A stretch of DNA of 37,425 bases from a virus (lineage: Duplodnaviria; Heunggongvirae; Uroviricota; Caudoviricetes), in IMG/VR virus record IMGVR_UViG_2565956616_000008; one strand, given 5' to 3'. The notes below the pieces were generated by a model. It had not been told where the DNA came from and did not search any database. It saw only the letters and a program-made list of their open reading frames with translations. This document shows positions 1-37,425 of this stretch, one piece after another (position 1 is the stretch's first letter; each line of letters begins with the position of its first letter). The translations under genes were made by a program, and so were the position numbers.

Positions 1-993
1 CTAATCGATGGACAGTTTATGGACACTTTCAGCCAGCGGATTAAAGTTGATCGCGTCCTGTAAGAAGTCCGGCGAAAAATGAGCGTACGTCATTGTTTGC
101 TGAATCGTTGCGTGCCCCAGGATTCGTTGCAACGTAACAATATTTCCGCCATTCATCATAAAGTGTGTGGCAAATGTATGACGCATGACATGCGTAGCCT
201 GCCCCTTCGGCAAATCCGGTTTCACCTCCTGAAGAATCTCCCGGAACTTCAGATAATCAACCTGATACAATAACCCCGTTCGACGGGTTTTAATCAGAGG
301 CACGACCGAATCCGCCACAGGAACCGAACGGGATTTTCCGTTTTTGGTGTTAAAGAACGTCACCCGGTTGCCAACGATATGCTCTCCACGTAGTTCCGAT
401 GCTTCACTCCATCGGGCACCAGTAGAAAGACACAGAATGGCAACACGACGCGCATCACCCTCCAGTCGCTCAAGAAGCCGTTCAATCTCATCATCAGAAA
501 GAAAGGCCATCTCTGTGTTCTGAACTTTCAGTTTTCGTATACCGCGTACAGGGTTCGCGTTGTGAAAGACCTCAGCTTCAATCAGCACCGTGAACATGGT
601 AGACAGTACGCATAAGTCACGATTAATACTGGACGGCATTAATCCGGCCTGTAATTTCTCTGACCGATATTCAAGCATAAATTTTCGCGTCATCTGACTG
701 GCGCGAGGATCTCCCATTTCACGAACAACCTTCCCTAGCCTAACCCTGTAGCTATCCCCGTAAGCCTGATTACGCCCATCAAGCATCCACCACGCATCAA
801 GCAGCTCTGATAATCGCCGCTGATCAGCTGGCTTAGCCTGCCATGGCTTGTCATGAAAGTTCTGTAACACATACTTCTCAAACTCCTGAGCCTTTGATTT
901 CAGGGCAAAGATTTTTCGAATCCGCTTTCCTTCCGCCCCCTGCGGTCTGACATCGACCTGATAACGTCCGTCTTTGAGTTGCTTAATCGACAT
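1..993 (-). CDS. int: P2-type tyrosine integrase
   Basis: ORF 1..1008 minus; N-terminus (MSIKQLKDGRYQVDVRP...) and C-terminal region (HxxRHTFATHF...LGH...Y) match P2 Int as recalled; ATG at 993 preceded by GGAGGGG; track start at 1008 is a TTG. Stop codon is the first three bases of the window. Confidence 0.9.
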   Translation of the reverse strand: MSIKQLKDGRYQVDVRPQGAEGKRIRKIFALKSKAQEFEKYVLQNFHDKPWQAKPADQRRLSELLDAWWMLDGRNQAYGDSYRVRLGKVVREMGDPRASQMTRKFMLEYRSEKLQAGLMPSSINRDLCVLSTMFTVLIEAEVFHNANPVRGIRKLKVQNTEMAFLSDDEIERLLERLEGDARRVAILCLSTGARWSEASELRGEHIVGNRVTFFNTKNGKSRSVPVADSVVPLIKTRRTGLLYQVDYLKFREILQEVKPDLPKGQATHVMRHTFATHFMMNGGNIVTLQRILGHATIQQTMTYAHFSPDFLQDAINFNPLAESVHKLSID

Positions 994-1062
994 GATTAGC
1001 CCCTCCAACGGATAAATTAACTAAACACTCCTTGCGATATGTAATTCGCTCAATGTGTAGAG

Positions 1063-1404
1063 TCAGCCAACATTGCGGCCTGATCGGGGTGATTTTTGGG
1101 TAATACCGATTGAAACCTGATCGCCCTCCGACTGAATAGAGCCATCAAGAGAGAGAGCCGGGGCAACCTGCCCGGCAGCGGGAAATGTTTTGTCGTGAAG
1201 TATCCACATAGTGTATTTTTCGAATCGCTCGACTTGGATTACTTTTTCTACAACCTCAATTCGCGCAGGTTTATATCCAGACTCATAATTCCCTATAGTC
1301 CCTACAGAAACCCCCGTTACTTGCGAAAACTGAGATTGTGTAAGTTTTTCTGCATTTCTGATCGCCTTTAGTTTTTTGGCGTAATCTCTTGACATGTTCA
1401 CCAT
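1063..1404 (-). CDS. C: P2 C-type immunity repressor (HTH)
   Basis: 113 aa; YESG, KYTMW and GQVAPAL motifs resemble P2 repressor C as recalled; position next to int, divergent from early operon; AGAGGA upstream of the ATG at 1404. Confidence 0.8.
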   Translation of the reverse strand: MVNMSRDYAKKLKAIRNAEKLTQSQFSQVTGVSVGTIGNYESGYKPARIEVVEKVIQVERFEKYTMWILHDKTFPAAGQVAPALSLDGSIQSEGDQVSIGITQKSPRSGRNVG

Positions 1405-1428
1405 ACGATGAGTATCCTCTTTTCATTC

Positions 1429-1444
1429 TTCACCACATGGTGAA
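1429..1444. promoter_or_regulatory. Candidate operator: inverted repeat TTCACCA-CA-TGGTGAA, with a further TTCACCA half-site at 1397..1403
   Basis: 7-bp inverted arms around a 2-bp centre, in the divergent region between the repressor and the early operon; the extra half-site overlaps the repressor start codon. Confidence 0.4.
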
Positions 1445-1507
1445 GAAAACAAACCAAAACAAACCATCACAAAGCGCAACAAGCGCACCAACGCAAGAGG
1501 ATAACAA

Positions 1508-2029
1508 ATGCGGGACTTCATTGCCGATAAAGAGTTATCTGACCACCAACCACTTCAGGAAAGTGACACACTCAGCGGATCCATTGATGCCGCCAACGAC
1601 GACGAACACGAAGAAAACAAGAAAAAGCGTTCCTACAAAAAAGGAGCGACTTTACGGCTGGATGGTCCGATCGCCGGGCTTTGCTCTCTGGAAAAAGGCG
1701 CGGCATATATTGGGCTAACAAAATCTGCACTGCGCGTAGCCATTCATCGCGGTCAAATGCCGGGACACAAGACGCGCACAAACCCGGAAGATGAAAACTC
1801 AGACGGAGTATGGTGGTTTAACGCCAAAGAGTGGGACAAGTTGGCTGATGAGCTACCAGAGCACGAGCCCCCAGAATGGCACAACTGGAAAAGTTACTGG
1901 ACGTATGACCGCCAGAAAAGGAAGTTCTCTCCAGCTAATAAAGAAGACTGCCAGACCATTAACGGTAAGCGAGTTTATACAGGCAGAAGCTCAAAACTGA
2001 ACCAACTCAGAAACAACAGAGGCAACTAA
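1508..2029 (+). CDS. Cox/excisionase-like DNA-binding protein with N- and C-terminal extensions
   Basis: 173 aa; central segment AAYIGLTKSALRVAIHRGQMPG...VWWFNAKEW resembles the P2 Cox / AlpA-type HTH; first gene of the early operon; AAGAGG 7 nt before ATG. Confidence 0.6.
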   Translation: MRDFIADKELSDHQPLQESDTLSGSIDAANDDEHEENKKKRSYKKGATLRLDGPIAGLCSLEKGAAYIGLTKSALRVAIHRGQMPGHKTRTNPEDENSDGVWWFNAKEWDKLADELPEHEPPEWHNWKSYWTYDRQKRKFSPANKEDCQTINGKRVYTGRSSKLNQLRNNRGN

Positions 2030-2033
2030 TCGT

Positions 2034-2456
2034 ATGAAAACAAACACGTCAGATTTCACAATAACTATTTCAAAAAATGACCAAGCATTAATTGATAACC
2101 TGAAATACCTTGCGGAAAAACATAATAACGGACGAATTGCAATTAATTTACGACACATCACAGGAGTAACAATTGTAACCAGTTACTGGCATCTATATCT
2201 AATCGCTAAATCAGTACTGGAAAACAAAGATTCTGTTGTCAATGGAAGAGATATAGATACTCTTCCTGCACAAATCAAACCGATAGCCTATCAATTGCGT
2301 AATCGTTTTAAAAATGAAGGTGGGATTATATTTGACTTTCCCGCAGCTGTAGCCGTGAGCTTCTCTCGGGAGGATATACTTCACTCATTTCGTTTTGCTC
2401 TATCAGGTGACGAGACATTATGGCAGCTAGAAGATGCCGGGAGCAGCCCGGCATAA
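2034..2456 (+). CDS. hypothetical protein (AT-rich cargo-like gene)
   Basis: 140-aa ORF in a locally AT-rich segment; no recognisable motif. Confidence 0.5.
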   Translation: MKTNTSDFTITISKNDQALIDNLKYLAEKHNNGRIAINLRHITGVTIVTSYWHLYLIAKSVLENKDSVVNGRDIDTLPAQIKPIAYQLRNRFKNEGGIIFDFPAAVAVSFSREDILHSFRFALSGDETLWQLEDAGSSPA

Positions 2457-2462
2457 ATCAAA

Positions 2463-2654
2463 TTAAAAATCAACCAGTTGTGTGACAGGTGGGTATTTAC
2501 GCTGAATTTTGTCAGTTACTAACGCCAGTAATATATGAATCTCTGCGTTTAATGCGTCTTTATCACCCGTCGTTTTTACCCTAGGAGGGTTAATGTTATC
2601 CAGAGCAGCACTAAGGTCACTCAACAAATTAACAACTTTTTTATCTTCTGACAT
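2463..2654 (-). CDS. hypothetical small protein, convergent with the preceding gene
   Basis: 63-aa ORF on the minus strand in the same AT-rich segment. Confidence 0.35.
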   Translation of the reverse strand: MSEDKKVVNLLSDLSAALDNINPPRVKTTGDKDALNAEIHILLALVTDKIQRKYPPVTQLVDF

Positions 2655-2789
2655 GAAAACCTCTAAACAATTTAATTAAACATAAGCCAGGACCTGAACC
2701 GGCCAGTCCAAGTCCTAGACACACAAAAAATACCACAAATCAATACAAGGTGACACGAGTACACCTTACCGAAGGTACAGAGTTTTAAT

Positions 2790-3140
2790 ATGAAACTACA
2801 GCGCAATTCTTCACAGCCGCGCTTCCGCAACGGTGCGGAACGCCACGCTAACCGTTTCGCTACCAGTGCATCACGTAGCAACTCTCGCTACAGCCTGAGC
2901 GAAACACACGCAACGCCGGATGGCTACCCAGTAAAACAAATCGGCGAGCATACCTGGCTGATTGAGAAAGCTGGAATTGTGGTCCACAAATGCCCACGCA
3001 ATCCGTTTACCGGAAACCGCATTTTTGCATTGAGCTGTGGCGACAATCAGTTTGGGCAGGATTTCACATTATACGAAGCACTTCGCACGGTTGATCGTCT
3101 GCTTCGCGGGCAAAGTTTTATTAAACAGGCTGATTTATAA
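2790..3140 (+). CDS. hypothetical early-region protein
   Basis: 116-aa ORF in the plus-strand early operon. Confidence 0.55.
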   Translation: MKLQRNSSQPRFRNGAERHANRFATSASRSNSRYSLSETHATPDGYPVKQIGEHTWLIEKAGIVVHKCPRNPFTGNRIFALSCGDNQFGQDFTLYEALRTVDRLLRGQSFIKQADL

Positions 3141-3150
3141 CGGGTGCTTT

Positions 3151-3438
3151 ATGACCAAAGACCATGCACAAGGTGTATTTATCCGTTTTATTGATTTTCG
3201 CGGTGAACTGTTATTACGTGCATCCGCTATTGACGGAGTGACTCCGGCGGGTAAAAACGGAGCCGACGAAGCCACTTACGTTTATCTGAACGGCACGCGA
3301 CTGCTTGTGGAACTTCCGTACCAGACCGTACGAGAAATCATTAGCGAAGCTGAAAAGGCACGCCAAGTTAATGGCGATGAACCCTATATCGAAATTATTT
3401 GTATGGATTCAGAAGCTGAAATACAGAAAGCAGATTAA
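3151..3438 (+). CDS. hypothetical early-region protein
   Basis: Track ORF 3037..3438 overlaps the previous gene; first ATG after its stop is at 3151, in the same frame. Confidence 0.5.
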   Translation: MTKDHAQGVFIRFIDFRGELLLRASAIDGVTPAGKNGADEATYVYLNGTRLLVELPYQTVREIISEAEKARQVNGDEPYIEIICMDSEAEIQKAD

Positions 3439-3449
3439 AGGGCGTTGTG

Positions 3450-3692
3450 ATGGGCAAAGAATATAAAACTCTCATTAACAAAGCACTTGAGCGTTTTTAT
3501 TTTCGCTTAAGTGCATCAGGCGCTCATGCTGAACGTGCAGCCCGTGACTCATTGACCAGGGCAATCCGGAGTTTGTATGACGTCGCTTTTTACGCTGATG
3601 ATCTGGATGCACTTAACGAACTTTCCGAGCTGATCTGTGCCGCAGAATGCGGGGAACATATTGAACCGTATAAGCTGGGGAATATCGCATGA
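3450..3692 (+). CDS. hypothetical early-region protein
   Basis: ORF 3447..3692 (GTG at 3447, ATG at 3450); AAGGG upstream. Confidence 0.5.
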   Translation: MGKEYKTLINKALERFYFRLSASGAHAERAARDSLTRAIRSLYDVAFYADDLDALNELSELICAAECGEHIEPYKLGNIA

Positions 3693-3802
3693 GTATATTT
3701 ATCTCATGGCTTGTTCTGATTATTTCGGTGGCCTGCGCCATTGGAATTATGCGAATTATTCATTCAGTAAAAAAGATTGAACGTTTTTTCACTGGTGAAT
3801 AA
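3689..3802 (+). CDS. possible small hydrophobic peptide (37 aa)
   Basis: ATGA overlap with the previous stop; translation MSIFISWLVLIISVACAIGIMRIIHSVKKIERFFTGE has one predicted transmembrane helix; below the ORF-track size cut-off. Confidence 0.3.
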   Translation: MSIFISWLVLIISVACAIGIMRIIHSVKKIERFFTGE

Positions 3803-3895
3803 CGATACAAATAAAACATCAAATTAAATAAGAAAACGTGAAAACCATCCGTATTAACGGAGGTATTCGCACACGCAAATAACGGAGATACAAAA

Positions 3896-4306
3896 ATGCA
3901 CGCAAAAGAAGAAGGTATCATCAGAGCACTGAAAGAAATTTCAAAGACAGAAAACGAAGTAGCGAAAAAAGCCATAGCAAATAATCATATGGACGTCGCA
4001 ACCCACACACTGATAGTCGCAAGAGTCACGGCAGAAGCAGCCGAAATTATCGCAAAACAGGATGCTGAACTGGCGGTTCTCAGAACACAACCAGTCACCG
4101 GACTGGATTTGTCTAACACCGGACGCCTTATTTACACAATTGGCTCGGAGCTACAGCGATACACCATTATCGCCGGGTTACAGGATAAATACCTGATCAC
4201 TCCTCACCCCATAAGGGAATCAGAAATTCTGACAAATCTCCGCCTGATAGAGCGCTCTCAAGTCGCATTCATTGATGACGCACAGTGCACCGTATTTAAC
4301 GCATAG
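3896..4306 (+). CDS. hypothetical early-region protein
   Basis: 136-aa ORF; GGAG 9 nt upstream of ATG. Confidence 0.55.
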   Translation: MHAKEEGIIRALKEISKTENEVAKKAIANNHMDVATHTLIVARVTAEAAEIIAKQDAELAVLRTQPVTGLDLSNTGRLIYTIGSELQRYTIIAGLQDKYLITPHPIRESEILTNLRLIERSQVAFIDDAQCTVFNA

Positions 4307-4329
4307 AGTTACTGGACAAAGGGGGCGCA

Positions 4330-4533
4330 ATGGCAATTAAGCATTTTCCCGTCGTTCGCTTTACCTCCAGAGGGCGCGAATACGAGGTCGACGAACGCCT
4401 GATTACCACTATCGACAAACATCGTTCGGAAAAGGATGCACACCACATCTACCTCACTGACGGCACTTACTTCTGCGCCACTAATGTGGCGCGGGTAAAC
4501 CTTATCCGACAGGTACAGGAGCCACGCAGATGA
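4330..4533 (+). CDS. hypothetical protein
   Basis: 67-aa ORF; AAAGGGGG upstream; stop overlaps next start. Confidence 0.5.
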   Translation: MAIKHFPVVRFTSRGREYEVDERLITTIDKHRSEKDAHHIYLTDGTYFCATNVARVNLIRQVQEPRR

Positions 4534-4796
4534 CCATTCTGGACTACATCGCTACTCATCCGGGGTGTAGCGGCGGAGAGATCGCCGCAGCACTGAATAC
4601 TCCAACCACAGCCATTAATGCTGAGTTACGCCAACTTTGGCGCGGCGGCTTAGTCATCAGAACAAACCGCAGCACAGGTGGTCGCGCTCGCAAAACTGGA
4701 GGCCAGGCTTCTTACCACGTAAACCCGATGCCGTTCGGGTGTAGCAATCCACTTACTCACATGTTTAACCAGCTACTGAAGGAAGCCAGAACATGA
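4530..4796 (+). CDS. hypothetical protein, possible winged-helix DNA-binding fold
   Basis: 88-aa ORF, translationally coupled (ATGA overlaps at both ends). Confidence 0.5.
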   Translation: MTILDYIATHPGCSGGEIAAALNTPTTAINAELRQLWRGGLVIRTNRSTGGRARKTGGQASYHVNPMPFGCSNPLTHMFNQLLKEART

Positions 4797-5092
4797 GCAC
4801 CATCAACCACCAGAAGCTACGCGAACTGGCATTTGCCCTGCAACGAATGGCAACACCTCAAAAATTACTGGCATTTCGCGCAATGCTCTCGCCGTCTGCT
4901 GTGCTGGCACTGCTGGATGAGCTGGAGCACGCCAGAACCATGGCTCCAGCCATTCGCCTGACGCTCCATCATGAAATCGCTGATTTCTGCGCACCACTGG
5001 GTTCGCCTGGTGAACCAGAAACGCCGGAAACAATGCAACGAGAGCTACTGCAACGCATCGACAAGGTTTTTGATTTTTTCCTTAACCAGTAA
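4793..5092 (+). CDS. hypothetical protein
   Basis: 99-aa ORF, coupled to the upstream gene. Confidence 0.5.
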   Translation: MSTINHQKLRELAFALQRMATPQKLLAFRAMLSPSAVLALLDELEHARTMAPAIRLTLHHEIADFCAPLGSPGEPETPETMQRELLQRIDKVFDFFLNQ

Positions 5093-5103
5093 AGGACCGC
5101 GAT

Positions 5104-5316
5104 ATGAACAAAAAGACCTGGTTTCGCGCATACATGTGGGCGCTGGTATGCGTCCTCGTTTCTCTCATTCTGTATGTGGGGCTACTTCCCAGAATGATTT
5201 CATCAGACAGCTCCTTCCTGGTATTGCTGGGCATTTTTGTCGCCTTGCTGTACCCGGCGGGCGTTGTTCGCTTTTTCAGTAACTACATCAAAGCAATTAT
5301 GGAAACCAAACAATGA
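5104..5316 (+). CDS. small inner-membrane protein (two predicted TM helices)
   Basis: 70 aa, two hydrophobic stretches; stop overlaps the start of the SPFH gene. Confidence 0.55.
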   Translation: MNKKTWFRAYMWALVCVLVSLILYVGLLPRMISSDSSFLVLLGIFVALLYPAGVVRFFSNYIKAIMETKQ

Positions 5317-6137
5317 AAAAACTATTACCACTCATCCCTCTCCTGATGACCACACTTCTGGTTGGCTGTGACCGCGTGGAGCCGGGCAATGTAGGCATCA
5401 AAGTCAACAAACTGGGCGACGATAAAGGCGTCGGTGAAGTAGTTGGCGTTGGCCGCTACTGGACAGGCTGGAATACAGAGGTTTACATCTTCCCGACTTT
5501 CAAACAAATGAAGACTTACGATGAGCCGTTCAACTTCCAGATGAGTGACGGCACAACCATCGGCTATCACATCGGCGTGGCCTACAAAGTTGATCCATCC
5601 AAAGTTACCACTGTGTTTCAGACCTACCGCAAAGGCGTGGATGACATTACCGACACTGACCTGCGCCAGAAGATCGCCGATGCACTCAACCGACTGGCCA
5701 GCAAAATGACCACCGATAAGTTTATCGACGGTGGCAAGTCTGAACTGCTGGATTCAGCACTTAAAGACATTCAGTCAGAAATGACACCTATCGGCATTCA
5801 GGTCATGAGCCTCTCTTATGTCGGTAAACCGGAATATCCGCCAACCGTTATCGACAGCATTAACGCCAAAGTCACGGCAAACCAGAAAACCCTGCAACGC
5901 GAACAGGAAGTCAAGCAACGCGAAGCAGAAGCCAACATGTTGCGCGCAGAAGCTGCCGGACAGGCTGATGCCATTCGCACAAAAGCCCAGGCTGAAGCCG
6001 ACGCCATTCGTTTACGCGGTGAAGCTCTGCGCCAGAATCCCGGCGTTATGGAGCTGGAAGCAATCAACAAATGGAACGGCACGCTGCCGCAATACATGAC
6101 CAGCAACACCGCTGTTCCGTTTGTTCCGGTGAAGTAA
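5313..6137 (+). CDS. SPFH/band-7 (HflK/C, stomatin-like) domain lipoprotein
   Basis: 274 aa; signal peptide with lipobox LLVGC; SPFH-like core followed by an Ala/Glu/Arg-rich coiled-coil tail, the usual SPFH architecture. Confidence 0.75.
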   Translation: MKKLLPLIPLLMTTLLVGCDRVEPGNVGIKVNKLGDDKGVGEVVGVGRYWTGWNTEVYIFPTFKQMKTYDEPFNFQMSDGTTIGYHIGVAYKVDPSKVTTVFQTYRKGVDDITDTDLRQKIADALNRLASKMTTDKFIDGGKSELLDSALKDIQSEMTPIGIQVMSLSYVGKPEYPPTVIDSINAKVTANQKTLQREQEVKQREAEANMLRAEAAGQADAIRTKAQAEADAIRLRGEALRQNPGVMELEAINKWNGTLPQYMTSNTAVPFVPVK

Positions 6138-6142
6138 TTAAA

Positions 6143-6190
6143 CCCGGCCAGTGAAAATCGCTGGCCGGAGCAGTATCAGGATTTTTTTTA
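6143..6190 (+). terminator. putative terminator after the SPFH gene
   Basis: Stem CCGGCCAG/CTGGCCGG followed after a spacer by a run of 8 T. Confidence 0.5.
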
Positions 6191-6306
6191 GTATGCCGTT
6201 CTCACAAAAAAACCGCTTGCCATGCCGCAATCAGTCAGGTTACATTTCCGCTGCACCTCATAAAACGGGTGCCGGGTTTCGCAGCCTGCTGACAACCAAA
6301 GCGCAC

Positions 6307-6327
6307 AACCGCGCCAGCGGTTTTTTT
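6307..6327 (+). terminator. rho-independent terminator-like hairpin
   Basis: AACCGC-gcca-GCGGTT stem-loop followed by a 7-T run. Confidence 0.55.
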
Positions 6328-6368
6328 GTGCGTACTGTATTGCCACGTCTTTTTCGCACACGAATTAT

Positions 6369-6444
6369 GGCGGGGCGTACGGGGCCGACTTCGGTCGGGC
6401 CGGGTTCTTTGGTTGCCGGTACTGCGAACCCCGTACGTCTCGCC
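6369..6444 (+). promoter_or_regulatory. Long-stem structured element in the leader of the gene at 6507
   Basis: 6369..6384 pairs with 6429..6444 as a 16-bp stem with two G-T (G-U in RNA) pairs; inside, GCCGAC-TTCG-GTCGG(G)C hairpin with a UUCG tetraloop; possible sigma70-like promoter TTGCCA-17-AATTAT at 6340..6368. Confidence 0.45.
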
Positions 6445-6506
6445 ACCCACAGTTTCGCAGCTCTGGATAGTGAGTTTTCAAAACTTACAACCAAAGAGGC
6501 CACACC

Positions 6507-6737
6507 ATGGCAAACCGCAAACAGCACCGCGCTATCGCGGAGCGTCGTCACATCCAGACTGAAATCAACCGCAGACTTTTCCGCGCATTCCGCGTCGCGC
6601 ATATCATGCACATCAATATGCTGCATGAACGCAGTCACGCACTATCGAACAGCTATTCCGCCTCTGTTTTCAGCTATCTGGCAGATGATCTGCGCGAGCT
6701 TCAAAAGCTCATCCAGCAGCAAAACAAACTCCATTAA
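6507..6737 (+). CDS. small arginine-rich protein
   Basis: 76 aa; AAAGAGG 7 nt upstream; N-terminus ANRKQHRAIAERRHIQTEINRR is arginine-rich. Confidence 0.55.
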   Translation: MANRKQHRAIAERRHIQTEINRRLFRAFRVAHIMHINMLHERSHALSNSYSASVFSYLADDLRELQKLIQQQNKLH

Positions 6738-6809
6738 TTCCTGTTCCGGGCCTTTCCTGCACCTTGCGGCGGGAGGCCTTCGCACATCTGTAACAAGAGG
6801 ATTGCCGCA

Positions 6810-7175
6810 ATGATTCTCGCCAACGACTTTCTTGAATATCTGCTCAACACAGAACGTGATCTTGCCGCTCGCGTGCGTGATCGTTATGACATGTACCTGA
6901 AATCCCTGCCTGTACCGCAGCTCGCTGACGGAAAGATTGTTATTGATGGTCGCTACATGATTGACAGCCACGAGGGAAATTACAGGCTTTACCGCATTGA
7001 AGGTGGCACCCCGTCCGTTATTGGCATTTACCAGCGCCCATCCTCTGCAATCGTCGATGTGATTGCCGACAGCATCCGCATCACACATCGCCATGCCGAC
7101 ACAGAAGACACCGTGCTGGAAATTCAGCGGCTGGCTGCCGTTTGCCGTGACACCCTCAACGGTATGACGAAGTAA
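6810..7175 (+). CDS. hypothetical protein upstream of replication gene A
   Basis: 121-aa ORF; AAGAGGA upstream. Confidence 0.6.
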   Translation: MILANDFLEYLLNTERDLAARVRDRYDMYLKSLPVPQLADGKIVIDGRYMIDSHEGNYRLYRIEGGTPSVIGIYQRPSSAIVDVIADSIRITHRHADTEDTVLEIQRLAAVCRDTLNGMTK

Positions 7176-7181
7176 ATCAGT

Positions 7182-10004
7182 ATGACGACAGAGTACATCA
7201 GGGACTGGCAACAACCGCGCCACGCAGTAGGGCGTGAAGGAACGGGGATCCCCGCTCCTGAATCCGTGCTTTCCTCCTGGCTGGATGCCTACCGGGCAGA
7301 GAACGAGCGCCGCCAGAAAATGGCTGATGCGGCGTTCTCCGCCACGCCGCTGGGCAACCTGATTAATAAAAGCCTGGACGCACAGGAAAAACAGGACAAA
7401 ACCATCGCACTGGCAGGAGACGCCAGAAAACAGGCACGCGGCGCGGTGGATGAAGCCATGGCCTCGCTGCGCCTGCTGCCGTCCTATCTGCGCGATCCGC
7501 TTATTCGCCACCTCTCCTTCCTGCGCAAAAAACAGGAAGCCGATCGCCGGAAAGGCAAAAAGAGCTGGCAGGCGGAACGCTATGCACGCGGAACCCTGCG
7601 CAAAATATTCGAACGTCTGGAGCGCACCGATCACCGCTGGCTGACACAGGGTTATCGCTCCCTTGCCGGACGCGAACGCCTGGACGATTTGCTTTACCTG
7701 CCGCAGCTCAACAAACACCAGATACAGACGCTGGCCACCATGACGGCGGCGATGTTCAGCAGCACCTTCGAAAAACTCTGCGATGGCTTTGGCGCGACCG
7801 ATGGCGAACTGACCATGGATGTAACGCTGAAGGCGTATCAGATGCTGGCCCGCATGGCGTTACACCTGCACATCATGCCTCCACATTATGACGCACTGAC
7901 AACAGATAAAGACCGGAGGAACGAACCGGACACGGAGCTGCTGCCGGGCGCAATCCTTCGCCTGACCTGTGCGGAATGGTGGAAACGCAAACTGTGGCTG
8001 TTACGTTGCGAGTGGAGAGAAGAACAACTCCGCGCCGCCTGTCTGGTTTCCAGAAAAACATCACCCTATCTGAGCCAGGACGCGTTAAGCGAGTTTCGCG
8101 CACAGAGCGAGAAAACACGCGATTTCCTGAAAAGTTTCATGCTGGAAAACGAAGACGGGTTCACGATTGATCTCGAGACAGTGTATTACGCGGGAGTAAG
8201 TAACCCGGTTCACCGTAAGGCAGAAATGATGGCCACCATGAAGGGGCTGGAACTTCTGGCCGAAGCCCGTGGCGACAAAGCGGTGTTTCTGACTGTCACC
8301 TGCCCGTCAAAATACCACGCCACAACAGAGAACGGTCATCCGAATCCCAAATGGAACGGGGCCACCATGCGCGACTCCAGCGATTACCTGGTTAACACGT
8401 TTTTTGCAGCGGTCCGCAAGAAACTGAACCGCGACGGCCTGCGCTGGTATGGCATCCGCACGGTGGAGCCTCACCATGACGGCACCGTGCACTGGCATAT
8501 GATGGTCTTTGCTCATCCGGAAGAAATCGACACCATTGTGTCCCACACCCGCGATATTGCCATTCAGGAAGATCGTCACGAGCTGGGTGATGATATTACC
8601 CCACGCTTTAAGGCGGAGTTCGTCGACGGCTCAAAAGGCACGCCAACCAGCTACATCGCCACCTACATCGGAAAGAACCTGGACAGCCGCGCCGTGGATG
8701 GCATCGACCCGAAAACGGGCAAGCCACGCGTTGACCACGAAACAGATAAATCAATGGCCGAGAGCGTGGAGCGCGCCATCGGCTGGGCGCGCCTTCACCG
8801 GGTCCGCCAGTTCCAGTTCTTTGGCATCCCCTCCCGTCAGGTGTGGCGTGAACTCCGCCGCCTTGCCAGCCAGATGGCACGCAACCCGGAAGGCCCGCAA
8901 CGGCTGAAGGATGACGCAATGGATGCGGTTCTTGCTGCCGCTGATGCCGGGTGTTTTGCCACCTACATTGAAAAACAGGGTGGCGTACTTGTTCCGCGCA
9001 AGGACTACCTGATTCGCACAGCCTACGACCTCGCAGATGAGCTTAACGATTACGGCGAACAGAGTGTACAGATTTACGGGATCTGGTCGCCATTCATCGG
9101 GGAATCCTCCCGTGTGTGCACGCATCCGGATAACTGGAAGCTGGTAAGACGTAAACCGGAAGCGGAGGACAGCACCCGCGAAAATGGTTTTGACCTTCAG
9201 GGCGGCCCTGCCGCCCCTTGGACTCGTGGCAATAACTGTCCCCGTGTACAGGAAACGGACAACAACGGGACAGAACAGCCGGAAGAACGGCCAGCACCGT
9301 GGCCGCAGCTCCCTGACGGCGTTGAAGTGAACGAATGGATGCGCTCACTGAAACGGCACGAACGCCGGGCGCTGATGCGTTCGCTTCGTGACAAACAGGC
9401 AAAAAACAGCAGTGATGAAATGCAGAGCTGGACACAGAGCCGCAAACAGCAGCGGCCTTTGCCTGATAACCACGAATTACTCGCTAAAGAATGGCGGGAG
9501 TCTGCTGAATCTCTCGGCCTGCATATTGGTGAACAGCAGATGCAGCACCTGTTACGGGGCGGCAGTCTGTACGTTGACGGCAGCATCATTGCACCGCAGG
9601 GATTTGAAATTGTACGCAAACCGGATACCCGTCCGGACAGCCGGATCACGCAGCTCTGGCAGCGCCTGAGCCGTAACCACGGCGTAAGCAGCACGGAGAT
9701 CCGCCATAACCCGGTCGCCAGCTATCTGGAACAGCTGGGGGCATCAGACCCCGAAGCCGCCGCACGCCTGGCATCCACACTTCAGCAGGACCAGAACACC
9801 ATGAAAACACCCGTTACCGTGCTTTCTGACATGCTGCGCGCCATCCGCGACGCAGAGCACGCACAGAGAATCAGTGAAACCACTGAACGCGCCCGCCGCA
9901 AAGCAGACCTGCTGCGGGGTGGCCTGACCAGTGGAAACAAAAAACAGACAGAAACGGGATTCACAAATCCCGTAAATGAGCAAAAAACGCGCCGCGATAT
10001 ATGA
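7182..10004 (+). CDS. A: Replication initiator (P2 gpA family rolling-circle endonuclease) with a C-terminal extension
   Basis: 940 aa; position after the early genes and overall similarity to the P2 A family as recalled (region around YIATYIGKNLD); longer than P2 A, which I recall as about 760 aa. Confidence 0.85.
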   Translation: MTTEYIRDWQQPRHAVGREGTGIPAPESVLSSWLDAYRAENERRQKMADAAFSATPLGNLINKSLDAQEKQDKTIALAGDARKQARGAVDEAMASLRLLPSYLRDPLIRHLSFLRKKQEADRRKGKKSWQAERYARGTLRKIFERLERTDHRWLTQGYRSLAGRERLDDLLYLPQLNKHQIQTLATMTAAMFSSTFEKLCDGFGATDGELTMDVTLKAYQMLARMALHLHIMPPHYDALTTDKDRRNEPDTELLPGAILRLTCAEWWKRKLWLLRCEWREEQLRAACLVSRKTSPYLSQDALSEFRAQSEKTRDFLKSFMLENEDGFTIDLETVYYAGVSNPVHRKAEMMATMKGLELLAEARGDKAVFLTVTCPSKYHATTENGHPNPKWNGATMRDSSDYLVNTFFAAVRKKLNRDGLRWYGIRTVEPHHDGTVHWHMMVFAHPEEIDTIVSHTRDIAIQEDRHELGDDITPRFKAEFVDGSKGTPTSYIATYIGKNLDSRAVDGIDPKTGKPRVDHETDKSMAESVERAIGWARLHRVRQFQFFGIPSRQVWRELRRLASQMARNPEGPQRLKDDAMDAVLAAADAGCFATYIEKQGGVLVPRKDYLIRTAYDLADELNDYGEQSVQIYGIWSPFIGESSRVCTHPDNWKLVRRKPEAEDSTRENGFDLQGGPAAPWTRGNNCPRVQETDNNGTEQPEERPAPWPQLPDGVEVNEWMRSLKRHERRALMRSLRDKQAKNSSDEMQSWTQSRKQQRPLPDNHELLAKEWRESAESLGLHIGEQQMQHLLRGGSLYVDGSIIAPQGFEIVRKPDTRPDSRITQLWQRLSRNHGVSSTEIRHNPVASYLEQLGASDPEAAARLASTLQQDQNTMKTPVTVLSDMLRAIRDAEHAQRISETTERARRKADLLRGGLTSGNKKQTETGFTNPVNEQKTRRDI

Positions 10005-10045
10005 AGCGCGCATAAAACAGGCAAAAACGGGATTTCAGAATCCCG
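9954..10045. repeat. Two copies of a 20-bp palindrome (ACGGGATT-N4-AATCCCGT) 72 bp apart
   Basis: 9954..9973 ACGGGATTcacaAATCCCGT and 10026..10045 ACGGGATTtcagAATCCCGT, each flanked by AAACGGG...CCCGTAAA; first copy lies inside the 3' end of gene A, second just upstream of the parM-like gene. Confidence 0.5.
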
Positions 10046-10080
10046 TAAACGATTAATTAATCAACATAAGGAAAAGCGAC

Positions 10081-10909
10081 ATGAAAATTTGTATCGATGA
10101 CGGCTCCACCAACATCAAGCTGGCATGGACTGAGAACGGCCCAGACGACCGACACGCAATACCAGTACAGCGATGTGAATGTCATTGCCATTCATCACGC
10201 GCTGGTCAAATCAGGCATCACGCCACAGGAGGTGGATGTGGTTGTCACCCTGCCACTGAGCGAGTATTTCGACACAAACGCACAGCCGGACATGACCAAC
10301 ATCAACCGCAAAAAAGCGAACGTTATGCGCCCGGTGGAGTACCAGAACGGCGAAGCATTCACTATCCGTAACGTACGGGTTATGCCTGAATCCATTCCGG
10401 CTGGCTTTAAGGCACTGGCTGACATGAGTCCGTTTGAATCCCTGCTGATTGTGGATTTGGGCGGAACCACGCTGGATGTGGCAAAGGTTCAGGGGCAACT
10501 GGCAGGTATCAGCTAGGTGTTTTGCGATCCACACGTAGGCGTTTCTCTGATGGCCGATGCCGTACTGTCGGTGATGGCCACTAACGGTATGCGCACCAGT
10601 CACCACATCGCCAATACCATTATCGAACATCGCCATGATGAAGCCTGGCTGCGCCAGCACATCCACAATGACGCGCATTACGCCAGCCTGATGGCGGTTA
10701 TTCGTGAAAAGGAAGAAACACTGAAACAACGCGTGATCCGCGCGCTGGCGGGTTTTTCGGGTTACGGGCGGGTGATGGTTGTCGGTGGAGGGGCGGAGAT
10801 TGTGGCACCCGCTATCCGCGAAGCCTGCGGAGTTAATGCGACTTTCATCGCGGACGGGGTGCCACAGTTTGCTCTGGTTAATGGGCTGTACGCAATGGAC
10901 AAGGAGTAA
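10081..10909 (+). pseudogene. ParM/StbA-like actin-type partition ATPase, disrupted by a frameshift and an in-frame TAG
   Basis: N-terminus MKICIDDGSTNIKL in frame 1 (10081..); body with LIVDLGGTTLDV in frame 2 (10097..10516); in-frame TAG at 10514..10516; C-terminus with VMVVGGGAEI continues in the same frame to 10909. Confidence 0.7.
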
Positions 10910-10913
10910 ACCA

Positions 10914-11225
10914 ATGACGACACCAACCAGACGGATAAGTTTCTATCTGAAGCCTGCGGCCGTCAAGAACGAAAGCGAAGCATGCGCCTGGCTGGACAGC
11001 CTTACACCAGAAGCCCGCAAAAGCGGCCAACGCGTGGCTTTTCTGGCCGGGCTGGCACTTCTGAAAATGAATCCGGCAGAGGCTTACCGACTGGCTGCAT
11101 GGGCTGACGATGAGGCGTTATCAGTGACACAAACCAGGACAGAATGCCCCGCGTCACAGCCAGTATCAACCGCACAGATAACCAGTCAGATGGCCGGAAA
11201 TATCCGGGCGTTATTTCCCGAATAA
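10914..11225 (+). CDS. ParR/StbB-like small partition protein (tentative)
   Basis: 103 aa; AAGGAG 7 nt before ATG; pattern RRISFYLKP...LDSL...AFLAGLALLK...LFPE resembles plasmid StbB as recalled; sits directly after the parM-like gene as in parMR loci. Confidence 0.5.
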   Translation: MTTPTRRISFYLKPAAVKNESEACAWLDSLTPEARKSGQRVAFLAGLALLKMNPAEAYRLAAWADDEALSVTQTRTECPASQPVSTAQITSQMAGNIRALFPE

Positions 11226-11288
11226 CACAACATCAGGGCGCATCCGCCCTGATGACTTTAATCCGGGAACATAAACAAGGGGGACACA

Positions 11289-11624
11289 ATGCAACACATT
11301 GACAGAGAAAAAGCGCAGCGACTGATTGAGCGAATGGAAGCGCTGGCGAAAGAAGAAAATGTCAACATCCAAAAAATAGCTGAATGTGGCCAGATAGTTC
11401 TTCGTCGTGAAAAAGACATCAAGCAACTGATGTCTGGCGGAATCAGCAAAACATGGACTTCAGGCAAGAAGACGATTTATTGCAGCTTCTGCAATAAATC
11501 CCAGCACGAAGTCATAAAGGTGATTGCCGGACCGTCTGTTTACATCTGCAATGAGTGCGTGGATTTGTGCAATGAAATTATCAGAAGAGAAGTGACAGAC
11601 CATGAAGAAAAAACGCATGAATGA
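11289..11624 (+). CDS. Small protein with a C-terminal ClpX-type zinc-binding domain (orphan ClpX N-domain)
   Basis: 111 aa; residues [38 protein letters not shown] closely match the ClpX N-terminal C4 zinc-finger dimerisation domain as recalled; no AAA+ module follows; AAGGGGG upstream. Confidence 0.75.
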
Positions 11625-11686
11625 CGAATTTGACGGCTTTTAATTTTATCGGGGCGCACTGTCTCCCCCCGCACGAGGAAAACACG

Positions 11687-12211
11687 ATGAAAAAATACGA
11701 ATACATGCTAATGAAAGAAGCACTGCGGGCTGGTCTGGCTCCCTGTCCTGTATCCGTAGAAGCTGTTGTTGGGAACACGATTTTCCGAACGCTGCGAAAT
11801 CGCGTATCCGTGAAGATGATTCACCAACCACCCAAATCTACCAGCATGATCTATCTGCCGCTGCCCGAGGCTATCAAACTTATGCGTTCGCTGAAATTTG
11901 CGATTTGGATGCAGACACAACTCAACAAAGCGGTGCAAAACACCTTCGTTAAGAAACTGATGCCGGAGCTTGCTGCCAGATGTGCAAAATGTACCAGACC
12001 CGCACTTCAATTTGATCTGTCATTGATTCAACAAGCTACGGAGGCAGAACTGTACCGCCTGTCACCTCTCCATGATGTTCACACGGAAGCCTCAGAAATG
12101 TTCCGGCTCATGTTTCAATTTAATTTTGCCGTTCGACGCACACGCGTTCAGGTCAATCGCATGATGCAGGCGCAGGAAGAGCTGACGCAACACAAAGGAG
12201 GCAACCAGTGA
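11687..12211 (+). CDS. hypothetical protein
   Basis: 174-aa ORF from ATG 11687 (GAGGA 8 nt upstream); track ORF starts earlier at 11621. Confidence 0.5.
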   Translation: MKKYEYMLMKEALRAGLAPCPVSVEAVVGNTIFRTLRNRVSVKMIHQPPKSTSMIYLPLPEAIKLMRSLKFAIWMQTQLNKAVQNTFVKKLMPELAARCAKCTRPALQFDLSLIQQATEAELYRLSPLHDVHTEASEMFRLMFQFNFAVRRTRVQVNRMMQAQEELTQHKGGNQ

Positions 12212-12732
12212 GCAAGATTGACTATCAGGCATTACGCGAACGCTATTCACCTGCGCCAGTACCGAAATGCCCTATTTGCGGCGAGGAAATGTCAATTCAG
12301 CGAATATCTGGAGCACAGGTTGTTTATGCCTGCTCCGGTTATGGTGATGATGGAGATTTCAAAATTGGTCGAACTCTTGCCGACGAACATTATGAAAAAT
12401 CGCGCGTAACAGTGTTGGATGTCGGGGATCCTGAAGTATTGGCGCTACTTGATTGGCTGGAAACTAAAGACAACCGAATCGCTGAACTGGAAAAAATCGC
12501 CACTGACTATGCACTTAAATTCCAGAAAGCACAGGACGCATTAAAGCATGCCGCTTTGCTGCATAGCCGGACGGCGCAACAAACAAATAATTTTGCAGTA
12601 TCGCTTCCGGACATAAGCGAATATTTCATTAATGACGTATTTCAGCCCTTGCGATACGAGCGGGATGTTGAAAGAGCCATCATAAAGGCTGGCGGAAAAG
12701 CATTGTGGCAGGAGAAACACGACGACAGATAA
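12208..12732 (+). CDS. hypothetical protein with N-terminal Cys pairs (possible zinc ribbon) and coiled coil
   Basis: 174 aa; GTG start overlapping the previous stop, AAAGGAGG upstream; CPICGEEM...YACSG at the N-terminus. Confidence 0.55.
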   Translation: MSKIDYQALRERYSPAPVPKCPICGEEMSIQRISGAQVVYACSGYGDDGDFKIGRTLADEHYEKSRVTVLDVGDPEVLALLDWLETKDNRIAELEKIATDYALKFQKAQDALKHAALLHSRTAQQTNNFAVSLPDISEYFINDVFQPLRYERDVERAIIKAGGKALWQEKHDDR

Positions 12733-12784
12733 AAATAACACCTGATCTCCCTCAAACCAGGGCGATAATCGCGCATCGCCCTGC

Positions 12785-12811
12785 TGCACAATAGTGCACA
12801 AATTTGCACAA
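12785..12811. repeat. Three direct TGCACAA repeats at 10-bp spacing
   Basis: TGCACAA at 12785, 12795 and 12805, followed by a T-run. Confidence 0.45.
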
Positions 12812-13185
12812 TTTTTTTGAACGACTTTTTGCCCTTCCGGCCCGCGTGGCGGCTGGATCCGTCAAGGATCCGTGCGTGCACAAAAAAACGCGCTTTTTCT
12901 GCGCGCAGGTGACGGGGGAACAGCCCGCGTTTCAGGGGGTAAATAGCGTTCCCTTAACGATGTCGCAGCGACACGACAGAATGGCCGTATTTCTCACGCT
13001 GAGCGTGAAAAATACGTGAGGGATTCTGATTTGATGGGGTGAAAGGTAAGGCCGTCAAAATCGCACTGAGGCGGCGAGAACATGCAGTCAACGCGGTGGG
13101 ATTGCGTAAGAGTCTGACCGTCGATGGTGGCGATAAACTGGAAGGCGTCGTGAAATTATCTGACTGATACAGGAGCTGGAGAGTC

Positions 13186-13208
13186 GGGGCATAAATTTTT
13201 TATGCCCC
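13186..13208. other. Perfect 23-bp palindrome GGGGCATAAATTTTTTATGCCCC just beyond the portal gene stop
   Basis: 10-bp arms with a 3-nt centre; no flanking T-run on either strand, so not a classical terminator. Confidence 0.4.
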
Positions 13209-13235
13209 GGCGAAGCAGCAGACAAGCGAAGCGCG

Positions 13236-14282
13236 TCAGGATGTGGGCTGGATGTCTAACAGTGCGTAAGGGTTAAAGCGGATCACCTCTTCGCCAAGCC
13301 AGTCATTGATGTGCTTCATGGCCTCCATGACGGGCATCAGCTCGTTAATTGCGTAAACCCGCGCGGCCTTCTCCACATCACCAAACGCACTTTTTTCACC
13401 CGGCATCGCCCCCATCAGTTGCGGCGGAACGCGGTGCGCAGCCAGCACATCATCACGGGATGCCGCCTTAACATTCATGAACTCATCCTTTGCGGTGATC
13501 TGCTGGAACGGCAAAATTTGCACCCCCTCTTTGCCCCCGTTGGGCGCATGAATGAGCACGTTTTTAAACGCACCACCACCACGCGCACCCTGTAGCGTTT
13601 CTTTCAGGGAGTCCATGCTTTCGCGGTTTACCTGCGCTGCACCGATGTAGATGATGCACCCGGCGTGGGATCCGTTGTCGTAATACAGTTTTCTGAACAT
13701 GTCCGCCGAATGAGACAGGCTGGCCGAGAGTAATGCGCCGAGATATTCCGGCATGCCGTAGATTTCCTGGTTAATGTCAGGATTCATCAGGTGACACACT
13801 TTGCCTGGGCGAAACTGAAACGCATCCTTGCCATCCTGCACATACCACCATGATTCAAGATCGCTTCCGCGTCGCATGTATTTCGCCAGGGCGTGCCGTA
13901 ATTTAAGCGGTTCGCCGAGCATATTGCTTCGAAGCTCAAGGAATGCGTTACCGAACACAAACCAGTCCAGCGCCAGCGCCGAGAAATCCTGCCGGGAAAG
14001 CAGCGGGTGCGGAATATAGCAGCCGAGCAATACATTGCGCTTAAAGTAAAGCGCAGACTGATGCCAGGACGTTTGCCGGGCAGCTCTTGCCAGACCGTAC
14101 CAGTCTACCGGGGTTTCATACCACCGCCCGTTATCAGCACAGTACATATTGTCCAGCAGGTCATGCCCGGTCAGGCGATAAGGACCATCAAATGTGAATG
14201 CACTGAGCGATGATTCTTTCCTGAGCGCATCAGCGAGATCAATGCGTGAACTCATGCGCACTTTTTTATTTTTTCTGCTCAT
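13236..14282 (-). CDS. Q: Portal (capsid vertex) protein
   Basis: 348 aa; similar to the P2 gpQ portal family as recalled; start overlaps the terminase stop. Confidence 0.9.
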   Translation of the reverse strand: MSRKNKKVRMSSRIDLADALRKESSLSAFTFDGPYRLTGHDLLDNMYCADNGRWYETPVDWYGLARAARQTSWHQSALYFKRNVLLGCYIPHPLLSRQDFSALALDWFVFGNAFLELRSNMLGEPLKLRHALAKYMRRGSDLESWWYVQDGKDAFQFRPGKVCHLMNPDINQEIYGMPEYLGALLSASLSHSADMFRKLYYDNGSHAGCIIYIGAAQVNRESMDSLKETLQGARGGGAFKNVLIHAPNGGKEGVQILPFQQITAKDEFMNVKAASRDDVLAAHRVPPQLMGAMPGEKSAFGDVEKAARVYAINELMPVMEAMKHINDWLGEEVIRFNPYALLDIQPTS

Positions 14283-16033
14283 CAGAACTCCATAACCGTG
14301 AAACGCTCGTTTTCTCCTTCGCCGCCAATTGGTTCGTTAATGACAGCAAGCATGGTTGCCCACGCAAGGTCGCCGTGGCTGATCCCCCTCGCGCGGTCCG
14401 TTTCGTAAGTGATAAAGCCGCCCGGTGTTTTCACCTTACGCACGGCGTTAAAGGCCGCGACCAGCTCGCGTTCGGCGCGATCGTATTCCCACCGTCCGGC
14501 ACGCATTATTTGCAGCATTTTCAGTACCAGCGACCGTTTGGATGACAGCGTGAAGGTGTACGGAATAGCAGCAGGGAAAAACCGCTTCACTATCTGATAA
14601 ACAGCCTCCCCGTTCCCGCCCGTCACATCAATGCCGATGTGTTCCACGTTGTAGCGACACGTGAACTCTTCAATGACTCTGGCCTGTTCTTCAAACTCCA
14701 GCCCCTGAACGCGTCGCGTCTCCACCGTTCGAAAACGGCCACCAGGAACAGCCGGAGGAACCACCACGGACACCGCGCCGCTGTCGCCGTTGCCACTGCT
14801 GCCGTTTGCGTCATACCCAATCCATACCGGACGATTCCCCATCGGGCGGGGAGCAAAAGGTTTCCAGTCTTTCCAGTCGTCGTATCCGTCAACACCGCAG
14901 CCAATCAGGATATTCAGGTTAAATGCCGATTCCCCTTCGCGAACAAACTCACACATATAGAGATTGAGGAACTCGTCTTCGGTGTTTTCATCACGGATTT
15001 CGTCAATATCGGTGTGTTTCCAGCCGTGATTAACCACATCTTCCAGCGTGACAATTTGCCGCCACGTCCGGTCAGGGCAGATAAGCCCGTTATGCAGCGT
15101 TTTCCAGTCCACAGAAAAACGCTGGCGTTTATGCGAGGCCTTTTTCTCGTTCCAGCGGTCGCCGTTCCAGTAGGCGTATGCCTCGTGCGTTTCGGTGGAT
15201 GGCGTGGAGAAGTAGGTGCGCCGCAGTCCGCTGAGGGTTGCCATAGCGCCAGCTACCTTGCGCAGTTCAGCAAAGCGACTGACCCAGAAAAATTCATCAA
15301 AATAAAAATTGCCCGTATAGGACTGTGCCGACGCAGCAGAAGTGCCGAGAAAATGCAGCTCTGCGCCGTTGGAGAGGATGATTTTATCGCCCCCTTTCAG
15401 CTCCACATCAACTTCAGCCGCGGCCTTCTGAATAATGCTTTTAAACTGGAACGCCTGACGACGCGACGCAGACAAAAAAATCTGGTTACGCTGGTAAGGT
15501 TGCGCCACATCGTCACGCAGCGCCATCAGCAGAGCTTCCTGTGCAAAATACCAGGTCGCCCCAATCTGTCGGGATTTCAGGATCATCCTGTTACGTATCC
15601 CGGCTTCCCTGCAAAGGGTCAGGGAGTCAAACCAGCCCCGCTGATGCCACTCCAGCCTGCTGATGATTTTTTCCCGCAGTGCGGCAATCTGTTCCGGCGT
15701 GAAATGATTTTTGAGTTTTTTCGCCCGGCCTTTCTTTCCTGTGGCCGTCGCATCCGGCTGGCCATCATGCAGTTTTTTAAGCTGCCGGGTCAGCAGGTCT
15801 ATTTCCTTGAAGTCACCACCTGTTTTATTCTGTTTTTCAGTGAGCTGGATGAGGCGCGCATCGATGGACTGCGTGACACGCTGCACGGGTGGCGTTTCAT
15901 CCCACTGGTCGCGTTTTTTCCACGCATAAATCGTGTTCGGGTTTATTCCCATCAGACGTGATATTTCTGCGGGCGGATAACCCTGCCAGTAAAGTTGCCG
16001 CGCACGCTGGCGCACAAAAGCGTCCTGAATCAT
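14282..16033 (-). CDS. P: Terminase large (ATPase) subunit
   Basis: 583 aa; P2 gpP-like; divergent from the O-N-M-L operon as in P2. Confidence 0.9.
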   Translation of the reverse strand: MIQDAFVRQRARQLYWQGYPPAEISRLMGINPNTIYAWKKRDQWDETPPVQRVTQSIDARLIQLTEKQNKTGGDFKEIDLLTRQLKKLHDGQPDATATGKKGRAKKLKNHFTPEQIAALREKIISRLEWHQRGWFDSLTLCREAGIRNRMILKSRQIGATWYFAQEALLMALRDDVAQPYQRNQIFLSASRRQAFQFKSIIQKAAAEVDVELKGGDKIILSNGAELHFLGTSAASAQSYTGNFYFDEFFWVSRFAELRKVAGAMATLSGLRRTYFSTPSTETHEAYAYWNGDRWNEKKASHKRQRFSVDWKTLHNGLICPDRTWRQIVTLEDVVNHGWKHTDIDEIRDENTEDEFLNLYMCEFVREGESAFNLNILIGCGVDGYDDWKDWKPFAPRPMGNRPVWIGYDANGSSGNGDSGAVSVVVPPAVPGGRFRTVETRRVQGLEFEEQARVIEEFTCRYNVEHIGIDVTGGNGEAVYQIVKRFFPAAIPYTFTLSSKRSLVLKMLQIMRAGRWEYDRAERELVAAFNAVRKVKTPGGFITYETDRARGISHGDLAWATMLAVINEPIGGEGENERFTVMEF

Positions 16034-16187
16034 TGCTCCCCCTGAGTAATTACAGGAAGATTACCCGCGCGCGAAACTGTTCTCCTTAACCCCCTGTTCT
16101 GGCCGTTTTCTTACAACAAAAGCCCTTTGTATCAGCCTGTTACGCTTTGCCATCATGACTGAAGAACCAGTCAGAGGGGCAAAAACT

Positions 16188-17024
16188 ATGGCTAATGAAA
16201 AAAAGACATCCCGCAAAAAGTTTCGCGTGGCTGTCTCCGGATCAACTGTTGATGGCCGCGAAATCAGCCCGGTACATCTGCGTGAAGCCGCCGAGAACTT
16301 CAACCCGGATGTTTACGCTGCCCGCGTGAACGTTGAGCACTATCTCTCGCCATGCCCGTCAAGCGAATTTTCCGCAATGGGCGATGTCACCGCACTGAGT
16401 ACGGAAGACATTACGGAAGGTCCGCTGGCCGGACGTACTGCGCTGTATGCAGAAATCGAACCGACCGAGCGCATGAAGCAGCTTGTCGCGGACGGCAAGA
16501 AAATCTATTCCAGTATCGAACTGCACCCGCAGTTCTCCGTTAACGGGCGCGCCTATCTGGTCGGGCTGGCGATGACCGACACCCCGGCAAGCCTGGGCAC
16601 TGAGCGCCTGAAATTCACGGCACAGCAACGTCAGGCGGTGATGACGTTCAACAGTGTTCAGGGTGAAGCACCGCTCATTTCCGAAGCCATCGAGTCTGAA
16701 ATCATCGAAATGGCAGAACAACGCCAGGAAGAAGGCACCCAGTGGTTTAACCGCGTAATGGGGATTATTGGTCGTGGCCGCAAAGCGGATGACGCCAGTT
16801 TCTCCCGTATTCAGGAAGCGGTGGAAGGCGTCGCAACGTCACAGGCCGACATTATCGACCGTTTTAATGTGCTGGAAACCCGCCATCAGCAGGACCGCCA
16901 GAAAATCACGTCACTGACCACAGAGCTGACAGCACTGAAGGAAAAACTGCGCACGCAGGACGGCGATCCGCAGAACCGCTTCACCGCAACGGGCGCAGCC
17001 TCCGACCAGCTGGCTGACTTCTGA
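16188..17024 (+). CDS. O: Capsid scaffolding protein
   Basis: FRVAVSGSTVDGREIS near the N-terminus resembles P2 gpO as recalled; ATG at 16188 preceded by GAGGGG (track ORF begins at 16155). Confidence 0.85.
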   Translation: MANEKKTSRKKFRVAVSGSTVDGREISPVHLREAAENFNPDVYAARVNVEHYLSPCPSSEFSAMGDVTALSTEDITEGPLAGRTALYAEIEPTERMKQLVADGKKIYSSIELHPQFSVNGRAYLVGLAMTDTPASLGTERLKFTAQQRQAVMTFNSVQGEAPLISEAIESEIIEMAEQRQEEGTQWFNRVMGIIGRGRKADDASFSRIQEAVEGVATSQADIIDRFNVLETRHQQDRQKITSLTTELTALKEKLRTQDGDPQNRFTATGAASDQLADF

Positions 17025-17046
17025 TAAGACAAAGGAGCAAATTTTT

Positions 17047-18099
17047 ATGAATCTGGTGATGTCAGATATTACCCGCAACAAGCTGGGTTGCTATATGGCG
17101 CAGCAGGCGTCGCTTAACAATATCCCGGTATCTGCACTGGTATCGCGATTTACCGTGGAACCCTCGGTGCAGCAGCGTTTTGAAAACGCAGTAAAGGAGA
17201 GCACTGAATTTACAAAAAAAATTAACGTGTTCGGTGTGACTGACCAGAAAGGCGAAAAAATCCTCCTGGACACCACCGGGCCGATTGCGCGCACGAATAC
17301 CAGTTATGACGGCACAAAACGCCGTAACCCGAATAACGTGGTTGATCTGAAAAACCGCAAATACCAGTGCGAACAGGTGAACTACGACACGTTTATTTCG
17401 TATCCGCAGCTTGATGCCTGGGCGGCACACCCTGATTTTCAGTCCCGCGTCAGCACACAGATTGCCCGGCAGGTGGCGCTTGACCGCATCATGATCGGTT
17501 TCAACGGCACGTCTCACGCAGATGAGTCCAACTTCAGCACTAACAAGCTGCTTCAGGACGTTAACGTGGGATGGCTGGAGCACATCAGAACCGACGCCAG
17601 CGAGCGCGTTATGAATGATGTAACGCTGACCTCCCGCAACATGGACAACACCGTGGCGCACGCGGGTAAATATGCGAACGCTGATGCACTGGTACAGGAC
17701 GCGCGCTCATCCCTGCTGGATGAATGGCACAAGGAAGCTGACGACCTCGTGGTGATTATGGGGCGCAACCTGTTTAACTCGCTGCGTCTGCCCGTGCTGA
17801 ACAGCATCAGCGGCCAGAATCCCAATGCGGAATTACTTGCCGGACAGCTCATCCTGTCATCGCGCGCCATTGGCGGGCTGGATGTATTCCTTGCGCCGTT
17901 CTTCCCGGATGCAACGATGCTGATCACCTCGTTCAACAACCTGTCAATTTACTGGCAGAAAGGAACAATGCGTCGCCTGATGAAAGACGAGCCGGAATAC
18001 AACCGCATCGCCACCTACCAGTCCATCAATGACGCTTATGTCGTTGAAGACTATGGCAAGTGCGCGATGGTCACTGGCCTGAAGTTCGCCGACAGCTAA
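17047..18099 (+). CDS. N: Major capsid protein
   Basis: 350 aa; FTVEPSV, GFNG, YVVEDY segments as in P2 gpN as recalled; AAGGAG upstream. Confidence 0.9.
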   Translation: MNLVMSDITRNKLGCYMAQQASLNNIPVSALVSRFTVEPSVQQRFENAVKESTEFTKKINVFGVTDQKGEKILLDTTGPIARTNTSYDGTKRRNPNNVVDLKNRKYQCEQVNYDTFISYPQLDAWAAHPDFQSRVSTQIARQVALDRIMIGFNGTSHADESNFSTNKLLQDVNVGWLEHIRTDASERVMNDVTLTSRNMDNTVAHAGKYANADALVQDARSSLLDEWHKEADDLVVIMGRNLFNSLRLPVLNSISGQNPNAELLAGQLILSSRAIGGLDVFLAPFFPDATMLITSFNNLSIYWQKGTMRRLMKDEPEYNRIATYQSINDAYVVEDYGKCAMVTGLKFADS

Positions 18100-18144
18100 T
18101 CACCTCACGGCGGGCATCATGCCCGCCTGTAACGGAGAGAAAAA

Positions 18145-18945
18145 ATGATTACTCCTGCACAGCAACACTGGCAGAACGTGATGGCACAGCGCGCAGGCCG
18201 GGCGAATGAAGGCGTGGACCACGCCGCGCGTACCGCGCATGAAGAGGTGCTGTATCGTCTGCGTCTGGCACAGGCCCGGCTTAAGGGCGTACAGGCCAGA
18301 AGCGCGAAAGCCGCCATCAAAAAAGAGTTATTGCCGGACTTTTCCGGCTGGATTGAGGGAACGCTGGAGGCTGACGGCGGGCAGCAGGATGAAGTGATTG
18401 CCACGCTGATGGTCTGGGCGATTGACTGCGGCGATCTTCCGCTGGCGCTGCGTATTGGTGCATATGTGGTCCGTCACAACCTCATCATGCCGGATAACTT
18501 TGGACGTACTGCTGCCACGGTACTGACCGAAGAAATCTGTAATCCGGTACTGACGCAGGCCGGGACGGATGCCGACGCGGATTTGTCCGCCTTTATCGAA
18601 CCACTGGACACCCTCCGGGAGATTGTCACCGACCAGGACATGCCGGACGAAGTGCGCGCCAAATTATGCAAAGCGTGCGCCTTTGCCCGCCGTGGCCTGA
18701 GTGATGCGGACAGCATGGCCCTGTCACTGAAGCTGCTGCGCGAAGCAATGCACCTGAACCCGAACGCAGGTGTGAAACGCGAGATTGCAACCCTTTCCCG
18801 CGCCCTGAAAAAAGCCGATTCCGCAGCCGCACCAGAAGACGCCAGCGCACAGCAGACGCAGGACGAAAGCAGCAAAAGTAAAAAGACAACGCGGAAGCCT
18901 GCAACACGAAAAACCACCGCGACGCAGAAGGCGAAGCGCGGTTAA
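18145..18945 (+). CDS. M: Terminase small (endonuclease) subunit
   Basis: 266 aa; MPDEVRAKL segment as in P2 gpM as recalled; basic C-terminal tail. Confidence 0.85.
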   Translation: MITPAQQHWQNVMAQRAGRANEGVDHAARTAHEEVLYRLRLAQARLKGVQARSAKAAIKKELLPDFSGWIEGTLEADGGQQDEVIATLMVWAIDCGDLPLALRIGAYVVRHNLIMPDNFGRTAATVLTEEICNPVLTQAGTDADADLSAFIEPLDTLREIVTDQDMPDEVRAKLCKACAFARRGLSDADSMALSLKLLREAMHLNPNAGVKREIATLSRALKKADSAAAPEDASAQQTQDESSKSKKTTRKPATRKTTATQKAKRG

Positions 18946-19047
18946 CGACTGACCCCGTCAGCGGGCGGCGTGCGCGGTGTTCCGGTTTGACTCCGTGACC
19001 GTTTACACCGCGCACCCACCGCCCGATTTTTTTCAGGAGTGAACCCC

Positions 19048-19542
19048 ATGAGTATGGTTGCCAGAACTGAACCCGGACCCGCAGAGGACGACATCACCGA
19101 TACCGATGATGGCGATACCCGCATTTCAGCGGGTGCATTCTGGCCGGATATTGTGCTGCGCGAGCTGCGTCTGGCGGTACGACTGCCGGGCCGCGTGACC
19201 ACCTCCCGCCTGCTGCATACTGCCACCGGGGCTGTGGCACACGTTACCCGCGAGCTGGAAGCATGGCAGCAGGAACAGCAGGCAGCTGGCCATCAGACGC
19301 TGGCCGATGTTCCGGCACCCGTAATTAACGGAGAAAGCGTCAATCTCTGGCACTGGCGCAATGCTGTTTATACCGCCACGCGCGCCCTGATTCTGGAGCG
19401 TTACCGCGATGCGGACACAACGGACAAGGGCGACCGCCGGGCGGACGCACTGGATATACAGACATCGGATTTGTGGCGCGATGTGAGCTGGGCCATCTCT
19501 GACATTCTGTGCCGCCCGCGAATCTTTGCGGAATTGTGCTGA
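19048..19542 (+). CDS. L: Head completion/stabilisation protein
   Basis: Position and similarity to P2 gpL; ATG at 19048 preceded by AGGAG (track ORF starts at a GTG at 19039 inside that site). Confidence 0.85.
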   Translation: MSMVARTEPGPAEDDITDTDDGDTRISAGAFWPDIVLRELRLAVRLPGRVTTSRLLHTATGAVAHVTRELEAWQQEQQAAGHQTLADVPAPVINGESVNLWHWRNAVYTATRALILERYRDADTTDKGDRRADALDIQTSDLWRDVSWAISDILCRPRIFAELC

Positions 19543-19742
19543 TGAAAGTGAAGGCACTGGAAGGCGACACCGTGGATTCGCTCTGTTTCCGGTACTACGG
19601 CACGACGCAGGGCGTCACCGAAAAGGTGCTGGATGCCAACCCCGGACTCTGTCAGCAGGTATTTCTGGACGCCGGGCAGGAAGTGGAGATGCCGGAGCCG
19701 GAGAAGAAGAAACGAGAAATGATTCAGTTGTGGGGGGAGTAG
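19542..19742 (+). CDS. X: Tail protein X
   Basis: 66 aa, MKVKALEGDTVDSLCFRYYG...ANPGL resembles P2 gpX as recalled; start overlaps the L stop. Confidence 0.8.
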   Translation: MKVKALEGDTVDSLCFRYYGTTQGVTEKVLDANPGLCQQVFLDAGQEVEMPEPEKKKREMIQLWGE

Positions 19743-19744
19743 CA

Positions 19745-20068
19745 GTGAGCACCATTCAAACAGGGATCACAGAGCAGGTTATTGCGTGGCTCTTTGACCA
19801 CCTGCCAACGGTGTATGCAGTAGGCGCGGCGGTCAGCATTTCCGCGCTGATGAGTCTTTATGACGGACGAACACTGGTTCAGACCGTAACGGGATCGCTG
19901 GCGTGCGGCGTTCTTGCCATGGCCGTGGCCGGGTCGTTGCGCTTCTTCGGGTTTCCTGAAGATGCCGTGACGTTTATCGGCGCATCAATCGGTTTTATGG
20001 GGGCAGAGAAAGCACGCGACAAGGTTATTGCGGCCTTTAATCGCAGGGTGAAGGAGAAGGACGAATGA
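19745..20068 (+). CDS. Putative holin (membrane protein)
   Basis: 107 aa from GTG 19745 after GGGGGGAG; hydrophobic helices; placed immediately before the endolysin; start uncertain. Confidence 0.55.
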   Translation: MSTIQTGITEQVIAWLFDHLPTVYAVGAAVSISALMSLYDGRTLVQTVTGSLACGVLAMAVAGSLRFFGFPEDAVTFIGASIGFMGAEKARDKVIAAFNRRVKEKDE

Positions 20069-20457
20069 GCAACACATTTAAATTCAGCAGCCGGAGCGAA
20101 AAGAATTTGCAGGGCGTAAATCCTGATCTGGTGAAAGTGACCCGACGGGCACTGGAAATCTCGGAAGTGGATTTTGGTATCACCGAAGGGTTGCGCAGCC
20201 GTTACCGCCAGAAGCAACTGGTGGCCACGGGTAAGAGCCAGACCATGAACAGCCGCCACCTTACGGGACATGCCGTGGATGTTGTGGCTTATATCGGCAG
20301 CCAGGTGTCATGGGAATGGCCGCTGTACGAAAAAATCGCAGCAGCATTCAGACAGGCCAGCCGGGAACTGAATATTCCGGTGGAATGGGGAGGCGACTGG
20401 AAGACTCTGAAAGACGGACCGCATTTTCAGTTACCACACGGAGCCTATCCGGCATGA
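20065..20457 (+). CDS. Endolysin, peptidase M15-like (zinc D,D- or L,D-peptidase fold)
   Basis: 130 aa; SRHLTGHAVDV and a later His (HFQL) fit the M15 zinc-peptidase motif; AAGGAG upstream; lysis-cassette position. Confidence 0.75.
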   Translation: MSNTFKFSSRSEKNLQGVNPDLVKVTRRALEISEVDFGITEGLRSRYRQKQLVATGKSQTMNSRHLTGHAVDVVAYIGSQVSWEWPLYEKIAAAFRQASRELNIPVEWGGDWKTLKDGPHFQLPHGAYPA

Positions 20458-20861
20458 AGCTCTGGCCCACGCTTGGCGTCGCTTTCCTTCTGATTGCCGG
20501 ATGGGGAACATCCATGCGTCTGTCGTGGTCGCTGGGCCGGGAGAACGCCAGAAACGAAGCGCAGGCCAGCACCCTGAAAAGTACCGCCGACACCCTGAAT
20601 ATCATCAGCGCCGGGGTACAGGATATGCAGCAGGTGCTGGCGCAACTCCGCGTGGAAAATCAGCAACGCAATCAGGACGGAGAGGTAAGACGTGAACAGC
20701 TACGCAACGATATTGCAAAAGATGAATGCGCCCACGCTTTGCCTGACGCTCGTTTTACTGACAGGCTGCGCAGGCACGCAGAACGCGCCACTGCCAGCGC
20801 CGTCAGTCCGGCTTATACCGCAGACGCTGACCATACCGGTAACGCCTCCCCCCTTCCCTGA
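20454..20861 (+). CDS. Rz-like i-spanin (LysB-like)
   Basis: ATG at 20454 overlaps the endolysin stop; N-terminal TM anchor (LGVAFLLIAGW) and a coiled-coil periplasmic part. Confidence 0.6.
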   Translation: MKLWPTLGVAFLLIAGWGTSMRLSWSLGRENARNEAQASTLKSTADTLNIISAGVQDMQQVLAQLRVENQQRNQDGEVRREQLRNDIAKDECAHALPDARFTDRLRRHAERATASAVSPAYTADADHTGNASPLP

Positions 20862-21012
20862 TACTCCCACATGGGGAAATCTCGGTATATGGGGCGACCG
20901 CCTTCTGGATGCACTGGAAACCTGTAACGCGGATAAACGGGCCATTGAATTACTGGAACAGCGCAGGCTGCAACGACTGAACAACGAGGATAACAACCAT
21001 GCTGAAAACTGA
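20722..21012 (+). CDS. Rz1-like o-spanin lipoprotein (LysC-like), overlapping the i-spanin gene in another frame
   Basis: MNAPTLCLTLVLLTGC lipobox signal; proline-rich mature part; overlapping arrangement typical of spanin pairs. Confidence 0.6.
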   Translation: MNAPTLCLTLVLLTGCAGTQNAPLPAPSVRLIPQTLTIPVTPPPFPDTPTWGNLGIWGDRLLDALETCNADKRAIELLEQRRLQRLNNEDNNHAEN

Positions 21013-21466
21013 TTCCCTGCGTGAAGCCATGACCCGTTCATGCCGATGGTGTCAGGCCAACCCGGAAAAATTCACCATTTTCGTGGAGAGCGGCAACATT
21101 GAAACGACCGGAGAAACGCCCTCGTTTGTTTACCGCTATCAGATGGTGATGTTTGTCATGGATTACGCCGGGGAGCTGGACGACCTCACGCTGCCGCTAC
21201 TGGCGTGGTTATCCGAAAATCAGCCACAGTTGTTGCTCAATCCGGAGCGTAATCAGGACATCAAATTCTCCGCCGTTATCAATGACGATGACAGCGCCGA
21301 TCTCCTGTTTACGCTCCCCCTGCGGGAACGCGTTCGCATCACGCGCAGCAGTCAGGGCACACCGCAGGCAGAACACCTGCCTGAGCCAAAACCCCGCCTG
21401 CCATCTTCCGAAGGCGACTGGTCGCATGTATTCCAGGATGTGACGTGGGGTGAAAGCGATGGATAA
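20999..21466 (+). CDS. R: Tail completion protein R
   Basis: 155 aa; similar to P2 gpR as recalled (LAWL.ENQP segment). Confidence 0.75.
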   Translation: MLKTDSLREAMTRSCRWCQANPEKFTIFVESGNIETTGETPSFVYRYQMVMFVMDYAGELDDLTLPLLAWLSENQPQLLLNPERNQDIKFSAVINDDDSADLLFTLPLRERVRITRSSQGTPQAEHLPEPKPRLPSSEGDWSHVFQDVTWGESDG

Positions 21467-22094
21467 GGCATTCACCCGCGTGGATGAAACCTTTGAGGCC
21501 ATCCGCGACAGCCTGAATCAGCAGGCCATCAATAACATCGCCAGAAAGCTGGCACAGGATTTACGCCGCGCCCAGCAGGCGCGTATCCGGTCACAGAAAG
21601 CGCCGGACGGGACCGCGTGGACACCACGCAGACGCCGCGTAACCCGGATACAGGAACGCATTCGCTTTATCTGGAATAACGAAGCACGCACGCTGAAAAA
21701 CTGGCATCACGACACGGGGAAATACGGGCGAACCATTACCGGGTGGGATGAGGATAAAAACAATATCCGCACGTTTTACCGGGATGACATCGACCGTTTT
21801 CTGGAAATACGCACCCGGCGCATCAACCAGGACAGCACAAAGCGCGTCCCCATGTTCGTAAAACTGCGCACCGCCCGCTACCTGAAAGCCCGTGCAGATG
21901 CTTCCGGTGTGACGGTGGGTTACAGCGGCGTGGCCGCACGTATTGCACGCGTTCATCAGTTCGGTGAGCGCGATCAGGTTGCGCCGGGCATTTTCACCGA
22001 TTACCCGGTACGTGAGCTGCTGGGTATCAGCCAGGCAGATGAGCGCCTGATTTATAACACGGTGCTGGGCCGGATTGCGGAGGCTGTACGGTGA
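21459..22094 (+). CDS. S: Tail completion protein S
   Basis: Synteny and size; start at ATG 21459 (a GTG at 21450 is also possible). Confidence 0.75.
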   Translation: MDKAFTRVDETFEAIRDSLNQQAINNIARKLAQDLRRAQQARIRSQKAPDGTAWTPRRRRVTRIQERIRFIWNNEARTLKNWHHDTGKYGRTITGWDEDKNNIRTFYRDDIDRFLEIRTRRINQDSTKRVPMFVKLRTARYLKARADASGVTVGYSGVAARIARVHQFGERDQVAPGIFTDYPVRELLGISQADERLIYNTVLGRIAEAVR

Positions 22095-22672
22095 GCGCAG
22101 AACTCATGCGACTGCTGAGCAACATCATCCGTACCGGGATCATCTCTGAAGTTGATGAGGAATCCTGGTGCGTGCGCGTTCGCAGCGGCGAACTGGAAAC
22201 AGGCTGGCTGCGCTGGAACACCACGCGCGCGGGAGCCTTCAATGTGTGGCTGCCGCCATCACCCGGCGAACAGGTGGTAATTGCCTGCATTGGCGGCAAC
22301 CCGGAAACCGCCATGATAATTGGCAGCCTGTGGAGTGATGCCATTCCGGCCCCCGGCAAAAGCCTGAAAGAAATCGTGGTCAGCGCGCCGGATGGCGCGG
22401 TGTTCCGCTACGACGCGGACGCAGGCGCACTGAGCGCCAGCGGCATGAAAACAGCCACCCTGCAGGCATCCGTCAGCGTGACACTGGATACGCCCGTCGT
22501 GGAATGCACAGACCTTCTGAGAACGGCGACGCTTGACGTCACAAAAGGGGGAAAGATGAGCGGCAATATCACGCACAGCGGCGGCAATTTCACCTCAAAC
22601 GGCATCACAGTGCATACGCATAAACACGGTGGCGTTAAAGGTGGCAGCGATTCGACAGGAGGCCCGCAGTGA
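22091..22672 (+). CDS. V: Baseplate assembly protein V (spike)
   Basis: 193 aa, GTG start overlapping the S stop; P2 gpV-like by position. Confidence 0.8.
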   Translation: MSAELMRLLSNIIRTGIISEVDEESWCVRVRSGELETGWLRWNTTRAGAFNVWLPPSPGEQVVIACIGGNPETAMIIGSLWSDAIPAPGKSLKEIVVSAPDGAVFRYDADAGALSASGMKTATLQASVSVTLDTPVVECTDLLRTATLDVTKGGKMSGNITHSGGNFTSNGITVHTHKHGGVKGGSDSTGGPQ

Positions 22673-23019
22673 CAACCCGCTACACAGGAATGAACCCGGA
22701 CGGAACGGGAAACCTGAACGATATGGAGCACCTGAAACAGTCAGTCAGGGACATCCTGACCACCCCGCTGGCAAGCCGGGTTATGCGACGGGAATATGGC
22801 AGCCTTGTGCCTGATTTGATTGACGAACCCATGAATAACACCACGCGTCTGCAATGCATGAGTGCTGCCGTGATTGCGCTGACACGATGGGAACCCCGCA
22901 TTGCCCTGGACGCTATCGACGTTGTCTGGAAGGCAGGAGGCCGCGCCGGGGTGACGCTGTCGGGCACTGTCATGCAGACCATGCAGAATGTTGAATTAAC
23001 CATCACGCTGAGGGAGTAA
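22669..23019 (+). CDS. W: Baseplate protein W
   Basis: 116 aa (P2 gpW is about this size); AGGAGG upstream; GTG start. Confidence 0.8.
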   Translation: MTTRYTGMNPDGTGNLNDMEHLKQSVRDILTTPLASRVMRREYGSLVPDLIDEPMNNTTRLQCMSAAVIALTRWEPRIALDAIDVVWKAGGRAGVTLSGTVMQTMQNVELTITLRE

Positions 23020-23022
23020 ATC

Positions 23023-23919
23023 ATGCCTGCCGTTGACCTTTCACAGTTACCGGACCCCGCCATCATCGCGGAGCCTGACTTTGAGGCAATTCTGGCTGAC
23101 ACAAAGGCCATGATGATTGCGTCCTATCCCGCCGAACAGCGTGAAGCCGTTTCCGCCGCGCTGGAGCTGGAATCGGAACCCCTTAACGTTATCGCTCAAA
23201 CCATGTCGTTTCGTGAAATGCTGTTACGCCAGCGGGTCAATGAGGGTGCACGCGCCTGCATGCTAAGCCACAGCGCCGGGACAGACCTGGACAACCTCGC
23301 GGGCAATATGAACACAAAGCGCCTGGTTATCACTCCGGCAACGGATACCACCGACGCAGTGATGGAAAGTGACACCTCGCTGAGACTACGGGCGCAACGG
23401 GCATATGACGGTCTGAGTGTTGCTGGCCCGTCAGGTGCATACGAGTATTTTGCACGCAGCGCCAGCGGTCTGGTACGCGATGCGCGGGCCATCAGCCCGT
23501 CTCCGGCCAACGTGACGGTTTCCATCCTGTCCACTGAGGGCGACGGCACAGCAACGGAGGCGTTGCTTAATACCGTTCGCGCCGTTCTGAATGCAGAGGA
23601 TACCCGCCCGGTGGCCGACCGCCTGACCGTACAGAGTGCCAGAATCGTGACATGGCGGCTGAATGCAAAACTGTACTTTTACCCCGGCCCGGAATCCGAA
23701 CCTATTCTGGCCGCGGCGGAATCGTCGTTCAGGAAGTGGCTGTCTGAGCAGGGGCTTATCGGTCAGGATGTGGCGTTGTCAGCCATTGCTGCCGCACTGC
23801 ATGTGCAAGGTGTGCAACGCGTGGAGATAATCGAACCCACACAAAATATGGCCATCAGCGACATACAGGCGGCGCGCTGTGAGTCATTCACCATCAGCGA
23901 AGGTGGGCGTAATGAGTAA
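23023..23919 (+). CDS. J: Baseplate protein J
   Basis: 298 aa; P2 gpJ-like by position and size. Confidence 0.85.
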   Translation: MPAVDLSQLPDPAIIAEPDFEAILADTKAMMIASYPAEQREAVSAALELESEPLNVIAQTMSFREMLLRQRVNEGARACMLSHSAGTDLDNLAGNMNTKRLVITPATDTTDAVMESDTSLRLRAQRAYDGLSVAGPSGAYEYFARSASGLVRDARAISPSPANVTVSILSTEGDGTATEALLNTVRAVLNAEDTRPVADRLTVQSARIVTWRLNAKLYFYPGPESEPILAAAESSFRKWLSEQGLIGQDVALSAIAAALHVQGVQRVEIIEPTQNMAISDIQAARCESFTISEGGRNE

Positions 23920-24442
23920 TTCACTGTTACCGCCATCAGCCAGCAATTTCATGCGTTGTGCCGAAGCTGTCGGAACGCGCATTACAGACATTCCGGTAGA
24001 CCTCAACACGCTGTGGTCGCCGGACACCTGCCCGGTGCATCTGCTGCCTTATCTCGCCTGGGCATTTTCCGTTGACCGCTGGGATCGCAACTGGCCGGAA
24101 GAGACAAAGCGACAGGTGATTCGTGATGCATGGCTGATACACCGACACAAAGGGACCATCAGCGCACTGCGCCGGGCCATTGAGCCGCTGGGATACCTCA
24201 TTCGTGTGTCTGAGTGGTGGGAGTTCGGCGGAGAACCGGGAACATTTACCGTTGAAGTCGGCACGCTGGACAGTGGCGTGACGGAGGAAATGTATCTGGA
24301 AATGGAGCGGTTGATTGCTGATGCCCGCCCGGTCAGCCGCCACATGACAGGGCTGAATATCATTCAGGAGATCCCGGGGGATATTTTCGCGGCGGCAGCA
24401 ACTTACGACGGTGAAGTCATTACCATTTATCCGGACGATTAA
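23912..24442 (+). CDS. I: Baseplate/tail protein I
   Basis: ATG at 23912 overlapping the J stop gives 176 aa, the size I recall for P2 gpI. Confidence 0.8.
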   Translation: MSNSLLPPSASNFMRCAEAVGTRITDIPVDLNTLWSPDTCPVHLLPYLAWAFSVDRWDRNWPEETKRQVIRDAWLIHRHKGTISALRRAIEPLGYLIRVSEWWEFGGEPGTFTVEVGTLDSGVTEEMYLEMERLIADARPVSRHMTGLNIIQEIPGDIFAAAATYDGEVITIYPDD

Positions 24443-24444
24443 GC

Positions 24445-26772
24445 ATGAGTACCACAACACGAAAATTTAAAACCATTATCACTGATACTGGTGCCAAAAA
24501 ATTAGCTCAGGCAGCCGCGCCAGATGGTAATCCTGTCCGCCTGACTCACATGGCCGTGGGCGACGGTGGCGGCACGTTGCCCACACCAGACAGTAAGCAG
24601 ACCCGTCTGGTGCATGAGGTGTGGCGACATACTGTTAATCGCGTCATCCTGGACGCAACACATCAGAACCGCATTATTGCGGAGCTGGTTATTCCTCCTG
24701 AAACGGGCGGATTCTGGATCCGGGAAATTGGTGTATTTGATGAGCACGGCGATTTGATCGCGGTGGGCAATACTGCCGAAAGTTACAAGCCAGCCGTTGC
24801 CGAAGGATCCGGACGTGCACAAACATTTCGCACCATTCTGACCGTATCCAGCACTGCCACCGTGGCGCTTACCGTGGATAACACCATGGTTATGGCCACA
24901 GTGGATTACGTGAATGACAAACTGAAAGAACATGAACAGTCACGACGTCACCCGGACGCCTCGCTGACCGCAAAAGGCTTTGTTCAACTCAGTAGCGCCA
25001 CCAACAGCACGTCTGAAGCACTGGCCGCAACGCCGAAAGCGGTCAAGGCAGCCTATGACCTTGCTAACGGGAAATATACCGCACAGGACGCCACCACAGC
25101 GCGAAAAGGTCTTGTCCAGCTCAGTAGCGCCACAAACAGCGATTCTGAAACGCTTGCGGCAACGCCAAAGGCGGTAAAGGCAGCATATGACCTCGCTAAC
25201 GGGAAATATACCGCACAGGATGCCACCACAGCGCGAAAAGGTCTTGTCCAGCTCAGTAGCGCCACCAACAGTGATTCTGAAACGCTTGCGGCAACGCCAA
25301 AGGCGGTAAAGGCCGCGTATGACCTTGCTAACGGGAAATACACTGCACAGGATGCCACTACAGCGCGAAAAGGTCTTGTCCAGCTCAGTAGCGCCACCAA
25401 CAGTGATTCTGAAACGCTGGCCGCAACATCAAAAGCGGTGAAGTCTGCCTATGACAATGCTGAAAAACGTCTTAAGAAAGATCAGAACGGTGCGGATATT
25501 CCGGGAAAGGATACCTTCACGAAAAATATCGGTGCCTGTCGTGCTTATAGCGGCGCTTTGAGCACTGAAGCCGGAAACTGGACAACCGCTCAGTTTATTG
25601 AATGGCTGGATTCCCGTGGTGCATTTAATCATCCGTACTGGATGTGCAAAGGCTCATGGTCATATGCAAATAACAAAATCATTACGGATACCGGATGTGG
25701 TGATATCCACCTGGCTGGTTGTGTCGTCGAGGTCATGGGAACTAAATCTGCAATCACTATCCGAGTGACCACGCCGACAACATCAAGTGGTGGCGGTACA
25801 ACCAGCGCGCAATTCACTTACATTAATCATGGGGGCGGCCACTCCCCCGGCTGGCGTCGTGACTGGAATCGTCAGGGCGACTCAATGACCGGAACGATTA
25901 ATCAGGATGGCGGAAGCCAGAATGCCTATATGTCTACGGCCTTATGTTCAGGCACCAGAGGCGGCAAAAAATATCTCAGAAAGTTTCGTGGTGGAGAAGG
26001 AGACACTATCTGGCATGAAACAGTACAGGGCGGGGTAATTCGCTGGGCGACAGGAAACTATGACGCTCAGGAAGAATTATCACTCAGCTCCGCTTATGGT
26101 CTCCGTTCAAGAGGTGAGATTACATCACTCAGTGCTAATGGTCTGCGCATTGCTTATGGCAATTATGGATTCTTTATCAGGAATGATGGCGGCAGCACAT
26201 ATTTAATGCTGACGGCCTCTGGCGATAAATTTGGGACATGGAACGGCTTAAGACCGCTGACTATCAATAACGCCAATGGCGGAGTGTCAATGGGGCATGG
26301 CCTGAGTGTTACAGGTGATATTGTCTCAAGTACCAAAGTACGTGCCGGTAGCGGGAAAAAGTTCACGGTCAGCAGCGGCAATACATCCACGAAGGAAGCC
26401 GCATTCAATTTGTGGGGAAACGCAAGTCGTCCGGTGGTGGCTGAATTAGGTGATGATGCAGGCTGGCATTTTTACAGTCAGAGAAATACAGATAACAGCA
26501 TCACTTTTGCTGTTAACGGGCAGGTATCACCATCTAACTATGGCAACTTTGATTCACGCTATGTCCGGGATATTAGACTTGGTGGTGCGTCATCCTATAA
26601 ACCAGCAAATAACGGTACAACATGGACGCATCAGGCTCCATCTGGTTGCGCATATACCGGGATTATCGTTCAGGATACAGGCTCAAACTCTGCCGATAAT
26701 ATTGGTGGTGTTTATTACAGACCAATTCAAAAAAATATTAATGGTACATGGTATAACGTATCGAGTGTTTGA
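24445..26772 (+). CDS. H: Tail fibre protein
   Basis: 775 aa; conserved P2 gpH-type N-terminus (MSTTTRKFKTIITDTGAKKLAQAA...); repeat-containing middle and variable C-terminus. Confidence 0.9.
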   Translation: MSTTTRKFKTIITDTGAKKLAQAAAPDGNPVRLTHMAVGDGGGTLPTPDSKQTRLVHEVWRHTVNRVILDATHQNRIIAELVIPPETGGFWIREIGVFDEHGDLIAVGNTAESYKPAVAEGSGRAQTFRTILTVSSTATVALTVDNTMVMATVDYVNDKLKEHEQSRRHPDASLTAKGFVQLSSATNSTSEALAATPKAVKAAYDLANGKYTAQDATTARKGLVQLSSATNSDSETLAATPKAVKAAYDLANGKYTAQDATTARKGLVQLSSATNSDSETLAATPKAVKAAYDLANGKYTAQDATTARKGLVQLSSATNSDSETLAATSKAVKSAYDNAEKRLKKDQNGADIPGKDTFTKNIGACRAYSGALSTEAGNWTTAQFIEWLDSRGAFNHPYWMCKGSWSYANNKIITDTGCGDIHLAGCVVEVMGTKSAITIRVTTPTTSSGGGTTSAQFTYINHGGGHSPGWRRDWNRQGDSMTGTINQDGGSQNAYMSTALCSGTRGGKKYLRKFRGGEGDTIWHETVQGGVIRWATGNYDAQEELSLSSAYGLRSRGEITSLSANGLRIAYGNYGFFIRNDGGSTYLMLTASGDKFGTWNGLRPLTINNANGGVSMGHGLSVTGDIVSSTKVRAGSGKKFTVSSGNTSTKEAAFNLWGNASRPVVAELGDDAGWHFYSQRNTDNSITFAVNGQVSPSNYGNFDSRYVRDIRLGGASSYKPANNGTTWTHQAPSGCAYTGIIVQDTGSNSADNIGGVYYRPIQKNINGTWYNVSSV
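24973..25500 (+). repeat. Four in-frame tandem repeats of 132 bp (44 aa) inside the tail fibre gene
   Basis: Copies start at 24973, 25105, 25237 and 25369 (aa unit GLVQLSSATNSDSETLAATPKAVKAAYDLANGKYTAQDATTARK); near-identical DNA, last copy diverging. Confidence 0.85.
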
Positions 26773-26774
26773 TT

Positions 26775-27308
26775 ATGATGCATTTAAAAAATATAAAACC
26801 GGGCAATCCAAAAACAAAAGAACAGTACCTGTTAACTAAAAACTCCGGCGTTGTCTGGTTATTCGCTGAAGATGGTAAAAACTGGTATGAGGAACAAAAG
26901 AACTTTCAGCCAGACACCATAAAGATTGCATATGATGAAAATAATGTCATATGCGACGTGCAAACGGATGTAACTGCAATTTGCCCGGAAGGAAAAAGTG
27001 TTGTCGAGTTGCCTAATATTACAGCAAACCGACGCGCTGATATTTCAGGTAACTGGATGTTTAAAGATGGCTCAGTCATTAAACGTGTGTATACCGAAGA
27101 AGAGCAACGCTTGCAGGCTGAAAACCAGAAACAAAGGTTATTACAGCAGGCCAGAGAAAAAACGCAGTTCTGGCAGACCCAGCTTGCATTAGGGATTATC
27201 AGTGATTCAGATAAGCAACAACTGATGCGCTGGATGCGGTACGTGCAACAAGTTGAGACCACTGATACCACTGAATTACCCGTTACGTTCCCTGATCAAC
27301 CAGAATAA
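26775..27308 (+). CDS. G: Tail fibre assembly chaperone
   Basis: ORF 26769..27308 immediately after H; first ATG at 26775. Confidence 0.75.
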   Translation: MMHLKNIKPGNPKTKEQYLLTKNSGVVWLFAEDGKNWYEEQKNFQPDTIKIAYDENNVICDVQTDVTAICPEGKSVVELPNITANRRADISGNWMFKDGSVIKRVYTEEEQRLQAENQKQRLLQQAREKTQFWQTQLALGIISDSDKQQLMRWMRYVQQVETTDTTELPVTFPDQPE

Positions 27309-27312
27309 ACGA

Positions 27313-27345
27313 AAGGCCCGAATATCGGGCCTTATCGTTATTTCT
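27313..27345. terminator. Bidirectional terminator between convergent G and U
   Basis: GGCCCGA...TCGGGCC hairpin flanked by A-rich sequence on one side and T-rich on the other. Confidence 0.6.
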
Positions 27346-27376
27346 GTTTATCTAACTATTTGTGATTTGCGTTAAA

Positions 27377-27871
27377 TCAGAACAGTCCCTTAACAGAACT
27401 GACCGCACTGTTAAGGGATGACGCCACCTTATCTTTGAAGCCGGACAGCATATCGCTGAACGATGAGGATTGCAGGCGCTCCCGCAAATCCTCATCACAG
27501 CGTTCAAGGGTCAGTGAAAATTCTATCTTTTTCGCCTTACCGTAGCGATCAAACTCGGAACGGATCGTATTCGTTCCGGTCAGGACATACATGCCGTAAA
27601 TCTGCCCGACGCCATCAATCAGAGGCCAGGGCCGTCCTGTATACGCCTGCGTGGTCAGCAGCGACAGCGACATTTCGCCACCTGTAATTTCAGGATAAAG
27701 CACACCAGAAAGAACGATGCGATCATCACCTGCACCGATATACTGCCAGCTTGCTGAACGGTTAACGCGTTCATTTTTCACATGCCGCCAGCTTTTGTTT
27801 TGCTGTAACTGCTGATGCGGCAGCGTGCGCAGCTCAAAAACAAACATGCCGTAGATCATCATCATGGCCAT
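27377..27871 (-). CDS. U: Tail protein U
   Basis: 164 aa; P2 gpU-like (MAMMMIYGMFVFELRTLPHQ...). Confidence 0.8.
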   Translation of the reverse strand: MAMMMIYGMFVFELRTLPHQQLQQNKSWRHVKNERVNRSASWQYIGAGDDRIVLSGVLYPEITGGEMSLSLLTTQAYTGRPWPLIDGVGQIYGMYVLTGTNTIRSEFDRYGKAKKIEFSLTLERCDEDLRERLQSSSFSDMLSGFKDKVASSLNSAVSSVKGLF

Positions 27872-27877
27872 GTCTCC

Positions 27878-30685
27878 TCAATCTTTATCGTAAAAACTGC
27901 CACGCCCGGCACGGGCGCGCCGTTCCATTTCTGCCCTGACCATTTCACCGACCAGTTTCGCCAGTTCGCGGGGATTCTGTGTAACAACGTTATGCAGATG
28001 AACATGAATTTCACCGCCAAATCCGGAGGCAACAGGCTCCCGGTTACGGGAAGTTGCAGGAACTGATGCCACTGGCGATCGTATGGCCTCCGCCACCGGG
28101 CGGGAGCTGGCCGCAACAACAGGGACCAGCGCCGGAGGCAGCGGAGCCGGAACCACGGGTGTGATATTAATTGCGGGGTCAGGCTTACTGACCTGCGCAA
28201 TCTTCCGCTCCTGCCACTCCCCACGAACAGCAAGTGCGTGGGGCAGGTTCTTAAAGACAATATCGCCGGGGCCAATGCGTTTTTTCGTCTCATCAACCAG
28301 CTTACCTGTGTTATCAGCAATTTTGCTGAGTCTGCGTAGCGTACCGGTATTGCTGTCTGTGAGCGGTTTGTTGTCTTTGGGCTTATCACCTCCGGTGCCA
28401 TTGCCATTTTCCACAGGCTTCGGCGGATTGATTTTCGCCAGGTCCCCCTGAAGCAAGGCAACCTTGTCCTGAAGAATGGCCGCACGCTGTGCGTCTTCGA
28501 TTTTCTTGCGCGCCCTTTCCGCTTCATCCGGAAGCACACCGAGCTTTTCAAGTATCCACGCCAGCGTATCCAGCAACATTTTTGCAGGTGTCAGAACAAG
28601 TTGTAACGCACCGCCAAGAACGTTACCGAATATCTCGCCAGCACTGGTACATTTATCCAGCGTTTCCTTGCTGGACTCCATCGGTGACAGCAGCGATTTA
28701 AACCAGTTAAACACCTGGCTGATCCCGCTTCCGATTGCGTCAAAAACAGGACCAAACCGTTCAAAGGTTTCGCGCAACGGGGTCAGCCTTTCCATAATCC
28801 CGCTGAACACTCCGGCAAAAAATGCCCTGATGGGATCCCAGTATTTCCAGATAAGAACGGCAGCTCCGGCAAGCGCAGCCACAATAAGACCAACCGGACT
28901 GAACAACGCCCCGATAGCGCCTCCCAGTAAAGAAACAGAACCCGTCACCATTCCCCACAGCGCAGGCAACACCCTGACGACATTCATTGACCGGGTCAGG
29001 ATGTCAAAACCAAGACGCAGGGTGGCCAGCTTCCCGTAAAGCACCCCAATAACCAGCGACAACGAGCCAATCGTTGCAGTCATTGCCAGCAACGCACCGC
29101 CTGCTATCAGTAGCTGGCGCGTCAGTACCGGATGGGCCTGCGCCAGCGAGGTGATTTTTTCAAGCACCCGTGTGAACCACTGCGTGACAAAACGCAGCGG
29201 ACCGTCAACCAGATCACTGATGCGAATACGAAGACCTTCCCATGCGCTGTCGAGATTTTTCAGGTCCCCATCAAGATTATCGGCCATTACTTTTGCAACG
29301 CGATCGGCCTCTCCCCTTGCCCCCTGCAATTCTCTGGTCAGTTTTTGCAGCTCTCCTGAACCAGCCGCCGCAACAAGCGTCTGCAAACCAACGAACGCCT
29401 CTTCTCCGGCGATGTCCTTGAAGAAGGAGACCTGGTCCACCTGTCCGTATTTTTGTGTCGCCTTATAGAGATCAAGCAGCACATCCTCCATCGGGCGCAT
29501 TTTGCCTCTGGCGTCAGCAACTGACACCCCAAGCTCTTTCAGCGCATCAGCCGCAGCTTTTGGCGGTGATGCAAGGCGGGACAGACTTGCGCGCATGGCC
29601 GTACCAGCATCGCTTCCACGAAGACCATTATTGGCAAGCATCCCGGCCATGGCTGCCGCTTCTTCAAGACTGATACCAAGTTTTGCGGCAACCGGACCGG
29701 TATACTTCATGGTTTCGCCCAGCGCGCGTAAATCAGTATTGGTCCGGGTGAATGCCGCTGTCAGCGTATCGCCAACCCGGTCCATTTGATCGGCTGTCAG
29801 GTTGAACTGTGTGAGGATATTGGAGCCTATATCAGCCGTCTCGCCGAGTTCGACGCCACCTGCCAGCGCCATATTAAGAACACCGGGCAATGCGGCCTGA
29901 ATGGCCTGCGGAGTAAAACCAGCCATTGCCAGAAAGCTCTGCCCACTGGCGGCATCACTCGCAGTAAACTGTGTTTCAGAGCCAAGTTTTAACGCCTGCT
30001 CACGCAGCGCCTTAAACTGCGGGCTGTTTTTGTCGATTCGCGTCAGTGCCTGAACGCGGGACATCTCTTTGCCGAACCCGATCGCAGGCTGCAAAAAACG
30101 CCCGGCAGCATAGCCGCCCGCCGCTGCCGCACCAATTGCCAGCGCACCACCTGTTTTCAGTTTTCCCGCTGTTTCCTGCGCGCGCGAATACCGCTCACGC
30201 GCCCGTGTTACACGCGCAAGCGCCTGCCGTTCGCGTTCAAGCTGGTTGTTGTACTGTTCGGTGCGTCTGATGGCCTGCTGGATGGTGTTATCGCTGCCTG
30301 TCAGGGAAATGCCGTGGCGTTTCAGCTCTCCGCCAAGCTCCCGCATTTTCTGAATTTCCCGTGTGCGCGATTCATTCAGGCGTTCAAGCCGGGTGCTTAA
30401 CTGCTGCATCAGCTTTTGTTGTTTTTCGCTGAGCACTGTACCCGTGCGTTGTAACTGATTAAGGGCGTTAAGCTGGCGTCGTGCTTTCACGATGCCCGCA
30501 TCCGCTTTACTGACAGCGTCACGGGCGCGCTCAAATGATCGCGCCTGACGCTCGAGATTTTTGATCGCCCCCTGCGTTCGCTGGATGGAGTCACCAAACT
30601 GCCCCATCAGGCGGCGGGCGTTTTCGGCAGGCCGGGTCAGCCTGTCAACGGCGCTGAAAGCGACCCGGATATCAAGAGTCTTCAT
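27878..30685 (-). CDS. T: Tail tape measure protein
   Basis: Long (about 935 aa) Ala-rich ORF with coiled-coil N-terminal half and hydrophobic middle; exact start uncertain (ATG 30685 or 30694; track gives a GTG at 30721). Confidence 0.85.
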   Translation of the reverse strand: MKTLDIRVAFSAVDRLTRPAENARRLMGQFGDSIQRTQGAIKNLERQARSFERARDAVSKADAGIVKARRQLNALNQLQRTGTVLSEKQQKLMQQLSTRLERLNESRTREIQKMRELGGELKRHGISLTGSDNTIQQAIRRTEQYNNQLERERQALARVTRARERYSRAQETAGKLKTGGALAIGAAAAGGYAAGRFLQPAIGFGKEMSRVQALTRIDKNSPQFKALREQALKLGSETQFTASDAASGQSFLAMAGFTPQAIQAALPGVLNMALAGGVELGETADIGSNILTQFNLTADQMDRVGDTLTAAFTRTNTDLRALGETMKYTGPVAAKLGISLEEAAAMAGMLANNGLRGSDAGTAMRASLSRLASPPKAAADALKELGVSVADARGKMRPMEDVLLDLYKATQKYGQVDQVSFFKDIAGEEAFVGLQTLVAAAGSGELQKLTRELQGARGEADRVAKVMADNLDGDLKNLDSAWEGLRIRISDLVDGPLRFVTQWFTRVLEKITSLAQAHPVLTRQLLIAGGALLAMTATIGSLSLVIGVLYGKLATLRLGFDILTRSMNVVRVLPALWGMVTGSVSLLGGAIGALFSPVGLIVAALAGAAVLIWKYWDPIRAFFAGVFSGIMERLTPLRETFERFGPVFDAIGSGISQVFNWFKSLLSPMESSKETLDKCTSAGEIFGNVLGGALQLVLTPAKMLLDTLAWILEKLGVLPDEAERARKKIEDAQRAAILQDKVALLQGDLAKINPPKPVENGNGTGGDKPKDNKPLTDSNTGTLRRLSKIADNTGKLVDETKKRIGPGDIVFKNLPHALAVRGEWQERKIAQVSKPDPAINITPVVPAPLPPALVPVVAASSRPVAEAIRSPVASVPATSRNREPVASGFGGEIHVHLHNVVTQNPRELAKLVGEMVRAEMERRARAGRGSFYDKD

Positions 30686-30908
30686 TGTCTGCATTCCCGC
30701 TACGAAGTGCCGCCCGCTCACGCCAGCTAACCACTTCGCCGGGCGTCATCATGAAGATTTCGGCGGGCGACCAGTTAAAAATGGCGGCAATATCCGCCAC
30801 CAGATCTTCGATGTGCTCAAAGCACACCAGGGTGATTACGCTGCCGTCTCCTGCACGCTCTTCGCGCCAGAGTCTGGCTCGCTCATAAAATTTACAGCCA
30901 CAGCGCAC
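30672..30908 (-). CDS. E' extension frame of the tail assembly chaperone (E+E' product by -1 frameshift)
   Basis: ORF in the -1 frame overlapping the 3' end of E (30836..30908), as for P2 E/E'; candidate slippery heptamer A_AAT_TTT in the overlap. Confidence 0.55.
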   Translation of the reverse strand: MRCGCKFYERARLWREERAGDGSVITLVCFEHIEDLVADIAAIFNWSPAEIFMMTPGEVVSWRERAALRSGNADNEDS

Positions 30909-31210
30909 AACTGAATAAAATCGCGTGACGACATTTTTTTAATCATCACTTCATCCAGTCGTGGCGAGGTCACGCGAGGCAACAGCGTGAACATGGTATC
31001 CGCTTTCAGATTCAGCACATCAGACAGCGACAGACCACGCAGGGATCCAGCCTGCTCAATAGCCCCGGTGATCTCCACATACGTGATTTTTTCGCCACCA
31101 CGCTCAATTGGTCGGGTCAGTTTTACGCCACGTTCGACAGCCATATCCTCAACTGCCGTCACATTATCCGCCACGGTGTTATTCCGGGTTTCAGTATCGA
31201 TGTCTTTCAT
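30836..31210 (-). CDS. E: Tail assembly chaperone E
   Basis: 124 aa; position between tube and tape measure genes; AAGGAG upstream. Confidence 0.8.
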   Translation of the reverse strand: MKDIDTETRNNTVADNVTAVEDMAVERGVKLTRPIERGGEKITYVEITGAIEQAGSLRGLSLSDVLNLKADTMFTLLPRVTSPRLDEVMIKKMSSRDFIQLCAVAVNFMSEPDSGAKSVQETAA

Positions 31211-31265
31211 CTGTTGTCTCCTTTTCAGTCAGAGGCGACGCACTGCGCCGCCAGCATATTACTTA

Positions 31266-31778
31266 TCAGCCAAGCCCAAGCGCGGAACGGATGCGATCGG
31301 GCACAATGTCCTTGCCGTCCTTCCGGTAAATGAAGTTCAGCAGGTCAATCTCCCACAACGGGCGATCGTTAACACTCAGCTTGTAGTAGGTGTTTTTAAT
31401 GGCGTAAGTGTGTGATGTGGCTTCGCCCTGTTTGGCTTCCCCCATATCAATTTCCGTCACACGTCCGCGCATTTCGACTTCATACAGGTCGCTTTCTGCA
31501 TCGGTGTAGTATTCACCCGCAAAACGCAGCAGCGTGCCGTCAATCGTGCCGCCATACTTAAGGAACAGCTCACGAACTGCGCCCCCCATGACAAAGCTCG
31601 CATCAAGCGCGGAGTCGTCCAGACCGAGATCAATACTTACCGCACCCATCATGCCACCACCCCGGTAGCTGTCGGTTTTGCGCGTCAGCTTAGGCAGAGT
31701 GACGGACGTCACCTTACCCACTTCGTTTTCACCATCCACAAACAGCGTAAAAAAGCGAAGATGTTTTGGCACAGCCAT
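31266..31778 (-). CDS. FII: Tail tube protein
   Basis: 170 aa; follows the sheath gene with overlapping stop/start. Confidence 0.85.
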   Translation of the reverse strand: MAVPKHLRFFTLFVDGENEVGKVTSVTLPKLTRKTDSYRGGGMMGAVSIDLGLDDSALDASFVMGGAVRELFLKYGGTIDGTLLRFAGEYYTDAESDLYEVEMRGRVTEIDMGEAKQGEATSHTYAIKNTYYKLSVNDRPLWEIDLLNFIYRKDGKDIVPDRIRSALGLG

Positions 31779-32962
31779 CAGGCACCTCCCAGCACCGCAA
31801 ATGCGGGTTCAAAGTATTCATCAGTAAACGTCTGGTAAAGCTCCATGTCTTCCAGTGGCGGAACGGGCGTATATTTGTAGCGAATACGCACACGTCCCTG
31901 ACGTAAATCCGTGGTGCTGTTATCCACCACGTCATACCAGCACTCCGCGCCAATCAGTTTCCCGGCAGTCACCAGTGAATCCAGTTTTGCCCTGATGGCA
32001 CTGATAACATCCTTCACATTCGCAGGCGTCAGTGGACTGTCGATGGTTTCAAACTGCGCTTCCGCAATTGAATCAGCCAGCACCTGTGCGGTTCGGGTAT
32101 ACACCTCAAAGATGTAGGCGTTCGTTTCCGGTGTGCGGTTACCCCAGAAGCGGAACCCGTTGCGACGAATAATGGTCGTGATTTCTTTGTTGTTGAGGCT
32201 GTTGGCATCGCTGTCTTCGGCCTGCAACGACCAGAACACATGCCTGGACATTCCCAGCACATTTTTAACCGGAACGTTGGACAGCGATTTGTGCCAGCCC
32301 TGCTCATGGTCAATGTACGCACGAAGGCCGCACGCATAAGCAGGCGCGGGGAACGTTTCGTTTTTGCCACTTTTCGGGTTGTAGGCGATGAAGTCAGGCC
32401 ATAAGAGCATCACCTCACGTTCGTTGAATTTCTGGCGGTAGGTAATCGCCTCAGCCATCGTGTTACAACCATGACATGTGGCATACACAAACGCGCGCAG
32501 TTTACCTGCAATCACGCACAGGGATTTTGTTACCGCCTCCGTGTCCAGCTCCGGCGCGGCCAGAATACGCGGACGGTATCCGATGCTTTCATCCTGCTCT
32601 GCAACAAGCAGCGCATACATCCCCGTATAGCTGCCGTCATCCTCAGAACCACCGATAACCAGTTGATCCTGCGTCTTTCCGTCTTCTTCTTTGTGTTCAG
32701 CCACGCGAACGACGATCACCTTTGTGCTCACCTGGTCTGCGATGGCCTTAAGCGCACGATAAAGCGTCCCCGTTGTTCCGCATTTTCCCAGCACGTCATT
32801 GACGCGGGTCAGCAGTGTGGGCTTGTTCAGCGGGAACAGCTCCGCGTCCGCATCATCCGCCGTTGCCACGATACCGATAACGCTGGAATCAACATCGTTA
32901 ATCGCTGTTACCAGGTCGGTATTTTCCGTAACACGGGCACCATGAAAACGAGTTTCACTCAT
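31778..32962 (-). CDS. FI: Tail sheath protein
   Basis: 394 aa; segments FPLNKP, RAF, WPDF, GWHK.LSN, RR.GFRFWGNRT match P2 gpFI as recalled; AAGGGG upstream. Confidence 0.9.
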   Translation of the reverse strand: MSETRFHGARVTENTDLVTAINDVDSSVIGIVATADDADAELFPLNKPTLLTRVNDVLGKCGTTGTLYRALKAIADQVSTKVIVVRVAEHKEEDGKTQDQLVIGGSEDDGSYTGMYALLVAEQDESIGYRPRILAAPELDTEAVTKSLCVIAGKLRAFVYATCHGCNTMAEAITYRQKFNEREVMLLWPDFIAYNPKSGKNETFPAPAYACGLRAYIDHEQGWHKSLSNVPVKNVLGMSRHVFWSLQAEDSDANSLNNKEITTIIRRNGFRFWGNRTPETNAYIFEVYTRTAQVLADSIAEAQFETIDSPLTPANVKDVISAIRAKLDSLVTAGKLIGAECWYDVVDNSTTDLRQGRVRIRYKYTPVPPLEDMELYQTFTDEYFEPAFAVLGGA

Positions 32963-33119
32963 AGCTTCAGCCCCTTGTATCCGTTAAATGATTCGGCAAC
33001 AATCATCACCCACCACGCGCGTAATCTCACCCCTGCGCCGTTCTCCCGACCCGGCGACAACAAAAAGCAGTAACCCCCTCCGCACACACATGCGACCATG
33101 CCGCACAGGGAGGGAGCAG

Positions 33120-34229
33120 ATGACCGACACCACCATGCAATTGCTCAGCCAGGGCACAGACCCCGTAAAAATGCCGGATTTTGATATTCTCGCGGAGGGT
33201 AAAACGCTGTCCGGCGTGGCAGAGCGCCTGATGAGCCTGTCGCTGACCGACAACCGGGGATTTGAGGCAGACCAGCTCACCATCACGCTGGATGATGCGG
33301 ATGGTCAGTTGCAGCTACCGCCACGGGGCGCGCGCCTGACGGTTCTCATTGGCTGGAAAGGCGAACCGCTGACAGAAAAAGGGTCTTACATTGTTGATGA
33401 AATCGCTCACGAAGGACCGCCGGACAGGCTGACTGTTTCAGCCAGAAGCGCAGATTTTCGGGATGAATTTAACGTTAAACGTGAGGTGTCCTGGCATGAT
33501 GTGACCGTTGAGCGCGTGGTATCCGCCATCGCTCATCGGTACGGTCTGAAACCGCAAATCAGCGAAATGCTGATGGATATCGAAATCGACCACGCCGACC
33601 AGACCGAAGAAAGCGACATGTCCTTTCTTACGCGCATGGCGGAAATGCTGGGCGCAATCACCACGGTAAAAAGCGGTAATCTGTTATTCATTATGCCAGG
33701 CGGTGGCGTGAACGCACAGGGCCAGCCGTTGCCCTCGTTCGCCATTACACGCAGCAGCGGCGATCGCCATCAGTTCCGTATTGCTGACCGCGAGGCGTAT
33801 ACGGGGGTACGCGCCTACTGGCTTGATCTTAATTACGGGAAAAAGAAAAAAGTCAGCGTGAAACGCCGTAAACCGCCAAAACCCAAAAAGGAGAAAAGCA
33901 GCAGCCGTGAAGGTGATTATATGGAAGGCGCGGAAGGCAATGTGTTTGTGTTACGCAAGACTTATCAGAACGAGCAGGCAGCAAGACGCGCAGCGGCGGC
34001 AAAGTGGCAGCAGCTACAACGCGGAGCCGCATCATTCTCCATCACGCTGGCGCGTGGACGTGCAGAACTCTACCCTGAAATGCATGGCACGGTGACAGGC
34101 TTTAAAAGTGACATCGACAATCAGGACTGGATTATTGCAAAAGCCGAGCACACCATTGATAACAGCGGCTTTACCACGCAGCTTGAGCTTGAAGCAAAAA
34201 TCCCAGAATGGATAGCAGAAACAGAGTAA
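33120..34229 (+). CDS. D: Late control / tail protein D
   Basis: P2 gpD family features (MQLLSQ...LSLTDNRG.EADQL.I.LDD.DG); ATG at 33120 preceded by GGGAGGGAG (track ORF starts further upstream). Confidence 0.85.
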   Translation: MTDTTMQLLSQGTDPVKMPDFDILAEGKTLSGVAERLMSLSLTDNRGFEADQLTITLDDADGQLQLPPRGARLTVLIGWKGEPLTEKGSYIVDEIAHEGPPDRLTVSARSADFRDEFNVKREVSWHDVTVERVVSAIAHRYGLKPQISEMLMDIEIDHADQTEESDMSFLTRMAEMLGAITTVKSGNLLFIMPGGGVNAQGQPLPSFAITRSSGDRHQFRIADREAYTGVRAYWLDLNYGKKKKVSVKRRKPPKPKKEKSSSREGDYMEGAEGNVFVLRKTYQNEQAARRAAAAKWQQLQRGAASFSITLARGRAELYPEMHGTVTGFKSDIDNQDWIIAKAEHTIDNSGFTTQLELEAKIPEWIAETE

Positions 34230-34423
34230 ACAACTTAGATGCATTAGCCCTGACATTTGCTAACGCGCCTACAGCAAGAATCATAATCAATCTGACAGCC
34301 TACCCGGTGTCAAAATCAGAAGTACCTTACATTAGAATATGTTAATTTGTAGCAAACAAATTTACACACAAATAATTACTGCTGAAATAGCGCCCCATAA
34401 ATGCCATGTCAGAGGACCATGTT

Positions 34424-35089
34424 ATGAATATGCAAATTTTTATTGGACCAACAGCCACAGTTGCCGCGGTCTGCCTTGCTGCATATTTTGCTTTACGAAA
34501 TGAGCGTAAAAAGAAAGCGCTTGAGATTAGAACAACTCAACTAGATCGAATATCTGAGCTAGTAAGCAGAGCATCTACCAATTTGATGCAATATACAGGT
34601 ACTCTTGCCTCTATACTGGAAGCGCACACCAAAGAAAATTATCTACCAGACCACAAATTTAACATTAATGAAATTAGCAAATGGAAAAATGATCTCGATA
34701 AGAGAGAAGATTGGGCTATTGATATACAGCAACTAAGAACATGCCAGCACAACCTGGAGTTTCATCGTGAAAAAGAATGGGCTGAATGGGAAAAAATAAT
34801 TCCACCATTACTTGATAAAATTAACCAATTTTTTCTCATATCCAAGCCGGGGCAACCTGTTACGCTTATAAATGGTCAAAATAAAACAGTCGATGAACTG
34901 ATTGCTTTCTCAATATACTTACAACAACAAACAGAAGAAATTAAAGCGGTACGTAAGCTGCTACTTTCTCAAATGAGAGAAGAATTCATCGAGTTAACTA
35001 GCTTTGAACCTGTCACAATATTTAGCTTATTAAAATCAATAAAGAAAAGTGTCCTGCAATTTTTCTGTATCAGTGCTCTTAAAAATTGA
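34424..35089 (+). CDS. AT-rich cargo gene: membrane-anchored hypothetical protein
   Basis: 221 aa from ATG 34424 (AGAGGA 7 nt upstream); N-terminal TM helix (IFIGPTATVAAVCLAAYFAL) then a charged helical domain; AT-rich relative to flanking phage DNA; own terminator downstream. Confidence 0.55.
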   Translation: MNMQIFIGPTATVAAVCLAAYFALRNERKKKALEIRTTQLDRISELVSRASTNLMQYTGTLASILEAHTKENYLPDHKFNINEISKWKNDLDKREDWAIDIQQLRTCQHNLEFHREKEWAEWEKIIPPLLDKINQFFLISKPGQPVTLINGQNKTVDELIAFSIYLQQQTEEIKAVRKLLLSQMREEFIELTSFEPVTIFSLLKSIKKSVLQFFCISALKN

Positions 35090-35106
35090 CGCTCTGTTAC
35101 AAGCAA

Positions 35107-35134
35107 CCCCAGTGTTAAACTGGGGTTATTCTTG
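35107..35134 (+). terminator. rho-independent terminator after the cargo gene
   Basis: CCCCAGT-gttaa-ACTGGGG hairpin followed by TTATTCTT. Confidence 0.6.
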
Positions 35135-35238
35135 CTAAGAGACCTTTATACGGCATAAGTAAACAAAGAGAACTATCAGTTGGAGTCTGAGCAAGTTCAG
35201 CCTAAACTAGCGACAGTACCACGTTAAGGGAGGTCGCT

Positions 35239-35499
35239 ATGTTCCGTTGTCCGCTTTGTGGCGCATCTGCCCGTATCCGCACCAGTCGTCCGGAAAATGA
35301 TTCAAACACCGTGCGGCAAAAGTATTACCAGTGCAACAACCTGGAATGCGGCGTATGCTTCTCAACACTGGAAGCTTTCCATAAATTCACATCGAAACAC
35401 GCCTCCGGCATCCACTCTTCAGAAGGTATCCCGTGGCATGAGCTGCCAGCTTCACACAGGGGAAACAATCAGATGAGCTTGCCTTTACCTCAGAATTAA
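35239..35499 (+). CDS. ogr: Ogr/Delta-type zinc-finger late-gene activator
   Basis: 86 aa; CPLCGASARIRTSR...YYQCNNLECGVCF four-Cys pattern as in the P2 Ogr family; GGGAGG upstream. Confidence 0.85.
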   Translation: MFRCPLCGASARIRTSRPENDSNTVRQKYYQCNNLECGVCFSTLEAFHKFTSKHASGIHSSEGIPWHELPASHRGNNQMSLPLPQN

Positions 35500-35559
35500 C
35501 AGGCAGAATTGCCGGAGTAACAAAAAAGCGATAGATTACGCGCGGGTGCCTTTCGGCTG

Positions 35560-35772
35560 ATGGTCGGAGGGAATACCCGAAGGCCGGATGTGGAAAGGCC
35601 CCGGAAAACATTTTTGTTTAACCGAGGCCCTGACCATACAACCTTCGCAAGTCGTAGGTTAGCGCCTCTCCAACAAAGGAGCAAGCGCTATGTCGCAAAA
35701 ATCGCTTATGGCCATCACGTTCTGCGTGACGGTAATCCTCATCATCTGGATGCTGCACGGTTCGCTGTGTGA
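35560..35772 (+). CDS. mok-like overlapping reading frame of the hok-type locus
   Basis: 70-codon ORF in a different frame overlapping the leader and 5' part of the hok-like gene, the arrangement known for mok/hok. Confidence 0.35.
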   Translation: MVGGNTRRPDVERPRKTFLFNRGPDHTTFASRRLAPLQQRSKRYVAKIAYGHHVLRDGNPHHLDAARFAV

Positions 35773-35830
35773 AATACGGATGAGCTTCTGGGGAGCGGAG
35801 TTTGCGGCGTTCTTACAGTGTAAGCAGTAA
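35690..35830 (+). CDS. hok: Hok/Gef-family type I toxin (46 aa)
   Basis: Translation MSQKSLMAITFCVTVILIIWMLHGSLCEIRMSFWGAEFAAFLQCKQ: TM helix then conserved SLCEIR...E(F/V)AAF as in Hok/Gef as recalled; AAGGAG 8 nt upstream; below the ORF-track size cut-off. Confidence 0.8.
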   Translation: MSQKSLMAITFCVTVILIIWMLHGSLCEIRMSFWGAEFAAFLQCKQ

Positions 35831-35921
35831 GGAAACCGCGACGGGGGAGCAATCCCCCGTCAATCGGTTGCCAGGGTAAAGGTCGAAAAGGCACCCTATT
35901 TCCAGTTGACGTGAACAACAA

Positions 35922-35954
35922 GCCCGCAGCGTAAAAACTGCGGGTTTTCTTTTT
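35922..35954 (+). terminator. rho-independent terminator
   Basis: CCCGCAG-N8-CTGCGGG hairpin followed by TTTTCTTTTT. Confidence 0.65.
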
Positions 35955-35986
35955 GGTTCCCTCACTCATGAGGAAACCAAAAACAA

Positions 35987-36017
35987 AGCCCACAGCATAG
36001 AAGCTGTGGGCTTTTTG
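35987..36017 (+). terminator. rho-independent terminator
   Basis: AGCCCACAGC...GCTGTGGGCT hairpin followed by TTTTT. Confidence 0.6.
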
Positions 36018-36089
36018 CATTCAAAGATGGACGTTATATGGACACTTAAAAATAAAATCCATTTATTTTCAAATGATTAAACCTCTACT

Positions 36090-36113
36090 TAAAGCGCCCG
36101 CAGGCGCTTTTTA
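36090..36113. terminator. Bidirectional terminator downstream of serS
   Basis: AGCGCC-cgca-GGCGCT hairpin flanked by AAA on one side and TTTTT on the other. Confidence 0.6.
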
Positions 36114-36132
36114 GATTCAGAAAAATTGGGTA

Positions 36133-37425
<1,293 letters not shown>

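Follow-up and report, generated by a model that had tools for sequence, protein, structure and literature searches.

The window analysed here, a stretch of 37,425 nucleotides of DNA from a tailed virus (Caudoviricetes), carries a small locus just downstream of its ogr gene. The preliminary description of this DNA had read it as a hok/sok-like type I toxin-antitoxin locus, and this core reading is supported by evidence from the peptide, the leader, the RNA switch, and the antisense strand. The features of the locus, in window coordinates, are the following.

35509..35537, plus strand: candidate hok promoter, TTGCCG (35509..35514), a 17-nt spacer, and TAGATT (35532..35537)
35544..35896, plus strand: core of the hok mRNA, from its putative 5′ end to the end of fbi
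35544..35558, plus strand: tac, the 5′ end of the mRNA, predicted to pair with 35880..35896 in the full-length RNA or with 35593..35602 when the 3′ end is removed
35560..35772, plus strand: 70-codon open reading frame (ORF) called mok-like, overlapping the start of hok
35590..35650, minus strand: predicted Sok-like antisense RNA of about 60 nt, ends inferred
35593..35602, plus strand: ucb-like element GAAAGGCCCC, the alternative partner of tac
35656..35684, minus strand: candidate sok promoter, TTGCTC (35684..35679), a 17-nt spacer, and TAACCT (35661..35656)
35660..35690, plus strand: predicted hairpin sequestering the Shine-Dalgarno (SD) sequence, with an AGCGC/GCGCU outer stem and CUCC (35668..35671) paired with GGAG (35678..35681)
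35676..35681, plus strand: SD sequence AAGGAG upstream of hok
35690..35830, plus strand: hok toxin gene, 46 codons and a stop, product MSQKSLMAITFCVTVILIIWMLHGSLCEIRMSFWGAEFAAFLQCKQ
35840..35861, plus strand: 3′ untranslated region (UTR) hairpin GACGGGGGA-GCAA-UCCCCCGUC, predicted in all folds
35880..35896, plus strand: fbi, the 3′ partner of tac, beginning 50 nt past the stop codon
35920..35954, plus strand: terminator-like hairpin (35920..35947; 10 pairs, 6 of them G-C) followed by TCTTTTT, with tail TCTTTTTGGT
36091..36110, no strand assigned: attR core AAAGCGCCCGCAGGCGCTTT, which is the serS terminator hairpin, at the right end of the prophage

The Hok peptide and the hok mRNA

The 46-codon gene described earlier as Hok/Gef-type corresponds to the plus-strand ORF at 35690..35830. 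Alignment to the Hok/Gef family, which had been proposed as a check, gave a match to Pfam PF01848 (HOK_GEF) above threshold (30.3 bits, cut-off 22, residues 7-44) and a full-length match to PHROG 251 ("MokW-like host killing"; 82.5 bits, E = 3e-23). The NCBIfam models matched the peptide below their strict cut-offs (HokA, 35.1 versus 89; Hok, 23.7 versus 73), and a PADLOC search gave no match to it. The peptide has the form of the family, whose small members (about 46-55 amino acids) begin with a hydrophobic helix and keep C, T, L-C-E, and E at set positions. Read from the sequence, its 46 residues include C12, T14, L26, C27, E28, and E37, and these are the counterparts of C16, T18, L30, C31, E32, and E41, which are conserved in more than 80% of sequences in the Hok logo of Escalera-Maurer et al. 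(2026 preprint; 10.1101/2025.08.07.668861). It ends in ...AEFAAFLQCKQ, as do the 46-residue members of a widespread phage-borne Hok cluster. The frame is intact in all 50 distinct alleles collected, and dN/dS, measured against divergent homologues, is 0.22-0.27. Because the identity of the peptide to the characterised Hok, HokB-E, HokW, PndA, and SrnB is only 24-35%, the label "MokW-like" in phage records is a family name and does not denote orthology.

The module itself is already known. An identical coding sequence is present in RefSeq as WP_000078911.1, "Hok/Gef family protein," a label borne by every listed E. coli match with at least 80% coverage. In the preprint catalogue of Escalera-Maurer et al., the family is the high-abundance Hok cluster 72 (10.1101/2025.08.07.668861); the window peptide is identical to member 72_1621 at 44 of 46 positions (96%) and to the Stx-phage form, 72_1589, at 35 of 46, and cluster 72, WP_000078911.1, and PHROG 251 represent no difference at the peptide level. 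The same study reported an enrichment of hok genes in prophages and included 72_1621 and 72_1589 among the homologues selected for toxicity tests by arabinose induction; 42 of the 45 tested homologues were toxic, and the three named as non-toxic are other peptides (10.1101/2025.08.07.668861). Going by this literature on homologues, the peptide of the window may be toxic on expression. The catalogue deliberately left mok, Sok, and mRNA structure out of its analysis (10.1101/2025.08.07.668861), and the RNA anatomy given here is absent from it. What is gained here is a firm placement of the promoter, tac, ucb, Sok, fbi, and the 3′ hairpin on the window, and the assignment of the cassette to the prophage and not to the host.

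A sigma-70 promoter scan at the standard threshold of 9/12 returned no site on either strand. The hok promoter candidate was the best plus-strand match in a relaxed scan (8/12). Counted from G35544, its -10 box occupies -12..-7, the distance at which the mutationally defined -10 box of R1 hok, TATGAT, precedes the 5′ end of its mRNA (PMC9841398). The homologue in Stx phages has TTGCCC-17-TAGATT at the equivalent place. The suggested check against hok/sok RNA models succeeded in part: Rfam at gathering thresholds reported no hok/sok family in the region, while RF01794, searched in E-value mode, matched 35544..35700 over its whole model with E = 7.7e-8 and a score of 41.4 bits, below the gathering score of 59. 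RF01794 is named "sok antitoxin" and models the hok-sense leader, beginning at the mRNA 5′ end and reaching as far as the hok ATG; since it is the sense and not the antisense strand that the family matches, the match marks the hok leader and carries no Sok orientation. The 5′ arm, tac, begins exactly at the start of this leader model (35544). DNA homology to the Stx phages covers 35523..35896, in agreement with the RNA ends; it takes in the -10 box and stops at the final base of the 3′ element, and because homology between two phage lineages spans precisely this segment, the cassette moves as a unit. The terminator noted earlier was recovered by a pattern scan as the hairpin and T-run at 35920..35954, and hok transcription probably runs on to it, ending at about 35952. 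This hairpin is common to phage P88; the Stx-phage homology ends at fbi.

The end-to-end complementarity pointed out in the preliminary description, between GGGTGCCTTT (35544..35553) and AAAGGCACCC (35887..35896), is exact, and the two segments are paired in the predicted full-length fold. A 10-nt complement alone is unremarkable in so long a stretch; its position at the two RNA ends and its conservation lift it above chance. In the minimum-energy fold of 35544..35900, tac and fbi form 15 base pairs with one bulge (nt 1-15 with 35880..35896), and the whole fold, at -154.7 kcal/mol (z = -5.4), was equalled by none of 100 shuffled sequences. The duplex of the 5′ end with the 3′ UTR reached -25.7 kcal/mol compared to -17.8 ± 2.6 for shuffled 3′ UTRs, 3 of 300 being as good. 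Across 20 homologues, 89% of the cells of the tac/fbi helix were paired, versus 39-60% when the partner was slid along the alignment, and no pair of the helix had changed on both sides. The Stx-phage, hokB, hokC, hokW, and R1-type loci have counterparts of this duplex built from other sequences, in which the 5′ end pairs with a 3′ UTR segment 35-62 nt past the stop codon. Since covariation was not found within the cluster, the support for tac/fbi comes from conservation and from the comparison with other hok loci.

Alternative folds of the leader and the antisense RNA

A second pairing of tac was found in the leader itself. In the RNAalifold consensus of 20 homologues, columns 1-11 pair with columns 50-59, which is the tac/ucb helix, and this helix also appears in the minimum-energy folds of RNAs cut in silico at 35862-35880. 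After removal of the 3′ end, GAGGC (35624..35628) is predicted to pair with GCCUC (35664..35668); in the ensemble, the open form reaches only about 0.2. The local hairpin over the SD sequence is predicted to be stable throughout: GGAG pairs with CUCC at a probability of 0.89 both in the full-length RNA and with the Sok target blocked, and of 0.80 in the 3′-truncated RNA. The pattern is alike in most of the 20 homologues, with a median SD pairing of 0.86 in the full-length RNA. Release of the SD sequence by 3′ truncation was suggested by the minimum-energy fold; the ensemble keeps the SD sequence paired, and such release is not claimed here.

The hairpin in the 3′ UTR shows compensatory changes, one pair being GC in 15 and AU in five sequences and the next being AU, GC, or CG. 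The last stem-loop of the truncated R1 hok mRNA protects that RNA (PMC9841398), and the hairpin of the window matches it in position. By this analogy, it is likely to be the stop point for 3′ trimming.

An antisense, sok-like RNA had been expected on the minus strand over the leader. Such an RNA is predicted here from about 35650 to 35590, on two lines of evidence. First, the annotated sokC and sokB RNAs of E. coli K-12 map antisense to window positions 35588..35648. Second, all 20 homologues give a more stable hairpin here from the antisense strand than from the sense strand (mean difference, -7.1 kcal/mol); G-U pairs of the antisense RNA would be C-A mismatches in the sense RNA. The consensus fold of Sok retains some pairs through changes on both sides. 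The RNA is predicted to open with about 20 single-stranded nucleotides, to continue into a long hairpin (35629..35597), and to close with a UUUCC tail at its 3′ end. The 5′ tail, like the target it faces, ranks among the least conserved stretches of the module.

The candidate sok promoter agrees with the consensus at 6 of 12 positions and was reported by neither scan, the relaxed one included. We infer its position from an AGGTTAG block conserved in the 20 homologues and from spacing: the 17-nt spacing would put the start of sok near 35649, adjoining the mapped 5′ ends of sokB and sokC.

Taken together with the R1 system, these elements suggest how the locus may operate. The weak promoter just past ogr would give an RNA from about 35544, and the full-length form of this RNA would be locked, with tac at its 5′ end paired with fbi and the hok ribosome-binding site held in the local hairpin. 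Slow trimming from the 3′ end to the hairpin at 35840..35861 would remove fbi, whereupon tac could pair with 35593..35602 and the leader refold. A short, unstable Sok-like RNA would then pair with the refolded leader and silence hok, probably via cleavage by RNase III; if the supply of Sok ended, the pool of stable hok mRNA would yield the membrane toxin of 46 amino acids. Slow 3′ exonucleolytic processing, the action of RNase III on the Sok-hok duplex, and the instability of Sok beside a stable hok mRNA have been described for R1 (PMC9841398); of these steps, the window shows only the 3′ hairpin at which trimming would halt, and it is from this paradigm that 3′ processing, RNase III cleavage, the relative half-lives of the two RNAs, and killing would be carried over to the window.

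Reading frames in the hok leader

In the canonical arrangement, a leader frame, mok, begins within the target of Sok and extends past the start of hok, whose translation is coupled to it. The same procedure that was applied to the window found an ATG at -57/-58 and a frame open across the hok start in the R1-type, hokB, hokC, and hokW loci. The cluster of the window, by comparison, has no ATG at -57/-58, and no overlapping frame is conserved among its 50 alleles. The usual mok frame thus appears absent, and this is the sole unusual trait of an otherwise ordinary cassette.

We put forward, as a tentative reading with somewhat less than even confidence, that this widespread Hok cluster is a naturally mok-less branch of hok/sok. 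In such a branch, hok would be translated from its own strong SD sequence without a leader ORF, and Sok would silence it only through decay or by holding the leader closed. For the second of these routes, the folding models suggest that Sok would cover the GAGGC strand, which could otherwise draw away the anti-SD strand; GAGGC is predicted to pair with the anti-SD strand at a probability of 0.00 both in the full-length RNA and when the Sok site is blocked, and at a median of 0.21 in truncated RNAs.

Another explanation is that a short leader ORF, starting at the ATG at 35588, has replaced mok. In the window, this ORF has 24 codons and ends with a UAG at 35660..35662, the foot of the SD-sequestering hairpin, so that its translation would melt the hairpin, and Sok, being complementary to the whole ORF, would block that translation. 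The ATG is found in 48 of the 50 alleles, most alleles carry an ORF of 15-29 codons that ends 16-60 nt before the hok ATG, and the ORF lies entirely inside the Sok-complementary region. Set against these points, the frame and stop vary among the alleles (-16, -30, -38, -46, -51, and -60), the ATG is missing from the two most divergent homologues, and the ORF has only 1-6 codons in two others. Furthermore, neither the full-length nor the truncated RNA is predicted to leave the ATG unpaired, and it sits in the conserved ucb-like element, which alone accounts for its conservation. On balance, we regard a substitute leader ORF as unlikely.

The canonical mechanism, in which the frame at 35560..35772 would be translated and blocked by Sok with hok translation coupled to it, has even less in its favour and is very improbable. 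The ORF, called mok-like in the preliminary description, does exist and does overlap the start of hok, and the same ATG and open frame are present in 12 of the 50 unique alleles, but the role assigned to it finds no backing in position or conservation. Its ATG, at -130, follows the start of the RNA by a mere 16 nt; it lies within a 5′ hairpin and outside the Sok-complementary region and has no SD sequence, and the canonical position at -57/-58 reads ACA in the window. As many as 37 of the 50 alleles have no ORF with an ATG, GTG, or TTG start across the hok start; in most homologues, a stop interrupts the frame and no start follows it, and 1-2-nt indels separate the leaders of homologues. The ORF is most likely fortuitous. 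The missing mok is the one point of possible interest to specialists in type I toxin-antitoxin systems, and a common, naturally mok-less cluster, if that reading is true, would offer a ready test of how general the coupling of mok and hok is.

Location in the prophage and relation to known hok loci

The preliminary description had left open whether the locus is chromosomal or prophage cargo. The 20-nt att core (36091..36110) occurs once in the serS-dmsA spacer of K-12, and homology to K-12 on the serS side begins at window position 36091. A further copy is found as attL beside dmsA in lysogen JNE082640, immediately beyond the integrase gene, which has its stop codon at base 1 of the window. 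It was in JNE082640 that attL was found; ETEC4077, the first strain with a 100% match to the locus, carries a shorter prophage remnant. Because the att core lies downstream of the hok locus, the locus is within the prophage, about 190 nt from attR, and the question is settled in favour of prophage cargo.

The prophage is P2-like, with ogr (Pfam Ogr_Delta), gpD, and an integrase, and parts of phage P88 (Xuanwuvirus, Peduoviridae) match it at 95-97% identity. The same cassette is present in P88 and in other Xuanwuvirus genomes, and of 87 homologous loci, 79 are preceded by ogr. DNA copies with about 82% identity adjoin lom in Stx2 phages. Of 5426 complete E. coli genomes, 1549 carry the 378-nt module, in as many as seven copies each. 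Three relatives with peptides 74-98% identical (L011, L012, and L015) are in assemblies labelled Planococcaceae, Vagococcus, and Xanthomonas pisi, labels that most likely reflect enterobacterial contamination of these assemblies.

In the lysogen (window region 35955..36110), the T-run that follows the att core in the serS sense is shortened from 7 T, as in K-12, to 3 T, and the phage arm adds a terminator-like hairpin on the minus strand at 36014..35985. This hairpin could halt read-through from serS, which would run antisense to hok.

Compared to the paradigm, the hok/sok (parB) system of R1, the cassette shares the overall layout (a leader of 146 nt here and of 168 nt in the R1-type locus), the -10 box at -12..-7, the predicted tac/fbi and tac/ucb pairings, a putative antisense RNA over the leader, a sequestered SD sequence, and a protective 3′ hairpin. 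It differs in several respects. First, the tac/fbi cores are GGGUGCCUUU/AAAGGCACCC versus GGCGCUU/AAGCGCC. Second, the peptides are only 33% identical. Third, the window has neither a mok start at the canonical position nor a conserved overlapping frame. Finally, the R1 system is on a plasmid, while the cassette of the window is on a prophage.

The hokW/mokW/sokW system of the Stx2 phages 933W and Sp5 (Takada et al. 2021, PMC8621323) is likewise prophage-borne. Phage records label the gene of the window "MokW-like host killing," yet its product is only 33% identical to HokW, and hokW, unlike the window, carries its mok ATG at -57. In Stx phages, the true counterpart of the window locus is not hokW but a second, unannotated module of 933W by lom, with about 82% DNA identity. 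This copy lies just after lom (NC_000924, about 45.5-45.9 kb; positions 1512..1866 of our locus L010) and contains a 46-amino-acid ORF at L010 position 1661; the annotated hokW/mokW/sokW near 58.5 kb is additional to it.

The hokB/sokB system of K-12 also resembles the cassette in its RNA elements. Its tac and fbi cores are nearly identical to those of the window (GGGUGCC...GGCACCC), its fbi starts 48 nt past the stop codon compared to 50 nt in the window, and the annotated sokB maps onto the predicted Sok. The hokB locus differs in that its peptide is 24% identical to that of the window, it has a mokB ATG at -58, and it is chromosomal and not phage-borne.

In silico, the peptide belongs to the Hok/Gef family, the mRNA has two alternative pairings, the antisense hairpin is strand-specific, and the locus is within a prophage. 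With high confidence, we interpret the locus as a type I toxin-antitoxin cassette of the hok/sok type, carried as accessory cargo in the slot between ogr and att of a P2-like (P88/Xuanwuvirus-type) prophage that is integrated at the serS terminator. That it is instead an inactive, decaying hok remnant without present function, like several chromosomal hok loci of K-12, would fit the missing mok and the weak promoter matches, but is hardly credible given the intact hok frame in 50 of 50 unique alleles and its dN/dS of 0.22-0.27, the conservation of all of the tac, ucb, fbi, Sok-hairpin, and 3′-hairpin elements, the presence of the cassette in those 1549 of 5426 genomes and in two unrelated phage lineages, and the inclusion of near-identical peptides in the tested list of the preprint outside its three named non-toxic ones (10.1101/2025.08.07.668861). 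As for its biological role, the hok/sok-type cassette could serve in retention of the prophage, in phage exclusion, or in lysis, which hokW is reported to help (PMC8621323).

Several other features were observed elsewhere in the window. An ORF of 227 amino acids (34406..35089, plus strand) lies between tail gene D (32988..34229) and ogr, in a region (34240..35207) that has no counterpart in P88; searches of Pfam, PADLOC, and PHROG gave no match to it, so that a second cargo slot here holds an accessory gene that is uncharacterised. Three direct repeat copies (24972..25455), spaced at 132 nt and 85-100% identical to the reference copy, lie inside an ORF of 775 amino acids (24445..26772). In the early region of the prophage, Rfam gave gathering-level matches on the plus strand to two adjacent RNAs, isrK (6253..6327, 65.9 bits) and C4 antisense RNA (6363..6450, 87.1 bits).
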